In this document: positions 1-64,000 of the stretch, in pieces
Layout: each line of letters opens with the position of its first letter
How positions within the stretch are numbered: position 1 is the first letter of the stretch
Virus record (IMG/VR): IMGVR_UViG_3300031813_000003
Span: 151,975 to 215,974 of that record
DNA: 64,000 nt
Reading direction: 5' to 3' (one strand)
DNA from: a virus
Lineage: Duplodnaviria; Caudoviricetes
Program-made: the position numbers and the translations under genes
The notes under the pieces: model-generated
What the model was told of the DNA's origin: nothing
Databases searched by the model: none
Seen by the model: only the letters and a program-made list of their open reading frames with translations

Positions 1-73
1 CCAGATTTTGTTGTTGCGAATGTTGTAATGCCCGACAAGTAAAACAATCAAATGATTCAGAATGGGATAATAT

Positions 74-409
74 ATGAAGCGAATCTTTATCAGCATTCCA
101 TATACTCATCCTGATCCAGCAGTTGTTGAAGAAAGGGTGAAAGCAGCTGAATCTTACTTTATGGAACTTCTTCATAGAGGCGATTGCCCTGTAAGCCCTG
201 TTGTAGTCGGCCATAACTTCGTGACTAAATATGGAGCAAACTGCTCTTTTGAATTTTGGGACAAGTTCTGTATGGAGCAACTCGCTACTTGTAGTGAATT
301 ACACATACTGACCCTTGATGGATGGGATACATCAACCGGTGTTGCAAAAGAAAATGACATGGCACAATATTTTTTTGGTATACCAGTAAGAATGATAGAA
401 CCTAAATAA
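74..409 (+). CDS. DUF1937-like / nucleoside deoxyribosyltransferase-like small protein
   Basis: IFISIPYT...SPV...GH...W...LDGWDTSTGVAKE pattern. Confidence 0.6.
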   Translation: MKRIFISIPYTHPDPAVVEERVKAAESYFMELLHRGDCPVSPVVVGHNFVTKYGANCSFEFWDKFCMEQLATCSELHILTLDGWDTSTGVAKENDMAQYFFGIPVRMIEPK

Positions 410-553
410 AACTAAAAAGGACGGTGATTCAAAATGGAAACTATTCAGGAACAGCTTAAAGAAGCAGGGTTTGATTTTGCAGTAGCTATCGCAACTGAAG
501 CAGAGATTACTGCTGGTGCTGCGTGTGGGCAACTTAGTCTAATCGTAGAGTAA

Positions 554-721
554 ATGAATACTGTGTATGAAATTCGGGTCTGGTTGCCTAAACAAGGCAA
601 TAAGATTGCATTAGTTAATGCGTCAAATCCAGAAGAAGCATATCAACTTATTGAAGATTTTGTAATACAACAATTTCAAAATGACAGAATAACATTAGTA
701 GATTTAAAGGATGAACGATAG
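554..721 (+). CDS. hypothetical protein (ends TAG; possible read-through to 775)
   Basis: ATG abuts the previous stop; 55 codons open. Confidence 0.5.
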   Translation: MNTVYEIRVWLPKQGNKIALVNASNPEEAYQLIEDFVIQQFQNDRITLVDLKDER

Positions 722-758
722 ACGTTCACCTATTTCAACAGTAAGGGAGTCTTACGTT

Positions 759-2297
759 ATGAATGTAGTATTTAATGCAGTAGGCAAAGATATTGTAAAA
801 GCGTTTCCAGCTGGGTTTACTTATAAAACAGAAGATGGTTCTGTTTTATTCAGTCCTTGGGTATCCTACCCTAATCAACGAATTTGGAATGAGAATAACC
901 TGTTACTCAAAGTAGATTCTTATAAGCCAAGTCATGCACCCTGTTATCCTCCTGATGCAGATGCAATGGAATCTTACATCGAAGCAAGAGCAGGAGATCA
1001 CCTTCTGTTTTTCGGTCTTCAGATGTACATCCAGAAGTATCTGATGACTCCTATCTCCCAAGCAGATATCGATGAAGCTGTAGATTTCTTTGCACTTCAT
1101 GGTGAGCCTTTCGATAAAGAAATGTGGCAACACATTTTTGACACTTACAACGGGTTTATTCCTGTTGTGATTTCTGCAATCCCTGAAGGAACTGTAGTCC
1201 CTAACCGAAATATCATTGCAAAGATTTCTTGCACTGATAAGAAATGCTTCAGTGTAGCTTCTTATCTTGAAACTTCGTTCCTCAGAGGGGTATGGTATCC
1301 ATCGTCTACAGGAACTATTAGTTATGACTGCCGTGTAGAAATCAAAAAATACATGGAACTGACTGCTGACTCTCTTGAAGGACTTAACTTCAAACTACAC
1401 AGCTTTGCTGGTAGGGGTGTTAGTTCCAGTGAATCTGCAGCACTTGGTGATGCTGGTCATATGGCAACTGGTGCAATGGGGTCTGACACTGTAGAAGGGG
1501 TCATACGGGCAAATAATGCCTATGGGTGTACCGGTGGTATGTCTGCATTCTCTATCCCTGCTACAGAGCATTCTACGATTACCAGTTGGGGGAAAGAAAA
1601 CGAGGCAGCTGCATATAAAAACTTCCTCGACAAATATCTTCTGCCTGGAAAAATCTGTGCATGTGTCTCTGACTCCTATGACATCATGGAAGCATGTGAC
1701 ATTTGGGGAACAATTCATAAAGATCAGATTGTGAATTCTGGTGGAACATTAGTTGTTCGTCCTGATTCTGGTGAACCAGCACCTACGGTTCTTGCTGTAG
1801 TTGAACGTCTGGAAAAGTATTTTGGAACTACTGTAAACTCCAAAGGTTATAAAGTTCTCCCTGATTGTATCAGGGTTATCCAAGGTGATGGAATTAACAG
1901 GAATGCTATTGTGGAAATCCTCCAGCTGCTTATGTGGAAAGGATATTCTGCTGACAACGTTGCCTTTGGTATGGGTGGAGCATTACTTCAACATGTAAAC
2001 CGTGATACCTTTGGTTTCGTTATGAAGTGTTGCGCAATCAGGATTGGTGGAGTTTGGGTTGATGTGTTCAAGGAAGCTCCAGGCAAGAACAGTAAGAAAG
2101 GTAGACTTGAACTGATTCAGTACCCTGATAGAACCTATGAAACTATCAGGGTTGAAGATATCCGTTGGGTTGATAACAAGATGGAAGGTAAGAAAGTACT
2201 TGAAATCGCTTACCAATTGGTAAAACAGGGAAACTTCTATTACCCTGTTTACCGTCACCAAGATTTGGATGATGTTCGTGAACGTGCAAATCGTTAA
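759..2297 (+). CDS. nadV: nicotinamide phosphoribosyltransferase (NAMPT/NadV family)
   Basis: DSYKxSH, PATEHS, VSDSYD, VVRPDSG, IQGDGI and FGMGGALLQ motifs; SD AAGGGAG before ATG 759. Confidence 0.93.
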   Translation: MNVVFNAVGKDIVKAFPAGFTYKTEDGSVLFSPWVSYPNQRIWNENNLLLKVDSYKPSHAPCYPPDADAMESYIEARAGDHLLFFGLQMYIQKYLMTPISQADIDEAVDFFALHGEPFDKEMWQHIFDTYNGFIPVVISAIPEGTVVPNRNIIAKISCTDKKCFSVASYLETSFLRGVWYPSSTGTISYDCRVEIKKYMELTADSLEGLNFKLHSFAGRGVSSSESAALGDAGHMATGAMGSDTVEGVIRANNAYGCTGGMSAFSIPATEHSTITSWGKENEAAAYKNFLDKYLLPGKICACVSDSYDIMEACDIWGTIHKDQIVNSGGTLVVRPDSGEPAPTVLAVVERLEKYFGTTVNSKGYKVLPDCIRVIQGDGINRNAIVEILQLLMWKGYSADNVAFGMGGALLQHVNRDTFGFVMKCCAIRIGGVWVDVFKEAPGKNSKKGRLELIQYPDRTYETIRVEDIRWVDNKMEGKKVLEIAYQLVKQGNFYYPVYRHQDLDDVRERANR

Positions 2298-2313
2298 GAA
2301 GTGAAAGTTTAAA

Positions 2314-2375
2314 TTGACAAATAAATCTCCTTTGTGTTAAGATGTTTATACATTCAATCACAAAGGAGATTTTTC
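2314..2375 (+). promoter_or_regulatory. sigma70-like early promoter with a 14-bp inverted repeat covering the spacer and the SD
   Basis: TTGACA, then AAATCTCCTTTGTG...CACAAAGGAGATTT. Confidence 0.8.
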
Positions 2376-2651
2376 ATGTCTATTTCAACTGTTGTCGATC
2401 TTAAAGATTGCCCTTTCTGCGGTCGTAGAGAAAAATCCTTTTATTTTGGACCTACTTCAGCAATGACATAGGGGATTGAATGCCCCTGTGGATGTAAGAT
2501 GGAAGAAAAGATGTTTAACTCTTATTCAAAAAAAGATAAAGAAATAATGAAACAGATAGAAGATAAAAATTGTAATGACATGGGTTGCGTGTTAGCTTTA
2601 GATGTTTTTCATATGTTGAACGTAGCAGCAAAATGGAATACTAGAAAATGA
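2376..2651 (+). CDS. Lar-family (restriction alleviation-like) Zn-ribbon protein with in-frame TAG at 2469-2471
   Basis: LKDCPFCG...T*GIECPCGC...AAKWNTRK; strong SD; missed by the ORF track. Confidence 0.7.
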
Positions 2652-2664
2652 CAGAGGAGACAAA

Positions 2665-2892
2665 ATGAAACTTAAATACGTGATAGTCAATTGTATGCCA
2701 ATCATCTTTCCGTTAGGATTTCAGCATAACGTGTTTGAACAAATTGGTGAGATTGAAGGTGCTGGTTTCGTTAATATTGTGAATGATCATGGAGAACTGA
2801 AAGGGAAAGTTCATGGTAAATCAACATCAACGGGATTTGACGCTTGTCAAGACGATGAAATAATGATAAATATCATGTTGAAAGACCGTTAG
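2665..2892 (+). CDS. hypothetical protein
   Basis: ORF with SD GAGGAG. Confidence 0.7.
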   Translation: MKLKYVIVNCMPIIFPLGFQHNVFEQIGEIEGAGFVNIVNDHGELKGKVHGKSTSTGFDACQDDEIMINIMLKDR

Positions 2893-2960
2893 GGAGGAGA
2901 TTTATAAATGCAAGGAATTTTGTTTTATATTATTGTGATGTAACCAACAAAGGAATAATA

Positions 2961-3188
2961 ATGAAAATACATGTTGTTGAATTTAATGATGGAACATACG
3001 GTGTAAGAAAGATTATTGGTTGGTGGATTTTCAAATCTGAACCGGTGTATCTAGATTTAAAAAGTAATTCGGTATATTTTTGGGGTAAACTATCAGATTA
3101 TTTTGATCACTGTAAAACACCAAATAAGGAATTAGCAATATCAATGTATCAAAGATATATTGAAGATGAAAAAATAATTTATCCGTAA
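2961..3188 (+). CDS. hypothetical protein
   Basis: ORF with SD. Confidence 0.65.
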   Translation: MKIHVVEFNDGTYGVRKIIGWWIFKSEPVYLDLKSNSVYFWGKLSDYFDHCKTPNKELAISMYQRYIEDEKIIYP

Positions 3189-3222
3189 AGGTTAATATCA
3201 AAGGAGTCGATAAGATTAAAGA

Positions 3223-4308
3223 ATGAATGTAAATGTAAACGAAGTAGAAGCAAATGAAGTGACTGATAGAGATTTACTAGCTGTAGTCTATAAAGTAGAA
3301 AGGCTAGAAGCAATCCCTAACAAAGATCGGATCGAACTTGTTCACCTGAAGGACTGTGGATATACTTGTATCTGTGAAAAAGGTCACACCGTAGGAGATT
3401 TGGTTGTATTCATCAAGTATGATACAATTCTCCCTAAAATCGAAATGTTTAACTGGATGGCAGAATCTAAATACCGTGTTAAACCAAAATCCTTTACAGA
3501 GAGGGATGAAGAAGATAACGTAGTAAAGAAGATTTACAGTCAAGGTATTGTTATCCCCTTTCGTGTAGTTTCTGAATATATTGAATGTGATGATATCAAT
3601 ATTCGTTTTGAAGGTGCTGACCTAACTTCATATCTAGGAATCGTCAAATACATTGCGCCTGTATCAAATGGTGGAATGGGTAATATGCAGTCAAAGGGTG
3701 ATTTCCCTACCCACAAAGTATCAAAGACAGATGAAATGAATGTCTGCTCTAAGATGAAAGCATACGCTGAAATTCAAGGGCAAGAAGTTTACATCACTCA
3801 GAAGATCGAAGGTTCATCTGTTACTTTCTTCTGTGAAGATGATGAACTAGTTGTTTGTAGCAGAAACAACATCCTTATTGAAACTGAGGGTAACAAGTTT
3901 TGGCAAGGAGTTAAGAAGTACGATACTAAAACTTTGTTCACTGATCTTCCTTGGTTGATTTGTCAGGCTGAACTTTATGGCCCAGGAATTCAGAAAAACA
4001 AACTAGGAACTGAATCTGTTGATATTATGATCTTCAACATGATTGATGGAAGAACTAGGCAGAAGCTTGGTTACTACCGGATGATTGATATCGCAGTTAA
4101 ATATAAGCTTCCTCTTGTTCCACTAATTTGTTGTATCCAAAGTTTTGATTGGACTTTTGAACAACTTCAAGAATTTACTGATAAACAGAAGTACCCAAAT
4201 GGTGAACTAGCTGAAGGTGTTGTTATTCGTCCAGTAGAACCATTCATCAGTAAGGTTCTCCATGAAGAATGGTCCCTCAAATGTATTTCAAGAGAATACA
4301 AGCTTTGA
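3223..4308 (+). CDS. RNA ligase, DRB0094-like (N-terminal OB fold plus nucleotidyltransferase)
   Basis: KTDE, motif I TQKIEGSS, AELYGPGIQKN, AEGVVIRP, SLKCISREY. Confidence 0.88.
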   Translation: MNVNVNEVEANEVTDRDLLAVVYKVERLEAIPNKDRIELVHLKDCGYTCICEKGHTVGDLVVFIKYDTILPKIEMFNWMAESKYRVKPKSFTERDEEDNVVKKIYSQGIVIPFRVVSEYIECDDINIRFEGADLTSYLGIVKYIAPVSNGGMGNMQSKGDFPTHKVSKTDEMNVCSKMKAYAEIQGQEVYITQKIEGSSVTFFCEDDELVVCSRNNILIETEGNKFWQGVKKYDTKTLFTDLPWLICQAELYGPGIQKNKLGTESVDIMIFNMIDGRTRQKLGYYRMIDIAVKYKLPLVPLICCIQSFDWTFEQLQEFTDKQKYPNGELAEGVVIRPVEPFISKVLHEEWSLKCISREYKL

Positions 4309-5102
4309 TAGAATACACTAATGGACAATTTGGCACTATTGCTCCTGTTAAAGATATCTTCGATTTCCTTTATGAAAAGAGTGACTTCGAAGGTATCAAG
4401 GCAGTGCATATAGGGGAAGTCGAAGAACTACAACGAATCAGACAGAATAAAGTATCAACTGAAGCTTTATGTGATCGTCTTGATGAACTTGAAAGAGAAT
4501 TAGCTACACTTAAACCCAAAGGGATAGTGAAGAGGAAAGAAGACGAAGAACCTATTGCCACTCGTAGGACATATCCTGTGAGTCCTGAACGTCCTTCTAG
4601 CCCTGTTAATACCACATCTGTATCAATGGATCGTCCTAACTATCATCACACTCAGAATGGCACTCCTGTTCGTTCCTATGGTAATGCAACAGCACCAGCA
4701 CCAGCACCTGTTCATAACACAACTATCATCAACAACGGTGGAAACAGTGGAAACAACAATGGTGGAGATTTTGTAACTGGAATGATGGCAGGGGCATTGC
4801 TCGACAACGCACTTTCCAGTAACCATCACCATGATCGTGAAGTTGTGGTTGAGCGTGAGTACGTACCTGTTCGTGAAGTAGAAGTGCGTGAAACTGAAAC
4901 ATCCAGATCGACTTGGGATACACCTAAAGAAGAATCCAAATCCAGTTCATGGGATGCACCTAAAGAATCATCACATTCCAGTTCATGGGATGATCATTCT
5001 AGTAGTAATAGCAGTTCATGGGATAATAGTTCTTCATCAGATTCCAGTAGTTCTTGGGGTGATAGCTCATCTTCAGACTCTAGCGGCGGGGGTGACTGGT
5101 AA
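4305..5102 (+). CDS. hypothetical protein with low-complexity Ser/Asp/Trp-rich tail
   Basis: GDFVTGMMAGALL segment followed by SSSWD repeats; start approximate. Confidence 0.7.
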   Translation: MIEYTNGQFGTIAPVKDIFDFLYEKSDFEGIKAVHIGEVEELQRIRQNKVSTEALCDRLDELERELATLKPKGIVKRKEDEEPIATRRTYPVSPERPSSPVNTTSVSMDRPNYHHTQNGTPVRSYGNATAPAPAPVHNTTIINNGGNSGNNNGGDFVTGMMAGALLDNALSSNHHHDREVVVEREYVPVREVEVRETETSRSTWDTPKEESKSSSWDAPKESSHSSSWDDHSSSNSSSWDNSSSSDSSSSWGDSSSSDSSGGGDW

Positions 5103-5197
5103 TGACATTCACAGTACTTTATTTGATAGGATCAGGAATTGTGATTGGGTTAATTATAGGGCATTGGTTGTGGAAACCTAAAAAGGAGACTAAATAA

Positions 5198-5539
5198 ATG
5201 AACGATGTAACTAAAGTAGTTGTATGTATTGTTGGGTTTGTTGTGTTCATCATCGGAATCAGTTGGATTTCAATGGGCAATGAATTCATGTTATACAAAT
5301 ATTTTGCGCCTAAGCAGGAAGCAGTACGGACCAAGGTTTATCGTGAGTCCCAAGCTCAACAGGATGGTATGATAAACGAACTTCAGAAAATGCAGATTGA
5401 ATATGCATCTGCTAGTCCTGAAGGTAAATTAATCATTGCAGATGCTGTAGTTTCACGGTCTGCTCAATTCACTGGACAACTTACTCCTAGTCTTGATGCT
5501 TTCGTTTCCAAATGTAAGGCGCAGAAAGGAATCAACTAA
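5198..5539 (+). CDS. membrane-anchored hypothetical protein
   Basis: N-terminal TM helix; SD AAGGAG. Confidence 0.75.
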   Translation: MNDVTKVVVCIVGFVVFIIGISWISMGNEFMLYKYFAPKQEAVRTKVYRESQAQQDGMINELQKMQIEYASASPEGKLIIADAVVSRSAQFTGQLTPSLDAFVSKCKAQKGIN

Positions 5540-5540
5540 A

Positions 5541-5702
5541 GTGATCAACAAGAAAGGGTTTGCCCTAATAGAACTTATCATTGTGGTTGCTATCGTAGGA
5601 ATTCTTATTGCCATTGCTGTACCACAATACATAAATTACCATAATCATGGATATATTCAGAATGATATCAACACTCAAAGGAATCCTGATTACCGACCAT
5701 AA
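5541..5702 (+). CDS. short type IV pilin-like protein
   Basis: KKG|FALIELIIVVAIVGILIAIAVPQY class III signal peptide with E5. Confidence 0.85.
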   Translation: MINKKGFALIELIIVVAIVGILIAIAVPQYINYHNHGYIQNDINTQRNPDYRP

Positions 5703-5895
5703 GGGATTTGGTGTAGTAGAACTTATAATTGGGATTGTTATAGTAGGACTAATACTAGCTATTATTCCTGCTGTAACATACCTTCACATAGTGAATTATA
5801 TCACACCTAAAGCTTTAGAATCAAATCAACATCGTTATGGATATATTCATAGGGATTTTGACTCACATCGTAACCCTTACTATAAAGAATATTAA
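5647..5895 (+). CDS. second pilin-like protein (start uncertain)
   Basis: HKG|FGVVELIIGIVIVGLILAIIP; C-terminus GYIxxDxxxxRNPxY shared with the upstream pilin. Confidence 0.65.
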   Translation: MDIFRMISTLKGILITDHKGFGVVELIIGIVIVGLILAIIPAVTYLHIVNYITPKALESNQHRYGYIHRDFDSHRNPYYKEY

Positions 5896-5908
5896 AGGAA
5901 ATAAAAAA

Positions 5909-6445
5909 ATGAAAAATGTTGTTATGTTTATGTGTCTGCTTGTTAGTTGTTCACTGTTTGTAGGGTGTAAAGAAAAACCTATCCATCAAACTGCGGATCA
6001 GCAAATTAACCGTCAACAGGAAGGAATGGCTCAACAGGCAAACAAAGAAGCTGGTATGCCTGGGATTTCTAACTTCACCGAAAAGAAAACCATGCGTAAA
6101 ATCCTTGAAAAACGTGATTCTGCGAACCTTGTAACTTATGGCTACATCTGGTCACCTATGCTTGCTAAATTTCGGTTTGTCGGTATTGGTTATGGGTATC
6201 CACTTCCTTATGCAACTCAGTACACCAATCCTACGAGGATTGCTAGGCATGACGAAGTTCCATATGTTGGTAATGTAACTCTTCCCCAAGCTGACCCTAC
6301 AGGTCTTTGGAGCCCTGCATCAGCTGATGCAACTTGGTGGTTGATGATGGATGAAGAAACCAAAAGTGTTGACGCTGAATATTTTGAAGAAAGAATCAAT
6401 GTTGTTCTTCATAAACTCCCTAAGCGTATGGTTATCCAAGATTAA
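5909..6445 (+). CDS. putative lipoprotein
   Basis: Signal peptide with lipobox-like LFVGC. Confidence 0.75.
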   Translation: MKNVVMFMCLLVSCSLFVGCKEKPIHQTADQQINRQQEGMAQQANKEAGMPGISNFTEKKTMRKILEKRDSANLVTYGYIWSPMLAKFRFVGIGYGYPLPYATQYTNPTRIARHDEVPYVGNVTLPQADPTGLWSPASADATWWLMMDEETKSVDAEYFEERINVVLHKLPKRMVIQD

Positions 6446-6518
6446 TACAAACTGAATCCTTTTTGGAGCAATAAATAAAGTTGAAGTTGACTAAAATTTA
6501 TTGCTTCAAAAGGATTTT

Positions 6519-8006
6519 ATGCCAAAGATTTATGTACTTGACACAAATGTTCTGCTCTTAGATGGAAACGCAATCAACAAATTCGAAGAAAACATCGTAG
6601 TTATCCCTCAACCTGTTCTAAATGAAATTGACAAACACAAAAAAGACCCTGATGGTGAGATTAGATACAATTCTAGACAGTTCTCTAGGAACGTAGATGA
6701 ATTAAGGAAACAAGGAAGTCTATCAAATGGTGTTCAGCTAAATGATCAAGGTGGAATGCTGTATGTAACTCTATTTGATGATAATGTAGCTTCATTATTA
6801 CCCTTCCAAGATATGTCCTATATGGACAACCGTATCCTTGCTTGCGCTTTATATGTTCAAAAAAATAACTTTTGTGAATTAGGTGAAGAAGTATATGAGG
6901 TTGTCATTGTTTCTAATGATACCAACATGCGTATTCTTGCTGATATTTTTGGTCTTCAAGCTGAAGACTATAAAAATTCTAAAGTACAAAGTGATGAACT
7001 ATACACAGGGATTCAACATATCTATGTTGACCAACAGTGTATTGACTTGATGTATACCCTAGGAAAATTCGATCTAGCTGATGCTCAACCATTCTTAGAT
7101 GATTCACATTTGGGGGTTTCATTTAATATTACTGATGAATATATATCATATGTACCTTCCCCAAATGAATGTTTTGTATTTCATTCTCTATCAAATACAA
7201 AACAAAGTGCGTTGACTAGGTACAACTCTGTAATGAAAGAGTTTAGAGTACTTCCACAAGATATGAAAACTTGTGATGCTCTTCCACGTAGTGCTGAACA
7301 AGCATTCGCATTGGATATTCTTAAAGACCCTGAAGTATGCTTAGTATCTCTTAACGCCAAGGCAGGGTGTGGTAAAACTTTCTTAGCCCTAGCTGCTGCA
7401 ATACATGGTGTGATGGAAACCCATACATACAACAAAATCCTACTTTTAAAGCCTATTGTGCCAATGGATAATAGTCATGAGCTAGGATTCCTCCCAGGAG
7501 GTCTAGACGAGAAGCTTGGACCTTGGATGGCATCTTATGCAGACAACATCGAACAGATAATGTCCAAGTATATCAAAGAAGATGGATATGACAAAGGGAA
7601 GAAACCAAAGAACAAGAAAGAAGAAAAGCAACAAGATGATTACTTTGAGAAACAACAAGGTAAAACTAGCCCTATTCAGGAAATGATTGCTTTAGGATTG
7701 CTTGAATTTGGATCACTAGAGCATGCTAGAGGGCGAAACTGGAGCAACACATACGTCATCATAGATGAAGGACAAAATACCAGTAAAAGCACAATGAAGA
7801 CCATTCTGACACGTATTGGGGAAGGATCAAAGATTGTAGTTATGGGTGACCCTAGCCAGATAGATTCTCCATACCTTGACAGTAAGAGTAATGGACTTGT
7901 GATAGTTCAAGACCTTTTTAGATCATCTGACCTAGCAGGGCATATCACCCTAACAAAATCTGAAAGAAGTAAACTTGCAGAACTAGCAGCTGAACTACTA
8001 AACTAA
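6519..8006 (+). CDS. phoH: PIN-domain PhoH-family ATPase
   Basis: YVLDTNVLL PIN motif; AKAGCGKT Walker A; RGR, IIDEGQN, GDPSQID, SERS. Confidence 0.92.
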   Translation: MPKIYVLDTNVLLLDGNAINKFEENIVVIPQPVLNEIDKHKKDPDGEIRYNSRQFSRNVDELRKQGSLSNGVQLNDQGGMLYVTLFDDNVASLLPFQDMSYMDNRILACALYVQKNNFCELGEEVYEVVIVSNDTNMRILADIFGLQAEDYKNSKVQSDELYTGIQHIYVDQQCIDLMYTLGKFDLADAQPFLDDSHLGVSFNITDEYISYVPSPNECFVFHSLSNTKQSALTRYNSVMKEFRVLPQDMKTCDALPRSAEQAFALDILKDPEVCLVSLNAKAGCGKTFLALAAAIHGVMETHTYNKILLLKPIVPMDNSHELGFLPGGLDEKLGPWMASYADNIEQIMSKYIKEDGYDKGKKPKNKKEEKQQDDYFEKQQGKTSPIQEMIALGLLEFGSLEHARGRNWSNTYVIIDEGQNTSKSTMKTILTRIGEGSKIVVMGDPSQIDSPYLDSKSNGLVIVQDLFRSSDLAGHITLTKSERSKLAELAAELLN

Positions 8007-8013
8007 GGACTTT

Positions 8014-8301
8014 ATGTTACCATCAATTGAAGAATTAAACGAACACATAGATTTTGATGTAAACCATTTGATCATCGTAGCAATTATAGAAGGTGATTTC
8101 TTTACCGTAGAGCATATTTGTGCCTATGAAAGTAAACCTACTATAGAAGTAGTAGAAGATTTAAAAAGAGAACTCAGCGAAGATGAAGAGTTTGGAATTG
8201 ACCCTGAAGTTTTAGCCAAATGCACCTTTGGTGTTTTCAACAAAGATGAATATATCGAATTTATAACTATCTTAGATAAACAAGGAGAAACAAACGAATA
8301 A
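8014..8301 (+). CDS. hypothetical acidic protein
   Basis: ORF with SD. Confidence 0.65.
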   Translation: MLPSIEELNEHIDFDVNHLIIVAIIEGDFFTVEHICAYESKPTIEVVEDLKRELSEDEEFGIDPEVLAKCTFGVFNKDEYIEFITILDKQGETNE

Positions 8302-8334
8302 AAGTCTTCCTAAGAGGAACTGAGTAAATTTTTA

Positions 8335-8373
8335 CTAAATACTAGTAACCTAACTTAGGAGGTTACTAGTATT
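8335..8373 (+). promoter_or_regulatory. late-type promoter (CTAAATA) with SD-sequestering hairpin before a homing endonuclease gene
   Basis: AATACTAGTAACCT...AGGTTACTAGTATT overlaps the AGGAGG SD. Confidence 0.6.
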
Positions 8374-8979
8374 ATGAAAATTTGTGGGATATACAGTATA
8401 ACAAACTTAACTAATAACAAGCTTTATATTGGACTAAGTACAAACATTGAGCAAAGATTTTCTTTCCATAAGAAAAGACTACTCTCTGGTAAACACAAGA
8501 ATAAACATTTTCAATCATCATTTGATAAGAATGGAATAGACAATTTCAAATTTGAAGTAATAGAAATTTGTGAAGACTCTATGTTGTGTGATAGAGAAAA
8601 ATATTGGATAACTCATTATAAATCATTTGATAGAGAATTTGGTTACAATAAAACTTATGGTGGTGAGTTTGGTAGAGTATCTGATGAAGTAAATGAACGT
8701 AGAAAAATAAAACTAAGACAATTAACAATACCACAAGAACAACGAGATAGAATTAGTAAAACACTCAGCGGAAGGGTTAGACCTAGAGATGAAATTGAAC
8801 GAGCAGCAAAATCTTGTAGAAAATGTACAGATGCTCAGGAACAAGAAGTAGTGAATCTATTTATAGATAGAAAATCAACAACTGAAATTTCTGAATTACT
8901 ATCACTAAAGAAAACTTTAGTGATAAGTATATTAAGAAGGAATGGAGTAACTAAAAATGCAAGAAAATCAAACAATTAG
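8374..8979 (+). CDS. GIY-YIG homing endonuclease
   Basis: CGIYSITN...YIG...RF...E...GYN. Confidence 0.88.
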   Translation: MKICGIYSITNLTNNKLYIGLSTNIEQRFSFHKKRLLSGKHKNKHFQSSFDKNGIDNFKFEVIEICEDSMLCDREKYWITHYKSFDREFGYNKTYGGEFGRVSDEVNERRKIKLRQLTIPQEQRDRISKTLSGRVRPRDEIERAAKSCRKCTDAQEQEVVNLFIDRKSTTEISELLSLKKTLVISILRRNGVTKNARKSNN

Positions 8980-9364
8980 GGTGTTTCTCGGCGGCACATG
9001 CAATGATTCCACATGGAGGGATGAATTAATCCCTCTTCTAACTATTGACTACTTCAATCCTGTTGTATCAAACTGGACTCCAGAATGTCAAGATGAAGAA
9101 ATCATACAACGTGAAACTTGTGATTATGTTCTATATGTAATTACTCCAAAGATGACAGGGGTTTATTCTATCGCAGAAGTTGTAGATGATAGTAACAAAC
9201 GTCCTAAAAAGACACTATTCTGTTATCTTGAAGAAGATGAAAAAGAAAAGTTTGAAAAGCACCAAATCAAAGCATTACAAGCAACCTCTAAAATGATTCT
9301 TAAAAATGGTGGTTGGGTGTGTAGCTCCCTCAAAGAAGTTGCAGAATATTTAAATTCCAAATAA
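8957..9364 (+). CDS. nucleoside 2-deoxyribosyltransferase-like domain protein
   Basis: VFLGGTC...WR...FNP...W...E. Confidence 0.75.
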   Translation: MQENQTIRVFLGGTCNDSTWRDELIPLLTIDYFNPVVSNWTPECQDEEIIQRETCDYVLYVITPKMTGVYSIAEVVDDSNKRPKKTLFCYLEEDEKEKFEKHQIKALQATSKMILKNGGWVCSSLKEVAEYLNSK

Positions 9365-9366
9365 AG

Positions 9367-9421
9367 TTGACAAACAACTCTCCTTTGTGTTAAGGTGTAA
9401 GAAATCTTAACACAAAGGAGA
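9367..9421 (+). promoter_or_regulatory. early promoter / inverted-repeat cassette, orphaned by a homing endonuclease insertion
   Basis: TTGACA; TCTCCTTTGTGTTAAG/CTTAACACAAAGGAGA. Confidence 0.7.
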
Positions 9422-10174
9422 CTTAGTTGATATACTCCATCCATTACAATTTAAAGTAGTTTGAGGTCTAATCCTGTTACCTTTAGTTAATTTAGGAATA
9501 GAAATACTACCTTTATCGATATATTTTGGGAAAATATTTTTGGATAGTTTATGTTCATCACAAAAATTATAAAATGTTCCTTGTATTATATACATCACAC
9601 CTTTTGGATTTGTTATAAATAAAGTTCGTTTGCTTTTTCTCAAATTTAATTTATGTTCTTCTGTCTGTGGTTTTGATATTCCCTTAGTTCGAACTGATTT
9701 TTTAATTTTAGTTTCTTCTGATACAACATAACCACCATTTTTAATTCTAGTTTCCTTTGCTTTTGAGGCTTTAGTTATACGTTGGTCTGTTAACATATTG
9801 GTTTTTGATCCATTGTTAAGTTGGCCTTTAGCTAGACCTTTTTCTTTCCTTGTTTTGGAAAGTTTCATAACAGATTCTAGAGAATAGGTTCTACCAATAG
9901 AATAGTGTTTACCTCCTGTCACTTGGTTATAAGTATCAGGTCTAGAAATGAACCATTTATCAACAATTTGCTCTTCTAATTCATATGCATGATCAGAATC
10001 AACACAATAATGAAGTATTTGGCATTTAAAGTTACGTTTTTTATATTTTCTAAAAGCATTTTTGATGCCTATTCCCGAACCTTTATACCCATCATTAAGG
10101 TTATAAGTTTCATGAACACCAACATAGATTTTACCATTAATAAGATTTGTTGTGAGATATACTATATGATACAT
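9407..10174 (-). CDS. Seg-like GIY-YIG homing endonuclease
   Basis: VYLTTNLINGKIYVGVH...YKGSG...YN; NUMOD-like repeats. Confidence 0.88.
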   Translation of the reverse strand: MYHIVYLTTNLINGKIYVGVHETYNLNDGYKGSGIGIKNAFRKYKKRNFKCQILHYCVDSDHAYELEEQIVDKWFISRPDTYNQVTGGKHYSIGRTYSLESVMKLSKTRKEKGLAKGQLNNGSKTNMLTDQRITKASKAKETRIKNGGYVVSEETKIKKSVRTKGISKPQTEEHKLNLRKSKRTLFITNPKGVMYIIQGTFYNFCDEHKLSKNIFPKYIDKGSISIPKLTKGNRIRPQTTLNCNGWSISTKSPLC

Positions 10175-10305
10175 ACTTTGATTTCTCCTGTAACTTTAAA
10201 CAGATATGAGAGGGACAGCAGTTTCTCCTGACTGTTTCCATTCTGTTCCACCAGATGGATTACCTGTTCAATAGTATTTATACAAAATAAAATTAAGGAT
10301 AAGAT

Positions 10306-10905
10306 GTGAAAATTACTTTAGATATGGATGATGTCCTCCTTCCATTTGTAGAATCATGGAATAAATGGCTTTTTGAAACAGGCAGAACAAATACAATCCT
10401 ATTGACAGAAGATGTTCTTTCATGGACTTGGCATGTAGATAACTTTGGAACAGAAAGTTTAGACTATTTTCTTAATACTCCTTCCAATCCATATAGTACA
10501 GTTAAACCATATACTGGAGCAAAGGAATTCATTAATTACTGTATCAAAAACTTCGAAGATGTTGAGATACTAACTTCATGCGTCAATTCAGATTCCTTTC
10601 AAGAAAAACTCAAATTTTGTGAAAGAGAATTTGAGTTTGACCGTGTGATCCCATGTTACACAAGGGCAGACAAATTCAAGAAAACAAAAGACAGAGTTCT
10701 TATCGATGATTATCCAGCACAGATCATCAATCATGTAGCACATAACAATTCCCCAGGCATCATCTTCAACAAGCAACAAAAATATGGATGGGGGAGGTTA
10801 CAAGATTATAAGACTATGATTGATGAAATGACCCCTGATATGAATCTGTTACATGTTGCCAGCAACTACGGTGATGTAATAAAACAATTAGAGGTCATTA
10901 AATGA
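10306..10905 (+). CDS. 5'(3')-deoxyribonucleotidase (HAD family)
   Basis: LDMDDVL, LTS, K and LIDD motifs. Confidence 0.82.
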   Translation: MKITLDMDDVLLPFVESWNKWLFETGRTNTILLTEDVLSWTWHVDNFGTESLDYFLNTPSNPYSTVKPYTGAKEFINYCIKNFEDVEILTSCVNSDSFQEKLKFCEREFEFDRVIPCYTRADKFKKTKDRVLIDDYPAQIINHVAHNNSPGIIFNKQQKYGWGRLQDYKTMIDEMTPDMNLLHVASNYGDVIKQLEVIK

Positions 10906-11672
10906 AAACACTAGTAGCATATTGTGGTCGCCTTGGAAGTGGTAAAAATTATCAGATGATGAAACAAGTTGATCAGTTAAAAGATACAGGACATACAATC
11001 TATCTGGTTTCTTTTGCTGACCCTATCAAAAAGATTCTATGTGATTCTTTTGGTCTAACAAAAGCAGGTAAAGACCCTGAGTTTGAGATTACTTTACTTT
11101 CAAGAAATTTTGTTAAATTACAAGTAGTTGAACCATTAATAAACTTGGCATTTGAAATTAATCCATTTGGCAATCTTGGAAAAATTTCACAAGAAGTTAC
11201 GGAAATATATAACAAACACGAAGATGAGTTTTATGCTTATGTGTTTGGTGCTATAGCAGGATTTGATCTAGAGCGACCTTCAATTGGAGTTGATTACAAC
11301 TATGCTTTCCGTAGGTTGGGTCAAATGTTGGGAACAGAACTTGGAAGAGCAGTCAAGGATACAATTTGGATTGATCTTGCTATCAATAGGGTGAAGACAG
11401 TATTTGAGTCCGATCTTGCTGATTATGCATTCATTGCTGATTGTCGATTTATGAATGAATATTATGCGGTAAATGATTTCAAATACAATACAAAGTATGA
11501 TAGTAAAGTTTATGGTGTTCAGGCAACAGATGAAACAAGATCACTTAGACGAAAACTATCCCTAGAAGAACTTAAAAGACAAGACCAACATGGGTCAGAG
11601 GTTGAAGTAGATAGTATCATTGCCCTACTTCCAGAAGATTATGTGATTGATAATAACAGTAAAGGTGAATAA
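10902..11672 (+). CDS. deoxynucleoside monophosphate kinase (T4 gp1-like)
   Basis: GRLGSGK, SFADPIK, R..Q.LGTE.GR, DCRFMNE, HGSE. Confidence 0.88.
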   Translation: MKTLVAYCGRLGSGKNYQMMKQVDQLKDTGHTIYLVSFADPIKKILCDSFGLTKAGKDPEFEITLLSRNFVKLQVVEPLINLAFEINPFGNLGKISQEVTEIYNKHEDEFYAYVFGAIAGFDLERPSIGVDYNYAFRRLGQMLGTELGRAVKDTIWIDLAINRVKTVFESDLADYAFIADCRFMNEYYAVNDFKYNTKYDSKVYGVQATDETRSLRRKLSLEELKRQDQHGSEVEVDSIIALLPEDYVIDNNSKGE

Positions 11673-11674
11673 AT

Positions 11675-11869
11675 ATGAATTTTGTAATTGTCTCATTTAT
11701 AATTAGAGTGTTTTGGTATATGATTGTATTCACTCTTGGGGATAAATATCTGGTTGAGTCATATCCTTGTACTTGTATGATGTTCGGTGCTGTGTCGTGT
11801 TTGTTAGTTAATGGACTGGTTAACTTTATAGAAGATGTAGGTAATTTTCAAGATGGTGAAATTTATTAA
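11675..11869 (+). CDS. small membrane protein
   Basis: Two hydrophobic segments. Confidence 0.5.
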   Translation: MNFVIVSFIIRVFWYMIVFTLGDKYLVESYPCTCMMFGAVSCLLVNGLVNFIEDVGNFQDGEIY

Positions 11870-11940
11870 TTGACATAAAATCCTCTTTTTGGTAAGATGG
11901 ATCATAAGTTGATCACAAATCAAACCAAAGAGAGGTTTAC

Positions 11941-12603
11941 ATGTTGACTTTCAAGAACTTACCTTTACTTACCGCTCATGCTCCTTCCATTACTGGTGAT
12001 AGGGCGAAGTTTATCAACGAGACAAAGCGTGTTGTTGAACTGAAATCCCTTGAGGATATCAACATCGAAATTGAAGTTTCCAAACGGTGTAAACGTGTTG
12101 CGGGAAATATCACCACCAAAGGGTTAGGAAGATTACTGATTGAAAGGCCCTCGCAATACAGCAAAGCAATGCTGAAAAGGCTGATCGGAATAAAAAGAAA
12201 AGAAGCACTCAAAAACTGTAAAAACTTCAAAATCAATGTGTCATATGATTACTACATTGAATTTGGGATTGATCGTATCATTGGTACCCTGCGTCATGAA
12301 ATCGCACACCTGATCACCTGTATCACTGTGGGTGAAATGAATCATGACTCTCTCTTCAAAAGAATTTGTGTTGAGCTTGGCGGAACCATGAATGAACAGA
12401 TGGCAGGACGTACTTATGCTGCTTCTGCTTCTGCTGAGTATGTTAGGGGAAACATCAAAGGGTATAAGTATGTTTATACTTGTGCTTGTGGTGCTACCAT
12501 ATCTCGCAAAGTAAGAATACAAGATCGGACGAAAAAAGCTAAGTGTTGTTCTAAATGTAGAACCAATCTTGGACTCTGGAAAGAAGAAAAGGTTGCCGTA
12601 TGA
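11941..12603 (+). CDS. SprT-like zinc metalloprotease
   Basis: HEIAH...H...F; C-terminal YxCxC...CxxC; early promoter at 11870. Confidence 0.85.
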   Translation: MLTFKNLPLLTAHAPSITGDRAKFINETKRVVELKSLEDINIEIEVSKRCKRVAGNITTKGLGRLLIERPSQYSKAMLKRLIGIKRKEALKNCKNFKINVSYDYYIEFGIDRIIGTLRHEIAHLITCITVGEMNHDSLFKRICVELGGTMNEQMAGRTYAASASAEYVRGNIKGYKYVYTCACGATISRKVRIQDRTKKAKCCSKCRTNLGLWKEEKVAV

Positions 12604-12908
12604 ATAATAGATTCAATATGTTTACTGTTAGTAAGAGATTTTTTATAGAAACTCTTAGTAGAAGAAATCTCAGGGAACAGGTTTATATCTCAAATCATTT
12701 CGTCAATCGTTACAATGAAAGAAGATTAGACCCAGGAGAAGTTCATAAACTTTTAAACAAATTCGCAGATCATGTATGTGAAATCTTATATGAATTTGAA
12801 GTTGGGAACAAACCAAAAGTGGAGTATGGCAACTTGGTGTTGCAACTGTCTTACAATGGGAATAAACTCATTTTCATGACAGTATATGATAAAACCGTAA
12901 GAGATTAA
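12600..12908 (+). CDS. hypothetical protein
   Basis: ORF; SNHFVNRYNER...TVY resembles RelE/Barnase-like small RNases (weak). Confidence 0.55.
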   Translation: MNNRFNMFTVSKRFFIETLSRRNLREQVYISNHFVNRYNERRLDPGEVHKLLNKFADHVCEILYEFEVGNKPKVEYGNLVLQLSYNGNKLIFMTVYDKTVRD

Positions 12909-13074
12909 AACAAAGGAGAAACAAAAAATGAAAAAGCCTGAACCTATTTGTCTCTGCAAGACCTGTGGTAAATCTTCAAATGCAGGAAATAGCTGCCTCT
13001 ATGAAGAAAAAGAAAGGATGGCAGCATGTCCTTCATTTATCCGAATGAAGACAAAGAAAACTGTTAAGAAGTAA

Positions 13075-13521
13075 ATGGCAAAGCAGTTTGATCCACAGTT
13101 GCATAAGGACAATGACCCTAGGGGTAGAGCTAAAGCAATTGAAATTCTATCCACTGTTGCCAAGGGTAAAATAATCGAAGAATCAAAATCCAAATATGAT
13201 ATTGATTTGACAATCAGAAATCAAGATGGTTCAATTTGTTGTTATGTAGAGGTTGAAGTCAAAAACTCTGGTTGGTATCAAAAAGATAGTTTCCCATTTG
13301 CACACGATGGGATCGATATTCCATACAGAAAGAAGAAGTTCTTCGAAGGTGAGGGCATCAGGAAATACATGCTCTTCAATTCTGGTTTAACTGCTTATTT
13401 CTTATTGGATAAATCAGATATTATCAATTGCCCTGTAGTCAGGAAAGATACGTGGAACGAGAAAAATGATCTGTTCTACAGGGTTCCATACAAACCAGAG
13501 TTTTTGAAAAACAAATTTTGA
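13075..13521 (+). CDS. PD-(D/E)XK nuclease-like protein
   Basis: YDIDL...VEVEVK. Confidence 0.6.
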   Translation: MAKQFDPQLHKDNDPRGRAKAIEILSTVAKGKIIEESKSKYDIDLTIRNQDGSICCYVEVEVKNSGWYQKDSFPFAHDGIDIPYRKKKFFEGEGIRKYMLFNSGLTAYFLLDKSDIINCPVVRKDTWNEKNDLFYRVPYKPEFLKNKF

Positions 13522-13591
13522 TTTTTAAATTGACAGTTAAATGATCTTCTGGTAGATTGTTATTACATTCTACGACAAAGGAGATTACAAA

Positions 13592-13909
13592 ATGAAAAAA
13601 GTCATCAACAAGGGTAACTGGTCTGGTGAAACTGTTGAAATCTCTTTCGTAAAGAACGTTTTATCTTTGCCTAACATTGGTAAATTCAACATCATTGAAA
13701 CCAGTTCCAAGGAAATGAAATCTTTGGGATTTACCGAGTTCTCTGTTGTTGGAACAGCTGACTCTGATTTCAACGGTGTAGAACTAGTGAAAGTTACTGG
13801 TATGCTCTGGAGAGGGAAAACTGATTACACCGCAGAGAAATATGGTTGTGTTATCTACGGTGAAGAAATGGTTGTTGTCGCAGCACAAATGTTGTATAGC
13901 ATAATTTAA
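13592..13909 (+). CDS. hypothetical early protein
   Basis: Promoter at 13530 plus SD. Confidence 0.7.
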   Translation: MKKVINKGNWSGETVEISFVKNVLSLPNIGKFNIIETSSKEMKSLGFTEFSVVGTADSDFNGVELVKVTGMLWRGKTDYTAEKYGCVIYGEEMVVVAAQMLYSII

Positions 13910-13924
13910 TCCAAAGGAGACGAA

Positions 13925-14134
13925 ATGGAATACAAAGCTTGCATCATGCTTGATGGTGAAGAATTCGTAGTTTTAACTGACGATGGTTCTAATTTCACCG
14001 AAAAAGAAGCAATGAATTTCTGTGAAGTTTATAGTAAGTCTGAAGCTATTTATTACATTAATACCGATAAAGGTATCCTTAGTATCCCAAATCTTCAGAA
14101 TAAAAACGTCTACTTCATCTGCAAACCAATCTAA
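13925..14134 (+). CDS. hypothetical protein
   Basis: SD AAGGAG. Confidence 0.65.
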   Translation: MEYKACIMLDGEEFVVLTDDGSNFTEKEAMNFCEVYSKSEAIYYINTDKGILSIPNLQNKNVYFICKPI

Positions 14135-14144
14135 GGAGAGTAAA

Positions 14145-14492
14145 ATGTATCATAATGTTCGTGACTCCAAAGGACGCTTCACAACTGGAACTTCACAAAG
14201 TGGAACCATGTTGACTACCCCTCCATTGACAGGGGCATTCGATCCTACACAGTCTAAAAAGGACTTCTATCTGGACAAATTGAAGCATGGAGTATACACG
14301 GTTACCCATGAACGTAAAAACGGTATTACAGCCACAAATTCGTTCACTCTGCTCCCTGCTTACCTTACCGGATACGTTGGTAAGGGTTCTTCGAAATCTG
14401 CTCCTTCTGACCTGATTTTCGCTTATGAGATCAATGATCAGAGATTCTATGGAATCGATGTGAATTCAATCTCCTACTTCGAAGAAGAATAA
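14145..14492 (+). CDS. hypothetical protein, C-terminal SH3/WYL-like domain
   Basis: RDSKGRF N-terminal motif; SH3-like beta pattern. Confidence 0.55.
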   Translation: MYHNVRDSKGRFTTGTSQSGTMLTTPPLTGAFDPTQSKKDFYLDKLKHGVYTVTHERKNGITATNSFTLLPAYLTGYVGKGSSKSAPSDLIFAYEINDQRFYGIDVNSISYFEEE

Positions 14493-14886
14493 ATGTTTGT
14501 ACTAAGACATTACAATATACCAACTGCATACAATTGTACTCACTGTTTGGCTAAAGGAGTACAACACGAAGTGATTGATGTACCTGGGCCTCCAACTACA
14601 AGTAGTTCATGTTGGGGAGCAGGGATACCAACTATATTCAAAGAGTGTACTGGTTGTGGTGATCGTGATGGAGGTTGGGTTAACGCCGATTTTGTGGAGG
14701 GTTGATATGAAACCATTCTTCATTAACCACAGCCATTTAATGGCAATACTGGAAACATATATGAAAGATACAAAACAGATCAAGCAGAATGAATATGTTG
14801 CTGGAATGTGGGAAGATACCAAAGGTGGAGAAATCATTTATGGTTTCAATATTGAGGTATATAAAAACTAATAAAGGAATCTATTC

Positions 14887-15117
14887 ATGGGTAAGCACAA
14901 TAAGAAACATGTTCCATCGACACTATTCCCTACCAAAATGAGGTTGGGAACTCTAGAGGAATGTGAAGCTGCTCTAAACGAAGCAAAAGAGTGGTTAGAG
15001 TGCGCTTCCAGATCAGCACCGTTTGCTACCTATGATTCAAGTTGTAGACTTGCCGTAGCTGAATATGTTGCAAATAAAGCAGGGTATACAATTTACGATT
15101 GTAGAGAAGATAAATAA
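14887..15117 (+). CDS. hypothetical protein
   Basis: ORF with SD. Confidence 0.6.
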   Translation: MGKHNKKHVPSTLFPTKMRLGTLEECEAALNEAKEWLECASRSAPFATYDSSCRLAVAEYVANKAGYTIYDCREDK

Positions 15118-15192
15118 ATTTGTAATTTAAATTGACAACTAAATAGAAGTATGGTAGAGTGGTTTTATTGATACACAAAATGTTTAGTGTAT

Positions 15193-15482
15193 CTCGGCTT
15201 GCTTATCTGCTGCGGTTGGTAAACGAACGGGATTCACTACCAATGAGCTTGAGACTTAGATGGGGAACCGAAGCTAAGAAGTCAATCAGGGAACTGGAGC
15301 CAAAGTATCGGCGTAGAAGGTGATGATCTGAATGGTGTTAATCACTAACTGACTTTAAATTAGGAACGCACTCATTGGATTATGCAGTAAGGTTCTGAAT
15401 CACCTTGGGTAATCCCGAAAGATTTATATTTCGAATCTATCATTACATAGGATCAACTCACCTAGGGTAGACCCAAAACGAG
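15193..15482 (+). ncRNA. unknown ~290-nt structured ncRNA
   Basis: ORF-free, behind promoter 15132; pairings CGGGATT/AATCCCG, CCAATGAG/CTCATTGG, AAGGTGAT/ATCACCTT. Confidence 0.55.
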
Positions 15483-15653
15483 TTTTTAAATTTATTTTGA
15501 ATTAAAGTTGACAAGCATAAATAAGTATGATAGAATGTTTTAAGTAAGATGAAAACGAATTAAATGTGTGATCTGCTTCATGTAAGCCTCCCATTTATTC
15601 TGTTTAAATCCACTACAAAAATATTTTACTAAATAGTAGTATAAGATATAAAT

Positions 15654-15727
15654 GTGTCGTTAGTTCAATGGTAGAGCAACAGGCTGTAACCCTGTTAATG
15701 GTGGTTCGAGTCCATCACGGCGCACCA
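15654..15727 (+). tRNA. tRNA-Tyr(GTA), short variable loop
   Basis: Cloverleaf; ACAGG CTGTAAC CCTGT; CCA. Confidence 0.88.
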
Positions 15728-15738
15728 AAATTTAATAT

Positions 15739-15818
15739 GCGGGTAGCACTTAGGCATGAGGTATGTCAGTAGCCTTCCAAGCTATCGTTAAGGTGTTCGA
15801 TTCACCCTATCCGCTCCA
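15739..15818 (+). tRNA. tRNA-Gly(TCC)
   Basis: GTAGC CTTCCAA GCTAT; TCCA end. Confidence 0.85.
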
Positions 15819-15888
15819 TAAATTTAACAGCAAATTTATTTTGCTAAATACTATCATAAGAAGTATAAATTTGAAAAGAGGAACCGTT

Positions 15889-16041
15889 ATGAAACAATTT
15901 GAGTCAAGATCACAGATAGCAGCACAATGGCATACAATGCCCATGTCCCTCTGCGCCATGACTCCGGTTCTATCCTTAGATGCAGTAGCACAAAAAAATA
16001 ATAATGATATTCGCTTTAATAGCGAGGTAACCCTCACTTAA
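15889..16041 (+). CDS. putative leader peptide before a terminator and the tRNA array
   Basis: SD GAGG; 50 codons; followed by an intrinsic terminator. Confidence 0.45.
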   Translation: MKQFESRSQIAAQWHTMPMSLCAMTPVLSLDAVAQKNNNDIRFNSEVTLT

Positions 16042-16068
16042 AGTATGTCAACAGAAAAGTATTAAGAG

Positions 16069-16107
16069 AATCCTCTTGACTTAACTGTTAAGAGGATTTT
16101 TAGTTTT
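16069..16107 (+). terminator. intrinsic terminator inside the tRNA cluster
   Basis: AATCCTCTTGAC/GTTAAGAGGATT plus T-tract. Confidence 0.7.
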
Positions 16108-16109
16108 AT

Positions 16110-16184
16110 GCACCGTGAGTCAGCAGGAGTGGACATTAGCCTTTCAAGCTAAGTAGATGGGATCGATACCCATACGGTGTACCA
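16110..16184 (+). tRNA. tRNA-Glu(TTC)
   Basis: TTAGC CTTTCAA GCTAA; CCA. Confidence 0.88.
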
Positions 16185-16280
16185 AAAGTTAATAGTGAGA
16201 GGGGTAAATCGGGTGTGAACTTCTAGTGTCGTTAGGTCACACTAATTACACAGATTCCGTAAATCCTCCATTAAAATTAT

Positions 16281-16353
16281 ACTCAGATCGTCTAAAGTAG
16301 GATGCTCCATGTTGAGGGAGTGACGAAGTGGTAACGTACTTCTCTGAGTGCCA
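16281..16353 (+). tRNA. atypical tRNA (Asn-like, 8-nt anticodon loop, GGTAACGT T-loop)
   Basis: ACTCAGA/TCTGAGT GCCA. Confidence 0.6.
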
Positions 16354-16367
16354 AAATTAAATATTAT

Positions 16368-16442
16368 CAATGTGTAGGCTAAAGGCTAGTCGCTACGTTT
16401 GGGGCGTAGATCATGCAGGTTCGATCCCTGTCACACTGACCA
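16368..16442 (+). tRNA. tRNA-Pro(TGG)
   Basis: CTACG TTTGGGG CGTAG; CCA. Confidence 0.88.
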
Positions 16443-16447
16443 AATTT

Positions 16448-16521
16448 GGGGCATTAGTTTAACGGGAAAACGTTGGCCTTGCAAGTCGAAGACAGGAGTT
16501 CGATTCTCCTATGCTCCACCA
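16448..16521 (+). tRNA. tRNA-Ala(TGC)
   Basis: G3:U70 pair; CTTGCAA loop. Confidence 0.9.
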
Positions 16522-16534
16522 ATTTTAGTAACAT

Positions 16535-16610
16535 CAGCTAATGTGATAATCTGGTAGTCGCCCTGATCTGGAATCAGGAGGTTTCGGTTCAAATCCGAAT
16601 TAGCTGACCA
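16535..16610 (+). tRNA. tRNA-Pro(TGG), C33
   Basis: CCTGA TCTGGAA TCAGG; CCA. Confidence 0.8.
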
Positions 16611-16695
16611 ATTTTGAAGTCTACTCACAAGGGTATAACTGAGTGGCGTAAGTCTGACAGAGACACAAAGTGTGCCAGAACTTTGATTAACAAAT

Positions 16696-16770
16696 GGTCT
16701 ATTGTTGTAGTGGTAGCAATACTAGCTTGTCAAGCTTGAGGCGAGGGTTCGATTCCCTCATAGATCGCCA
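16696..16770 (+). tRNA. tRNA-Asp(GTC)
   Basis: TTGTCAA loop; GCCA. Confidence 0.88.
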
Positions 16771-16939
16771 AACAAAGGAATGAAATGTCTTCATATTACA
16801 CATGGGCAAAAAGACCTAACAGCACTACATTTGAATCAGTTGCTATGTTAGATGATTACTTTGGCCCATACAGATACGGTGTGATGTTTAATGATGGTAA
16901 AGTTTATCCAGTAAATGAATGTGAAGTAAAAACACTATG

Positions 16940-17085
16940 TGGTTAGATGAACCAATATCATTAGATATACACCATAAAGATGGTAACAATAAAAAACAAT
17001 GATATTGATAATACTGAATTACTTTGTCCTAATTGTCATAGAATGACTGATAATTTTGGTTTTAAAGGTAAAACACATAAAAAAT
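16940..17085 (+). pseudogene. degenerate HNH endonuclease remnant
   Basis: PISLDIHHKDGN, then a frameshift into NNDIDNTELLCPNCH. Confidence 0.65.
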
Positions 17086-17086
17086 T

Positions 17087-17160
17087 GGCCGATAAACATA
17101 AAATTAATGTGCTAGGTTCTGAGCCTAGAAAAGAGGGCGAGTTACCTTCATCGGTTGCCA
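17087..17160 (+). tRNA. tRNA-Gln(CTG)
   Basis: CTAGG TTCTGAG CCTAG; GCCA. Confidence 0.8.
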
Positions 17161-17164
17161 ATAT

Positions 17165-17238
17165 AGGGGATTAGCATAAAAGTAATGTTACAGCCTTTGA
17201 AGCTGAAGAAAGAGGGGCAGTACCTCTATCCTTTGCCA
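17165..17238 (+). tRNA. tRNA-Gln(TTG)
   Basis: CAGC CTTTGAA GCTG; GCCA. Confidence 0.8.
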
Positions 17239-17247
17239 ATTAAATGT

Positions 17248-17333
17248 TCCCTAGTGGTGAAATGGCAGCCACAGCACACTGTTAATGTGCCGCAGAAATG
17301 CAATTGTTCGTTCAAGTCGGACCTAGGGAGCCA
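17248..17333 (+). tRNA. tRNA-Asn(GTT), long variable arm
   Basis: GCACA CTGTTAA TGTGC; GCA-GAAA-TGC arm. Confidence 0.85.
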
Positions 17334-17350
17334 AAAATTAAATAGAACAT

Positions 17351-17443
17351 TCCCTCGTACTCTAACTGGCAAGAGGAACGGCTGTTAACCGTTTGTAATC
17401 CACCTTGAGTGGTATCCCTGTTCGACTCAGGGCGAGGGAGCCA
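17351..17443 (+). tRNA. tRNA-Asn(GTT), long variable arm
   Basis: AACGG CTGTTAA CCGTT; CCAC/GTGG arm. Confidence 0.85.
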
Positions 17444-17444
17444 A

Positions 17445-17517
17445 TTTTGTGTAGTGTAGCGGTAGCACACTTGCCGCATTAAGGTGAGAAGGTCAGGTTC
17501 GAATCCTGACATAAGAG
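17445..17517 (+). tRNA. tRNA-like, anticodon ATT (Asn-like), no encoded CCA
   Basis: Canonical D and T arms; loop GCATTAA. Confidence 0.6.
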
Positions 17518-17528
17518 TTATAAATTAT

Positions 17529-17606
17529 GGATCGGTGATGTCAACGGATTAACATACTCGCCTTTTAAGCGATGATATCAGGGTTCGAATCCCTGTCGAT
17601 CCACCA
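17529..17606 (+). tRNA. tRNA-Lys(TTT)
   Basis: CTTTTAA loop; CCA. Confidence 0.87.
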
Positions 17607-17616
17607 AATAGTATAT

Positions 17617-17691
17617 GGGGTTAAAACATTAATAGTGATGTACTTGGTTCTTACCCAAGAGAAGAGGGAGCATTACCTTCTAGCCCTACCA
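17617..17691 (+). tRNA. tRNA-Lys(CTT)
   Basis: CTTGG TTCTTAC CCAAG; CCA. Confidence 0.82.
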
Positions 17692-17703
17692 AACAATTTA
17701 AAT

Positions 17704-17789
17704 GGACGCTTCACTCAACGGTAGAGTACCTGACTTTTAATCAGGAGAGGTTTACCTCATTATGGGTTCGATTCCCCTAGCGTTCACCA
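17704..17789 (+). tRNA. tRNA-Lys(TTT), long variable arm
   Basis: CCTGA CTTTTAA TCAGG; GAGG-TTTA-CCTC arm. Confidence 0.85.
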
Positions 17790-17795
17790 AATTAT

Positions 17796-17869
17796 CAGTT
17801 CAAAGTTGCAAAGCGTGATCCACTCATTGGGAGTGGAGGTCTTAGGGTAGCGTCTGAGTGAACTGACCA
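17796..17869 (+). tRNA. atypical tRNA (Pro-like acceptor, GGTAGCGT T-loop)
   Basis: CAGTTCA/TGAACTG ACCA; TCCACTC ATTGG GAGTGGA. Confidence 0.55.
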
Positions 17870-17878
17870 AAGTTTTAT

Positions 17879-17951
17879 GGAGTGATAGTATAAGCTGTGC
17901 AGCGTCCATGAAGGGACGTTAGAGAGGGGTAGCGTCCTTTATGCTCCACCA
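17879..17951 (+). tRNA. atypical tRNA (6-nt anticodon loop, GGTAGCGT T-loop)
   Basis: GGAG/CTCC ACCA; GCGTCC ATGAAG GGACGT. Confidence 0.5.
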
Positions 17952-17956
17952 AACAT

Positions 17957-18027
17957 GGCTGATCATCAAGGATGAGCGAATCCTCATAAGGTTTGTTAGG
18001 TAGGAGCGTTACCTACATCAGCTACCA
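17957..18027 (+). tRNA. tRNA-Met/Ile2(CAT)
   Basis: CTCATAA loop; ACCA. Confidence 0.75.
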
Positions 18028-18398
18028 AAATAAAATGTCAATTAAAATTGACAAGTGACTATAAAGTGTAGTAAGGTAGACAAATCAAAAGGAGAAACAA
18101 CTATGCATTCTTCTACAGTTGACAATCTACATAAGAAAAGTGTTGTCTCTGACATTGGTATCGGAGGGTGGAAGTGTAGATGTTGTGCATTCCCTAAAGA
18201 ACATATAAAAGAGTATAAACGTTTTGCAAAACACAGAGCTAAAAGAGAGAACAAAAAGTTTGATAGGATTGCAGAAGGTGATTAATTGTACTTCTGGAGA
18301 AAGAATCAGAGCAATTGTATTCATGTCTCAAATGAATATGAAGGATAACGAAACAAATTTCAATTTGATTATAAATCACTTTAGAGGAATTAACGAAA

Positions 18399-18800
18399 AT
18401 GACACTGATCGAACAAGTCAGAGCAGATAGAATCACAGCATTCAAAGCAAAGCAAAATATTAAGAAAGATGTACTTGGGTGTTTGATTGCAGATAGCTGT
18501 AAAGAAGTGAAAGAACCAGCAGATTCAAAAGTACTCGCAGTTATCAAGAAATTCATTGATGGTGCAGAGGAAATGAAAGCAGCAAGCCCTGATGGTTCCT
18601 TTGAGGAATTCAAAGCAATTCAGGAAATCGAAATCCTGAGCGCATATCGCCCTAAACAGCTGACTGACCTTGAAGTAAGGGGTATCATTGCTGACCTAGA
18701 GAAAATGGATTTAAAGGGCTATATGGGGCATTTCAAGGCCAATTACGAAGGTCTGTATGACGGTAAGATGGTTCGTGGGATTGCTGAAGAATTCATTTAA
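18399..18800 (+). CDS. YqeY/GatB-domain protein
   Basis: A.KAK...DSKVLAVIKK...EIEILSAYRPKQL...MG...DGK. Confidence 0.85.
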   Translation: MTLIEQVRADRITAFKAKQNIKKDVLGCLIADSCKEVKEPADSKVLAVIKKFIDGAEEMKAASPDGSFEEFKAIQEIEILSAYRPKQLTDLEVRGIIADLEKMDLKGYMGHFKANYEGLYDGKMVRGIAEEFI

Positions 18801-18929
18801 GAAATAATAAAGAAATTGGTAGGAGCGTCATTCCTTTAAATGTTACCTCAGAGAAAGGTAAAGCCTAACACAAAATATCTATCTAAATATTAATTATAAC
18901 AATAAGTTATAGTAATTTTAGTTGATGAA

Positions 18930-19174
18930 CAAGGTGGTCAAAACCTAAAACAAACAATGACCTATTTAAATATACTATGAATGGAAAAGTTAAATCATAT
19001 GCTCCAGATTTTTATCTTCCTAGTTATGATATCTATTTAGAAGTTAAGGGGTATTGGCGGGGAAATGATAAAGAAAAGATGAAATGTGTTATTGAGCAAC
19101 ATAGTGATAAGAAAATTATTATCATTGAGAAACAAGAATTTAATAAAATTTTGCAAGGTGAGCTAGTCTGGTGA
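18930..19174 (+). pseudogene. truncated PD-(D/E)XK homing endonuclease remnant overlapping tRNA-Phe
   Basis: YAPDFYLP...LEVKGYW...K; no N-terminal part. Confidence 0.6.
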
Positions 19175-19230
19175 TTCAGCAGAGGATTGAAAATCCTCAG
19201 AAATTGGTTCGATTCCAATACCTTGCACCA
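19153..19230 (+). tRNA. tRNA-Phe(GAA)
   Basis: GAGGA TTGAAAA TCCTC. Confidence 0.88.
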
Positions 19231-19238
19231 AATAATAT

Positions 19239-19312
19239 TGTCAATTAGTTCAATAGTAGAACACTAGCCTGATAAGCTAGTAACACAGGAGCGTTACCTG
19301 TATTGACAACCA
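19239..19312 (+). tRNA. tRNA-Ile(GAT)
   Basis: CTAGC CTGATAA GCTAG. Confidence 0.87.
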
Positions 19313-19316
19313 ATAT

Positions 19317-19390
19317 GCTCCATTGGTGAAACGGTATCACCTTCGTCCGATTAACGAAAATTCGCAGTTCAAATCTGTGATGGAGTACCA
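19317..19390 (+). tRNA. tRNA-Ile(GAT), C33
   Basis: TTCGT CCGATTA ACGAA. Confidence 0.75.
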
Positions 19391-19398
19391 AATAGTAT

Positions 19399-19495
19399 GC
19401 GGTTGTAGTTCAAATAGAAGAATATCCCTAAACCATCCTGGCCAGGATAACTTAGAAGGGAAGACCTTGGGCGCAATACCCATGCAACCACACCA
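19399..19495 (+). tRNA. tRNA-like RNA with expanded anticodon arm
   Basis: Acceptor, D and T arms present; anticodon loop replaced by ~27 nt containing ATCCTGGCCAGGAT. Confidence 0.6.
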
Positions 19496-19587
19496 GTTTT
19501 GATTATGAACAGTATGAAAATAAAGTGGAAGTAAACTTAAATGTGATAACCCTTCTTTATTATACCCTTAGTAATAATCAATATTAT

Positions 19588-19663
19588 GCCTCTGTAGTTT
19601 AGTTGATCAAAATTCATCTTTGGTAAAGATGGGACTTGGGTTTAATCCCCAATGGAGGCTCCA
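19588..19663 (+). tRNA. tRNA-Thr(GGT)
   Basis: CATCT TTGGTAA AGATG. Confidence 0.82.
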
Positions 19664-19671
19664 AAAGTTAT

Positions 19672-19744
19672 GCAGCGATACCTTTAAGTGAAGGTTCCCG
19701 TATACGAGGGAAACGAGAGGGGTAACGTCCTATAAGCTGCACCA
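19672..19744 (+). tRNA. atypical tRNA (Val-like, 8-nt loop, GGTAACGT T-loop)
   Basis: TTCCC GTATACGA GGGAA; ACCA. Confidence 0.5.
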
Positions 19745-19754
19745 AAAATTAAAT

Positions 19755-19829
19755 GGATCAGAACGCAAAAAGTGAGCGGCATGGTCGTGGCCCATGTGAT
19801 AGTCAGTGCAATACTGACCTGACCCTCCA
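19755..19829 (+). tRNA. tRNA-His(GTG), C33
   Basis: CATGG TCGTGGC CCATG. Confidence 0.75.
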
Positions 19830-19856
19830 TAAATAACAACAAAGGAATGAACTAAA

Positions 19857-20063
19857 ATGGATCAAAAAAGTAGGAACTCGTTGTATGAAGTAATCGGTAT
19901 CAGAAAAGATGGTACCAAACTTTACAATTCAGATATTAAAGATAAATCACAAGCGTTAATGATTTATGATATGTTTAAAGAAACTCCTAATTTTGAAACT
20001 GTTCTGTTCTGTTCCAAAACACCATGTTTTACTGGTGGTAATGTAGACCCTGATCTTTGCTAA
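19857..20063 (+). CDS. hypothetical protein
   Basis: ORF with SD within the tRNA array. Confidence 0.55.
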   Translation: MDQKSRNSLYEVIGIRKDGTKLYNSDIKDKSQALMIYDMFKETPNFETVLFCSKTPCFTGGNVDPDLC

Positions 20064-20074
20064 TAGAATAAAAT

Positions 20075-20168
20075 GGTAGGTAAAACAAGATGTTTCTTGT
20101 ACCTGATTGGAAATCAGAGTGTTCGTGGTAAGACCACGAATTAGGTTAGATTCCTATGCCTATCGCCA
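20075..20168 (+). tRNA. tRNA-Ser(GGA)
   Basis: TTGGAAA loop; long variable arm. Confidence 0.82.
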
Positions 20169-20175
20169 AAATTAT

Positions 20176-20270
20176 GGAGGGTTAACTGTACAAGCGTGAC
20201 AGACCTGCCTTGAAAGCAACGTGAACGTGCTAAGACCACGTTTGGGGTGCAAGTCCTCAGCCCTCTTCCA
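20176..20270 (+). tRNA. tRNA-Ser(TGA)
   Basis: CTTGAAA loop; long variable arm. Confidence 0.8.
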
Positions 20271-20646
20271 AAATTAAAAGGTAATTAATGAAGAAATGTG
20301 ATTGTGCGGAATATATAATATCTGAATTTGAACGTGGGTACGGAAAGGATAACAAAAACCATGATGTATTGCGAGATGTTTTTAGATGTAGAACCCATGA
20401 GTTGATATACTTTCAAGAATTTTAGGTAGAAATGATAAAGAGTTTGAAGAATATTGGGTTTATGGTTATTGACTATGAAGAAACAAAAGAAAGACCCTAA
20501 AGAGCATGAACTAAATTATATCGAATTCCTTGAAAGTCAGTTGAGTTGGCAAAAGAAACAATCAATTCCTGATAAAGTTGAGATCGAAAAATTAAAATAC
20601 AAACTCTCTAAAGCAAAATTAGTATTGAAAAGTTTCAAATAGAAAT

Positions 20647-20715
20647 GGGAGGGGAGCATATAGGATGCAGCTGCTCATGAGAGCAGAAGAAAGGTTCGAC
20701 TCCTTACCCTGAACA
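20647..20715 (+). pseudogene. degenerate tRNA
   Basis: D and T arms visible; acceptor stem broken, no CCA. Confidence 0.4.
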
Positions 20716-20724
20716 GATTTACAT

Positions 20725-20800
20725 GCATGTGTGGCTCGACAAGTAAGGCACTAGTCCTACAAACTAGCGTATGCAGGAGCGTTACCTGCCACATGTACCA
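20725..20800 (+). tRNA. tRNA-Val(TAC), C33
   Basis: CTAGT CCTACAA ACTAG. Confidence 0.8.
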
Positions 20801-20813
20801 AACAATTAAATAT

Positions 20814-20891
20814 GGCCGTATAGCGCAACTGGTAGGAGGCACTAGACTTAGAATCTAAACAGTGCGAGTTCGAATCTCGCTGCGGCTACCA
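20814..20891 (+). tRNA. tRNA-Leu(TAG), short variable loop
   Basis: TAGA CTTAGAA TCTA. Confidence 0.87.
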
Positions 20892-20901
20892 AAATTTATA
20901 T

Positions 20902-20979
20902 GTCCCGTTAGCCCACGTTAGCAGAGGCAATAGGTTTAAGCCCTATTCAGGATCGGTGCGACACCGTTACGGGATACCA
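20902..20979 (+). tRNA. tRNA-Leu(TAA), short variable loop
   Basis: ATAGG TTTAAGC CCTAT. Confidence 0.82.
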
Positions 20980-20983
20980 AATT

Positions 20984-21080
20984 AAGTCATTCAGTCATGT
21001 GCGTTCTAGATCGTAGGTCTGTGGAGACTACACATGTTACTTAACCGTTCAAATCGGTGAGTCGAATCTAGGGATGATTT
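20984..21080 (+). ncRNA. non-tRNA structured RNA with a T-arm
   Basis: AAGTCATTC/GGATGATTT closing stem; ACCG-TTCAAAT-CGGT. Confidence 0.45.
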
Positions 21081-21090
21081 ACAAATTAAT

Positions 21091-21173
21091 AGGTGCGTAG
21101 GTTTTAATGTCAAAGGTTGGCAGACAGACTCCAAATCTGTTACCAAGGGGTTCGATTCCTCACGTTCCTGCCA
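21091..21173 (+). tRNA. tRNA-Trp(CCA)
   Basis: ACAGA CTCCAAA TCTGT. Confidence 0.85.
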
Positions 21174-21244
21174 GTTTAATTTGCGATTTCGAAGTATGTC
21201 ACATGTGCATACTAAATCCTTGCAAGGTAATCGCTACCAATTTT

Positions 21245-21319
21245 GTCCCTTTGGTGAAATGGAAATCACAGAACGCTACGAACGTTCAGGTCTAGGTTCA
21301 ATTCCTAGTTGGGATACCA
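21245..21319 (+). tRNA. tRNA-Arg(ACG)
   Basis: GAACG CTACGAA CGTTC. Confidence 0.87.
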
Positions 21320-21327
21320 AATTAAAT

Positions 21328-21407
21328 GACTGTGTTTACCCTTTATAGCAAAGGGCTTAGATTGCAAACCTAAGTAACTCAGGGAGCATTACCCTGCACA
21401 GCCTCCA
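21328..21407 (+). tRNA. tRNA-Cys(GCA)
   Basis: TTGCAAA loop; U73. Confidence 0.8.
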
Positions 21408-21412
21408 TAAAT

Positions 21413-21506
21413 GGAAGATGAACATAACTAGTGTTATGACTTGACTGCTAATCAATGTGATCGTGCTAAGACCACGGTTTGGGTGCGATTCCTACTTCTT
21501 CTGCCA
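21413..21506 (+). tRNA. tRNA-Ser(GCT)
   Basis: CTGCTAA loop; long arm sharing TAAGACCACG with the other two Ser tRNAs. Confidence 0.82.
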
Positions 21507-21752
21507 ATTTGAGCTAATACAGATTCAAGAGTTGTTGCAACAACTACTTGTTAAAAAGAATGATATTCTTTCGGCTCATAAAATAGCCTGATCTGCCATG
21601 TGTAGAAACAGTTCCAGAATCGTATAATGTTTAGTTGTGCGGTTCCAGCCTAAACAAAAGAGCAGAGGTAAGACAAGTAATAAAGGAACAGTCGATCAAT
21701 ACCAAGAGTAAAGATAGAGAGACAGTACCTGCATTACTGCTAAATTAAATAT

Positions 21753-21829
21753 GGTGCTATAGTAAAACGGTTTATTACGGTCAACTTATAATTGACGATT
21801 GGTTGGTTCGACTCCACCTAGCACTACCA
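21753..21829 (+). tRNA. tRNA-Ile(TAT)
   Basis: GTCAA CTTATAA TTGAC. Confidence 0.85.
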
Positions 21830-21834
21830 AACAT

Positions 21835-21922
21835 GTCCCTTGTTCCTGAACTAACCTCCTAAGTTAGTGACGTTAAATCTCAGGGTGGAAGTCGAGCAGT
21901 TCAAGTCTGCCAAGGGATTCCA
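21835..21922 (+). tRNA. D-armless, pseudoknotted tRNA-Arg(CCT)-like RNA
   Basis: ACTAAC CTCCTAA GTTAGT immediately after the acceptor strand; T-arm and TCCA present. Confidence 0.7.
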
Positions 21923-21931
21923 AAATTAAAT

Positions 21932-22020
21932 GCCGCTAGTCTCCTGCACACACCTTCTAAGCGTATGACTTTAACTAGTAGGATGGAAGTCAAGAAGTTC
22001 AAATCTTCCTAGCGGTTCCA
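21932..22020 (+). tRNA. D-armless, pseudoknotted tRNA-Arg(TCT)-like RNA
   Basis: CTTCTAA loop; same architecture as its neighbour. Confidence 0.7.
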
Positions 22021-22025
22021 TAAAT

Positions 22026-22100
22026 GCCTCATAAACATTGATAGTGATGCCCTGTTTTGTAATCAGGTTTAAGTGGGTGCGATTCCTACATGAGGCTCCA
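22026..22100 (+). tRNA. tRNA-Thr(TGT)
   Basis: TTTGTAA loop; TCCA. Confidence 0.8.
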
Positions 22101-22109
22101 AAGTAAAAT

Positions 22110-22197
22110 GCCGGTTTCGCATAGTTGGTCGATTGCACCTGACTTGTAATCAGGAATGGAAACTACACCGCAGGTTCGAATCCTGTGACCGGCTCCA
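22110..22197 (+). tRNA. tRNA-Thr(TGT), long variable region
   Basis: CCTGA CTTGTAA TCAGG. Confidence 0.87.
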
Positions 22198-22223
22198 AAT
22201 TAAACTAACTAAGGAACGACCTA

Positions 22224-22883
22224 ATGAATCTCTATGATTACCTAGGGATAGCACTTCTGAATGATAGTAGTCCTGAGACAGTTAAGACTAAACTATATTG
22301 CTTGTGCCATGATATTCCTTACAAAATGTACAATAAAAATCAAATTATAGATTCAAACTTTGTTCCTGTTGGTGGAAGTGTTGAATGGTGTCAGAAACAA
22401 TTAGGTTATTCTATTATACCTGATTACTATCCTTCATGGCTAAATATTTATATTAGTAGAAATATTTGGTATGCTGATAAATGGGATTTTATTGGTAAAC
22501 ATATTTTTATAAAGCCTAGTGACAAGTACAAAAGATTCACAGGGTTTATCACTACTGGAACTTATAGTAAAAAGCGTAAGCCTCCATTTATGTGTTCATC
22601 TGTAGTAAAGTTTATAGATGAATTTCGGTATTACATTTCAAATGGTGAAGTTCTATCTGCTGATTGGTACTATGGTGAAGAGAAGACTATTATAGCACCA
22701 AAAATATCTTTTGATGCCATTACACCTATTGGATTTTGTGGTGCTGTAGATATTGGTATTTTAGATAATGGAGAATATGAACTGATTGAAGTTCAGCATC
22801 CTTTTGCTTGTGGTTGGTATGGTGATGATATAGCACTATACATACAATGGTGTATTGATGGGTGGAAATATATGAAAAAATAG
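22224..22883 (+). CDS. ATP-grasp (R2K/DUF4343-like) protein
   Basis: FIKP...K.FTG, EFR, VDIG...IEV. Confidence 0.75.
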   Translation: MNLYDYLGIALLNDSSPETVKTKLYCLCHDIPYKMYNKNQIIDSNFVPVGGSVEWCQKQLGYSIIPDYYPSWLNIYISRNIWYADKWDFIGKHIFIKPSDKYKRFTGFITTGTYSKKRKPPFMCSSVVKFIDEFRYYISNGEVLSADWYYGEEKTIIAPKISFDAITPIGFCGAVDIGILDNGEYELIEVQHPFACGWYGDDIALYIQWCIDGWKYMKK

Positions 22884-22898
22884 ATAAAGGAGAAAGGA

Positions 22899-23396
22899 AT
22901 GTCTGCCACGCAAATTGTACTATTAGATCAGTCGTATAACTTTTTGAACTTGATTACTATCAAGAAAGCTGTTCGTCTTATGGTAAAAGATAAAGTAGAA
23001 GTAATCAAGTCTACTGATAGAGAATTACGTTGCGGATTTTTCTTGCCTAAAGTTCTTAGACTACTTAAGCATATTAACACTAATCTATCCAAAAAGATTC
23101 CATTCTCTAAGCAGAATATCTTTGTAAGGGATGATTATACTTGTCAGTATTGTGGTAAAGTATTGAATGCAAAAACAGCAACAGTGGATCATATAGTTCC
23201 CCAGGCTAAAGGTGGTAAAAACTCTTACGCTAACTGTGTTTGTAGTTGTAAGACTTGTAACCAATGGAAAGCTGATAAGCATCTACACGAAACCAGTATG
23301 AAACTTCGTAGAGTGCCACAACATCCATCATTCCTTGAGTTCATGTATCTCAAAGCCAAATCATTTGGTATTGACATGAAAGCCATATTTAACTAA
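22899..23396 (+). CDS. HNH endonuclease (McrA-like)
   Basis: RDDYTCQYCG...TVDHIVP...GG...N...C..CN..K. Confidence 0.9.
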   Translation: MSATQIVLLDQSYNFLNLITIKKAVRLMVKDKVEVIKSTDRELRCGFFLPKVLRLLKHINTNLSKKIPFSKQNIFVRDDYTCQYCGKVLNAKTATVDHIVPQAKGGKNSYANCVCSCKTCNQWKADKHLHETSMKLRRVPQHPSFLEFMYLKAKSFGIDMKAIFN

Positions 23397-23400
23397 ACAG

Positions 23401-23475
23401 TTTGCCTTAGTACAACGTTAGAGTATTCTTCCCGTTATAGGAAGCGATTCAAGGTTCAAGCCCTTGAAGGCAAAC
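23401..23475 (+). pseudogene. tRNA-like sequence with TTA at the anticodon position, no CCA
   Basis: CTTCC CGTTATA GGAAG; T-arm intact. Confidence 0.45.
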
Positions 23476-23792
23476 CTCTCTTGCCCTCCAAAATAAAATG
23501 TAAATTTAAATTGACAAAAACATATCCTTTTGGTAAAGTTACTTTACGTTATTTAAACCCAAAGGAGATTTATCATTAAAACTGAATCCTTGATGCGGAA
23601 AGCACTTCGTGTAGTTGAAATGACTTTTCAACCTGAAACAGGGCTGAAAAAGCTACAATGCGAGAAGTTGATGACGCAATCATCAGAGCAGAAAAAGATG
23701 GAATCAAAGTTGAATGGGAACAAAATAAAATTGACAATCAAAAAGAACTTTACTAAGATGTTCTTACTACAAACGAACTAAGGAGATTATAA

Positions 23793-24302
23793 ATGAATTA
23801 CGCAGAAATTAAACTTACTATTGACGCAATTGAGAACCCTCTTACCGATTGCAGGGACTTACTGAAACGTTTAATCGATGGTGATTATTTAAATCTTCAG
23901 GATGTGTTCACCATTATCGGTAACGGAAGTATTGCAGGTTTCAACTCTGTAATCAATGGTATTTCCACCAGTCCTAATCAATATACAACTTATTCGAATC
24001 TCAATAAAATTGGGCAGACCATCCCTGCAATCAAGGCGATTCGTAGTGATTTCGGTCTTGGATTGAAAGAGGCCAAAGATATCAACGATATTATTAAAGA
24101 CTGTGTTTGTATAACTGCTAAATGTTTTATCAATGGTATTGAACTTACTAAGGAGCAGTATAGTAATTATGTCAATGGTATTGGTAATAAAATAAATGTG
24201 ATTAGGATGATCCGTCAGGATCATAATATAGGGTTGAAGGAAGCAAAGGACATTGCAGATACGATTCAGGATCGTGCTCGTCTCGGAATAGCAAGTTTTT
24301 GA
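23793..24302 (+). CDS. protein with two ribosomal L7/L12 C-terminal-like repeats
   Basis: IPAIKAIR...LGLKEAKD and KINVIRMIR...IGLKEAKD. Confidence 0.75.
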   Translation: MNYAEIKLTIDAIENPLTDCRDLLKRLIDGDYLNLQDVFTIIGNGSIAGFNSVINGISTSPNQYTTYSNLNKIGQTIPAIKAIRSDFGLGLKEAKDINDIIKDCVCITAKCFINGIELTKEQYSNYVNGIGNKINVIRMIRQDHNIGLKEAKDIADTIQDRARLGIASF

Positions 24303-24394
24303 TAATAATTACTCCCGTTAATTCGGTGGAGTTAATCTAGATGAAATGGAAATACACTAGATACATCAAAAGTGTTTCCAAGTAGCATCTATAT

Positions 24395-24618
24395 GGGCTT
24401 GTGCTGGAATTGGTAGACAGGATCGGAGGATATATTAGTCCCTAGTAGGAAGTCATGAGCCTAACAAGACTGTATTGAGACTGATTGGATGAACAAGCAG
24501 TGAATTGGTTGGCGGGAATAGAGTCATAATCTATTCACAGTATGGGAGTCATGACCTAATACCCAATCATGAAACTATTTGGAATTCCTTGGAGGTTCGA
24601 CTCCTCCTAAGCTCACCA
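24395..24618 (+). ncRNA. 224-nt RNA with tRNA-like ends and three GTCATRA hairpin loops
   Basis: GGGCTT/AAGCTC ACCA; D-loop GGAATTGGTAGAC; T-arm GGAGG-TTCGACT-CCTCC. Confidence 0.7.
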
Positions 24619-24687
24619 TAAATTAAATTGTTGATTATTTAAATTGACAAGGACTAGAAAGTGTAGTAGAATGGTTTATCAGTTGAA

Positions 24688-24788
24688 AGCAAGTCAAATA
24701 TCCGAATAGTGTAAACGGTTACCCAAAGGCCAAGGGTGTAAAATCCAAACCGGATTTTGAGAAGGTTCAAATCCTTCAGTGACTTGTT
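24688..24788 (+). ncRNA. non-tRNA structured RNA with a T-arm
   Basis: AGCAAGTCA/TGACTTGTT; GAAGG-TTCAAAT-CCTTC; promoter at 24644. Confidence 0.5.
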
Positions 24789-24793
24789 AGTAG

Positions 24794-25297
24794 AAGTGGT
24801 ATGTTAGGCGGTTTCCACTATAAAAAAGAACCGTCAGAATTTAATGTGTGAGGCATTCGGTGCATCCACTAAGAAGAGTACCGGAGAACCTGAACTGATA
24901 CTACGAAAGGTTCTTAATAGAAAGGATAGAATTTCATCAAGAAACTCCGACATTGACTGATGAAATGTTCAGACCTTGAATCCAATTGTTTAATAAAACT
25001 GGTCATGCTCCGATACCTTACTAGTAATCGGGAAGTTGATCCCTGCGAAGGATTATCAATATCAAAGTAAGTTGATGTTGTGCCAGTTTTACGATTTAAA
25101 CTTTTCACCTGGGAGAGGTTCAAATTAGAGTATGGATCGTTTTGCGGTGGCTCTAATCGTTCAAGAAGATTTCTTACACCTAATCAACCCGTTAAAGGGT
25201 AGAAAGGTTCCCAAAGTAAGTTATCTGATAGACCCATTCAATCGCAAGTTGAAGTCCTTCAGAGTAAGCAAACGTGAAAGGGACGGTGAAAAGTTTA
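24794..25297 (+). ncRNA. large multi-helix ncRNA candidate
   Basis: No + strand ORF; 13-bp TAAACTTTTCACC/GGTGAAAAGTTTA; AAAACTGG/CCAGTTTT; GNRA hairpins. Confidence 0.55.
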
Positions 25298-25314
25298 CTA
25301 AATACTAATGAATA

Positions 25315-25389
25315 TGCGGGTTAAATTAGTGGTAAAGGTCAGTCTCATAAGCTGTATCTCCTGAGTTCGATTCTCAGACTCCGCACCCA
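25315..25389 (+). tRNA. tRNA-Met(CAT)
   Basis: CAGT CTCATAA GCTG; CCA. Confidence 0.78.
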
Positions 25390-25481
25390 AAATCTATATT
25401 CAACACACCATTATCAAACTCCCAATGGTGTGTAGGGCATAGTGCAACTAGATTATCAATATGCAACAAATCCGTTTAAAA

Positions 25482-25583
25482 TGTTGGGCTATAACTCTGA
25501 TAATGAGCGTTGTAAATTATGAGGATACTTCTATACTAATGGATGTAGTACTCATTGATCAGTCCCTCGTTACTCTCCCAACA
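25482..25583 (+). ncRNA. ATACTTCT-family ncRNA, copy 1
   Basis: TGTTGGG/CCCAACA outer stem; ATGAGG/CCTCGT inner stem. Confidence 0.7.
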
Positions 25584-25598
25584 GTAGCACCGTAGAAA

Positions 25599-25728
25599 GA
25601 CTTTGGCTCAACCCCTGACATGTTGTTATATTTGGCATACTTCTCTCATACTTGATAACAGGGAACTCCTTCGGGAGCTACCTGTGACTAATTGACATGT
25701 TCAGGATGCCTTGGTAATATCCAAAGTC
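25599..25728 (+). ncRNA. ATACTTCT-family ncRNA, copy 2
   Basis: GACTTTGG/CCAAAGTC; GGC/GCC; internal TTCG hairpin. Confidence 0.72.
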
Positions 25729-25745
25729 TATTTGTAGCAAAATAA

Positions 25746-25824
25746 GACAGGCTATAATTTTATAATCGGCATACTTCTATACCAACTTAAAATTGACAAT
25801 TAAAACGCCAGTTAATCCCCTGTC
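25746..25824 (+). ncRNA. ATACTTCT-family ncRNA, copy 3
   Basis: GACAGG/CCTGTC; GGC/GCC. Confidence 0.72.
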
Positions 25825-25900
25825 ACCCTGATGAAGATGTATTTAGAATGATGATATGTGAATAATTATTGGAAAGACTTGAAAAGAATTTGAAGAAACA

Positions 25901-25967
25901 TGAGGGCTATAGTCAGAGCATACTTCTACCAATCACTTTAATTGACTCAGCTACCTAATCTCCCTCA
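25901..25967 (+). ncRNA. ATACTTCT-family ncRNA, copy 4
   Basis: TGAGGG/CCCTCA; AGC/GCT. Confidence 0.72.
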
Positions 25968-26168
25968 ACCGTAAGGAACTAACGAATGAATTGTCCTAAA
26001 TGTGGTAATGAACTTGTAACAATGATGACAACTCAATATATGGCTAAAGGTAAACAAACAGTATCTATCCAGGAACCTTGGGCAATATGCTCAAAAGCAA
26101 TAAATGATTTACTCAACCAAGCTAAAGAAAATGTTTGTAGATATGCTGTAATGGAATAAAAATAAATT

Positions 26169-26243
26169 GCGCCTATAGTTCATTGGCAGAACAAGGCACT
26201 CTAAATGCTTGTGTAGTTGGTTCGATCCTAACTAGGCGCACCA
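26169..26243 (+). tRNA. amber suppressor tRNA (anticodon CTA)
   Basis: GCGCCTA/TAGGCGC ACCA; AGGCA CTCTAAA TGCTT; canonical D and T arms. Confidence 0.9.
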
Positions 26244-26289
26244 AATATGTATTTAAATATTCACACCAAACCTATAAAGGAGAATAACT

Positions 26290-26328
26290 ATGAAAAAGCT
26301 TTAGGTTAACCCAAAACACCCTCCATAA
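26290..26328 (+). CDS. minigene MKKL(amber)VNPKHPP-stop
   Basis: SD AAAGGAG; ATG AAA AAG CTT TAG GTT AAC CCA AAA CAC CCT CCA TAA. Confidence 0.65.
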
Positions 26329-26394
26329 ACTTCTCACAATTATTGTACTAAGGAATTATCATAATCAACCTTAACCAATTAAAGGAGAAGTAAA

Positions 26395-26709
26395 ATGGAA
26401 ACTTTATTCGAAACTAAAGAATCTTACCTAAAAATGCGTAGTAATTTCAAGAAATGGTACAACACTGAAGACAATCGTAAAACCTTAACCGCAGCAGACT
26501 TTGCTTTGTATGCCTTGATAAGGAACAAAGATTGGAGAAAGTGCTTCACTCCAAACTCAGACTTAAACAAAATCGAAGAAATTGAAAACATCATCAACAA
26601 CAGAAAAACTTGCTACATCAATTTGAAACCTTATGGTACAACTGTAACTGAAGAAATGATCACAATTCTACGTAAACGTGGGATTGCAAAGTGGATGAAT
26701 TTACTCTGA
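26395..26709 (+). CDS. hypothetical protein in the suppressor/PTH module
   Basis: Strong SD; 104 aa. Confidence 0.75.
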   Translation: METLFETKESYLKMRSNFKKWYNTEDNRKTLTAADFALYALIRNKDWRKCFTPNSDLNKIEEIENIINNRKTCYINLKPYGTTVTEEMITILRKRGIAKWMNLL

Positions 26710-27318
26710 TACCATTTTACAATTATCAAAGTGATACCTGTTCATAACAGGTTTACCACCACTTTTATTACAATGTGGGCAAGTAACTATCTCTTTTTTT
26801 ATATTCTTTTGAGATTTAAGTTTTTCTTTATGTTCATTTGAAAGGGGAGGTCTACCAATAACATATCCATTATCCAAATAATATTGCATTTTACTTTTAT
26901 TAACTCTTTGTGTATCTTTAGTTATTTTGTTATAAAGCCATACCTTTGATGATATTTTTGTTGCAATGTTGTTTTTATGTGTTTCTGTTAGGGTTATCCT
27001 TTTTTTTCTAGTACCAATATTAGGAGAAATATTACCACCCGCTCCGCCATTTTTGATGTTATAAACATCAGACCTTTTTAAAAAGGTATCATCTACTAGA
27101 TTAGATTCAGTTTCATATGCTGCTTGCTCAGTTTCAAAAATTGTTATTATTTCTTTTTTAAAGTTAGATGTACCATATTTTTTAACCGCAAGTTTTAAAC
27201 GAAACCCTGATCCAAGATAATCATCATATGGGTCTAATGTTTTATGAACTCCAATATATATTTTATTGTTTATTAAATTTGTTGTTTTATACAATGTAAA
27301 TAACATAACTAACCTCAA
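26701..27318 (-). CDS. Seg-like GIY-YIG homing endonuclease
   Basis: YKTTNLINNKIYIGVH...YLGSG; C-terminal CPHC...RYHFDNCK. Confidence 0.88.
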   Translation of the reverse strand: MRLVMLFTLYKTTNLINNKIYIGVHKTLDPYDDYLGSGFRLKLAVKKYGTSNFKKEIITIFETEQAAYETESNLVDDTFLKRSDVYNIKNGGAGGNISPNIGTRKKRITLTETHKNNIATKISSKVWLYNKITKDTQRVNKSKMQYYLDNGYVIGRPPLSNEHKEKLKSQKNIKKEIVTCPHCNKSGGKPVMNRYHFDNCKMVSE

Positions 27319-27378
27319 ATAAAAAGTATTTTATACCTACGCATTTGTATTTATGTAAATACTTTAGGAGAAAGAAAA

Positions 27379-27708
27379 ATGGAATAGAAAGTTTACACAT
27401 ATGCATTTATAAGAAGAGATTTACCTATTCACACACAATTAGTGCAAACGGCCCATGCAACATTGGAGTTAGGGCTACAGTTGAAAGAGGAAAAGAAACC
27501 GAAGGAAACGTCCTTTTTGATCCTTTTAGATGCTAAAGATCAAGACCATCTGAAAGAGATTGCATGTTACCTTGATGATCATAGCATCGAGCATCATCTA
27601 TTCTTTGAACCAGACTTGCCTATTAATGGGTTTACAGCTATATGCTCAGAACCATTGCCTCTGGAGAAAAGAAAACTTTTCAAAAAATTTAAATTGTGGA
27701 AAATATAA
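27379..27708 (+). CDS. PTH2-like peptidyl-tRNA hydrolase with TAG at codon 3
   Basis: SD AGGAG, ATG GAA TAG AAA...; YAFIRRDL...Q.VQTAHA...FFEPDL...TAI. Confidence 0.75.
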
Positions 27709-27709
27709 A

Positions 27710-27769
27710 TTGACAAACGAATCTCCTTTGTGGTACTGTTGATTATCAATTGAATCACAAAGGAGATTT
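27710..27769 (+). promoter_or_regulatory. early promoter / inverted-repeat cassette
   Basis: TTGACA; AATCTCCTTTGTG/CACAAAGGAGATT. Confidence 0.78.
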
Positions 27770-27925
27770 ATGAACATCTGGTGTTTATTTGGGTTCCATG
27801 ATTGGGACAAATTTGGTAAGCAGTTTGCGTTTGGTTCTTACGCTTTTCAAAATAGAAAATGTAAACGTTGTGGAAAAATTCAACAGAAACAATTCGGATG
27901 GTTCGAACCACAAGGGGATTTATAA
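27770..27925 (+). CDS. small Cys/His protein (DUF1660-like)
   Basis: WCLFGFHDW...CKRCG. Confidence 0.55.
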   Translation: MNIWCLFGFHDWDKFGKQFAFGSYAFQNRKCKRCGKIQQKQFGWFEPQGDL

Positions 27926-27926
27926 A

Positions 27927-28262
27927 ATGGCAACTCTTCTTCATATTACAGTTAAAGCAGAAGGTGTTTCCCCTGTTGAATCTGGTAAACGTGCAACCGC
28001 CAAAGGTTACTTCCCCTTTTTTGGTACAGAGATCCTTGAAGGTGAATTCAAAATATTCAGGAGCTATGGCAAAGCAATTTACTCTGGAATCTTTTTTGAA
28101 GATGGAACCCATATGACGTATAACTTCAATCCGAAAGGCCCAAAACTTCCTGAAGGTGTTCAGGAAGGTGACAAAGCAAAAGTAAAAGTGCTTGGTTCGT
28201 ATACTGACGATGAAGTTGCTTGTCTTGTTGTAGAATATAATGGATTAACGCATCAACCGTAA
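27927..28262 (+). CDS. hypothetical protein
   Basis: ORF adjacent to the previous stop. Confidence 0.65.
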   Translation: MATLLHITVKAEGVSPVESGKRATAKGYFPFFGTEILEGEFKIFRSYGKAIYSGIFFEDGTHMTYNFNPKGPKLPEGVQEGDKAKVKVLGSYTDDEVACLVVEYNGLTHQP

Positions 28263-28265
28263 TAA

Positions 28266-28353
28266 ATTGCTGGCAAAGGGAATTTGCTCATACTTCTATG
28301 CCGTAAGGCACTCAACTTTTAATTGACCTAAAGAGTATCTAATATCCAGCAAT
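28266..28353 (+). ncRNA. ATACTTCT-family ncRNA, copy 5
   Basis: ATTGCTGG/CCAGCAAT; TGCTC/GAGTA; TGCC-GTAA-GGCA. Confidence 0.75.
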
Positions 28354-28360
28354 AATAAAA

Positions 28361-28438
28361 TGAGGCTCCAGACTTTCGGATACTTCTAAAAACAATCAAA
28401 CCTTAAATTTGACTCTATCCCCGAATCTATTACCCTCA
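28361..28438 (+). ncRNA. ATACTTCT-family ncRNA, copy 6
   Basis: TGAGG/CCTCA; TTCGG/CCGAA; ends 21 nt before the ATG of the TerD-domain gene. Confidence 0.72.
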
Positions 28439-28459
28439 ACTATAAAAGGAAATAAAAAA

Positions 28460-30574
28460 ATGAACAACGAACTTCAAGAAATCCTCATTCGTAGAAAGTC
28501 CCTTACCTTCCTCAAAATCAGCATGAAAGATGTTGGATTCACTACTCCTAAAGGGATGGTTGGTGCAATCATTGGTAACTTTGGTTCTCTTGGGTATGTA
28601 ATGTCCAAAGAACTTGTTGACCTTCTTTCTTTATGCAACAATGCAGAACTGGTTGAATACCACAACACCGTGTTCCCCATCTTGAAGAATCAGGTAGGTG
28701 CTACCTATAGGCATCGTCCTATGTATCCCAACTTTCCTGAGCAGGTAGCGAATGCTTCTGATGAAGAACTTTTCATCAATGCAATCATGCACTACTTTGG
28801 TGCGGCTGTTGGTATGCGTATCATGCCTGAATACGAAAAGGAAGTTCGTTTCCCTTTCTGTGAAACCACTGAGCCTCGTTTCCTTGGGCTTGTAAGTTCA
28901 TTCGAACTTGAGGAATGCTACCGTCAGATTCTTGAATCCAAAGCTTCTCCTTCTGTTCAGGATAAGAACGACATTATCACCTTTCTGAAAGAAGGATATG
29001 CAGAAGTGAGTGCAACCATCGTCTGTAAGGAAACTCTTGCTTTCATGTGCGCTCTATGCTCCAAAACTGGTGCTTATTGGTATCAGTTGAAGACTGCAAC
29101 TGATGTTCTTCGTGTTGCTGTTGCTATGAACGATGGTGATGTTTCTCTCACCAAACCTTCCAAGTTTGGTAAGTTCACACGTTCTATGCGTAGAATGATT
29201 CTCCAGAGATTGGAGATCATGGATCAGAATTCTGTTACTGAAGACATGAAGCGTTTCGAAGGAATGTGGATTCGTCTTGGGGAGAAAATTCACCCTGCGG
29301 AATATAGCAATCAGTATGCTAGGATTGCTGAATCCTTCCGTAAACTTCGTAACGGTGAAGTCCAGACCACTAACTCCAAGATCGAAGCACTACTTGGTGT
29401 TGGTAATATGCCTGAATTGGTGAAGCTTCTTTCAACTCGTCCAGGAGATTTTGCACGTAGACTGAATGCGGTCATGACCAAATTTGATAATAAGTTTTTT
29501 ATCATTGATGCATTCAAAGCTGTTGCTGATAAAGTGTCTGCACCTGTGCTTTGGCAGCTTCGTGGATATTACGCAAGTCGTAATGAGCAGGTTGCTTTTA
29601 GGAATCGTCTGTTCCTTCCTAAGACTCCCAAGGCACTTGTTGCACCTAATAACCTTGCGCCTCTTGAAGTAGGGTTCCAATGGAACCTTCTAAATGTTAT
29701 TGATGAAGCACTTATCAATAAGTATGTAGATCAGCCTGAAATGAATAAGGTTTATATTGACCCTGTTTGTGAGAAGCTTCTGATTCCTTCTGGTAATCGT
29801 TCTGCTTCTACTGCGCTTCGTCAGGTTGGTAGGGGAAGTCGTTTCCAACTCGACAATACCAAATCAACCGTAAGGTTGTTTGTGTACTGGAAAGATATTG
29901 AAGGTAAAGATAGCTGGTCTTCTAGGGTTGACCTTGACCTTTCCGCTGTGATGTATGACAAGGATTGGAAGTTTGTTGGTCAGTGTTCTTGGACTAACCT
30001 TCGCAGTGGCAGAGGAAAGAATTCAGAAATGGTTCACTCTGGTGATATCACTTCTGCTCCTGATGGTGCATCTGAATTCCTTGATATCAACATGGATATG
30101 CTTTCTGCTAATGTAGCATACATTGCAGTTAATGTATACTGCTTCACTGGTCAGAAGATGACTCAGCTTAATGTTGGATTCGCAGGTTGGATGGAAAGAG
30201 AGTATGCAGGGTCTGGAGAAATCTATGAACCTAAGTCCGTAGCAGGGCGTTGTGACCTTACCGCTGATGCAACTAGCACCTGCCCTATGATCCTTGATGT
30301 AGCCAATCGTGAGGTTATTTGGGCTGATCTAGCCCTAGTTATGAATAGGTATTGTCAGTCAACTGAAACTACTCTTGATAAGGGTATCGCAACTGCTGAA
30401 CTGGTTAGTCGTATGTCCACTACTAGGTCTTCACTGATGGACTTGTTCCTAATGCAGGTTCAGGCTAGGAAAGGTGAAATCGTATTCGAAAGGGAAGAAG
30501 CAGATTTCGTTATTGCTGAAGATGGTGACCTTTCCCCTTATGATGTAGCTAAGATCATGAGTGATTTTATCTAA
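28460..30574 (+). CDS. large helical (putative Ro/TROVE-like) protein with C-terminal TerD domain
   Basis: TerD motifs VDLDLSAV, HSGDITSAP, SEFLDI; helical N-terminus with MYPNFPEQV, TATDVLR, RPGDFARRL. Confidence 0.75.
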   Translation: MNNELQEILIRRKSLTFLKISMKDVGFTTPKGMVGAIIGNFGSLGYVMSKELVDLLSLCNNAELVEYHNTVFPILKNQVGATYRHRPMYPNFPEQVANASDEELFINAIMHYFGAAVGMRIMPEYEKEVRFPFCETTEPRFLGLVSSFELEECYRQILESKASPSVQDKNDIITFLKEGYAEVSATIVCKETLAFMCALCSKTGAYWYQLKTATDVLRVAVAMNDGDVSLTKPSKFGKFTRSMRRMILQRLEIMDQNSVTEDMKRFEGMWIRLGEKIHPAEYSNQYARIAESFRKLRNGEVQTTNSKIEALLGVGNMPELVKLLSTRPGDFARRLNAVMTKFDNKFFIIDAFKAVADKVSAPVLWQLRGYYASRNEQVAFRNRLFLPKTPKALVAPNNLAPLEVGFQWNLLNVIDEALINKYVDQPEMNKVYIDPVCEKLLIPSGNRSASTALRQVGRGSRFQLDNTKSTVRLFVYWKDIEGKDSWSSRVDLDLSAVMYDKDWKFVGQCSWTNLRSGRGKNSEMVHSGDITSAPDGASEFLDINMDMLSANVAYIAVNVYCFTGQKMTQLNVGFAGWMEREYAGSGEIYEPKSVAGRCDLTADATSTCPMILDVANREVIWADLALVMNRYCQSTETTLDKGIATAELVSRMSTTRSSLMDLFLMQVQARKGEIVFEREEADFVIAEDGDLSPYDVAKIMSDFI

Positions 30575-30599
30575 CCTAAATATATATTAGGAGGATATT

Positions 30600-30905
30600 A
30601 TGCCTAATATATCAAGAGTTGGTGATTCAGCAGTTGGAATTTGTAACAATCATAAGCATCCACTATCAGTCACAGGGGTTATATCTTCATCTATTAATTC
30701 GAAATTATTAGATGAACATGGAACCCCTGTAGCTGTTTTGGGTGATATAGTAACATTTAGTTGTGGGCATACTAGTTTTATATCATCAGGAACAGTTATA
30801 TGTACAACTAACGGTAAACCATTGGCGCATGTTGGCTCTTTAATTAATGGTAATAACATAACAGGAGAGATTACTTCTGGATCAAACAAAATACAAGGAA
30901 ATTAA
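30600..30905 (+). CDS. PAAR-like spike tip protein (gp5.4-like)
   Basis: ISRVGD, PVAVLGD...CGH and PLAHVGS repeats. Confidence 0.8.
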   Translation: MPNISRVGDSAVGICNNHKHPLSVTGVISSSINSKLLDEHGTPVAVLGDIVTFSCGHTSFISSGTVICTTNGKPLAHVGSLINGNNITGEITSGSNKIQGN

Positions 30906-30910
30906 TATCA

Positions 30911-31453
30911 ATGGAAGAAATTAACAAAAATGAAATTATGGATGCTAGGGCATGGATAGAATTTGGTAAGATGTATAACTGTATGACCCAGGCTGGATTT
31001 GAAGTAGAACTTTTATGTGAACATACTTACACTGATTATAGTATTAGTGCATTTGATACTAACACAGAAGAATATGTAGAGACTGATTGCGATATATTTA
31101 CAACACCATATCTTGCAATCAAAGATTTCTATTTCAAGTATTTCTTGAAGAATGAAGAGTTCTGTGATCAACTGGTATATATTACCAATCAAGACCTAAA
31201 CAACTTATATCTTGAATCTGATCGTCTAGGAGTCCCTGTAGAAGAATATGTAATCGAAATTCTCAGAGAACTTCAACCAGAAGAACCAGAAAAGGTAGAA
31301 GTTTATTCTGCGTATTGCTGTTACAACTGTACTTATATGAATGTGTATATTGATCCTACTGATGGAAGTATGAGGGTAAAATGCAATAAACAGGGCATCC
31401 CCACTCTTTACGGAAACACTTGTAAAGATTACTTCCCAAGAACTGAAAAATAA
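30911..31453 (+). CDS. hypothetical protein
   Basis: ORF; C-terminal Cys cluster. Confidence 0.65.
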   Translation: MEEINKNEIMDARAWIEFGKMYNCMTQAGFEVELLCEHTYTDYSISAFDTNTEEYVETDCDIFTTPYLAIKDFYFKYFLKNEEFCDQLVYITNQDLNNLYLESDRLGVPVEEYVIEILRELQPEEPEKVEVYSAYCCYNCTYMNVYIDPTDGSMRVKCNKQGIPTLYGNTCKDYFPRTEK

Positions 31454-31537
31454 AAATTGAATATTTAATTTGACAGTAAATCTCCTTTGTGGTAAGGTTA
31501 ATCATAATCTAAACCGAACCACAAAGGAGATTTTATT

Positions 31538-32070
31538 ATGGGTTGGACTTCACTTCACAAGGAATCTGATGTATCAATCAAATCCTTCTTTGAAACTCAG
31601 TTTGCCCTAATGAAGTACTTGGGTGCAAGGTTGTTAACAAAGTTGCGTACATTGCTCTCAAGCTTGTCAATAAAGCTGAAGTAATTGGTGTGGTTGCTCT
31701 GCTTGACTATCAGCCGAAATACAACTTCAACTTCCAGTATAAGGTCATGGATGAAACCATGCTCCCTTACTACTACGATTGCCCTGAAAGCATCCTGAAC
31801 CTTCTCACCGAAACTACCAACGAGAATGCCAATGTGTGGAGGGCATCTTGTGAATTAAATGTTGTTATGACCAAAGCACTCAAAGCTCTGAAAGTTGGTG
31901 ATACTATTGTTTTCCAGAATGAATTCAGCTTCAAGCGTTATGGCAAAGCAAAAACCTTCACACTCACCGATAAGAAGAAACTTTATTTCATTGCAAAAGA
32001 AATCGGCATAGAAGTGAAGCTTCGTAAGAGTAGCCTCACTAGTAACAATCTTTGGACTAAAAGTAATTAA
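31538..32070 (+). pseudogene. early gene split by a frameshift near 31605
   Basis: Promoter plus SD lead to MGWTSLHK...QF; coding continues in the -1 frame (PNEVLGCK...YKVMDETMLPYYYDCP). Confidence 0.55.
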
Positions 32071-32096
32071 CTACTAAATAAAAAGGAGATTTTATC

Positions 32097-32477
32097 ATGG
32101 CGAATGTTATCTACTGCCCTTTCTGTGAACGTACTTATCCTGAAGGAACCATTTTACACGATGGTCTTTGCTGTGTATCTGTTAAACCGATTTTGGTTGA
32201 TGAAAAGACCAAAGAACCTGTAATAGTTGTCCCTGAGAAAATCTGTGATATCGCAAGGATGATCATCAAGGATTGGAGATCGCAGGGCAAAGGAATCAAC
32301 TATGCGGCGAAACCGTATGTTGAGGCAATGCTCTCCATCGAAAACATCAACGACAACTTCGGGTACGATTCTGGAGTTAGCATCGTGCGATACTTCCTTT
32401 GTAATGCTAATTCGTGGAAGGGAAATACAGCAAGAGAAGTCAAAAAGAAACTGAACGCTATGTGCAAAGGGAAGTAA
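32097..32477 (+). CDS. hypothetical protein
   Basis: Strong SD; AAKPY..AM...YFLCNA..WKG..AR..K. Confidence 0.75.
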   Translation: MANVIYCPFCERTYPEGTILHDGLCCVSVKPILVDEKTKEPVIVVPEKICDIARMIIKDWRSQGKGINYAAKPYVEAMLSIENINDNFGYDSGVSIVRYFLCNANSWKGNTAREVKKKLNAMCKGK

Positions 32478-32762
32478 ATGTACCAAAAAGTTAACGGTGT
32501 TATTATGAATCCATATGCCTGTGTCACCTGCAAGGGTGTGACATGGGCATTTTTTCCAACATTAGAACTACATCAGGAAGCATTGACCAATTTCAAATGT
32601 CAATCTTGTATTGATAAAGAAAGTATCCCTGCGCCCAAACCAAAAACAAAAAGAAAGAAGAAATAAATCCCTCAAATCCAACTCAGAGGGTAAATACGAA
32701 TAAAAGGAGAAACAAAGCCCATCAAATAAAGGTAGCTTGGGTAACTACAAAAAGGAGTTAAA

Positions 32763-33308
32763 ATGATTAAGACTATAGCTGTATCTTTAATAACAATAAG
32801 TACGTTTCAAATCTTCAGTTCAGTAAATGAGTTCCACACAGCATTACCTAGCCCTGTGCAAATCCCCATAACAGCACAAATCAAAGAAGACCCTAAACTG
32901 ACTGCTACCAGACTAGCTCTAATTGAGGCAAAAGCACCCCAAGAGAGGCTAGTAACACTCACACGGTCATGCTACTATGCAGGGTTAGCAACAAACCTTG
33001 ATCCAGTGCTTATCGCTACAATTATCTCCCCTGAAAGTGAGTATAAGATCAATGCACAATCCAAAAAGGGTTATAAAAGTTTAATGCAGACCAAAGAGGC
33101 AATCATGAAATGGGAATTTGCGGAAGCTAATGTGATGGCAGGAGCGTGTGATTTGAGATCAAAATTAATAGATTCCAAAGGAAATATGCGCCTAGCAATG
33201 TCAAGGTACAAAGGTGGAACTAGTAGAGAAGCTAGGAACATTGCTGATAAACAATTAAGAATATACTTTGATATAAAACATAAAGTAAACCAACAAATGA
33301 AAGGATAA
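32763..33308 (+). CDS. lytic transglycosylase (SLT)-like protein with signal anchor
   Basis: PES...A.S.KG..LMQ...N...G...A..RY.G. Confidence 0.65.
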   Translation: MIKTIAVSLITISTFQIFSSVNEFHTALPSPVQIPITAQIKEDPKLTATRLALIEAKAPQERLVTLTRSCYYAGLATNLDPVLIATIISPESEYKINAQSKKGYKSLMQTKEAIMKWEFAEANVMAGACDLRSKLIDSKGNMRLAMSRYKGGTSREARNIADKQLRIYFDIKHKVNQQMKG

Positions 33309-33312
33309 TAAA

Positions 33313-33591
33313 ATGTATAATGTAGATTTAGAATGTGATTCACCATTAAAACATGAAATTGTTCCTGATAAGAATGTTGAAATGTTTAATAAACAAAAAC
33401 TTTTTAATTCATTGAAACATGGATGGGATACATTTCATAAGTATTTCGTATACATACTCATTGCAGTTCTTCTAGGGATATATATTGGTATTACTGTATC
33501 TAAAACTTACTTCAACGATAAGATGGAAGATTCTATTAAAATACAAGGATTTGTATTTAAGAATCAAATTTATAGTATCACACCAAAATAA
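33313..33591 (+). CDS. membrane protein
   Basis: One TM helix. Confidence 0.6.
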   Translation: MYNVDLECDSPLKHEIVPDKNVEMFNKQKLFNSLKHGWDTFHKYFVYILIAVLLGIYIGITVSKTYFNDKMEDSIKIQGFVFKNQIYSITPK

Positions 33592-33597
33592 AGGAAT

Positions 33598-33643
33598 ACT
33601 CCTAAAGGATTTGTCATAAATAAAGATAAATCCTTTAGGAGTT
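33598..33643 (+). promoter_or_regulatory. late promoter (ATAAATA) in the loop of an SD-sequestering hairpin
   Basis: ACTCCTAAAGGATTT...AAATCCTTTAGGAGT. Confidence 0.6.
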
Positions 33644-33650
33644 GTTTAAT

Positions 33651-35264
33651 ATGGAAATAAAAAGATTTGCTAAATTTGTATTCACTGAAGGATACAAAGA
33701 AACACCAAACAAAAAAATTAAAGTATTTGAACCCGCATTGGTAACTAACGCCGATGGTGAAAAATATTCAGGGGGAAGAAAACTTCATGCTAATCTCTCA
33801 AATGCATTAAACCATAATGGAAAGACTATGTTCTATGCATTCGATCTAACTAATCGTTGTAATAGAGGATGCCCAGGATGCTATGTTGACAGGGCAAAAG
33901 AAATAGCATGTAATGCTGTTGCTGATATTCCTATTAAAGAATACAAGGGTGATCTGAGAAAATGGGAAGAATGGGCGGCTAAAAGTCCTGCAAATGCTGC
34001 CAAACTACAAGATGCCAAAGATCAAACTAATGCCAATGGTGGAATCCGTATGTTTTCCGCAGCTGACTATCCAGATGCTTCAGATAAAGAATATATGGAC
34101 ATCCTCGCTCAAGCTAAAATCTCTGATCCTAATTTCTTCAAAAATAACGTGACTGCTTTCCTAGATGATGCTAAGGCTACAGGATGGCACGTAAAGGCTA
34201 TTACTAAAGAACTAAACTTTATTAAAGATCATATCCATCATGATGCATTAAAAGGGGTTGATGTTTCAATGAACTCCCAGGGATTCGGGGAGTCTCATGG
34301 AGTTGTCAAAGCTATGCGTTCTGGTAAACACAATGATAAAAATCTCTCTGATGCTGAAAAAGAAAAACTAGCATCTAAGTTTGATAAAAATGATGCCAAA
34401 CGTCTTGCGCAGCATGCCGATAAGATTATAGGTAGGACTGTTACACATACTCCATTCGATCTTACTAAACTACTTGAGCATAAATCTGATAGTAGTCATA
34501 TTGGTGTAATTACTTCAGGGCATGATATTCCCGGTAATGGTATTCGTTATGTACCTTCTATACCAAAACAACCATATTCACCAAAAACAATTATCATGCA
34601 ATGTAATTTTCCTGATAAACTAAAACACATTCTTGATGGTGATATTAAAGCATCTATTCCTGAAACTACAGCGGCATTGAATGAGTATTCAACAAAATAT
34701 AATAAATTAAGAAATAAAGCCAGTGATGCTCTTAAATCTGGTAAAATTACAGTTCTTGATGTTAAAGATCAGAATCCTATTACAGAGGGCGAAGCTGCTT
34801 TAAAAATTGATCCTGATTTTGATGATAGTTCTGTAGAAACTGACGATGGTGTTGAACAGACTTCAATTCCAAAGAAAAAGAAACAAGCACCAAGAGGGCA
34901 TACTGTACAAACTATACTTACCAAAGTAAATGGTGTTTGGATGCAAAGTGTTTATAAAACATCAAATGGAACAACACAACAAACTAAAGCTAATTTAATT
35001 CCTAACATTGAAACTCAATTTGATGCTATCAACCCTCCATTTACTTATGTCTTCACTGATCAAGATGCAGAATTCCTAATGAGCAAAATGCAAGGAAAGA
35101 TGTGTTGCGCAGGAGAAGATGATGAAGGTAATGCAGCTGGTGGAAAATGTCACCACTGCAAAGCAAAATGTGGTGTGAAAGGGTGTGGTTCAAATGTCGA
35201 AAAGAAGAAAGATGTTAAAGACATTGGAAACATTAAAGAAAGTAAATTCATGCAATATATCTAA
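33651..35264 (+). CDS. radical-SAM-like (CxxxCxxC) protein
   Basis: CNRGCPGCY; GGIRMFSAADY; C-terminal CC...CHHC...C. Confidence 0.6.
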   Translation: MEIKRFAKFVFTEGYKETPNKKIKVFEPALVTNADGEKYSGGRKLHANLSNALNHNGKTMFYAFDLTNRCNRGCPGCYVDRAKEIACNAVADIPIKEYKGDLRKWEEWAAKSPANAAKLQDAKDQTNANGGIRMFSAADYPDASDKEYMDILAQAKISDPNFFKNNVTAFLDDAKATGWHVKAITKELNFIKDHIHHDALKGVDVSMNSQGFGESHGVVKAMRSGKHNDKNLSDAEKEKLASKFDKNDAKRLAQHADKIIGRTVTHTPFDLTKLLEHKSDSSHIGVITSGHDIPGNGIRYVPSIPKQPYSPKTIIMQCNFPDKLKHILDGDIKASIPETTAALNEYSTKYNKLRNKASDALKSGKITVLDVKDQNPITEGEAALKIDPDFDDSSVETDDGVEQTSIPKKKKQAPRGHTVQTILTKVNGVWMQSVYKTSNGTTQQTKANLIPNIETQFDAINPPFTYVFTDQDAEFLMSKMQGKMCCAGEDDEGNAAGGKCHHCKAKCGVKGCGSNVEKKKDVKDIGNIKESKFMQYI

Positions 35265-35341
35265 AATTACTTTTATAAATTGACAAACAAATCTCCTTTG
35301 TGGTAAGATGTTTTTACATTCAATCACAAAGGAGATTTTTT

Positions 35342-35662
35342 ATGAGTAAAGCAATCGAAGTAGTCTTGAACATGGGCGGTTACATGTACAGAAACAGCGA
35401 AGGTAGGGTATCAGAGGATTTAGCAATCTTCTACTGCACTAAGGAAGTCGCTGACATTCATGCTTCTCATAGGATACTGGATGCTACGTATGATCGAATC
35501 TATGGTGAGTGGGTATTCCCTGATGGTTCGATTCTGCATCTTTGGGATGCAGGTATCTACTCCAAATTGCCTTGGTATTTCATGGCGTATAGCTGTGAGA
35601 ACAGCAAAGGTGTAAGGGAACGTAGGGCTAATCCTACTCCTGATACTTCCCACGAAGGGTAA
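35342..35662 (+). CDS. hypothetical early protein
   Basis: Promoter/inverted-repeat cassette at 35280 plus SD. Confidence 0.7.
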   Translation: MSKAIEVVLNMGGYMYRNSEGRVSEDLAIFYCTKEVADIHASHRILDATYDRIYGEWVFPDGSILHLWDAGIYSKLPWYFMAYSCENSKGVRERRANPTPDTSHEG

Positions 35663-35888
35663 AGGAGAACTACTAATGTCTGAAATTCATCGTATTGTGA
35701 TTATTACTAATCCTGATAAAGAAGGAAAGCAGGTATTTGATGCTTTCTGGAATACAGACTATACTCCAAGCAAACCATACCCACATGAACGTGGACAAGT
35801 ATTTAAAACTAATCTGGAACACTTCAAAAAATACTCACATCTGACACCAGATTGTAAAATTATTGAAAGTATTCGAAGGGATTATTAA

Positions 35889-36257
35889 TTGACTAAGTTC
35901 AGACTTGCAAAAAGAGTATCTAAATATTCATCATACAATGTTCAGATGGGAGCAGTTATATTCAGGGGGAATAAAGTAGTATCAACTGGATTTAACAAGA
36001 TGAAATCACATCCTAGATATGCAAATGAAGATTGGTATTACTTTCTTCATGCCGAAATGATGGCAATCATCAATGCTAAACAAGACCTAACAGGATGCTC
36101 TATCTATGTTTATAGAGAATTTAAAAATGGTGATGGATACGCCCTAGCTAAACCTTGTGATTCATGTATGGCAGCAATCATAGAAAGTGGTATAAGTAGG
36201 GTGTATTTTACTGACAACAACAATCCGAAAGGATATTCTTATATGAAGGTAAATTAA
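35889..36257 (+). CDS. cytidine/dCMP deaminase-family protein
   Basis: GFN...HAE...KPCDSC. Confidence 0.85.
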   Translation: MTKFRLAKRVSKYSSYNVQMGAVIFRGNKVVSTGFNKMKSHPRYANEDWYYFLHAEMMAIINAKQDLTGCSIYVYREFKNGDGYALAKPCDSCMAAIIESGISRVYFTDNNNPKGYSYMKVN

Positions 36258-36898
36258 AATGATATTGATGCTAAAAATTAAATATAAATCAATGTATTAT
36301 TGGAAAGAACTTTGGAAGAACTTGGGTATTTGCCCTAAGTGTTGGAAACGTGGAAATTTTACTACAAAAGGCAGATTCATCTGCACAAATGGAAATTGTA
36401 AATGACTAAAAAAGAAATCGAAAAATTAGAAAAAGATGATATAAATCGTTTCAGGAAAGATGCACTGAAAGTTGTTAAGAAATAAAATTGACAACAAATC
36501 AAATCCACTGTATAGTCTATCTATAGTCATCAACCATAATGGTGTGAACGGATGACCAATAAAGCAACGGAGATCAAATAATATGAACTTCCAGCTGGTG
36601 ATTGTAGATAGCACAAACAAATTCTTCTCTACGGTGAAAGCCAATACACCTAAGATGTTTAATGCAATGAAAAAGACATGTGAGGGGCTGAAAAAGTCCT
36701 TTCAGGAAGAGTTCAAAGTCAAAAGGGTGATCCCTACCAAATTCGGATACAAATTCATTTAAAGGATAAATATGAGCAACTTATGTTGGAGAATTGAATG
36801 TTCAAATGGTGATGTATTTGACTATCCTAGTTGTAGTTTGATCCAAGCTATTTACATGTTTGAAATTGAAACTGATCACAAAGAAAGAGATATTAAAA

Positions 36899-37639
36899 CT
36901 ATCGAACAAGTATAAGCTTATGAGTTAGTATTTCATCTATCATAGGTTCTTTGTAATATGGTATCCTTAATAATTCAATATTGTTATTAATACACCATGA
37001 TGTTTTGATATTATCTCTTTTAATAGTATTATTAAAATCTTTTAGTTGGGTTGTATCGCTTTTATCTGAACCAAAACTTCTAGACTCAAAGTGTTGAATT
37101 CCATCAAATTCTATACAAATATTATGATCTGGAAGATAAAAATCAAATGGCAATGGACGTTTATCTTTACAAGTAGTAAATCTTTGTTGATGTTTATATT
37201 CAACTTTATGTTCGTCTAACCATTCAAGTATTTTTGACTCACCTTTAGATAGTTTACACTTTGGACAACCGCATCCATTAAGATGTGATCTAGCATTTTG
37301 ATAAAAATCACCATGTTTAATGCAGGATATGATAACATAATCCTTATCTAAATTATATTCAGATTTGGTATAACTATATTTGTTATTATGAACTTTATTT
37401 GCTTTCTGTATAAACTCAGTTAAAGAACTTTTATTATATTTTGGTTTATCATAACCACAAAATCTACATCCAGACAAATGATTAGTAGCAAGAACTTCAA
37501 ATTCACCATGTATTTTACAAATAACAATAATTTTAGAATGTGAGCCTTTGTATATAGTTTTACTATAATCAAATTCTTCACCATGAATCTTTCTTGCTTT
37601 CTCAATAAATAGGTCTGTTGATATAATTTTTGATACCAT
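36899..37639 (-). CDS. homing endonuclease (DUF723-like repeats plus PD-(D/E)XK domain)
   Basis: Two FI.KA..VH..Y.Y...C..HG.F repeats; PFDFYLP..IEFDG.QH. Confidence 0.82.
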   Translation of the reverse strand: MVSKIISTDLFIEKARKIHGEEFDYSKTIYKGSHSKIIVICKIHGEFEVLATNHLSGCRFCGYDKPKYNKSSLTEFIQKANKVHNNKYSYTKSEYNLDKDYVIISCIKHGDFYQNARSHLNGCGCPKCKLSKGESKILEWLDEHKVEYKHQQRFTTCKDKRPLPFDFYLPDHNICIEFDGIQHFESRSFGSDKSDTTQLKDFNNTIKRDNIKTSWCINNNIELLRIPYYKEPMIDEILTHKLILVR

Positions 37640-37936
37640 TGGTAGTCTCCTGTAACTCTAAATAGAAGTGACGAGGACAGCAGTTTCCTGACTGTTGCTA
37701 GTGTGTTGTAGCACCTAGCTAACTCGTTATAATACTATTTATACAAATTTTGTAGAGGAATAAAAGATGGAAGAAGGATCAACATTTACTTTACCATGTG
37801 GCTGCACAACTGAAGTTGTTAACGGAAGACGTATAAACCTACTTTGTGAAGACCATGAAGAAGAGTACCAAGGCATGTTAAATGAACCATATCATTTCAA
37901 AAAAACAAAGATGCGAGTTACAAGGGAGAATTAAAA

Positions 37937-38308
37937 GTGGCAAAGGCTTATATTGGTTACACAAACAAGAACGGATCAATAAAATCCGTTGTGGTTGAGC
38001 AGGGTGGAGAAATTGACGAACTAGGGGTACAACTAAATGACTATTATCCAGATATGATGATGGTTAAACACTTGGTTCGAAACTCTATCTATGAAATAAA
38101 AGATGGTGATGTAGATTACACTGATCCTGTAGATGAATCCTCAGAAGACATGAACGCATATTCAGAATATGATAGCAAGGAAGACTTCATTGATGAAATG
38201 GAAGCTGACTGTTACTACTATCTATACTGGCTCAACAAATGGGTTGTCTGTAAACCAAACTGCAATGAATTCCATGATCTGGAAACTGTAATTGAAGAGG
38301 AATTTTAA
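37937..38308 (+). CDS. hypothetical acidic protein
   Basis: ORF with SD. Confidence 0.65.
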   Translation: MAKAYIGYTNKNGSIKSVVVEQGGEIDELGVQLNDYYPDMMMVKHLVRNSIYEIKDGDVDYTDPVDESSEDMNAYSEYDSKEDFIDEMEADCYYYLYWLNKWVVCKPNCNEFHDLETVIEEEF

Positions 38309-38748
38309 TGCAGGAACTAAACAGTTTTATCCCCTCTGATCCAGATAATACCGCAAAATCTGATGGATATCAAAGAGCATTCGAAGACCTCACCAAAAAT
38401 AAAGGTTTCAGTCCAGGGAAAGCTAGAAGATACCTTGATTCTATCGCCAAACGAAACCTTAAAAAATTCTTAAAGGATAGGGCAAAACGAAATGACAGTA
38501 AGTGAAATGAGAGAAGCAGGGTTCTCCCAAGCTGATATTAACCTTATACAATTTGATATTATAGATAGCGGGCCAAATTTAAGAAGACTTCATAAACATA
38601 AAGCTGCAATTAGAAATGCCCAATGTACTATCAGAGATATGGAAAACGGATACCATTCTATTTAAATTTGACTTTATGTTCTCAATTGTGGTACAGTTAT
38701 TATCATGTTGAGAACAAATTAACTAACGAAAAGGAACAGAATAGCTTT

Positions 38749-39426
38749 ATGGCAAACTTTACCCCTGATGATAAAATCATCAAAATTATGGCAAACTTCG
38801 CTTCAATCAATCCCTCAATGCTTATCGAACCAGACAAACTAGCAGTTATGAACAACTCAAAGTCAGTCGTTGCCCGATATACATTCGATCCCGCCTTTAC
38901 ATTTGAACCATTTGGACTATATGATACCCAAGATGCCCTTGGGATCATCAATGCTATGTCTAAGCCTGATATTGAAGTATATGACAAGTATATCAATATT
39001 GTTGGTGCAAATGATGATAAAGTCAGATACTACACCACAGCTGCCAATCTTGTTCCTAAAGTTCCAGATGTTGGAATTGGATTCGCAAAACTACCAGTAT
39101 TTCTAAATTTTGCTATCCCTGCAGATAAACTTGCTATTATCCTTAAAATGTCTCAGATTCTAAAATCAAAATTCATTTTCTTTGAAACTGAAGGTAAACG
39201 AATTAGGGTAACAGTTGGGGATGAACTTGAATCTTCTGGTAACAACTATGATATCATGATTCAAGATGGTATCACTGAAAATTGCCTTGATACAGTTGTA
39301 CAAATTCCTTTGATTGACTTCAAAATCTTACCTGGGGAATACAACGTAACTATTGGCAAGAGAAGCACTAAATGGGAAAATCTCAATGGTGTTGTTTACT
39401 ACATTTCAACTGCGGCTAAAAAATGA
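38749..39426 (+). CDS. gp45: sliding clamp (T4 gp45-like)
   Basis: NFASINPS...FGLYD...KILPGEYNV...YYI; synteny with the clamp loader. Confidence 0.85.
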   Translation: MANFTPDDKIIKIMANFASINPSMLIEPDKLAVMNNSKSVVARYTFDPAFTFEPFGLYDTQDALGIINAMSKPDIEVYDKYINIVGANDDKVRYYTTAANLVPKVPDVGIGFAKLPVFLNFAIPADKLAIILKMSQILKSKFIFFETEGKRIRVTVGDELESSGNNYDIMIQDGITENCLDTVVQIPLIDFKILPGEYNVTIGKRSTKWENLNGVVYYISTAAKK

Positions 39427-39562
39427 TAGAAACAGCTGAAATAAAATGTACCAATTGTGGTCAAATTTATAATGTGATTGTTCTAGAGGGTACGAAAGTT
39501 CCTCTAGGAACTTTCATTTGTCCAACATGTGGAACTAAATTTAAAGTATAAGGGATTTATGA

Positions 39563-40498
39563 ATGGAACAAATTGGCAATTCCAGTCTTTGGGAATATAA
39601 ATATACACCAACTACAGTAAAAGACCTGATCCTCCCAACTAAAGTCAGAACACTTTTTGAAGGATTCATAAAAGATGGTGAAGTAGATAATCTATTACTA
39701 TCAGGGACAGCTGGACTTGGTAAAACAAGTTCTGCTAAAGCTCTTGTACACGATCTAAAATCAGACTTTCTCTTTATCAATGGATCAATTGAGACAAGTA
39801 TTGATGTAATCAGATACAAAGTTCAACAGTTTGCAACGTCAAACTCTTTTTCTGATGGGAAAAAAGTTGTAATCATAGACGAAATTGATAGAATGCAAGC
39901 TGCCCAAGATGGATTGAAATCTCTATCTGAAGAAACTGAATCAAATTGTAGATTCATATTTACTACAAATAATCTACACAAGATCATTGCTCCTATTATT
40001 TCAAGAAATAAACACATTAGCTTTAATTTTCCACAGTCAGAGAAAAAAAACATTGTCACTTCATATTTCAAAAGATTATGTTTCATTCTTAACAATGAAA
40101 AGGTGACTTACGATAAACAACTCCTAGCGGAATATACAATGAGTATGTTTCCAGACTTCAGACAAACTATCAATCGGCTACAACTATGTTACAAAATGCA
40201 TGGGGAAATTAACAAAGAGATATTCAATGTAACAGATGATTCAATGTTCAAGAATTTAGTTCAAGAAATGAAAGATAAGAAATTCAATTCTGTTAGAAAG
40301 ATCATTGCTGATCTTGATCCTGATTCATTTTATATTACATTCTATGAACAGATCGATGAATTACTTGAACCAAGTTGTATGCCTAACATCATCATGACTT
40401 TAGGAAGATATGCATATGAATCCTCTCTATCTGTTGCAAAAGAAGTAACCCTAGCGGCATGTGTAACTGAAGTAATGAAGGATGCAAAATGGCGTTAA
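39563..40498 (+). CDS. gp44: clamp loader large subunit (T4 gp44-like)
   Basis: W..KY.P; GTAGLGKTS; IIDEID; NCRFIFTTN; PDFR. Confidence 0.92.
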   Translation: MEQIGNSSLWEYKYTPTTVKDLILPTKVRTLFEGFIKDGEVDNLLLSGTAGLGKTSSAKALVHDLKSDFLFINGSIETSIDVIRYKVQQFATSNSFSDGKKVVIIDEIDRMQAAQDGLKSLSEETESNCRFIFTTNNLHKIIAPIISRNKHISFNFPQSEKKNIVTSYFKRLCFILNNEKVTYDKQLLAEYTMSMFPDFRQTINRLQLCYKMHGEINKEIFNVTDDSMFKNLVQEMKDKKFNSVRKIIADLDPDSFYITFYEQIDELLEPSCMPNIIMTLGRYAYESSLSVAKEVTLAACVTEVMKDAKWR

Positions 40499-40905
40499 AA
40501 GAGCCAAACCCAACTAAACCAATTGGTTCTTTTTTTGATATGGTAAATGTAATATTTGAAAAGAAAGCTATACCAACTGAAGAAGAAATTAAGAAACATT
40601 GTAATCCTTACATGATTAACATGATGTTGTCATGTGATGCTCAGTTTACAGGGATTGCACACGAAATGAGCAAACTCAAGATCAGTAATAAGATGTATTT
40701 CGATTGTCTGTATAATGGCTTGCCTAAGATAAAAAAATATATCAAATGGAACGCTAAAAAGGCAGCAAAAGAGCAAGATATCCTTTATCTGATGGAGTAC
40801 TATGGTTGTTCACAAACAACCGCTAAAACCCACGAAAAATTGATCGACAAAGGCGAAATGGATTCTATTCGTGATTCATTTACTAAACGAGGGATACTAA
40901 AATGA
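40489..40905 (+). CDS. gp62: clamp loader small subunit (T4 gp62-like)
   Basis: PYMIN..LS...Y.KW.K...EYYGCS; synteny. Confidence 0.8.
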   Translation: MALKEPNPTKPIGSFFDMVNVIFEKKAIPTEEEIKKHCNPYMINMMLSCDAQFTGIAHEMSKLKISNKMYFDCLYNGLPKIKKYIKWNAKKAAKEQDILYLMEYYGCSQTTAKTHEKLIDKGEMDSIRDSFTKRGILK

Positions 40906-41241
40906 CTACAATGATAGATGATGGGTGGACTTATACTATATCAATAACTTCAGCAGCTTCTTTATCCTGTCATTGGTGTGGAGTTTCTCTTGCAATGGCA
41001 ACCACAGTAACATACCTAAATGGTAGCTTACCCTGTTGTGATCTTTGTATATTAAAGGCGAATACAAAATGAGTATATCCGATCTTAATAATGAAATAGT
41101 TGAGTTCAAACTTTTAATTACCAAAGACCTATTATTATATTTTGATACTTATGAACCAGCAAGTGAAGCAATATCGGTAATGGGGCAACTATTAGCGTAT
41201 GAATTTATGAAAGACTATAAAACATATAAGGAAACAAAACA

Positions 41242-41625
41242 ATGAATAGTAGTAATTATGTAGAAAATGTAAAACGCACCGAATCAGATGCAACACCAGA
41301 AATGATTGCACGATTTAGTAACCCTGAAACAATACGTCTTATTCATGGGGCAATGGGATTGTGTACCGAAGCGGGGGAACTTTTGGATATGATTAAAAAA
41401 CACTTATTTTATGGGAAAAAACTTGACTTCCCTAATGCGGTGGAAGAAGCAGGGGATGCAATGTGGTACATAGGAATTATTTCTGATGTTTTGAAAACTA
41501 CATTGAATGAAATCATGACCATCAATATTACTAAACTCAAAACCAGATACCCTGAGAAGTTCACTGAGTATCTTGCGGAGAACCGTGACCTTGTTGCTGA
41601 ACGCAAAATACTAGAGGGTAAATAG
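41242..41625 (+). CDS. MazG-like NTP pyrophosphohydrolase
   Basis: GLCTEAGE...KK...EEAGD..WY...NI.KL..RYP. Confidence 0.88.
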   Translation: MNSSNYVENVKRTESDATPEMIARFSNPETIRLIHGAMGLCTEAGELLDMIKKHLFYGKKLDFPNAVEEAGDAMWYIGIISDVLKTTLNEIMTINITKLKTRYPEKFTEYLAENRDLVAERKILEGK

Positions 41626-41626
41626 A

Positions 41627-41905
41627 ATGGAAGACCTAAAATTATTCAAACTTGTAGATGGAAGTTTTGTAGTAGGTAGTCAAAACTTCAGTCAAATCAA
41701 TAACACACTAAAAGTAAATATTATGGAAGATGATGAAGGATTTGGTATTACATTAACTTCACTTCTATATCCATTTGAAGAAAACCGTCAAGGATGCACT
41801 ATCAGCACAGGACATGTAATTGTATCAATGGATTGCCCTGCTGATTTGAAAGATGTTTATAACCAAGAATACTCAGGGATCATCCCTGCAACCCAACTAC
41901 CATAA
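41627..41905 (+). CDS. hypothetical protein (T4-like, Sm-like fold possible)
   Basis: LFKLVDG...Y...SGII. Confidence 0.55.
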   Translation: MEDLKLFKLVDGSFVVGSQNFSQINNTLKVNIMEDDEGFGITLTSLLYPFEENRQGCTISTGHVIVSMDCPADLKDVYNQEYSGIIPATQLP

Positions 41906-42691
41906 GGAATAGATATGAGAGGAAGCACTGTAAAGAAACTATCAAAATTCGCAGATGTACTAATCGCAAACTCAACTGAACAAGAGCGTAAAGATAAACC
42001 TAAACATCAAGTAGTGAATGAATTAAAAGTTCACTGGAAGACCAAAGGCAAGACAGGTCGTAAATTTATTGATGATGTTTTATCTGGAAAAATTAAGTAA
42101 TGAACCCGTATTGGTTTCCGAGGGTTATATAATGGATAAAGAAATCGCTTCTATAACATTAGCACCATGTTGTAGACCTGGAAAAGAAGGTGATTGGTGG
42201 AAAGAACAACATATATATTGTACTGGTTATCATCACCTTAATACTCAAGAGTATGTTAAATGTAATTGCCCTTGCCACAAAGAAAAGAATATAATATCAG
42301 AATCAATTAAAGGAACTTGGATAATATGTCAATAGATCAAAAATTTAGTTATATATTTGAAGAGCTTGATAGCGAAATGAAAGATATTCGTAAATCATAT
42401 GAGGTATTAAAAACTAATAAAACTAAAGAGTGTTTAGCAGTTATCCATTTTCTAAAAGAATCTCTCGGAGAGGATTTCTGGAAGTGGTTTGAAAATGCTA
42501 AACTTCATGGTAATTGGTATACACATAATGGCTGGCACTTCTCTGGTGGAATGAATGTTAGAAACCATCTTAGACAAAATGGATATGGTGAAGCTTACCT
42601 AGGAATCGATAACCTAGATGATACATATACCTTTTTGATTGAGGATGCATACGGTATGAGATTATACGAAGCAACCCTTTCACTTTAAAAT

Positions 42692-42726
42692 AAAGAAACC
42701 CTTCCTGAAAATGGGAGGGTTTCTTT
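42692..42726 (+). terminator. intrinsic terminator
   Basis: AAAGAAACCCTTCC/GGGAGGGTTTCTTT. Confidence 0.65.
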
Positions 42727-43304
42727 GCATCTAGACAGGAGAAAATATGAGCAAAAAGTACTGTTGCGCCTCGTTTGAAGCTATAGTTAATACCGCATGT
42801 AAGGAACATGGAGAAGATTGCCCTGAGAGGCTAATACGGAGCTTTAAAGACGAATATGGAATCCCTTATCCTGTTGATTCTGGCGGCGGATATTCAAAAA
42901 TTTATTTTTGCCCTTACTGTGGTAAAAATTTATATCAGGGCAGATAAACCAATTTTGGAGGATTTATAATGGCATATTTACAACATTTACATTGTCACAG
43001 CTGTAATACAAATTACCAAGGACTTGACAATGGAACATACCCTCACAAATGTGGGACTTGTATTATTTCTGAAGACAACAAAAAATCAGAAAAAGAATGG
43101 AAGAATAAACGAGAACAACTACCTTTAATTGACAGGGTAAGAGAACTTGAACAATTTATGTATAACTCAATAGAAAGTACAAAATTACTATCATCTATTA
43201 ATCCATTCTTCAAATTCTAGGGAACAAATAAAATTATATAAATACTATTGATAATTCAATCTATCAAAGGTATTACCCATATATAATTAAGGAGAAAGAA
43301 TAGA

Positions 43305-43979
43305 ATGGCAAAGAATCTCAAAACACTTAAAGAGTTAATGGAAGAATTAAATGAAGCTGGTGATGAATTAGGTGGAACTTCAGCAGAAGTTCCAGTTAAA
43401 CAACCAAAACCAGTTGCTGCTGGACTTCCTGACGATGACGAACCTGAAGAAGAACACCTAAAGGATCATGCCCCTGATGGTAAAGGTCACTATAGCCCTG
43501 ATGATCTTCGTGAAATTATTGACTATGTTTATGATATCTTAGATAAAGAAAAAGAAGATTCTGGCGCAGGAGAAGATGATGAAGACGGAAAGAAAGGTAC
43601 ATCTGATGTTGGTGAAGTAGGTCTTGACCTAATTTATGAATATGCAGACCTTCTACCTGAAACAGTAATCAATCAAATTGTTGACGATCTAAAAGATACA
43701 TTTGAAATCGAAGATACAATGCTTGAATCTATTATCTCTGAAGGTGCTTCTAGTTTCTTCACCAAGTCAAATAAAGGCCCAGCTGCTAAAGCTGCTGCAG
43801 CTATCATGACAGGAACTTACAAAAAGAATAAAGGTAAGATCAAAAAGAGAAACAGCAATTGGCGTAATTCAGATATCGGTAAAAAAATTGCTGCACTTCA
43901 TACTAAGATTTGGAAAAATGCTGGTAAGATGAAAGGTAAACGTGCTGTTGCTGGTGAACCTAAACCAGAGGGGAAATAA
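43305..43979 (+). CDS. acidic/basic late protein, putative internal head protein
   Basis: TATAAATA late promoter at ~43237; LxE motifs. Confidence 0.55.
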   Translation: MAKNLKTLKELMEELNEAGDELGGTSAEVPVKQPKPVAAGLPDDDEPEEEHLKDHAPDGKGHYSPDDLREIIDYVYDILDKEKEDSGAGEDDEDGKKGTSDVGEVGLDLIYEYADLLPETVINQIVDDLKDTFEIEDTMLESIISEGASSFFTKSNKGPAAKAAAAIMTGTYKKNKGKIKKRNSNWRNSDIGKKIAALHTKIWKNAGKMKGKRAVAGEPKPEGK

Positions 43980-43982
43980 ATC

Positions 43983-44498
43983 ATGAGCAAATTTCTTAAA
44001 TTCCTTGAAGAATGTAAATGCTCTGGCGATGATTGTAAATGTAAGAAGGGCGAGAAATGTGATAACCCTTCTTGTACTTGCGGAAATGGTATAAAGGGTA
44101 AAACTTCTAAATATACATCTGAAGTATGTGATAATTGTGGTGGTAAAGTTAAAGAAATTACATATCCAAAATTAGGTACAGTTAAAGTTTGTTCAAATCC
44201 TGATTGTAAAGATTCTAAAAAGAAATCAGTCAAAGAAGCAGTTAAACCACAAACAACTAAAGTATGTGATGAATGTGGCGGAACTGTGATTACTAAGAAC
44301 TTCCCTTCTGGTCCTGTTTGGATTTGTAAAAACACCAAATGTAAAAATTCAACACCATCTAACTCAACAGCAGATTCTATGGGAAATTGGAAAAAGAATA
44401 GCGAGAAAGATAAAGACGCTAGACAAAAGAAAGAAGCTGATGGAAAAAATGAATCAATGTTTGACAAATATCTTTCTATGCTTTCTGAAAGTGTTTAA
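43983..44498 (+). CDS. Cys-rich multi-Zn-ribbon late protein
   Basis: Repeated CDxCGG...C.N..C. Confidence 0.6.
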   Translation: MSKFLKFLEECKCSGDDCKCKKGEKCDNPSCTCGNGIKGKTSKYTSEVCDNCGGKVKEITYPKLGTVKVCSNPDCKDSKKKSVKEAVKPQTTKVCDECGGTVITKNFPSGPVWICKNTKCKNSTPSNSTADSMGNWKKNSEKDKDARQKKEADGKNESMFDKYLSMLSESV

Positions 44499-44829
44499 AA
44501 CAAAACATTGTAAACCATTTATCTATTTTATTAATAATCCTGAAAAGGAACTTAGTTTTTCTAAGTTCCTTTTTTTCGTATAATGTTATAAGTTTATTCA
44601 TTATACCATCTCCAGGCTCCACAACATGAATTTTATATGAATTAACCAATCCTACTTCACCGTATAATGTATTTAAAGTTGCTTTTGTTTTCTCTACCAT
44701 CTCATGTTCACATAATTTTTCTAATTCTTTAGGATATGTATTACAATATACAATACTCCCTCCTTCAGTCAAAACTAAACAAACCCAACCTTTTACCTCA
44801 TCATATGCTTTAGTTGCGTAAACATTCAT
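44476..44829 (-). CDS. hypothetical protein
   Basis: Minus-strand ORF with SD GGAGGG. Confidence 0.6.
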   Translation of the reverse strand: MNVYATKAYDEVKGWVCLVLTEGGSIVYCNTYPKELEKLCEHEMVEKTKATLNTLYGEVGLVNSYKIHVVEPGDGIMNKLITLYEKKELRKTKFLFRIINKIDKWFTMFCFKHFQKA

Positions 44830-45244
44830 TTTATAAATTACCCTCCAAGTTAATTATAAATACATTTGATAATAACATCTTTACTTATCAAAGTCAATTT
44901 TAATATAAGGAGTAAAATTATGAAACACGAACTTGGGGAACTTTACGAAGCAATCCAAATTAAAGAAGCACAAAAAGTTTTAAAGAAAACTGATGTAAAG
45001 GCAACTGAACGAAAACTTGAAACTGAAGTCACCGATCTGATAGGGGGCAATGAAATTGATTTTATTAACAGTTTCCTAAAGAAAGGGGAGAAGATAGATT
45101 CTAAAACTGTGAAATCAATTGATGCTTTACTGGCTAAGTATAAAAAGAAAATCGGAGCAGGGAAAGTTAAATCGGATGCAAATATTTTAATGCTGGCTCC
45201 AATTCTTGCGAGTATGATGTCAACATTAGGGAAGACTGAATAAA

Positions 45245-45571
45245 ATGAGTGATACAAGATTAAAAATAGCTTTTGCTTATAAAGTCCCAAGGGTAACTTC
45301 GTTCATAAATGAAGATATAAAATTAATTAAAAAATTGAATCAGATATTTCAAAGATTTGAACGATATGAAAAAGAAATTTATATCCTTGAAGCAATGAAT
45401 GTACTAAAGCAATTAGATAATGTTTTTGATCTTGATTCATTATACCCTGTTCTATGTGAATACATTGATATTCGTTTTCATTCAACTCTTATATTGTTAT
45501 TTAAAAAAGTGACTAATTTACATAAGGACGATAACATTAAACTTAGGGAACTTGTAATAGATGAAGACTAA
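45245..45571 (+). CDS. hypothetical late protein
   Basis: ORF in the late operon. Confidence 0.6.
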   Translation: MSDTRLKIAFAYKVPRVTSFINEDIKLIKKLNQIFQRFERYEKEIYILEAMNVLKQLDNVFDLDSLYPVLCEYIDIRFHSTLILLFKKVTNLHKDDNIKLRELVIDED

Positions 45572-46247
45572 ATATATTTTATCAGAATCTTTAATAGGAT
45601 CAGTATCGGTTTATATGATCCTTAGAAAATTAATGATGCCATTCAATGAATGGGATGCATTCAAACTAGGAATCATTGATAAAGATGGAAATAAGAAAAA
45701 ACATCCAGTAACTGCAAAAGAACGTGAGTCCTGGGATATGTTAACTCGACTTTGTTGGAACATCAAAAAGATCACCACTAAATTTATTGGTAAATCTAAA
45801 TTTGCATCATATTTTACTGCGGCGTATCTGCTTAAAGATTCACTTAATTCTTATATAAAAGTTAACCAAGTTAAATTAGATGAAACAGTACTATCAGATA
45901 TTACTTGCACCAAACAATTGATAATACACAATGCTATTAAAAAATTACACGAAAGTATATTAATTCCACAACACAATATAATAGTAAACGAAGAGCAAAA
46001 TAACATAGTAGAATTAGAGATTCATAAATTTATCATTCAAGTGAATGAACTATTAAAAGCATCTCCAGAGATACTAAATATGTTTATAACAGAAGATGGT
46101 GATGGAGTAACTGTACAAGCAGATATTGCTCAACAAGGGCAAAAACTTGGAATGGTTAAACGAGAAGACCCACTTAAATTATCTAAGCCTGGGCTACAAA
46201 AATTAAAAAAGAAAAAGAAAAGGAAACTAGAAAATGAAAGTAACTGA
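45561..46247 (+). CDS. conserved T4-like virion-associated hypothetical protein
   Basis: PFNEWDAFKLGIIDKDGN motif. Confidence 0.6.
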   Translation: MKTKYILSESLIGSVSVYMILRKLMMPFNEWDAFKLGIIDKDGNKKKHPVTAKERESWDMLTRLCWNIKKITTKFIGKSKFASYFTAAYLLKDSLNSYIKVNQVKLDETVLSDITCTKQLIIHNAIKKLHESILIPQHNIIVNEEQNNIVELEIHKFIIQVNELLKASPEILNMFITEDGDGVTVQADIAQQGQKLGMVKREDPLKLSKPGLQKLKKKKKRKLENESN

Positions 46248-46938
46248 TCAAGGTAATGTAACAATAATCGAATTGGAAACCGCATCAGGACAAGCTAATT
46301 ATATGGGATACATGAAAGCTAATATCCCAGGTGATCGTAGAGGTTGGCAACGTGATCCTGAAACTCAAGAACTAACTAAATATATGGCAGATAACAATCA
46401 AAGTGCGCAGTATGTAATAAAGATTGGTGATATGCATACTAAACTAAAATAAGAGGTTTACATGCGATATGTAGGCAAGATAAATATAAGTGTAAACTGT
46501 TTGTACGGTTCATTCAATATAAAAGAGAATGAAGATGTACCAATGCTTATAGCAATAAAATTTCCTGAGTATATTACAAAAATCGATGAACCAATTGTAA
46601 TTGAATCAGTAGATGATACTAACGAAAAAACAAAAGGAAAATGAAATGAAAATGTTTAAGTTTATCAGTCCTAGAGGACTATCAGAAATGACTATCAGTA
46701 TGCCTTATGGTAGTTTTGAAATTAAGAATGGTCAGATGATGCCTGAAAGTGATTTAACTAGATCATATCCAGGATACTTTATCGAAATGCCTAAAGATGT
46801 AAAAGTTAAACCTACAATTGAAAAGAAAGAAGTGTCAATTCTTCTTGAATCCGTAGAAACTCCTGTTAAAACAGAAACCGAAGAAAAACGTAAGCCAGGA
46901 AGACCAAAAAGAACTTTCTAATAAAGAGGATATAACAT

Positions 46939-47718
46939 ATGGCAGTCGGGCCTAAAATACAATCAGTTGGTGGATTGAAACAATATATTTTAAGAAAATT
47001 GGGATATCCTGCGCACCAAATTGAAATCACAGATGATCAACTTCAAGATGCAATTGACGATACCCTAGATGATTATCTTCAAGTTGCTTACTCAGGGGTA
47101 AATGAAATTTATGTTCCTATGACTTTACTTGCTGGAGTTCAAGATTATATTCTTCCATATAATGTATTTGCAGTTTTATCTGTCAATGATGCTGATATGT
47201 CTATGATTGGTGCTAATATGCCGTCTAATATGTTCTCATTGAATCAATTTATTGCAGCTGACTTATATCGTCCTGGTGTTGCCAAAATAGACTTAATTGG
47301 TTATGAGATGATTAATCAAATGACTTCTACTATTGATTTAATCTTTGGTAAGAAACAGACATTTGATTATAATTCAGTTTCTAAAATTCTTCATATTCAT
47401 GGAAATATTACTGGCAATACTAATGTAATAATTCAATTGTATCAAAAATTAGATTTACAAACAACTCTATCAAACGATGGAGTTTCATACGAAGAAGAAA
47501 AAATCTATGATGATAAATGGATTAAACGTATGGCTACTGCTAGGGCGCAACTTCAATGGGGTAAAAATATTGGGTTGAAATATCAAGGTTCAGTATTACC
47601 AAACGGTGGAACATTGAATGGGCAAGGCATCATTGATATGGCAAATACTGACATAGAAAAATTATCAGAAGAACTAAAAAATGTATATACATTACCAATA
47701 GACTTCTTTGTAGGATAA
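46939..47718 (+). CDS. gp13: neck protein (T4 gp13-like)
   Basis: LKQYILRKLGYP..IEIT.DQ...QWG.N..KY....LP.G.TLNG. Confidence 0.88.
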   Translation: MAVGPKIQSVGGLKQYILRKLGYPAHQIEITDDQLQDAIDDTLDDYLQVAYSGVNEIYVPMTLLAGVQDYILPYNVFAVLSVNDADMSMIGANMPSNMFSLNQFIAADLYRPGVAKIDLIGYEMINQMTSTIDLIFGKKQTFDYNSVSKILHIHGNITGNTNVIIQLYQKLDLQTTLSNDGVSYEEEKIYDDKWIKRMATARAQLQWGKNIGLKYQGSVLPNGGTLNGQGIIDMANTDIEKLSEELKNVYTLPIDFFVG

Positions 47719-48086
47719 TCCTATATGAGTTTTACATTTATAACATTTGCATCAAGGACTCCTAGTAATGTACTTGTTACCGTTGCTAGGAGTTCTCTTG
47801 TTTGTTTTAATAAAAATATAACTAATAAAGTTACTTTCAATCCAAATAATCATCAAGAAATTTTAGAATTACCAATTATATCAAATACTAATATTGTTAT
47901 AAATAAAAGTAATAATACAAGAATTCAATTTAATACTAATAATTCAAATTTGGTAAATTTCAACTCTACTAATAATAGTGATGTAGATTTCATTACTTTA
48001 AATAGTAATCTTGTTACAGAATCATTACATAGGTTTGTATTTGGAATAGGATTTGAAGCAATAGGAGAATCCTTTATAGGATAAAC

Positions 48087-48551
48087 ATGGGACTACGAGA
48101 TTTTTTTATATCTAAATTTATAACTGGATATCACCCTGTTCAAAGTGATTATACACAGTTGTTCAACTCTATATATTTTATAGACGAACCACTGTCAGGG
48201 GCACCAGAAAATAATTTCTCTGTCTCTGGAAATAAAACTCAATTAATTAATACTGATAGATTTATCATAGAAGATAGTGAAGACCAAAATACAACTAAAT
48301 ATGTACAATGGAGTGATATTTTAAATTCATTAGATGAGGTAAATACTGTGGTATATGCAACAAGATATGATAATGTCGGAAATAACATAGCTTATGTAGG
48401 TGAATCTATTCCTGGGGCTTTAACATCTGATCCAGTATGGAGAATTAAAAGACTCGACACCTCCAATAATGATCTTATCACAACTTGGGCAAATGGTAAT
48501 TCAACTTTTAATAATATTTGGGATTCAAGAACAATATTAATTTATTCTTAA
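48087..48551 (+). CDS. virion structural protein (putative)
   Basis: YVG...PG...WRIKR...WANGN..F..IWD.R. Confidence 0.55.
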   Translation: MGLRDFFISKFITGYHPVQSDYTQLFNSIYFIDEPLSGAPENNFSVSGNKTQLINTDRFIIEDSEDQNTTKYVQWSDILNSLDEVNTVVYATRYDNVGNNIAYVGESIPGALTSDPVWRIKRLDTSNNDLITTWANGNSTFNNIWDSRTILIYS

Positions 48552-48569
48552 CTAGGAGTATTTTTATAA

Positions 48570-51437
48570 ATGGGAACATATGCACCTTACAATACAGGAT
48601 CAGGAAACTTAGTTGTTACAAATGGTTCTCCTGCAATTTCATGTTCTACCGCAGTTTGGTCAGACTTGAATGCCAGTGCTGGAAGTATTATAACTATAAA
48701 TGGCGTAGATTATATTATATCAGTTCGTAACTCAGCTACATCTATAACATTAACTGCTAATTATGCTGGTACTTCCAGCATTACCGCAACATATGTTGTA
48801 GGTACTTTAGTAAATCCAACACCATTAACATCATCAGACCTAATTGCAGTTACAAACGGAGTTACACTAAAAATAACAAATAGTGCATTTACCACTAATC
48901 CAGTTTATTCTTCATCTAGTTTAGCAGGAACACTATATCTAGAAAATTTTGCTCCTGGGTATAAAGTTGGTACTGCTAGTGTTGTAAACGGATCAGCTTC
49001 AGTATCTGGAATTGGTACTTCGTGGACAACTGTTAATGCACCTTCTGGTGCTAGTATAGTATTAAATACTCTAACTTATACAATTGCTTCTGTTAACGTT
49101 GGCACTCAGGTTATAACATTAACTACAACATTTGCTGGTAATACTAATACATCTCCAGGTGTACCATATTTTATTGGAGGATTGGTATTCTCATATAATA
49201 CAACTACTGTAGTAACAAGCGCAAATACTCCACTAGCTTTGTTTAAAACTAGAGGAGGTTGGGTTAATATAGGTATAGGAACTGGTGCTGCTGGTCAAAC
49301 TGTTTCACATTGGGATATTGGTGAATCAAAAGCTAAGTCTACAACAGGAACAATTACAATATCAACAGCTGGACTTTGTACTGGTTCAAGTACTAACTGG
49401 AGTAACTCATCTGGTAACTGTTGTATAGGTGATTATGTAAAAATAACTAGCAATAACTCTTACTGGAGAATTGCTTCAATTACAAACACATCTTCTATGC
49501 AATTGGAAACATCAAACTATACAGGACCTTCTGGAAGTCAGGCATACACAATAGTTAGAATTAGTAATCCATTAGCTTGTGTTTGGGTAGAAACTGTTTC
49601 TGGTAGTGGTGTTTATGAAAAATATTTAAATATGTCTTCATTTTGGGGATATACAAAAACTACAAACCCACTAACAACTTTAGCAGGGGCAGGTAAATAT
49701 GGAAGATTTTTCACACAGAAAGATAATATATTAACATTTGGTGATGGTACATATGGCAAATGCCCTCCATCAGGAGCAAATATAAAAGTACCTAATATAG
49801 TTGTAACATGTCTAACTGCCAAAATAACTCCTGGATCAGGAAACTTAATTGATGGTACATATGGAGCAAAAATAGACTGCGATAAACTAATAAACTGTAG
49901 TTTATATTTCAACACAAAGTATTCTTCATTTAGTATGTCAAGTGTTGCTTCTGCTAATAATATTGCACTTACTTATACAAATCCTACATTTTCTGATTGC
50001 GGATTTGTATTACCACAATTTGAAAGTAGTTATGCTTTTGGATTTAGTTATTGTGATATAACAATGAATGATTGTGCGGCATATAGTTCTGGAGGTGTTG
50101 GTACAATACAAGCATCTCCTAATGCATATTCATTGGTTGTATCTGGTGGGTGGTTTTCATCTTTACCAATAAATGGTACAACTGCACCAGCTACAGTTAT
50201 AGGGGTTCCTGCCCAAGTAGGGGCATCATTAATCCTAGATAGTTGTACCCTAGTAGGAGGTGTTGGAGCAGGAGGAGATTACCTTTCTTTAACTAATGCA
50301 TATATGACAGATGACGCACAGCTTAGAAATACAATTTCTACAGCATCTATGGTAACTGGTTCTATTACAACAACAATTAAAATTGCAAATGTAACAGTAG
50401 ACTCAGGATTTGCCCAAGGAGTTTGTACAGTTGGTGCTACAAATATGTCAATTATTAATGTAACTAGCAATTCTACAAATATGCAAAGTGCATTTAATAA
50501 TAATATAAATGCATCAGCTATGATAGGCAATTGTTACATAAAAACAATTACCTCATCATATTTCACATCTGCATATGGGTTTGGTGGTAGAATTACAACA
50601 CAAAATATGAGATCAGACTCATATACAGGGGCATTTACTCCTCTAGGAAGTAATAGTATAGCCAAAGGTGTAGCATGTAACGGAACATTAACATATGGTT
50701 CTACAACTGATAGTAATCTTTTTGAAATTTATACTTCATCAACCCAAGGAGCTATTGGTATACTTGGGGGATTATGGACTACATTATCAAATGGTATAAT
50801 AACTTCTGTAGGTAATACTTATTCTGTAGGTGGAAATATATACATGAATAATATTTTTGGTACTGCATCACTTACTATTATTTGGCCCCATACAATAATG
50901 GGTATTACTGGATTTCAAAATGTTGCCCCTACTATTGTAGGGACCACTACAACTAGTTTTACATACCAATATGCAATTGATACTGGTAGTGGATTTGGGG
51001 TATTAAAAACATTAAGTGCTTCTAGTCTATCATCTGAAACTGTATCAGCATCAGTTGGATTTAGATTTAAATTATATATTACATCTAATGATAATGATAC
51101 TTCAAAAAATATTACATCAATAAAAATTCCTACATTTATTGATCAAACAGTTGTATACCCAACATCTTTGGTATCTGTAATTCTTAATAATGTTGTAGCA
51201 GGGAGTACATATGCTATTATAAACTCAAATACAAGTGCTATTATTTCTGAGGGTACTGCGAGTTCTAGTATAGTAACAGTTCCAAATATACCATACTATG
51301 GATCAGACATACCGATAACTATACGTGTAAGGCAGTCTATAAATAGCCCTAAATATATACCATATGAATCTTATGGTATTATATCAGTAAATGGTAGTAC
51401 TACCTGGGTCAGTCAAGTAATAGATTTGATTGCATAA
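48570..51437 (+). CDS. large beta-rich fibre/spike-like structural protein
   Basis: Repeats G..(S/T)V.NGS..(V/I).G..T.W; T/S/G-rich. Confidence 0.65.
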   Translation: MGTYAPYNTGSGNLVVTNGSPAISCSTAVWSDLNASAGSIITINGVDYIISVRNSATSITLTANYAGTSSITATYVVGTLVNPTPLTSSDLIAVTNGVTLKITNSAFTTNPVYSSSSLAGTLYLENFAPGYKVGTASVVNGSASVSGIGTSWTTVNAPSGASIVLNTLTYTIASVNVGTQVITLTTTFAGNTNTSPGVPYFIGGLVFSYNTTTVVTSANTPLALFKTRGGWVNIGIGTGAAGQTVSHWDIGESKAKSTTGTITISTAGLCTGSSTNWSNSSGNCCIGDYVKITSNNSYWRIASITNTSSMQLETSNYTGPSGSQAYTIVRISNPLACVWVETVSGSGVYEKYLNMSSFWGYTKTTNPLTTLAGAGKYGRFFTQKDNILTFGDGTYGKCPPSGANIKVPNIVVTCLTAKITPGSGNLIDGTYGAKIDCDKLINCSLYFNTKYSSFSMSSVASANNIALTYTNPTFSDCGFVLPQFESSYAFGFSYCDITMNDCAAYSSGGVGTIQASPNAYSLVVSGGWFSSLPINGTTAPATVIGVPAQVGASLILDSCTLVGGVGAGGDYLSLTNAYMTDDAQLRNTISTASMVTGSITTTIKIANVTVDSGFAQGVCTVGATNMSIINVTSNSTNMQSAFNNNINASAMIGNCYIKTITSSYFTSAYGFGGRITTQNMRSDSYTGAFTPLGSNSIAKGVACNGTLTYGSTTDSNLFEIYTSSTQGAIGILGGLWTTLSNGIITSVGNTYSVGGNIYMNNIFGTASLTIIWPHTIMGITGFQNVAPTIVGTTTTSFTYQYAIDTGSGFGVLKTLSASSLSSETVSASVGFRFKLYITSNDNDTSKNITSIKIPTFIDQTVVYPTSLVSVILNNVVAGSTYAIINSNTSAIISEGTASSSIVTVPNIPYYGSDIPITIRVRQSINSPKYIPYESYGIISVNGSTTWVSQVIDLIA

Positions 51438-51489
51438 CAATTAATTCATAAATACAAATAGAACAAATAAAAATTAGGAGTAAAAATAT

Positions 51490-52911
51490 ATGGCAGCAAT
51501 AACAGGTGATGGTGTAACCGTTGGTACTAGTGAATGGATTCTTAACTATGGTTCCAAAACACTAGCAAAAAATGCTTCATACATGCCAACAACAAGGCAT
51601 ACTGTTAATGAACTATATTCTTGGCTTATGGCATTATTTTCTAATGCAGCTGAAATGGATGATACAATTCCTATTCAAGCAAACACACCAACAGAATATC
51701 AGCTAATTAATGGTTGGACTTTTAACAATGATATTAGTGATACCCAATATTTATATGGTGGTTCTATCATAGTTGTTAAAGCTGGTGGTAATGATATTTG
51801 GGCTAACTTCTATACCCTAGGATCAATTGCAGCTGATGCAGTTGTATATTGGCAACAAGGAGTAAGTGCAGTTCCTACTTATTCTGGATATACCCTAGGA
51901 CATATTGATCAGTTAATTAAAACCACAGCAAGTGGTAGTGCAGTTAACTCACAGAATATTACTGCATATATTCGTAACTTAGGTGAAACATATGACTTCT
52001 TCCAAGTACAAGCAACAGCAACTGGTGGACGTAACCCTGTTCCTCTTGCTACTGCTACTGACTTGAATGATAGTCCTGCAACTTCTGCTGGTACTTATCC
52101 AGGAATGTCAATTACATTTAATAGTGTAACCCAGGATATTGGTGATGGTAATGGCCCACAACCATATGATGTAACTGTTAACGCATCAGGTTATACTTGT
52201 GCGCAAGCATATAAATATTTAAAATATATTACTAGTTCAACAATCTCTGGTAATGTTGGTACAAATAGTACAGTGGCTGGTAAATTCTATCAAACTGCTA
52301 CAGTAACAGGATCATATTCACCAGTTAAAGCTGCTCCATTTGGTTCTTTTGCGGGTGGAAAGTTCTTCGGTGCTAGGGGTGTTTGGCTTGCTGGTGTAAC
52401 AGATACAATGAACATGCAACTTATCGACTCTAATAATATTGTTAGAAATCCTCCAACTACAATAAGTGTACTTGTTACAGGTGTTGTTTCTGGAGATAGA
52501 GTACTTGTTGCTAGAACTGCAAGTGGTGCTGTAAATAAAAATCAATTTACAATTTTATCTACTTCAGCATCAGCCATTGGTATTACCACAGCTGTACCTG
52601 CTGATATTCCAAATACTGGAACAATTCGTGTAGGAGATACACCATTTACCTATACTAGCAAAACAGCGTCTGGATTTAGTGGAGTATCCCCAACACCAGC
52701 AGGGCAAACAGGTGGTATGTATGTACCACTAATAGATGCAATGGCTACCACAACTACTATATCTTCCCCTGCAATGACTTATTTAGCAGACTTTTCAGTA
52801 ATTGCTAGGGTACGTGTTAAAGGTATCTTACCATTCGAAAACACTGGTACTGTTGGAAATACTGGTCTTTCAATTTCTGCAATTAGAACAACAGATACAA
52901 TCGTTGTATAA
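51490..52911 (+). CDS. virion structural protein (putative)
   Basis: Late promoter; T/G/S-rich beta protein. Confidence 0.6.
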   Translation: MAAITGDGVTVGTSEWILNYGSKTLAKNASYMPTTRHTVNELYSWLMALFSNAAEMDDTIPIQANTPTEYQLINGWTFNNDISDTQYLYGGSIIVVKAGGNDIWANFYTLGSIAADAVVYWQQGVSAVPTYSGYTLGHIDQLIKTTASGSAVNSQNITAYIRNLGETYDFFQVQATATGGRNPVPLATATDLNDSPATSAGTYPGMSITFNSVTQDIGDGNGPQPYDVTVNASGYTCAQAYKYLKYITSSTISGNVGTNSTVAGKFYQTATVTGSYSPVKAAPFGSFAGGKFFGARGVWLAGVTDTMNMQLIDSNNIVRNPPTTISVLVTGVVSGDRVLVARTASGAVNKNQFTILSTSASAIGITTAVPADIPNTGTIRVGDTPFTYTSKTASGFSGVSPTPAGQTGGMYVPLIDAMATTTTISSPAMTYLADFSVIARVRVKGILPFENTGTVGNTGLSISAIRTTDTIVV

Positions 52912-52922
52912 GGAGAATTTTA

Positions 52923-53231
52923 ATGGGTGATTTAAATGCATCAGTACAAACTGTCCTAAGAAAAATATGGGATAGGGCAACTAAAGTTAGAATTGATAAT
53001 GCATATAATACTGCCCCTGTGCTTACATTTGAGATTCATACAATTACTACTGATAATGACGTTCAGGTAGGTGATGTACCAAAATCATTATTAGTAGTAA
53101 ATTATAATCCAGACGAAGTATATCCATTATTAAACCCTATAGATGGGAGTGTTATTGATCCTATAGGTGGTAATCATAATATGCTTCAAGCACAACTGTT
53201 TAGTTTATTTACATACAAAACAACTAATTAA
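52923..53231 (+). CDS. hypothetical late protein
   Basis: ORF with SD. Confidence 0.6.
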   Translation: MGDLNASVQTVLRKIWDRATKVRIDNAYNTAPVLTFEIHTITTDNDVQVGDVPKSLLVVNYNPDEVYPLLNPIDGSVIDPIGGNHNMLQAQLFSLFTYKTTN

Positions 53232-53242
53232 TTAAGGTATTT

Positions 53243-53719
53243 ATGATATATGATTACGATTTTATCAATCAAATAATTGATATTCCTTATGGTATATCAA
53301 GTGTTGTATTACAGGATTTAATAGATGATATACGAAGTGTAGAAGCTACTGTAGAAGGTATAGGATATGGATCAATTGCAACAGCAACAGGGAAAGAATC
53401 CCTCGGGAACAACGTGCAGGTTGGTATCACCGTCAACCTTTTGGACAGTTGGCAGATACGATTTGCATCAGGAAGTTATATCGCAAGAGTTACCGGTGGA
53501 AACCTCGTTGGAGGATACCAAGGTGACCCAATAGCATATTCAGCAGGAGTACAAGTTCTATTAGTACAATCTGCAGCATCAACTGTAGTTAATGTCGGTG
53601 GAAGTTCACTAACATCAGAAGAACATGCTCAACTTATGAGAAGTAGTACTTTATCAACAGATGAACATAATACATTGATGCAAACTTTAACAGTTCCATT
53701 ATATTTAGGACTTAAGTGA
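53243..53719 (+). CDS. hypothetical structural protein
   Basis: ORF in the late operon. Confidence 0.6.
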   Translation: MIYDYDFINQIIDIPYGISSVVLQDLIDDIRSVEATVEGIGYGSIATATGKESLGNNVQVGITVNLLDSWQIRFASGSYIARVTGGNLVGGYQGDPIAYSAGVQVLLVQSAASTVVNVGGSSLTSEEHAQLMRSSTLSTDEHNTLMQTLTVPLYLGLK

Positions 53720-54108
53720 TAATTATGAATACTGGATTTAGCGTAGAAAAACTATCAGTAGAAACATCAGACGGAAGAAATGTATCTGTAATTGTTCCAT
53801 TTACGTATACTTGTGAGGATGGAAGTGTGATTTCAATTCCAGAACATGATACAAGTGATGGTGCTAGTACTCCTAGATTTATTTGGACTATCATCCCTCC
53901 ATTTGGGGTTTATTGGATGGCAGCAGTACTTCATGACTTCTTATATAGATTTACTGATCTACCCAAAGATAGATGCGATAATATTCTATATGAAGCTATG
54001 ATTCGCTTAGGTACTGATAAACTAGAAGCATGGAATATTTACGAAGGTGTTCATTTAGGAGGACAATCTTCCTTTGATGAAGACAGAGCAAAACAAAAAG
54101 TAGCATAA
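53716..54108 (+). CDS. DUF1353-family protein
   Basis: SDGASTPR..W...PP.G.Y..AAVLHDFLY. Confidence 0.8.
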   Translation: MIIMNTGFSVEKLSVETSDGRNVSVIVPFTYTCEDGSVISIPEHDTSDGASTPRFIWTIIPPFGVYWMAAVLHDFLYRFTDLPKDRCDNILYEAMIRLGTDKLEAWNIYEGVHLGGQSSFDEDRAKQKVA

Positions 54109-54124
54109 CTAAAGGAGAAACAAA

Positions 54125-54553
54125 ATGGCTTTCTGGCAATCAATCGGTAATTTTTTCACAAACTTTTTCAAAAATGCAGCAGCTGACCCAACTTCAACTA
54201 TGGTAGGTATTTCTAAACTATCTTCTGCAGCTGCTATCTGTTATGGAATGTCAAATGGTGCTGTACCTGTAAATGCTCTTTCTATTGGAGCAGCTGCTTC
54301 AATGGTAGCAGGAGGAGTCCATAACATAGGAACTAACACATCAGGAGTTACTTCAGCCCCAGCTTCAGCAGTAGAATCTGCTATGGCAGTAGTTACCCAA
54401 GCTGCACCAGTTGCAATGTCTGTTGTAGATCAATTAGCAGCAATGAAAACTGCAGCGTCTAATGGTCAGAAACAAGTTGATTTATTTAATGCTGTAACAA
54501 CTGCAATTGCAACTGTAATCCCTGTTTCAGGGTCAACTCCTCCAACTGTTTAA
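54125..54553 (+). CDS. Ala-rich membrane protein (holin-like possible)
   Basis: Hydrophobic Ala/Gly segments. Confidence 0.5.
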   Translation: MAFWQSIGNFFTNFFKNAAADPTSTMVGISKLSSAAAICYGMSNGAVPVNALSIGAAASMVAGGVHNIGTNTSGVTSAPASAVESAMAVVTQAAPVAMSVVDQLAAMKTAASNGQKQVDLFNAVTTAIATVIPVSGSTPPTV

Positions 54554-54609
54554 CACAAGCAGAGCAATGCCCTATGAACTTTAATAGGGCATTGCTCAAG
54601 GAACTTTAG

Positions 54610-55341
54610 ATGGGAATCTACGCAGACTATAATTCATATAATACTTCTGTATCTGGTAATGTGTCAGTTTATCCATATAGATTAAATCAGACTTATCCTG
54701 CAACAGGTGATTCTATGGGTAATAATGATTTCTTAACAACTGATAATTTAGCTACAGAGTTTTATCTTCTTTATGGTTCTGATATGACGTTCATGCCTAG
54801 GGAACTTAACAAAGAAGAAACCACATTTGGTGAATTTTTATCCTCTGTATTCGAACAAGGATTCCCTTTAAGGATGTTTATAGAAGAAACCACAGCATGG
54901 TCAGGGAATGGAGATATGTACTCTAAATTCGGCCTTCAGGTGACCGATGAGGCTACTATATACATCAACAAGTCTTCTTTCTTGGCTCAAACAAATAACA
55001 TATATCCTAAACAAGGAGATTTGATATATATAGCTAAATCTCAGAAGTTATTTCAAATAAAACATATTGAGGATGAAGTTCAACCTTCTTTCTATTTACT
55101 AGGGCAACGTGGAGGATTCAAATTCTCATGTGGATTGTTTATGTATAATCACGAAGTTATTAATCAATCACCTTCAGCTGGTATCCCAAATGCTATTCAA
55201 GCATTGGATGCCCTTCTTCAAGATATGAATGGTAATGACGTTACCCTAGATCAAAAAGAATTTAATGATAATAACGCTAACACTATAGCAGCTGCTAATA
55301 CTGTGATTGATACTTCAGAAGTTGATCCACTCCTAGGATAA
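54610..55341 (+). CDS. gp14: neck protein (T4 gp14-like)
   Basis: YG.D..F.PRE...SKFGL...P..GDLIY...LF.I..IE. Confidence 0.87.
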   Translation: MGIYADYNSYNTSVSGNVSVYPYRLNQTYPATGDSMGNNDFLTTDNLATEFYLLYGSDMTFMPRELNKEETTFGEFLSSVFEQGFPLRMFIEETTAWSGNGDMYSKFGLQVTDEATIYINKSSFLAQTNNIYPKQGDLIYIAKSQKLFQIKHIEDEVQPSFYLLGQRGGFKFSCGLFMYNHEVINQSPSAGIPNAIQALDALLQDMNGNDVTLDQKEFNDNNANTIAAANTVIDTSEVDPLLG

Positions 55342-55343
55342 TT

Positions 55344-56153
55344 ATGAATTTTTATAATAACAACACTACTCAAATTGCAATAGTAGGATTTATGAATTGG
55401 TTTTCAAATCTTAGCATTGAAAAATATTCTACTATTGCATCTACAGGGGCATCAGGAACTGTATTTGTTCAAAGAAAGATTATTCCTGTTCCTTGTCAAT
55501 GGGCTACTAGAGAAAAATTTGTTGAAATTCTTAGAAGTGCATCAGCTAGAAAAGCATTTGATCCTGCAATTAAAGAATTAAATCCAGTAGAAATGCAATG
55601 GATTCTTCCTAGGATATCAGTGAATCAAACTGGAATGACCTACGATTCAAATAGAAGATTGATAAAAACCAACAAAGTTACTGATCCTAGAACTTCATCA
55701 AATAGCAATACTACAGCATATAGCCCAACTCCATATAATTTAGATTTAGAAGTTTGTAGTATATCTAGATATCTTGATGAGAACTATCAGTTAATGGAAC
55801 AGATTATTCCATATTTCTCCCCTGCAATGAACTTGAATCTAAAACTTCAACCTACAGGAGAACCCGAATCAATCCCTATTATATTAAATTCTGTTACTGT
55901 TGATACTCCTACTGATATACCTGAAAATGATGAAAGGATATTTACTATAACATATTCTTTCACTATGAAATTAAATTATTACACTCCAAAGAAAAATCAA
56001 TATCTTATCAATAAGGTTACTGATAGATTGATAACACAAACAGAAATATTTGAAATTGATCAAGCATATATTGAAAACCTAAATACGGTTACCACTACAT
56101 TTTCTCAGTATATGAATAATACAGGGTTATCTAATCCTTTCTTAGGACAATAA
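55344..56153 (+). CDS. gp15: tail sheath terminator (T4 gp15-like)
   Basis: LPRIS...YD..R...P.PYNL...Q..EQI.PYF.P. Confidence 0.87.
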   Translation: MNFYNNNTTQIAIVGFMNWFSNLSIEKYSTIASTGASGTVFVQRKIIPVPCQWATREKFVEILRSASARKAFDPAIKELNPVEMQWILPRISVNQTGMTYDSNRRLIKTNKVTDPRTSSNSNTTAYSPTPYNLDLEVCSISRYLDENYQLMEQIIPYFSPAMNLNLKLQPTGEPESIPIILNSVTVDTPTDIPENDERIFTITYSFTMKLNYYTPKKNQYLINKVTDRLITQTEIFEIDQAYIENLNTVTTTFSQYMNNTGLSNPFLGQ

Positions 56154-56157
56154 ATTC

Positions 56158-56472
56158 ATGGCGTTACTTGATACATTATTCAATATGGAAAACACAAATG
56201 GTGCTGGTGGTTCATTACTTAATACTCCATTTGCCCAAGTTTTTTCATTTGATATAGATAATATAACTGAAACCAAAAACTCTAACTCATCAGTATTCTG
56301 GAATTTTGGTGATCCAACTTCTCCAGATAATGAAGTTGTATGCTCAAGTATAGCTAATTCATTAGTTAAACATGTTTATACTTACCCAGGAACATATCAT
56401 GTTCATGCTATAGCAAATGTTAATGGTGTGTACTTTCATACAGAACAATTTATAACTATTGACCCTGACTAA
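56158..56472 (+). CDS. PKD-domain protein
   Basis: WNFGD...HVYTYPGTY.V. Confidence 0.75.
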   Translation: MALLDTLFNMENTNGAGGSLLNTPFAQVFSFDIDNITETKNSNSSVFWNFGDPTSPDNEVVCSSIANSLVKHVYTYPGTYHVHAIANVNGVYFHTEQFITIDPD

Positions 56473-56483
56473 AGAAGGATTAA

Positions 56484-56999
56484 ATGAATAACAAATTTGA
56501 AGAACTTGAAAAGAAACTTGATATAGCTACTACATTAATTCAAACTTTAGAAATTGATGATTATGAAATATCACTTCCATCCGTACCATTAACACCTATT
56601 ATACAATCAGGGGAAACTATAGAAGAAGTATCAACTGAAGTATTTTCTATCGATACTTTAAAAAGTGACTTTACTATTATTAGACAAAGTATACTCAAAC
56701 TTATAACCACAGGACAACGTATTTTAGATTCAGCTGCGGTTCTTGATCCTTCTGATATTAAACCAGCAACATTGACCGCATTATCAGAATTACAGCGATC
56801 TTTAGGAGGAAATCTTCAATTATTGGTTTCTGTATATAAAGAAATTGCAAATATTGAAAAGACTAGAGCAGCAACACAACATAAAAATAATGATGTTACT
56901 CCTGGATTAGTTAATCAGGGAAATATGACAACAAATAATATTGTTTTTTCTGGTGATACTAATCAGTTGCTAGAATTTTTAAACACAAATAAGAATTAA
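56484..56999 (+). CDS. gp16: terminase small subunit (T4 gp16-like)
   Basis: Helical; C-terminal TNNIVFSGDT..L..FL; synteny. Confidence 0.7.
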   Translation: MNNKFEELEKKLDIATTLIQTLEIDDYEISLPSVPLTPIIQSGETIEEVSTEVFSIDTLKSDFTIIRQSILKLITTGQRILDSAAVLDPSDIKPATLTALSELQRSLGGNLQLLVSVYKEIANIEKTRAATQHKNNDVTPGLVNQGNMTTNNIVFSGDTNQLLEFLNTNKN

Positions 57000-57044
57000 T
57001 ATAAATACAATTAAGATTAAAATCTAATAAAGAGGTATATATAA

Positions 57045-58460
57045 ATGGATGAACTATTCAAAGAAGCTCTTGGAGATGCTTTATATCATAATACAGTAAC
57101 AGCGTTGATGAATGAAGCTTCTATGGCAGGAGATATTGCTTCATGGGAACCATTACTATTCCCATTGATCAAGAAAATTTACCCTGAGTCTCTTGTAGAG
57201 CAAATTGCATCAGTTCAGCCTACAAAAGCACCATTGGCTAAAATTTCTTATTTAAATGCAATATACTCTGGTAATAACTCTAATATCGAAAATAATGTAC
57301 ACTGGACAAACTCTAGATTAATATCACTTGCACCTTCAGCAAGTAGCTCATATGTAGTAGGTGGTCAATATACATTAAATACTAACCCAAATATTGTTGT
57401 ACAAGTATATTACGGTGAACTTGCATATGAATTTAGAACTACAGCAGTATCAGCAGGACTAACTGTTACACAATCAGTATCTTCTGTCCCTGTTCACTGG
57501 AACATCTTAGTAGCAGCTGTTACTGGTGCATTAGATACTACAAATGGAATGTTTGGTGTTATTGCTGGTAACAAGATTGGAACTGAACCAATTCTCTATA
57601 CTACTACTAATAGAAATACAATAAAAAGACTATTTAAAACTTATTCAACAGTTTTAGAAAATAACTCAAATCTACAAGAAGTTAACTTTGAAACTGTTAC
57701 TGGTGTTATTCAAACTGTTTCAAGAAAGATTCGTTCAAGATTTAGTCAAGAAAAACTTCAAGACCTTAAAGCTCTTTATAATGAAAAAGCATATGAAATA
57801 ATTGCTGAAGCAATTTCAAACGAAATTAGGCAAGAAATTGATAGGGAAATTATTGATTATCTTAAACATATTGCAACTCCTATGTTAACAGATATTACTC
57901 TTCCACTTTCCCTAGGTGCATATTCTGGTGGTGGTTTAGATGAAATCACTTATGATTTATATGGCTCAATATATCTTGCAATTGAGGAAATTGTTAAAGC
58001 AACAAAACGTAATCGTACAATGTTCGTTCTAGCTGACTCAGCTACATGTGCGTTTCTAGTATTGAACGCACACCACTCTGAAGCTACTCCTGATAAATCT
58101 AACCCATATAAGGTTGGTAATATTGGACCTTATGATCTATACTGCGACCCATTTGCAACTGAACACTATATTATCGTTGGTTATAATTTTAAATCAAATG
58201 ATAAACATGATGCTGGATTATACTTCTGCCCATATACTACAACTATTCATGAAGTAACTTCAGGAGATAATAATTCTGCTACTCCATTTAGTGAAAACTT
58301 TATGGTTATGAATCGTTATGCTTATACTGTTCACCCTCAAGATAGTGGAACCGGAAATGGTGACTCTGACTTTTTCAGAATATTTGCTGTTAACTTTAGT
58401 AAAGCTGGTCTACCAAATATACCTAACTTCCCTGAACAGTTCAGGACCGAATACAATTAA
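57045..58460 (+). CDS. major-capsid-fold paralog (gp23/gp24-like, putative vertex protein)
   Basis: P.L.PLI..IYP...VQP...RK....S.E..QDL.A....EI..EIDREII...Y.PY...RYA. Confidence 0.8.
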   Translation: MDELFKEALGDALYHNTVTALMNEASMAGDIASWEPLLFPLIKKIYPESLVEQIASVQPTKAPLAKISYLNAIYSGNNSNIENNVHWTNSRLISLAPSASSSYVVGGQYTLNTNPNIVVQVYYGELAYEFRTTAVSAGLTVTQSVSSVPVHWNILVAAVTGALDTTNGMFGVIAGNKIGTEPILYTTTNRNTIKRLFKTYSTVLENNSNLQEVNFETVTGVIQTVSRKIRSRFSQEKLQDLKALYNEKAYEIIAEAISNEIRQEIDREIIDYLKHIATPMLTDITLPLSLGAYSGGGLDEITYDLYGSIYLAIEEIVKATKRNRTMFVLADSATCAFLVLNAHHSEATPDKSNPYKVGNIGPYDLYCDPFATEHYIIVGYNFKSNDKHDAGLYFCPYTTTIHEVTSGDNNSATPFSENFMVMNRYAYTVHPQDSGTGNGDSDFFRIFAVNFSKAGLPNIPNFPEQFRTEYN

Positions 58461-59572
58461 TAGGATAATTTTATGAGTAATATAGTAAAAACTTTAAATA
58501 TGATTTCTGAAACTAGTATCAAAGACCTTCTTAATAAAATTGAAGATGGTTTTGATCTAACTAAAGATGAACTTAAAAAGCTAATCGATAGAGGGTTAGC
58601 TACAGCAAATGGAACCCCTACTGAAAAAGCTAGGGGAATGTATTCTTCTTTATATGACTAATATGTTATTACTAGAAATTATTAGAAAAGAATCTGACGG
58701 TTATCACATCTATTCTCATGATGGAAGTAAACATTTAGGTGGACCTTACTCAAAAGAAAAAGCAAAAGAAAGATTAAAACAGATAGAATATTTCAAACAT
58801 ATAAAGGAAAATAAAATGGAATCTAATGTAATGAGAATGCTTACCCTTCTTGAGGGCGCAGGAAACACAATCACAATCGAAAAATCTCAAGGAGAGTTTA
58901 GAGTTCCTTCTGATGATGGGTATGAGGATGGTGCTTACTATACTGATTCAAAAGAGGATGCAGTTGCCACCGCACAAAAAGTATTTGGTCCTGACATTAT
59001 TATCAAGTATAAATCAGTCCCTGAGTTTGTTGGTGGAAAGTATGAAAAATATCGCCCTAAAATGTAAAAGAATCTGAAGATGGTAAATACGTCCAATATA
59101 AATGTGCTTGTGGGGCAACTAAAGCTGAAGATAAAAAGCTTAAAGAAAATTTAAAGAAGTATAAAGATCATTGGAGTGTTCGTTGTGAATCATGCGGGCA
59201 TCCACTAAATGGTAAACCAAAAGATAATGGAGATAGTTATACACAAAAATGTAATGCTTGTGGTAAAACTACTTCTTATGATTTGAAAGAATCTTTAGAT
59301 GAAGGATATCACGATGAGAAACGGATTAAAGATATCCTAAAAGCACAGAAAGCTCTTGATGATGAAAAGTATGGCATCAGAGAACTTGGAATGATGAGTG
59401 TGGATGAACAAAAAAATCTTCTAGGTAGATTAGAAACAAAGATTGAAAAAGCGGGTATTAAAGGTTATACACCTTCTCACTTGTCTTAAATAGTTAAAAT
59501 AACACAACACAGAAGACTCTATAGCTAAATAGTTATAGAGTCTTTTAATTTATAACACAAAAGGATTAACAA

Positions 59573-61219
59573 ATGGTAGCAGATTTTACACATGATTCCC
59601 TAGGTAATGAAATACATTTCGAAGGTAACCCAAATCTTAAAAAACCTAAAACACCTCTTAATTTTACTAAAGAGCATATTATAGAATATCAAAAATGTGC
59701 TAATGATCTTTTTTACTTTGCAGAGAACTACTACAAAATACTTTCATTGAAAGAAGGTATGATCACACCCAAATTAAGAGATTATCAAATTGATATGTTA
59801 AACTCTTATATAGAAAACAGATTTACCATTGTCTTAGCAACTCGTCAGGCAGGTAAATCTACATCATTCGAAATTTATCTTTGTTGGGTAATATTGTTTC
59901 AAAAAGATCAGCGTGTGGGTATCCTAGCGAATAAAGCAGAACAATCTAGAGATATTCTAAGGAAGGTTAAGGAAGCATACGAATTACTTCCAAAATGGCT
60001 TCAGCAAGGCATTAAAACTTGGAATGCAGGGTCTATCAAGCTTGAGAATGGTTCGATGATTGTAGCCTCATCTACAAGCTCTACAGCTATACGTGGTAAG
60101 TCTATAGGTCTTCTTGTTGTTGACGAAAGAGCATTCATTGCAAATAATAATTGGGATGCATTCATCTCATCAGTTTATCCTACAATTTCATCTTCTGATG
60201 AATCTAAAGTAATATACGTTTCAACATTTAATGGGTTAAATCATTTCTATCAAGATTGGATGAAAGCTAAAAAAGGTGAAAGTGAATTTCATCCTATCAG
60301 AGTAGATTGGTGGCAAGTCCCAGGAAGAGATGAAGAATGGAAAGAAGAAACAATAAACAACATTGGTATTCAAAGATTCAGACAGGAATATGGCAATGAA
60401 GCACTTGGGTCTATTACTACTTTAATAGAACCTGAAATAATAACTGGATTAGTATCAGAAGAAATTCCTGCATTAAGTAATCCTATAATATTTTCTAAAA
60501 TTGCATCTAGACTTCAGAAGTATGTCAACATTTATGAAGAACCAAAAAAAAGCAACCATTATATTGCAGGAGTTGACTCTGCCAAGATGACTGCTGAAAA
60601 TGCAGGAGATGCCCTAGGTATTCAGATTCTGGATATTACAGTATTTCCTATCAAACAAGTAGCTACCATATTTATTAAAGAGGGGATATCCTATTTGGAA
60701 GCTCCTGATCTAATACAAAAAGTTGGAAATTATTACAATCAAGCTATGTTATTCATAGAGAATAATGAAATAGGACAAGAAGTTGCTAATATGCTTCATT
60801 TTGATTATGAATATGAGAATGTTTACTTTGAAAAGGGATCATTACCAGGATTCAGAACTACTAAGAAAACAAAAAGACTTGGATGTACCAATCTAAAACT
60901 TCTAGTTGAAAATGGTAAGTTAAAATTAAATGACTTTGATACTGTAGGCCAACTTTCAACATTTATAAAGAAAAAAGATTCATACTGTGCAGAGAGTGGA
61001 TATCAAGATGACCTAGTAATGGCATTGGTTGCTGCTTTATTTTTTCTATTAGCACAAGGACTTGATCTTGATCTAATTGAAAATACTTCTGACCTAGGAA
61101 AGAAAATAATCAATAATCTAGACGAACAAAGAAAAGCTGAGGAAGATGAACCAGTTGGCTTTGCTTTATCTGATGATTATGAAGATAAAACTCCAGATGA
61201 ATTTAGTTGGTTAAATTAA
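59573..61219 (+). CDS. gp17: terminase large subunit (T4 gp17-like)
   Basis: GNPNLK; RQAGKS; VDE.AF; QEY; DDLVMAL. Confidence 0.95.
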   Translation: MVADFTHDSLGNEIHFEGNPNLKKPKTPLNFTKEHIIEYQKCANDLFYFAENYYKILSLKEGMITPKLRDYQIDMLNSYIENRFTIVLATRQAGKSTSFEIYLCWVILFQKDQRVGILANKAEQSRDILRKVKEAYELLPKWLQQGIKTWNAGSIKLENGSMIVASSTSSTAIRGKSIGLLVVDERAFIANNNWDAFISSVYPTISSSDESKVIYVSTFNGLNHFYQDWMKAKKGESEFHPIRVDWWQVPGRDEEWKEETINNIGIQRFRQEYGNEALGSITTLIEPEIITGLVSEEIPALSNPIIFSKIASRLQKYVNIYEEPKKSNHYIAGVDSAKMTAENAGDALGIQILDITVFPIKQVATIFIKEGISYLEAPDLIQKVGNYYNQAMLFIENNEIGQEVANMLHFDYEYENVYFEKGSLPGFRTTKKTKRLGCTNLKLLVENGKLKLNDFDTVGQLSTFIKKKDSYCAESGYQDDLVMALVAALFFLLAQGLDLDLIENTSDLGKKIINNLDEQRKAEEDEPVGFALSDDYEDKTPDEFSWLN

Positions 61220-61314
61220 AATATACTATTTATGTTAAATTAATTCCAGCTAAATAATAGAAAATAAATGTCTAATAATATTAGACAATCTTAAAAGGGA
61301 AAGGTAAACAAAAT

Positions 61315-63867
61315 ATGTCATCATTTTCACTCTCTCCTGGGGTATCTGTAAGAGAGGTCAATTTAACTGGTTATGTACCTAATATCGCATCAGCTAAAAC
61401 TGGTATGGTTCTACGTGCTGATCAGGGACCTTGTATGGAGGCAGTCAATATTACCAATGAAACTGATCTAGTAACAGTTTTCGGTAAACCAACTGCGTAT
61501 AATTTTCAAGATTGGTTTAAAGCGTGGAACTTCGTTCAGTATGCATCATCACTTTATGTTGTTCGTCCAATGGATGCAAATCTTCAAACACAAAATGCAG
61601 GTATTGGTATTTCAAATACTGGTAACTTTGCAATGTCTGCTCCTAACTTCTACAATGATGTAGTAGCTCAAAACTCACTAAGAACTTTTAATAGTGTTGG
61701 CGCACCACTTTACTTCATTAATAAGAGTATTACATCCACACAGAAATTTGCGGTATGTATTTCTTCTTCCCCTACTACTTTCAAGAAGCAACTTGCTCTT
61801 GAATACTACGCAATTGCAAACACTGTAAACGGTACTAACACTGTTGGTATGAATGGAGTTGCGACACTAGTAAACGGATCACAAGTTATTCTTAACGGAA
61901 ATAAACTTGCCAACGTTCAAACAGTTACTCAGTCAAGTCCTACTTCAGGAACTATTGTTTTTGACCGTCCTGTATCTGCAATTGACGTTGACGCTTTCTA
62001 TGGCACTCCATCTACTTCAGCTGTCATCACTACTAACAGTACTAACTTCACTACTTCTTTTACTAAAGCTGGGTTTACTTTCAAAGTTGGTACTGTTGTT
62101 CTTTCAAACTTTGTAGTAACTACAATTGCAAATAACGCAACTGATAGTACTCTTTATGATGTTACTTTCATCAATAACTCAGGGTCTGCTACTGTTGCTC
62201 CTGTGTTTACTGCTGGTACACCTATTTCTTCATCAACTGTTTACTATAGAGCTACTACTTCTTATAATCCTGCTCTTGGCAACTTCGGACTAAATGCTGG
62301 TGATACAATGATCTCAGTTCAGCCTGGGTTCATCCTTGAAGCTGGAGTTCAGTTTACTATTCCAGGGATTGCAAATACATACACTGTAGCATCCGTTGAT
62401 AACGTTCTAAACAATGTATATCTAGTAAGCCCAAGCCCATCTGGTCTAACTTCTGCTACTGTATCTGCTGGATTAACTTTCAGTATTACTTCACCAACTG
62501 CTGTTGATAAAGTTATGATTGGTGTTAACTTGTTTGATAAAGTTTATGATTCTGGAATTATCAAACAAACTCGCACATTACTAACAGACAAAAATGGTCT
62601 TGCTGTAACTATTGTAGCTCAATCCTTAGTTCCTTTTAGTTCACTATTTAACTATCCTCCTAACTGGACTAACGGTGAATTTGCAGTTGTCGTTCTTCGT
62701 ATCAATGATGCAGGATACTATGAAAACTTTGAAACATTTAAAGTTTCATACAATCCAACTGCACTAAATTCAAATGGAACAAATATCTTCGTTGAAAATG
62801 TTTTCAACAATAGTTCAAAAGCTCTATATGCAAAGATTGGTGATCCTACTGCTATCCATCCAAATACCTTCAATCTTCCATTAGCTGCAATTACTGGTGG
62901 AGTAAATACTATTTACCCTACTACTATTAAGTACGGTAACACTGTATATAATGCTGCTGGATATACCCAAGGGGATATCATGGAAGCATATACCATGTTC
63001 GCTGACCCTGAACAAATTGATATCAATATTCTCACAGCACACGAACTAGACCTTAATACTGCGTCTACAATTGCTGAAAGCAGAAAAGACTGTATAGCAG
63101 TTGTTGGGCCATATAATTATTCATATCTTTCTGTAAATACATCTAACAACTGTACTCAATCTCTTCTTGATGGTTATGGAACTCAAACTTCTTCCATCAA
63201 TAAAGTATTTACTACTTTTGGTACTTACTCTGCTTTCTATGGAAATATGAAATATCAATATGACAAATTCAACAATGTAAATCGTTGGATTAATGTCGAA
63301 GGTGATATTGCTGGTCTTTATGCTCAGACTGATAATACTAATGATCCTTGGTGGGCACCTGCTGGAACTTCTAGAGGTATTATTAAGAATGCTATCAAAC
63401 TTGCATTCAATCCAACTAAACAAAATAGAGATGATCTATATGTAAACGGGATCAATCCTATTATGTCAATCCCAGGAGAAGGTTCTGCTGTTGTTTGGGG
63501 TCAGAAGACTGCTACTGCTATGCCATCTGCAATGGATCGTGTAAATGTTCGTAGACTTCTTATCTTCCTTGAAAAGTCAATCGCAATTGCTTCTAATATT
63601 GGACTTTTCGAATTCAATGATGTGTTCACTAGAACCCGTTTGTTCAACATCATTGATCCATTCTTACGTTCTGTAAAAGCACGTAGAGGTCTTTATAACT
63701 ATAAAATTGTTTGTGATGATACAAATAATACTCCTAGTGTAATTGATCAGAATGGTTTAGTAATTGATATCTACCTTCAACCTGAGAAAGTTGCAGAATT
63801 TATTAAGGTTACTGCAGCAGTTGTTCCCACAGGTGCAACTTTTAGTGAGTATGTCGGAACATTTTAA
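61315..63867 (+). CDS. gp18: tail sheath protein (T4 gp18-like)
   Basis: SPGVSVRE; PWWAPAG..RG; INPI; WGQKT; DRVNVRRL; FEFND. Confidence 0.95.
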   Translation: MSSFSLSPGVSVREVNLTGYVPNIASAKTGMVLRADQGPCMEAVNITNETDLVTVFGKPTAYNFQDWFKAWNFVQYASSLYVVRPMDANLQTQNAGIGISNTGNFAMSAPNFYNDVVAQNSLRTFNSVGAPLYFINKSITSTQKFAVCISSSPTTFKKQLALEYYAIANTVNGTNTVGMNGVATLVNGSQVILNGNKLANVQTVTQSSPTSGTIVFDRPVSAIDVDAFYGTPSTSAVITTNSTNFTTSFTKAGFTFKVGTVVLSNFVVTTIANNATDSTLYDVTFINNSGSATVAPVFTAGTPISSSTVYYRATTSYNPALGNFGLNAGDTMISVQPGFILEAGVQFTIPGIANTYTVASVDNVLNNVYLVSPSPSGLTSATVSAGLTFSITSPTAVDKVMIGVNLFDKVYDSGIIKQTRTLLTDKNGLAVTIVAQSLVPFSSLFNYPPNWTNGEFAVVVLRINDAGYYENFETFKVSYNPTALNSNGTNIFVENVFNNSSKALYAKIGDPTAIHPNTFNLPLAAITGGVNTIYPTTIKYGNTVYNAAGYTQGDIMEAYTMFADPEQIDINILTAHELDLNTASTIAESRKDCIAVVGPYNYSYLSVNTSNNCTQSLLDGYGTQTSSINKVFTTFGTYSAFYGNMKYQYDKFNNVNRWINVEGDIAGLYAQTDNTNDPWWAPAGTSRGIIKNAIKLAFNPTKQNRDDLYVNGINPIMSIPGEGSAVVWGQKTATAMPSAMDRVNVRRLLIFLEKSIAIASNIGLFEFNDVFTRTRLFNIIDPFLRSVKARRGLYNYKIVCDDTNNTPSVIDQNGLVIDIYLQPEKVAEFIKVTAAVVPTGATFSEYVGTF

Positions 63868-63873
63868 TATAAC

Positions 63874-63917
63874 TTGATAAAGTATATAATTTGATAAAGT
63901 ATATAATTTGATAAAGT
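63874..63917. repeat. 17-bp tandem direct repeat, 2.6 copies
   Basis: TTGATAAAGTATATAAT unit. Confidence 0.85.
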
Positions 63918-63948
63918 GGGCTAGAAATATCTAGCCCACTTTTATTTT
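63913..63948 (+). terminator. intrinsic terminator after the sheath gene
   Basis: AAAGTGGGCTAGA/TCTAGCCCACTTT plus T-tract. Confidence 0.8.
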
Positions 63949-64000
63949 ATATAAAGTATAACTGCAGTAATAAAACTTATATAAAGGAAATTATAATGAC

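What the first reader, a model, noticed from the sequence alone, without database searches (positions are those of the whole stretch)
21835..22020. Two tandem D-armless tRNA-Arg (CCT, TCT) with a shared pseudoknot in place of the D-arm
Seen: both have an 8-bp acceptor-like stem, a canonical T-arm (TTCAA loop) and TCCA, but the anticodon hairpin follows only ~7 nt after the acceptor strand. That linker (TCCTGA / TCCTGC) is complementary to the loop of a long variable arm (TCAGGG / GTAGGA) closed by GAC...GAAGTC, and a D-loop-like TGGAA lies there. The pairing covaries between the two copies. Inference: the D-domain is rebuilt from the variable region, giving a non-cloverleaf tRNA topology for AGA/AGG decoding or a nuclease-resistant mimic.
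Basis: partly seen in the sequence, partly recalled or inferred. Interest (0 to 1): 0.75.

Follow-up and report, generated by a model that had tools for sequence, protein, structure and literature searches.

The report
Two rewired, pseudoknotted phage arginine tRNAs
These two neighbouring genes of a 216-kb phage very probably encode arginine tRNAs (for AGG and AGA) that cannot fold as the textbook cloverleaf, because half of the D-arm lies behind the anticodon arm and pairs back across it as a pseudoknot; many unrelated phages, cultured ones included, share the design, and gene finders miss it.

Summary
At 21835-21922 (anticodon CCT) and 21932-22020 (TCT) lie two tRNA-like genes. Each has an 8-bp acceptor stem, a 4-bp T stem with a TTCAA loop, an encoded CCA and a 7-nt anticodon loop. 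There is no D hairpin. ARAGORN and Rfam's tRNA model miss both.

The 7-8 nt linker pairs with a strand in the 27-nt variable region (helix S1). A short helix GAC/GTC (S2) crosses S1, which makes a pseudoknot.

I found 16 further homologues:
- Five come from metagenomic phage contigs.
- Eleven come from cultured or deposited phages. These include E. coli O157 phage Av-05, Acinetobacter phages KARL-1, ME3 and phiAB441, a large Vibrio phage group, and Aeromonas, Salicola and Nitrincola phages.

On structure-blind alignments S1 is paired in 90 of 90 cells, with compensatory changes at 4 of 5 pairs. S2 covaries too.

In every phage tRNA set I examined, no ordinary tRNA-Arg(UCU) is present. AGA plus AGG make up 70% of this phage's arginine codons.

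Function as a working tRNA-Arg is inferred, not shown. I found no paper describing this fold. Earlier agents of this scan have reported the same family on other DNA.

The parts
21835..21922 (+). Rewired tRNA-Arg gene 1, anticodon CCT (reads AGG), 88 nt with encoded CCA
   Evidence: Read. Missed by ARAGORN and by Rfam tRNA even at E<=10. Scores 98.4 bits with family model R2.
21835..21842 (+). Gene 1 acceptor 5' strand (8 nt); pairs with 21911-21918
   Evidence: The acceptor helix is 97.9% paired, and 7 of 8 pairs show changes on both sides.
21844..21849 (+). Gene 1 helix S1, 5' strand (TCCTGA). It plays the part of the D-stem 3' strand and runs straight into A21850 and the anticodon stem.
   Evidence: Pairs with 21880-21885. 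S1 core is 100% paired in 18 sequences, with 4 of 5 pairs changed on both sides. RNAalifold predicts it independently.
21851..21867 (+). Gene 1 anticodon arm: 5-bp stem, loop CTCCTAA, anticodon CCT at 21858-21860
   Evidence: All 5 stem pairs covary.
21869..21871 (+). Gene 1 helix S2, 5' strand (GAC); pairs with GTC at 21891-21893 and crosses S1 (pseudoknot)
   Evidence: S2 middle pair is A-U, U-A or G-C in group A. In group B the pairs are C-G/G-C, A-U/C-G and U-G/U-A.
21872..21879 (+). Gene 1 A-rich connecting loop (GTTAAATC) with the conserved TAA(A) motif
   Evidence: Alignments.
21880..21885 (+). Gene 1 helix S1, 3' strand (TCAGGG). It plays the part of the D-stem 5' strand.
21886..21890 (+). 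Gene 1 D-loop-like TGGAA (GGA invariant in all 18 members)
   Evidence: The same ..TGGAA motif forms the D-loop of ordinary tRNA-Arg genes in the same phages.
21896..21910 (+). Gene 1 T arm: 4-bp stem, loop TTCAAGT
21932..22020 (+). Rewired tRNA-Arg gene 2, anticodon TCT (reads AGA, and AGG by wobble), 89 nt with encoded CCA. Layout: acceptor 21932-21939 with 22009-22016; S1 21942-21947 with 21978-21983; anticodon arm 21949-21965 (anticodon 21956-21958); S2 21967-21969 with 21989-21991; TGGAA 21984-21988; T arm 21994-22008.
   Evidence: Scores 90.9 bits with R2. The anticodon stem has two A.C mismatches.

Best explanation
Both genes encode arginine tRNAs of a conserved, phage-borne family whose core is wired differently from the cloverleaf.

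Chain path:
1. After an 8-bp acceptor stem and 1-3 linker nucleotides, the chain runs down one strand of a 5-6 bp helix (S1). An invariant A follows, which resembles position 26. The chain then enters a normal 5-bp anticodon stem with a 7-nt loop (U33, anticodon UCU or CCU, A37 A38).
2. On leaving the anticodon arm it forms the first strand of a short helix (S2) and then an A-rich loop.
3. It climbs back as the second strand of S1.
4. It makes a short loop with an invariant GGA, closes S2, and enters a 4-bp T stem with a normal T loop. The acceptor 3' strand, the discriminator and CCA follow.

S1 and S2 cross, so the fold is a pseudoknot.

Inferred: S1 stacked on the anticodon stem replaces the D stem. 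The GGA loop replaces D-loop G18 G19 A20. That would supply the elbow contact with the T loop and the main ArgRS identity base, so the RNA would still form an L shape. The host ArgRS would charge it, and it would read AGA and AGG, the phage's main arginine codons.

Shown: the sequence elements, the two covarying crossing helices, the conservation across unrelated phages, and the absence of an ordinary tRNA-Arg(UCU) wherever the family member is present.

Inferred: expression, processing, charging with arginine, use on the ribosome, and the three-dimensional mimicry.
For: Fold:
- S1 is paired in 100% of 90 cells on a structure-blind alignment of 18 members. Pair types are CG/UA/AU/GU at one position and AU/GC/UA/GU at another.
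- S2 covaries within group A (AU, UA, GC) and within group B (CG/GC 4:4).
- Cognate strands form longer helices than strands swapped between members: S1 5.2 against 3.8 bp, S2 4.1 against 2.9 bp.
- RNAalifold finds S1 unaided.

Family:
- R2 scores are 47-105 bits for the 18 members used in the covariation alignment, against at most 22 bits for ordinary tRNAs.
- 347 phage records match the Av-05 copy by blastn.
- The carriers share few proteins, at about 30-40% identity.

tRNA character:
- The anticodon-loop bases U33, C35, U36, A37 and A38 are invariant, and position 34 is U in 17 members and C in the window's first gene.
- The G-C pair closing the T loop is invariant, and CCA is encoded in most members.

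Arginine identity:
- C35 and U36 are present, the discriminator is U, G or A, and a GGA motif is present. Bacterial determinants are A20, C35, U/G36 and A/G/U73 (PMC9976931).
- Gene 1 shares its acceptor 5' strand GTCCCTT and its G1-U72 pair with the phage's ordinary tRNA-Arg(ACG). The D-loop of that tRNA reads AATGGAAA.

Slot filling:
- G000, G006 (28 tRNAs) and G007 (46 tRNAs) lack an ordinary Arg-UCU.
- The tRNA-cluster stretches examined in Av-05, KARL-1, ME3 and Vibrio 70E35.2 have no called Arg tRNA at all.
- The close relative L002 has an ordinary Arg-TCT at the same place, upstream of Thr-TGT.

Demand and meaning:
- AGA is 49% and AGG 21% of arginine codons.
- AGA/AGG codons of the capsid gene align with CGT-Arg or Lys in relatives.
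- The two copies differ by compensatory changes in 3 acceptor pairs, so both were kept paired after duplication.
Against: - No expression, processing or charging data exist.
- The TCT copy has two A.C mismatches in its 5-bp anticodon stem, and its score is the lower of the window's two copies, so it may be impaired.
- In several members the last one or two A of the GGAA loop can pair into an extended S2. The A20/A21 analogy is therefore not exact.
- The G8-C pair that defines the 8/4 layout is invariant, so covariation cannot test it.
- Folding energies are not better than shuffles.
- An artificial D-armless tRNA is degraded by PNPase in E. coli (PMC11551756), so stability is a concern.
- An earlier check in this scan priced the bold reading of a related rewired phage tRNA claim at only 55/100.
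Confidence: 0.7

Rival explanations
1. The RNA has the fold described but is a mimic or decoy rather than a translating tRNA. It would soak up or block a host tRNA-targeting defence nuclease that attacks tRNA-Arg, or serve some other non-translational tRNA-like role.
For: - Phage tRNAs are known to counter anticodon nucleases and retron effectors (PMC10264068 and PMC11555353, listed).
- The invariant anticodon loop would also be what a nuclease recognises.
- The odd core could make the RNA a poor ribosome substrate.
- HNH cassettes lie next to some members, which suggests mobile accessory cargo.
Against: - A decoy would not need an EF-Tu-length 12-bp acceptor/T branch, encoded CCA, a canonical T loop and a GGA motif, all conserved.
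- The gene is present exactly where the ordinary tRNA-Arg(UCU) is missing from otherwise broad tRNA sets.
- A CCU paralogue has arisen that matches the second AGR codon.
Confidence: 0.14
2. It is a working tRNA but is charged with another amino acid. An example is serine through the long variable region, as in allo-tRNAs, so that AGA/AGG would be partly recoded.
For: - 8/4 and 9/3 allo-tRNAs with long variable arms accept serine, and some carry AGA/AGG anticodons (PMC5389517).
- This family has the 8/4 layout and a long variable region.
Against: - AGA/AGG codons of the capsid gene align with CGT-Arg or Lys in relatives, never with Ser.
- The variable region is tied into a pseudoknot and is not a free arm.
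- The acceptor stem and the GGA motif resemble the phage's own ordinary tRNA-Arg.
- The discriminator is mostly U, not the G73 that tRNA-Ser carries (listed as an antideterminant against LeuRS and TyrRS in PMC9976931; that SerRS uses G73 is my own recollection).
Confidence: 0.04
3. Only the nested part is real: a long anticodon helix (S1 plus the anticodon stem) with a bulge. In this view the crossing helix S2 does not form, so the RNA is a D-armless three-way junction without a pseudoknot.
For: - S2 is only 3-6 bp.
- GAC/GTC is invariant in 7 of the 9 group-A members.
- ViennaRNA cannot model S2.
Against: - S2 changes on both sides while staying paired: A-U to U-A (L049) and to G-C (L050); C-G against G-C 4:4 in group B; U-A to G-C between KARL-1 and ME3 in the extended part.
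- 95.8-100% of S2 cells are paired.
Confidence: 0.06
4. The two elements are decaying tRNA pseudogenes, and the complementarity is chance.
For: - tRNA finders reject both elements.
- Copy 2 has mismatches in its anticodon stem.
- The array holds several other irregular tRNA-like genes.
Against: - Eighteen members in phages that share almost no proteins keep every helix through compensatory changes. None of 500 shuffles reaches the observed values.
- The gap in model score to ordinary tRNAs is large.
Confidence: 0.01

Closest known systems
Canonical bacterial and phage tRNA-Arg(UCU/CCU) (class I cloverleaf, Rfam RF00005). Examples here are the ordinary Arg-TCT of relative L002:8831-8907 and the window's own Arg-ACG at 21245-21319.
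   Same: - Acceptor stem with CCA, T arm with a T-psi-C-type loop, and an anticodon arm with U33, C35, U36, A37.
- A GGA motif like the Arg D-loop.
- The same genomic slot in a tRNA array.
- Gene 1 even shares the acceptor 5' strand with the window's Arg-ACG.
   Different: - There is no D hairpin. The D-stem-like helix is made of the strand before the anticodon arm and a strand behind it.
- A second helix crosses it.
- The layout is 8/4 rather than 7/5.
- Length is 85-89 nt.
- RF00005 gives no hit at E<=10.
allo-tRNAs and other (8/4) tRNAs of bacteria and phages (Mukai et al. 2017, PMC5389517)
   Same: - A 12-bp acceptor branch split 8/4.
- A long variable region.
- A longer D-type helix with a very short loop.
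- Found in phage tRNA clusters.
- Some allo-tRNAs carry AGA/AGG anticodons.
   Different: - Allo-tRNAs keep a contiguous D stem-loop, so they are still cloverleaves, and a free variable arm used by SerRS.
- No pseudoknot is described for them.
- Here the D helix is split around the anticodon arm, and the variable region is consumed by the pseudoknot.
D-armless mitochondrial tRNA-Ser(AGY/AGN) (bovine, human, Ascaris; PMC7609411, PMC11551756)
   Same: - No D hairpin between the acceptor and anticodon arms, only a short connector.
- An anticodon for AGN codons in some cases.
   Different: - Mitochondrial forms are truncated (about 60 nt), flexible or Y-shaped, lack the D/T-loop contact, and work with a co-evolved mitochondrial machinery.
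- This family is longer than a normal tRNA. It rebuilds a D-like helix and keeps a GG motif.
- It must work with an unadapted bacterial machinery.
Viral tRNA-like structures with pseudoknots (for example the TYMV-type 3' TLS)
   Same: A pseudoknot is used to imitate part of the tRNA L shape in a viral RNA.
   Different: - TLS pseudoknots build the acceptor arm at the 3' end of a plant-virus genome, and TLSs are not decoding adaptors.
- Here the pseudoknot is in the core of a free-standing gene within a tRNA array.

Membership tests
tRNA (Rfam RF00005, cloverleaf) | Acceptor stem closed by 5' and 3' ends, discriminator and CCA | tested here: met
   The stem is 8 bp and is followed by T and CCA in both genes. 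The helix covaries.
tRNA (Rfam RF00005, cloverleaf) | T arm with a T-psi-C-type 7-nt loop and a closing G-C pair | tested here: met
   Loops are TTCAAGT and TTCAAAT. The closing G-C is invariant in 18 of 18 members. The stem has 4 bp instead of 5.
tRNA (Rfam RF00005, cloverleaf) | Anticodon arm: 5-bp stem and 7-nt loop with U33 | tested here: met
   Loops are CTCCTAA and CTTCTAA. All five stem pairs covary. Copy 2 has two A.C mismatches.
tRNA (Rfam RF00005, cloverleaf) | D stem-loop hairpin between the acceptor and anticodon arms | tested here: not met
   Only 8-9 nt separate the two stems, so no hairpin is possible.
tRNA (Rfam RF00005, cloverleaf) | Score at or above the family's gathering threshold | tested here: not met
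   There is no RF00005 match even at E<=10. ARAGORN misses both genes in standard, relaxed and mitochondrial modes.
Bacterial tRNA-Arg identity (PMC9976931) | C35 and U36 (or G36) in the anticodon | tested here: met
   The anticodons are CCT and TCT. C35 and U36 are invariant in 18 members.
Bacterial tRNA-Arg identity (PMC9976931) | A20 in the D-loop variable pocket | tested here: inconclusive
   The GGA motif is invariant and stands where a D-loop would follow the D-stem 5' strand. It matches the TGGAA D-loops of ordinary Arg tRNAs in these phages. Whether the A occupies the position-20 pocket cannot be told from sequence, and it can pair into S2 in some members.
Bacterial tRNA-Arg identity (PMC9976931) | Discriminator A, G or U at position 73 | tested here: met
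   It is U in both window genes and U, G or A in the family.
Bacterial tRNA-Arg identity (PMC9976931) | Aminoacylation with arginine by ArgRS | not testable with these tools
   This needs biochemistry. No phage ArgRS gene (PF00750) is found in 5 records, so the host enzyme would have to do it.
allo-tRNA / (8/4) tRNAs (PMC5389517) | 12-bp acceptor branch split 8/4 | tested here: met
   G8-C pairs in 18 of 18 members. The alternative fifth T-stem pair would be A.C in nearly all. The pair is invariant, so it rests on complementarity only.
allo-tRNA / (8/4) tRNAs (PMC5389517) | Contiguous D stem-loop with a long stem and tetraloop | tested here: not met
   The two strands of the D-like helix lie on either side of the anticodon arm.
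D-armless mitochondrial tRNAs | D arm replaced by a short unpaired connector in a truncated molecule, without D/T-loop contact | tested here: not met
   The connector is base-paired to a distant strand with covariation. The molecule is 88-89 nt and keeps a GG motif.
   The window genes score 98.4 and 90.9 bits, but both helped train R2 (alignment A6), so they match it by construction. The independent support is that eleven further phage copies that were not in the training alignment score 47-92 bits, against at most 22 bits for ordinary tRNAs.
   S1 is 6 bp in both window genes. S2 is 4 bp in gene 1 and up to 6 bp in gene 2.

The most novel reading that the evidence does not exclude
These genes give a fully working arginine tRNA that bacterial ArgRS, EF-Tu and ribosomes accept, although its core is a pseudoknot and not a cloverleaf. 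That would be the first natural non-cloverleaf tRNA outside mitochondria.

The design would then spread between unrelated phages, partly with homing-endonuclease cassettes. The reason would be that the rewired core escapes a host activity aimed at ordinary tRNA-Arg(UCU), such as a defence nuclease or a decay pathway, while the tRNA still decodes AGA/AGG.
Probability: 0.3. Interest if true: 0.9.

Novelty: new variant of a known kind. Interest (0 to 1): 0.8.

Why it matters
Textbooks and recent papers state that all bacterial tRNAs are cloverleaves and that arm-less tRNAs occur only in mitochondria (PMC11551756). A conserved, covarying and widespread phage tRNA family that splits the D arm around the anticodon arm would show three things:
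- The L shape can be reached by a different topology.
- An unadapted bacterial translation machinery tolerates that topology.
- Standard annotation systematically misses a tRNA that fills the arginine AGA slot in many phage genomes, therapeutic Acinetobacter phages and E. coli phages among them.

The family also offers a natural scaffold for orthogonal tRNA design and a testable case for the idea that phage tRNAs evolve to escape tRNA-targeting defences. Because members occur in cultured phages of E. coli and Acinetobacter, the question can be tested directly at the bench.

Tried and rejected
1. Cloverleaf readings. No D hairpin fits in 8-9 nt. Taking the linker and its partner as a D stem leaves no anticodon arm. 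An intron reading removes the anticodon arm. All three were rejected by inspection.

2. ARAGORN in mitochondrial and relaxed modes finds nothing at the site.

3. A model built from the two window copies alone (R1) found no relatives in 38 loci.

4. Searches by neighbouring proteins found no carriers:
- The capsid protein and its alignment found only two relatives, and neither carries the family.
- R2K ATP-grasp homologues gave 32 viral loci without the family.

6. A first tight DNA pattern found nothing in viral contigs. Two patterns found nothing in 185,579 prokaryote genomes.

7. L003:8217-8296 is a D-armless Arg-TCT-like gene in the closest complete relative. It lacks S1 and S2 and does not match R2, so it was not counted as a member.

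8. L082 (faecal contig) has a 22-nt insert in the T loop and was left out of the covariation counts.

9. Recoding of stop codons was checked because of the CTA and TTA tRNAs. No sign of it was seen.

10. The promoter and terminator scan was uninformative.

11. Five literature searches found no description of this fold: D-armless with bacteriophage; tRNA, pseudoknot, D-arm, phage; non-cloverleaf; phage-encoded tRNAs; allo-tRNA.

Full report
**Setting**

The window is the last 64 kb of a complete 216-kb IMG/VR myovirus record with 34% G+C. Between about 15.6 and 26.2 kb lies a tRNA array. ARAGORN tRNAs in it, and the only arginine tRNA among them is Arg-ACG. The finding lies inside this array. 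It sits 6 nt after tRNA-Ile(TAT) and 6 nt before two tRNA-Thr(TGT) genes.

**What is in the sequence**

Both elements (21835-21922 and 21932-22020) have these features:
- An 8-bp acceptor stem beginning with G1-U72, then T and CCA.
- A 4-bp T stem around TTCAAGT or TTCAAAT.
- A 7-nt anticodon loop, CTCCTAA or CTTCTAA.

Only 8-9 nt separate the acceptor strand from the anticodon stem, so a D hairpin cannot form. The linker (TCCTGA, TCCTGC) is complementary to TCAGGG and GTAGGA in the 27-nt region behind the anticodon arm. That region also holds TGGAA and is closed by GAC...GTC.

ARAGORN misses both genes in standard, relaxed and mitochondrial modes. Rfam's tRNA model misses both even at E<=10. 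Minimum-energy folding recovers the acceptor stem, the linker helix and the T stem of copy 1. The energies are not better than shuffles, so energy is not the argument.

**Finding relatives**

Neighbouring proteins led to two related phages.
- L002 has an ordinary tRNA-Arg(TCT) just upstream of Thr-TGT, which is the same slot.
- L003 has a different irregular Arg-TCT-like gene there.

A fixed-spacing DNA pattern found three homologues in metagenome contigs (L045, L046, L047). A relaxed pattern added two in viral contigs (L049, L050). Neither pattern hit any of 185,579 prokaryote genomes.

Using these as blastn queries against deposited phage genomes gave many unannotated matches:
- Acinetobacter phages phiAB441, ME3, KARL-1 and other T4-like phages.
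- E. coli O157:H7 phage Av-05.
- About 300 Vibrio phage records, most of about 114 kb (the one checked, 70E35.2, is filed under Demerecviridae).
- Aeromonas Aszh-1, Salicola SCTP-2, Nitrincola 1M3-16 and Vibrio 1.063.O.
- An oyster Zobellviridae phage.

In all, 347 records match the Av-05 copy. GenBank shows nothing or 'hypothetical protein' at these sites, even where the adjacent tRNA-Met is annotated.

A covariance model built from seven members (R2) scores the 18 members used below at 47-105 bits. Ordinary tRNAs score at most 22 bits. Each of the five cultured genomes searched in full has one copy.

**The fold**

On a structure-blind MAFFT alignment of 18 members (A8), the four nested helices are paired in 98.2% of cells. 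Slid partners give 40-50%, and none of 500 shuffles reaches any observed measure.

The linker helix S1 has these properties:
- It is paired in 90 of 90 cells.
- It changes on both sides at 4 of its 5 pairs.
- Pair types are CG 10, UA 5, AU 2, GU 1 at one position, and AU 11, GC 4, UA 2, GU 1 at the next.

RNAalifold predicts S1 on its own. It leaves an invariant A unpaired between S1 and the 5-bp anticodon stem, opposite a C or U, much like positions 26 and 44 of a normal tRNA.

The second helix S2 is GAC/GTC in the window. It becomes GTC/GAC in L049 and GGC/GCC in L050. In the 85-87 nt group B it takes the forms TAC/GTG, TAGC/GCTG, TAGT/ACTG and TCGC/GCGA. On an alignment of that group alone, its pairs show C-G against G-C 4:4, A-U against C-G, and U-G against U-A, with 95.8% of cells paired. 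KARL-1 and ME3 differ by a U-A to G-C change in an extended S2.

One S2 strand lies inside the S1 span and the other outside it. The two helices therefore cross, and the RNA is a pseudoknot.

**Reading the fold**

The strand that comes from the acceptor stem runs through S1 straight into the anticodon stem, as the D-stem 3' strand does in a cloverleaf. The partner strand runs away from the anticodon stem and is followed by a short loop with an invariant GGA, as the D-stem 5' strand is followed by the D-loop.

The ordinary arginine tRNAs of these same phages have D-loops reading AATGGAAA, AGTGGAA, AACGGAA and AACTGGATA. The window's Arg-ACG also shares its acceptor 5' strand GTCCCTT and its G1-U72 pair with gene 1.

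I therefore read the family as a tRNA-Arg in which the D-stem 5' strand and the D-loop have been moved behind the anticodon arm. S2 ties the insert into the variable-loop position.

The GG contact with the T loop and the role of the A as identity base A20 are inferences. A20, C35, U/G36 and A/G/U73 are the bacterial determinants (PMC9976931). In some members the trailing A residues can instead pair into S2.

**Is it a working tRNA?**

Direct evidence is lacking. The indirect evidence is consistent:
- The anticodon loop is invariant apart from position 34 (U in 17 members, C in the window's first gene) and position 32 (G in one member), while every stem drifts by compensatory change.
- The acceptor plus T branch keeps the 12 bp that EF-Tu recognises (PMC5389517). 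CCA is encoded in most members.
- The gene is present where the ordinary tRNA-Arg(UCU) is missing. G006 has 28 tRNAs including Arg-TCG. G007 has 46 including Arg-CCT and Arg-TCG. The window phage has only Arg-ACG. The tRNA-cluster stretches examined in Av-05 (14 tRNAs), KARL-1, ME3 and Vibrio 70E35.2 (18 tRNAs) have no called arginine tRNA at all.
- AGA and AGG are 49% and 21% of arginine codons in the window phage. In the capsid gene they align with CGT-Arg or Lys in relatives, so they still mean arginine.
- No phage ArgRS gene is present, so the host enzyme would have to charge the RNA.
- The carriers share few proteins, at 30-40% identity, whereas the RNAs show about 72% mean column identity. 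HNH endonuclease genes lie directly beside the gene in L047 and phiAB441, and 880 nt downstream in the window. This fits horizontal spread, but I did not test it further.

**Caveats for this window**

The TCT copy has two A.C mismatches in its anticodon stem, and its family score is the lower of the window's two copies. The CCT copy is fully paired. The two copies differ by compensatory changes in three acceptor pairs, which argues that both were maintained after duplication.

**Comparison with what is known**

- 8/4 and 9/3 allo-tRNAs, and 8/4 tRNA-Ser and tRNA-His of phages, share the acceptor/T split and the long variable region. They keep a contiguous D stem-loop (PMC5389517).
- D-armless tRNAs are known only from mitochondria. 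There they are truncated and flexible (PMC7609411; PMC11551756).
- PMC11551756 states that all known bacterial tRNAs are cloverleaves and that natural arm-less tRNAs exist only in mitochondria.
- My literature searches found no description of this fold.

**Earlier notes of this scan**

I consulted these after my own analysis. They show that other agents have reported the same family on other phage DNA since October 2026, with the same reading. One later check kept the observation, at 93/100. It priced the bold reading of a related rewired phage tRNA claim, worded there for a tyrosine tRNA, at 55/100.

**Verdict**

- The pseudoknotted, non-cloverleaf fold is about as well supported as sequence comparison allows (my confidence is about 0.95).
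- Function as a tRNA-Arg for AGA/AGG is the best explanation (about 0.7). A decoy role is the main rival.

Noticed in passing
window 15739-15818, 20176-20270, 21070-21173, 22026-22100: Four further tRNA-like genes have perfect acceptor stems, T arms and CCA but are not called by ARAGORN. Their anticodon loops suggest Gly-TCC (odd D region), Ser-TGA (long variable arm), Trp-CCA and a second Thr-TGT. The Thr-TGT copy scores 26.9 bits with Rfam, just under the threshold of 29.
   Followed up: partly
window 23402-23476 and 26169-26243: Two tRNAs carry anticodons TTA and CTA, which would read the stop codons TAA and TAG. Treating any stop codon as sense does not lengthen the largest ORFs, so there is no sign of recoding. 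CTA tRNAs also occur in G006, G007 and Acinetobacter phage KARL-1.
   Followed up: partly
window 22110-22197; L003:8862-8947: tRNA-Thr(TGT) has a normal D arm but a 15-nt variable region containing ATGGAAA. It is conserved in the relative L003, and at about 79% identity in a 636-kb uncultured phage (LR756504).
   Followed up: no
L003:8217-8296: The closest complete relative has a different irregular Arg-TCT-like gene in the same slot upstream of Thr-TGT. It has a 7/5 layout, an 8-nt linker, a D-arm-like hairpin (GTGT-AATTGG-ACAC) behind the anticodon arm, and no CCA. Family model R2 does not match it. The other relative, L002, has an ordinary Arg-TCT there.
   Followed up: partly
L045:3293-3375; L046:2556-2670: More irregular tRNA-like genes follow directly after the rewired Arg gene in two metagenomic phages. 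One has a 7-bp stem with a 4-nt loop where the anticodon arm should be. The other is about 115 nt long.
   Followed up: no
window 22899-23396; L047:1161-1706 (-); L072:1600-2133: HNH homing-type endonuclease genes (Pfam HNH_5, HNH_3, NUMOD4) lie directly next to the rewired tRNA gene in two other phages and 880 nt downstream in the window. This hints that the gene travels with mobile endonuclease cassettes.
   Followed up: partly
window 17248-17333, 17351-17443, 17445-17517: Three tRNA-Asn-type genes stand in a row. Two have unusually long variable regions (86 and 93 nt). One has anticodon ATT and no CCA.
   Followed up: no
window 711-2297, 6501-8006, 22224-22883: Three auxiliary genes flank the array: nicotinamide phosphoribosyltransferase, a PhoH-like protein and an R2K-clade ATP-grasp protein. 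The ATP-grasp protein has 318 homologues at E<=0.001 in the genome and metagenome protein collection.
   Followed up: partly

What the first reader, a model, noticed from the sequence alone, without database searches (positions are those of the whole stretch)
26169..27708. Amber-suppressor-gated module: tRNA(CUA), amber minigene ending Pro-Pro-stop, and PTH2-like hydrolase with TAG at codon 3
Seen: a clean cloverleaf with anticodon CTA (26201-26203). About 45 nt downstream is an SD-led minigene ATG AAA AAG CTT TAG GTT AAC CCA AAA CAC CCT CCA TAA. After a 104-aa ORF and an inserted Seg endonuclease comes an SD-led gene ATG GAA TAG AAA..., whose frame continues into a PTH2-like protein; its first conserved strand (YAFIRRDL) lies upstream of any alternative start. 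Long core genes are intact in code 11, so this is local rather than genome-wide recoding. Established: very short minigenes cause peptidyl-tRNA drop-off, Pro before a stop impairs termination, and peptidyl-tRNA hydrolases recycle peptidyl-tRNA. Inference: suppressor availability versus host RF1 activity acts as a switch, so the hydrolase is made only when amber is read through, with the minigene as sensor or leader. This could counter host translation-arrest defences.
Basis: partly seen in the sequence, partly recalled or inferred. Interest (0 to 1): 0.9.

Follow-up and report, generated by a model that had tools for sequence, protein, structure and literature searches.

The report
Stop-codon-gated phage operon with suppressor tRNA
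A lake-water giant phage carries a tRNA that reads the stop codon UAG next to a tiny leader gene and a tRNA-hydrolase-like gene that can each be read to the end only if that stop is overridden; many distant phages keep the same layout, so it looks like a natural, apparently unpublished switch driven by stop-codon read-through.

Summary
These are tRNA(CUA) at 26169-26243, the SD-led leader MKKL-TAG-VNPKHPP-TAA at 26290-26328, ORF104, an inserted GIY-YIG endonuclease, and a PTH2-fold gene (27379-27708) with TAG at codon 3. Contigs from independent lake samples carry the same letters.

- **Conservation.** Among 65 distinct related loci, 24 PTH2-like genes have an early in-frame stop, and it is always TAG. 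I found 23 distinct leaders of the form M-x-stop-x(5-8)-Pro-Pro-stop. The internal stop matches the phage's suppressor tRNA: TAG with CUA, TGA with UCA.
- **Hairpin.** The last Pro codon, the stop and about 10 further bases pair with the SD and AUG of the next gene. Modelling a ribosome at the Pro-Pro-stop frees that SD; a ribosome at the internal stop does not.
- **Not recoding.** The genome is not recoded as a whole.

My best reading is a two-step translational gate that depends on suppression. What the PTH2-fold protein and ORF104 do is not shown, and the catalytic Lys of Pth2 is absent.

Other agents of this scan reported the same device on other DNA. I found no publication describing it.

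The parts
26169..26243 (+). Amber-suppressor-type tRNA with anticodon CUA (26201-26203), a 7-nt loop CUCUAAA, A36-A37-A38, discriminator A and encoded CCA
   Evidence: Found by ARAGORN and by Rfam RF00005 at 56.8 bits. Homologous tRNA(CUA) genes lie on the same strand near the PTH2-like gene in most related loci.
26277..26328 (+). Leader ORF with its SD (AAGGAG 26277-26282): ATG 26290, MKKL, TAG 26302-26304, VNPKH, Pro-Pro 26320-26325, TAA 26326-26328
   Evidence: Sequence read. There are 23 distinct homologous leaders in relatives. All have a purine after the internal stop, synonymous variation in the Pro codons, and a terminal stop that is never TAG.
26322..26399 (+). Hairpin that hides the SD. 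The 5' arm (26322-26335) is the last Pro codon, TAA and 7 further nt. The 3' arm (26385-26399) is the SD GGAGAAG plus AUGGA of ORF104.
   Evidence: The MFE fold has z = -2.4. Pairing between the two windows is 11.3 pairs against 4.2 +/- 3.7 in shuffles, reached by 3 of 100. The same architecture with unrelated sequences occurs in relatives. In the three-state model the unpaired probability of the SD is 0.39 free, 0.39 with a ribosome at TAG and 0.61 with a ribosome at TAA.
26395..26709 (+). ORF104, a conserved all-helical protein of unknown function and the first gene controlled by the leader
   Evidence: Homologues sit directly downstream of the leader in at least 11 lineages by phmmer and probably 17. 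W against L009 gives dN/dS 0.18. The model has pLDDT 84 and matches nothing in PDB, Pfam or the Atlas.
26701..27318 (-). GIY-YIG (Seg-like) homing endonuclease gene inserted at the ORF104/PTH2-like junction
   Evidence: It matches phrog_314 homing endonuclease at E 6e-33, with weak Pfam GIY-YIG and SegE hits. In relatives L009 and L011 the two flanking genes overlap directly, with no insert.
27366..27708 (+). PTH2-fold gene with its own SD (AGGAG 27366-27370): ATG 27379, GAA, TAG 27385-27387, then 106 sense codons and TAA 27706-27708
   Evidence: Pfam PTH2 scores 21.7 bits against a cut-off of 23, over residues 9-106. The AlphaFold model has pLDDT 96 and Foldseek TM 0.78 to 1q7s, 1wn2, 3erj and 2zv3. 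The TAG lies at the homologous place, three codons before Y-x-Y, in L009/10, L011, L016, L018 and others.

Best explanation
This is a self-contained phage module, tRNA(CUA) - leader - ORF104 - PTH2-fold gene, whose protein output depends on amber suppression at two points.

**Step 1, the leader.**
- It is probably transcribed together with the tRNA, which ends 46 nt upstream.
- If RF1 terminates translation at codon 5 (UAG), the ribosome stays about 18 nt short of a hairpin that pairs the SD and AUG of ORF104, and ORF104 stays shut.
- If the phage tRNA reads UAG, the ribosome runs 7 more codons to Pro-Pro-UAA. Peptide release after Pro is slow there, so the ribosome lingers on the 5' arm of the hairpin.
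- That frees the SD of ORF104 for a second ribosome.

**Step 2, the PTH2-fold gene.**
- Its third codon is UAG, upstream of its first beta-strand, so a foldable protein again needs suppression.
- In relatives this gene is translationally coupled to ORF104. Here a homing endonuclease has split the pair, and the gene has its own SD.

**What the device does.** ORF104 and the PTH2-fold protein are made only, and steeply, when the suppressor tRNA is processed, charged and able to outcompete RF1.

**Shown and inferred.** Shown: the anatomy, its conservation, the anticodon/stop covariation and the hairpin. Inferred: read-through itself, the stall, the opening of the SD and co-transcription with the tRNA. 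The role of the two proteins is a guess: I suspect they act on aminoacyl- or peptidyl-tRNA, either to clear by-products of suppression or to limit it.
For: **Sequence reliability**
- The TAGs are not errors. Independent lake-water contigs are identical over both.

**Early stop in the PTH2-like gene**
- 24 of 60 distinct PTH2-like genes with a covered N-terminus have SD-ATG, 2-6 sense codons and then a stop, with no ATG before the conserved Y-x-Y..IR strand.
- That stop is TAG in 24 of 24 and never TAA or TGA.
- Two further genes carry a TAG at a shared internal site.
- The cultured phages RsoM2USA (ATG TTG TAG) and CBB (ATG GCA CAA TAG) show the same feature.

**Selection on the genes**
- W against L011 gives pN 0.14 and pS 0.81. 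W against L024 gives pN 0.18 with saturated pS.
- ORF104 has dN/dS of 0.14-0.18.

**The leader family**
- There are 23 distinct leader peptides. The internal stop is at codon 3-6 in 21 of them, and 7 residues follow it in 15 of the 23.
- The terminal stop is TAA or TGA, never TAG.
- The Pro-Pro codons vary synonymously, with 9 different codon pairs.
- The pattern occurs 39 times in frame against at most 2 in the controls.

**Context of the gated stops**
- The base after the gated stop is a purine in 47 of 47 cases.
- From my own knowledge (Bossi 1983; Miller and Albertini 1983), this is the context in which amber suppression is efficient.

**Match between anticodon and stop**
- In 26 loci CUA goes with TAG, in 1 locus UCA goes with TGA, and there are no mismatches.
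- The second TGA-type leader (L013) belongs to a phage that carries two tRNA(UCA) genes, as I had predicted before looking.

**The hairpin**
- Pairing between the window [last Pro codon + stop + 16 nt] and the window [SD..AUG+3] has a median of 11.3 pairs, against 4.0 in shuffles.
- In 14 of 25 loci at most 5 of 100 shuffles reach the observed value.
- The median unpaired probability of the SD is 0.31 free, 0.31 with a ribosome at the internal stop and 0.61 with a ribosome at the terminal stop.

**Fold of the gated protein**
- The first strand (residues 5-12) and half of helix 1 lie upstream of the only alternative start.

**Published background**
- C-terminal Pro slows release (Hayes 2002 and Pierson 2016, as cited in PMC7246954).
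- RAPP and RGPP motifs arrest ribosomes (PMC10951233, PMC12992588).
Against: - There is no expression, proteomic or ribosome-profiling data, and no listed run holding this stretch is on record as RNA.
- The W leader ends in KHPP, not the experimentally validated R-[AG]-P-P. A strong stall in this phage is therefore an assumption.
- The predicted opening of the SD in W is moderate (0.39 to 0.61). In 5 of 25 relatives my fixed windows show no excess pairing, mostly because the 5' arm starts earlier.
- The tRNA is encoded right beside its clients, so it is unclear what variable the device would sense. It could be a fixed damper or a delay rather than a switch.
- The amino-acid identity of the tRNA could not be determined.
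- The PTH2-fold protein lacks the Lys loop of Pth2.
- 19 of 60 relatives have neither a gate nor a leader, so gating is not obligatory for the protein.
Confidence: 0.7

Rival explanations
1. Fixed damper or timer rather than a sensor. The tRNA is always made together with its clients, so the two UAGs simply keep ORF104 and the PTH2-fold protein at a low, delayed level (roughly efficiency squared). Viral read-through proteins are set in a similar way. Nothing about the host would be sensed.
For: - The tRNA lies 19-47 nt upstream of the leader in many loci, which suggests a single transcript.
- The two gates are in series.
- The context of the stop favours efficient suppression, with a purine following in 47 of 47 cases.
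Against: - A weak SD or weak start would achieve low expression without a dedicated tRNA, an arrest-type tail and a hairpin.
- The elaborate leader-hairpin design is typical of conditional switches.
- The computations here cannot separate this reading from the main one.
Confidence: 0.2
2. bar-like toxic minigenes. The very short ORFs (ATG GAA TAG; ATG AAA AAG CTT TAG) would exist to provoke peptidyl-tRNA drop-off and starve the host of particular tRNAs. The PTH2-like enzyme would serve as the phage's own remedy.
For: - The ORFs are formally 2-4 codon minigenes with strong SDs.
- Lambda bar minigenes are phage-borne and are linked to Pth (my own knowledge; review PMC8012679 appeared).
- A Pth2-fold gene lies adjacent.
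Against: - The frame after the stop is conserved: it continues into a Pro-Pro-stop tail or into the PTH2 fold.
- The stop is always the one read by the adjacent tRNA.
- The sense codons before the stop are not conserved, so no particular tRNA would be targeted.
Confidence: 0.06
3. Genome-wide or late-gene stop-codon reassignment (TAG read as an amino acid, 'code 15'), of which these two TAGs would be only examples.
For: - The phage encodes tRNA(CUA).
- TAG is a rare terminator, ending only 9 of 206 plus-strand ORFs of at least 100 aa.
Against: - Long genes are intact under code 11.
- TAG-flanked open frames are not enriched: 19 for TAG against 64 for TAA and 38 for TGA. The best TAG cases are ordinary gene boundaries followed by SD-ATG.
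- The only other early-TAG candidates, at genome positions 7509 and 35733, are out-of-frame artefacts.
Confidence: 0.03
4. Decaying pseudogene, or initiation downstream of the TAG, so that no read-through is needed.
For: - Gene callers annotate truncated products of 77-98 aa that start after the TAG.
- The PHROG family phrog_34073 covers only the C-terminal 70 residues.
Against: - The gene is under purifying selection.
- TAG, and only TAG, is found in 24 lineages.
- No ATG lies between the TAG and strand beta1.
- The truncated form would lack beta1 and half of helix 1 in a model with pLDDT 96.
Confidence: 0.03

Closest known systems
Arrest or leader peptides that unmask a downstream ribosome-binding site (SecM-secA, MifM-yidC, ermC leader; RAPP/RGPP peptides ApdA, ApdP, ApcA; PMC7897499, PMC10951233, PMC12992588)
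   Same: Both are a short upstream ORF ending in a proline-rich stalling tail. The stalled ribosome sits on one arm of a hairpin that hides the SD of the next gene. Some relatives carry a true RGPP (L078, L083).
   Different: The input here is read-through of an in-frame stop by a phage suppressor tRNA, not secretion, a drug or a metabolite. The leader is only 10-13 codons long. Pro-Pro is followed directly by the stop. The W tail is KHPP, not R-[AG]-P-P.
TnaC-tnaA regulation, and the synthetic 'UAG in a leader peptide' switch (Liu et al. 2011, Nat Biotechnol 29:164, described in PMC6412442)
   Same: TnaC stalls at a Pro-stop junction because release is inhibited. The synthetic switch makes downstream expression depend on translating a leader past an inserted UAG with a suppressor tRNA. 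That is the same logic as the one proposed here.
   Different: The tna switch and the synthetic one act on transcription, through Rho and a rut site. Here the predicted effect is translational, through SD sequestration. This device is natural and conserved, and I found no rut site or terminator.
prfB (RF2) autoregulation through an early in-frame UGA
   Same: Both place an early in-frame stop codon in a translation-related gene, so that the yield reports on the competition between termination and an alternative decoding event.
   Different: prfB needs a +1 frameshift and senses its own product. Here decoding stays in frame and uses a dedicated tRNA, and no feedback has been shown.
Stop-codon-recoded phages with suppressor tRNAs (TAG read as Gln, 'code 15'; crAss-like and Lak phages; PMC7886860, PMC13037316)
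   Same: Both have a phage-encoded tRNA(CUA) and in-frame TAG codons in phage genes.
   Different: In those phages many genes, mainly late ones, are recoded. Here only the leader and one small gene are, and TAG still ends other genes. The XacN1 paper (PMC5852040) reports that no targets could be found for such tRNAs in a standard-code jumbo phage.
Archaeal and eukaryotic peptidyl-tRNA hydrolase Pth2 (PF01981; 1q7s Bit1, 1wn2, 3erj, 2zv3, 1xty)
   Same: The fold is the same (TM 0.72-0.78). The motifs RxDL, Q..HA and an acidic EPD strand end are kept.
   Different: Sequence identity is 13-23 %. The Pfam score is below the gathering threshold. The Gly-Lys loop that carries the catalytic Lys is two residues shorter, with a conserved Gln at that place. 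Activity is untested.
Lambda bar minigenes (AUG AUA stop)
   Same: Both are phage-borne ORFs of two to four codons with a strong SD and a link to peptidyl-tRNA hydrolase.
   Different: In the present module the frame continues into conserved coding sequence, and the stop matches a phage suppressor tRNA. Neither is true of bar.

Membership tests
Pth2 peptidyl-tRNA hydrolase (PF01981) | Pth2 alpha/beta fold | tested here: met
   The model has pLDDT 96 and pTM 0.87. Foldseek gives E 4e-6 and TM 0.78 to 1q7s, and also matches 1wn2, 3erj, 2zv3 and 1xty.
Pth2 peptidyl-tRNA hydrolase (PF01981) | Sequence score above Pfam's gathering threshold | tested here: not met
   The score is 21.7 bits against a cut-off of 23. 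A family profile against PDB finds a peptidyl-tRNA hydrolase (24bt) at only E 0.0013.
Pth2 peptidyl-tRNA hydrolase (PF01981) | Catalytic Lys in the Gly-Lys loop after strand 1 (Lys18 of S. solfataricus Pth2, recalled from memory) | tested here: not met
   The HMM alignment to 24bt puts its 'tgKK' opposite a two-residue gap followed by T19-Q20. Q20 is at least 90 % conserved and no Lys is present. This rests on a sequence alignment, not on a superposition.
Pth2 peptidyl-tRNA hydrolase (PF01981) | Hydrolysis of peptidyl-tRNA or N-acyl-aminoacyl-tRNA | not testable with these tools
   This needs an enzyme assay.
RAPP/RGPP-type ribosome arrest peptides | C-terminal core Arg-(Ala/Gly)-Pro-Pro | tested here: not met
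   The W leader ends K-H-P-P. Among 23 distinct leaders only L078 and L083 have RGPP. Ten have x-R-P-P, four S-P-P and four G-P-P.
RAPP/RGPP-type ribosome arrest peptides | Small upstream ORF whose stall site overlaps a structure that hides the SD of the downstream gene | tested here: met
   Residues 26322-26335 pair with 26385-26399. The excess over shuffles holds in 14 of 25 loci and the three-state model agrees.
RAPP/RGPP-type ribosome arrest peptides | Demonstrated translation arrest | not testable with these tools
   This needs toeprinting or PURE-system translation.
Stop-codon-recoded phage (code 15) | In-frame TAG in many genes, and TAG not used as a terminator | tested here: not met
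   Only the leader and the PTH2-like gene carry functional in-frame TAGs. Nine long plus-strand ORFs end in TAG, several of them followed by the SD-ATG of the next gene.
Stop-codon-recoded phage (code 15) | Phage-encoded tRNA(CUA) | tested here: met
Lambda bar-type minigene | A stand-alone 2-3 codon ORF whose only product is a di- or tripeptidyl-tRNA | tested here: not met
   The frame past the stop is conserved as coding sequence: the PP-stop tail or the PTH2 fold.
Canonical elongator tRNA | Cloverleaf, 7-nt anticodon loop with U33 and purine 37, T-loop GTTCGATCC | tested here: met
   Rfam scores it at 56.8 bits. The loop is C-U-CUA-A-A and CCA is encoded. Aminoacylation identity could not be determined.

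The most novel reading that the evidence does not exclude
The module may be a closed feedback circuit on the genetic code itself. Read-through of UAG would switch on ORF104 and a Pth2-fold enzyme that has lost the usual Lys. These two would act specifically on the suppressor's aminoacyl- or peptidyl-tRNA, or on tRNAs acylated by host toxins. The phage could then hold stop-codon suppression at a set level, or clear its by-products, while it manipulates host termination. The suppressor tRNA, its sensor and its effector would travel together as a small mobile cassette, in amber and opal versions.
Probability: 0.2. Interest if true: 0.9.

Novelty: new variant of a known kind. Interest (0 to 1): 0.8.

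Why it matters
Suppressor tRNAs in phages that otherwise use the standard code have had no known target. The XacN1 authors looked for targets and found none (PMC5852040). This module gives those tRNAs concrete, conserved clients.

It also shows a natural leader-peptide switch whose input is stop-codon read-through. Synthetic biologists built the same logic by hand in 2011.

The design is testable in cultured jumbo phages. RsoM2USA carries both the gated gene and a tRNA(CUA). It also points to two small proteins, ORF104 and a Pth2-fold protein without the usual Lys, whose function is probably tied to the management of tRNA or of termination during infection.

A practical point: gene callers truncate or miss these genes (CBB_406 is annotated short; the RsoM2USA gene is not annotated), so the family is under-annotated.

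Tried and rejected
- **Searches that found nothing.** Megablast of 26100-27800 against the phage records gave no match. A single-protein scan of viral contigs found no confirmed relative. The family alignment was needed.
- **Complex of ORF104 and the PTH2-like protein.** I did not resend it, so there is no verdict.
- **RNA evidence.** No listed run holding this stretch is on record as RNA. All runs laid were DNA contigs, so nothing can be said about expression.
- **ORF104.** Pfam gave only a sub-threshold GNAT hit (E 0.016), which I dismissed. PHROGs gave nothing, Foldseek against PDB gave nothing with E below 1, and the Atlas gave only 'hypothetical' clusters.
- **tRNA identity.** Comparing the suppressors with 157 other phage tRNAs was uninformative. 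The best neighbours were tRNAs from the same position in other loci.
- **Other early-TAG genes in this genome.** The candidates at 7509 and 35733 are out of frame with real genes.
- **Anti-SD reading of the Pro codons.** I considered that CCT CCA might be conserved only as an anti-SD sequence. I rejected this as the sole reason, because the Pro-Pro codons vary synonymously (CCG CCG, CCA CCG and others) and the pairing partner varies with them.
- **Ochre-suppressor call at 23402-23476.** The loop has G33 and U37, Rfam does not find it, and there is no TAA-type leader near it. The only TAA-internal match in the genome, at 137370, looks like chance.
- My first dN/dS run for the PTH2-like gene of W against L009 used a start one base off. 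I discarded that row and kept the other pairs.
Full report
**Where the window lies.** The window is the last 64 kb of a 215,974-bp virus record that CheckV rates complete (34 % G+C). Lake-water metagenomes hold it. It carries 22 tRNA calls, all in the window.

**The observation.**
- ARAGORN and Rfam agree on a canonical tRNA at 26169-26243 with anticodon CUA.
- Forty-six bases after it, an SD (AAGGAG) leads ATG AAA AAG CTT TAG GTT AAC CCA AAA CAC CCT CCA TAA, at 26290-26328.
- ORF104 follows at 26395-26709. Then comes a GIY-YIG homing endonuclease on the other strand, at 26701-27318 (phrog_314, E 6e-33).
- Last is an SD-led ATG GAA TAG (27379-27387), whose frame runs on for 106 codons.
- The read-through product scores just under Pfam's PTH2 threshold (21.7 against 23 bits) but matches over the whole domain.
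- With an alignment of 37 relatives it folds at pLDDT 96 into a Pth2 fold, with TM 0.78 to Bit1, PH1539, AF2095 and MJ0051.
- Its first strand (residues 5-12) and half of helix 1 lie upstream of the only alternative start, GTG at codon 22.
- Contigs of runs X3, X4 and X5, which are not among the possible source samples, are identical across both TAGs.

**The early TAG is conserved.**
- The closest relatives (L009/L010, 84 % identical protein; L011, 77 %) have both features.
- Their leaders read MKKL-TAG-VCRKRPP-TAA and MRKH-TAG-TNRPP-TAA. Their PTH2-like genes open METNH-TAG-[VI]RYTYAF.
- A family alignment then found 12 viral and 72 metagenomic loci.
- After removing duplicates there are 65 loci, 60 of them with the N-terminus covered. 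Of these, 24 have SD-ATG, 2-6 sense codons, a stop, and no ATG before the conserved strand.
- That stop is TAG every time, never TAA or TGA. Two more genes share a TAG at an internal site.
- The N-terminal residues around the TAG are otherwise free to vary. Non-gated homologues have Gln or Asp at the aligned place.
- The genes are under purifying selection. Non-synonymous differences are 0.14-0.18 where synonymous sites are near saturation.
- The cultured jumbo phages show the same feature: RsoM2USA has ATG TTG TAG and the gene is unannotated; CBB has ATG GCA CAA TAG and the gene is annotated short. RsoM2USA also has a tRNA(CUA).

**The leader family.**
- There are 23 distinct peptides of the form M-x(1-4, rarely more)-stop-x(5-8)-P-P-stop.
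- All have an SD, all lie on the gene strand, and all lie upstream of the operon.
- The pattern occurs 39 times in frame in 421 kb. Shifted by one or two bases it occurs 2 and 0 times, and on the other strand 1, 0 and 0 times.
- Seven residues follow the internal stop in 15 of the 23 leaders.
- The terminal stop is TAA or TGA, never TAG.
- The two Pro codons use nine different synonymous pairs, which argues for selection on the peptide.
- The base after every gated stop, in leaders and in genes, is a purine (47 of 47).

**The stop matches the tRNA.**
- A suppressor tRNA lies on the same strand within about 0.02-2.5 kb in 27 of the 43 loci that have a gate or a leader. It is often the only tRNA in the locus.
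- Where both are seen, CUA goes with TAG in 26 loci and UCA goes with TGA in L020.
- The other TGA-type leader (L013) had no suppressor in its 10-kb locus. I predicted a tRNA(UCA) elsewhere in that phage and found two.

**Mechanism of the leader.**
- In W the bases UCCAU, which span the last Pro codon and the first base of UAA, pair with AUGGA at the start of ORF104.
- ACUUCUC, just after the stop, pairs with the SD GAGAAGU (z = -2.4).
- Relatives with unrelated sequences keep the same architecture. L011 shows a compensatory change: GGAGAAG/CUUCUC becomes GGAGAAA/UUUCUC.
- Pairing between the two windows has a median of 11.3 pairs, against 4.0 in dinucleotide shuffles. In 14 of 25 loci at most 5 of 100 shuffles reach the observed value. 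For W it is 11.3 against 4.2 +/- 3.7, reached by 3 of 100.
- I then blocked the mRNA that a ribosome would cover. The median unpaired probability of the SD..AUG window is 0.31 for free RNA, 0.31 with the internal stop in the A site and 0.61 with the terminal stop in the A site. For W the values are 0.39, 0.39 and 0.61.
- Slow release after C-terminal Pro is documented (Hayes 2002 and Pierson 2016, as cited in PMC7246954), as is arrest at R-[AG]-P-P (PMC10951233, PMC12992588).
- The W tail is KHPP, so it is not a member of the RAPP class in the strict sense.

**What the leader controls.**
- In most loci the gene directly after the leader is an ORF104 homologue. phmmer links 11 lineages and an alignment suggests 17.
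- The PTH2-like gene overlaps or abuts its end. In a minority (the L012 group, L020, L026) the leader sits directly before the PTH2-like gene.
- In W the endonuclease cassette has been inserted exactly at the ORF104/PTH2 junction. The PTH2-like gene has gained its own SD and lost three N-terminal codons, but it kept the TAG.
- ORF104 is all-helical (pLDDT 84) and matches nothing known.

**Not a recoded genome.**
- TAG ends 9 of 206 long plus-strand ORFs. The TAGs that have open frames on both sides are ordinary gene boundaries.
- The two other early-TAG candidates are out of frame with real genes.

**Function of the proteins.**
- The Pth2 motifs RxDL and Q..HA and an acidic strand end (E77-P78-D79) are invariant. 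The loop that carries the catalytic Lys is two residues shorter, with Gln20 conserved there.
- I therefore file the protein as PTH2-fold with activity unknown.
- The gene sits beside the suppressor and needs it. My best guess is an enzyme that works on aminoacyl- or peptidyl-tRNA, either to recycle by-products of suppression or to limit it. Nothing here tests that.

**Literature and earlier notes.**
- I found no paper describing the module.
- The XacN1 paper states that targets of its CUA suppressor tRNAs could not be found.
- The synthetic counterpart, a UAG placed in a leader peptide, is described in PMC6412442.
- Other agents of this scan reported the amber-gated PTH2-like gene (58 notes, at least 43 genomes) and the amber-gated Pro-Pro leader (12 notes, at least 11 genomes) on other DNA.
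- I reached the same reading from my own searches before I looked those notes up. I took from them only the comparison with RAPP peptides, which I then checked.

Noticed in passing
window 22881-22899 (and L009 860-877): The ATP-grasp (R2K)-like ORF 22224-22883 ends in TAG and is in frame with the HNH ORF 22899-23396, five codons later. In relative L009 the junction is again TAG and in frame, with four codons between. This may be a third amber client, a read-through fusion.
   Followed up: partly
window 27709-27770; other copies at genome 81542, 187248, 154277, 183420, 140647, 175476, 161313, 77590 and 41169: A repeated intergenic element. It has a TTGACA promoter-like box followed by a hairpin whose 5' arm CTCCTTTGTG pairs with the SD CACAAAGGAG of the next gene. 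The genome holds at least 10 copies.
   Followed up: no
window 23402-23476: ARAGORN calls a tRNA(UUA) 'ochre suppressor' here. Its loop has G33 and U37, Rfam does not find it at gathering score, and no TAA-type leader or gate lies near it. It is a doubtful gene.
   Followed up: partly
L015 5446-5522, L021 3913-3988, L062 1091-1166: In some relatives the tRNA beside the PTH2-like gene is called Arg(UCU). Its loop (CUUCUAACA or CACUCUAAA) also contains CUA and may be 8-9 nt long. These tRNAs are the nearest sequence neighbours of the CUA suppressors.
   Followed up: partly
L022/L023 and L088-L095, about 4634-5135 in L022: This phage lineage has tRNA(CUA), the leader ML-TAG-VLNHGPP-TAA and an ORF104-like gene. 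Only the C-terminal 47 residues of the PTH2-like protein remain, in another frame. This could be a remnant or a frameshifted fusion.
   Followed up: no
L015, L017, L019, L022/23: Several relatives carry a phage tmRNA gene within a few kb of the module. This suggests a wider cluster of translation quality-control genes.
   Followed up: no
window 24302-25986 and 28409-30574: A 1.7-kb stretch has no ORF of 60 aa or more but contains a weak tRNA-like Rfam hit (25316-25385). It lies upstream of the module. Downstream is a 721-aa protein with a weak TerD match. Other first-stage notes on this genome read this as a Y-RNA/Ro-like system. I did not examine it.
   Followed up: no
L009 4519-5256; window 26701-27318: Different homing endonucleases sit at different edges of the PTH2-like gene in close relatives: a NUMOD3 type in L009/L010 and a GIY-YIG type in W. 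The module appears to be a hot spot for endonuclease insertion.
   Followed up: no
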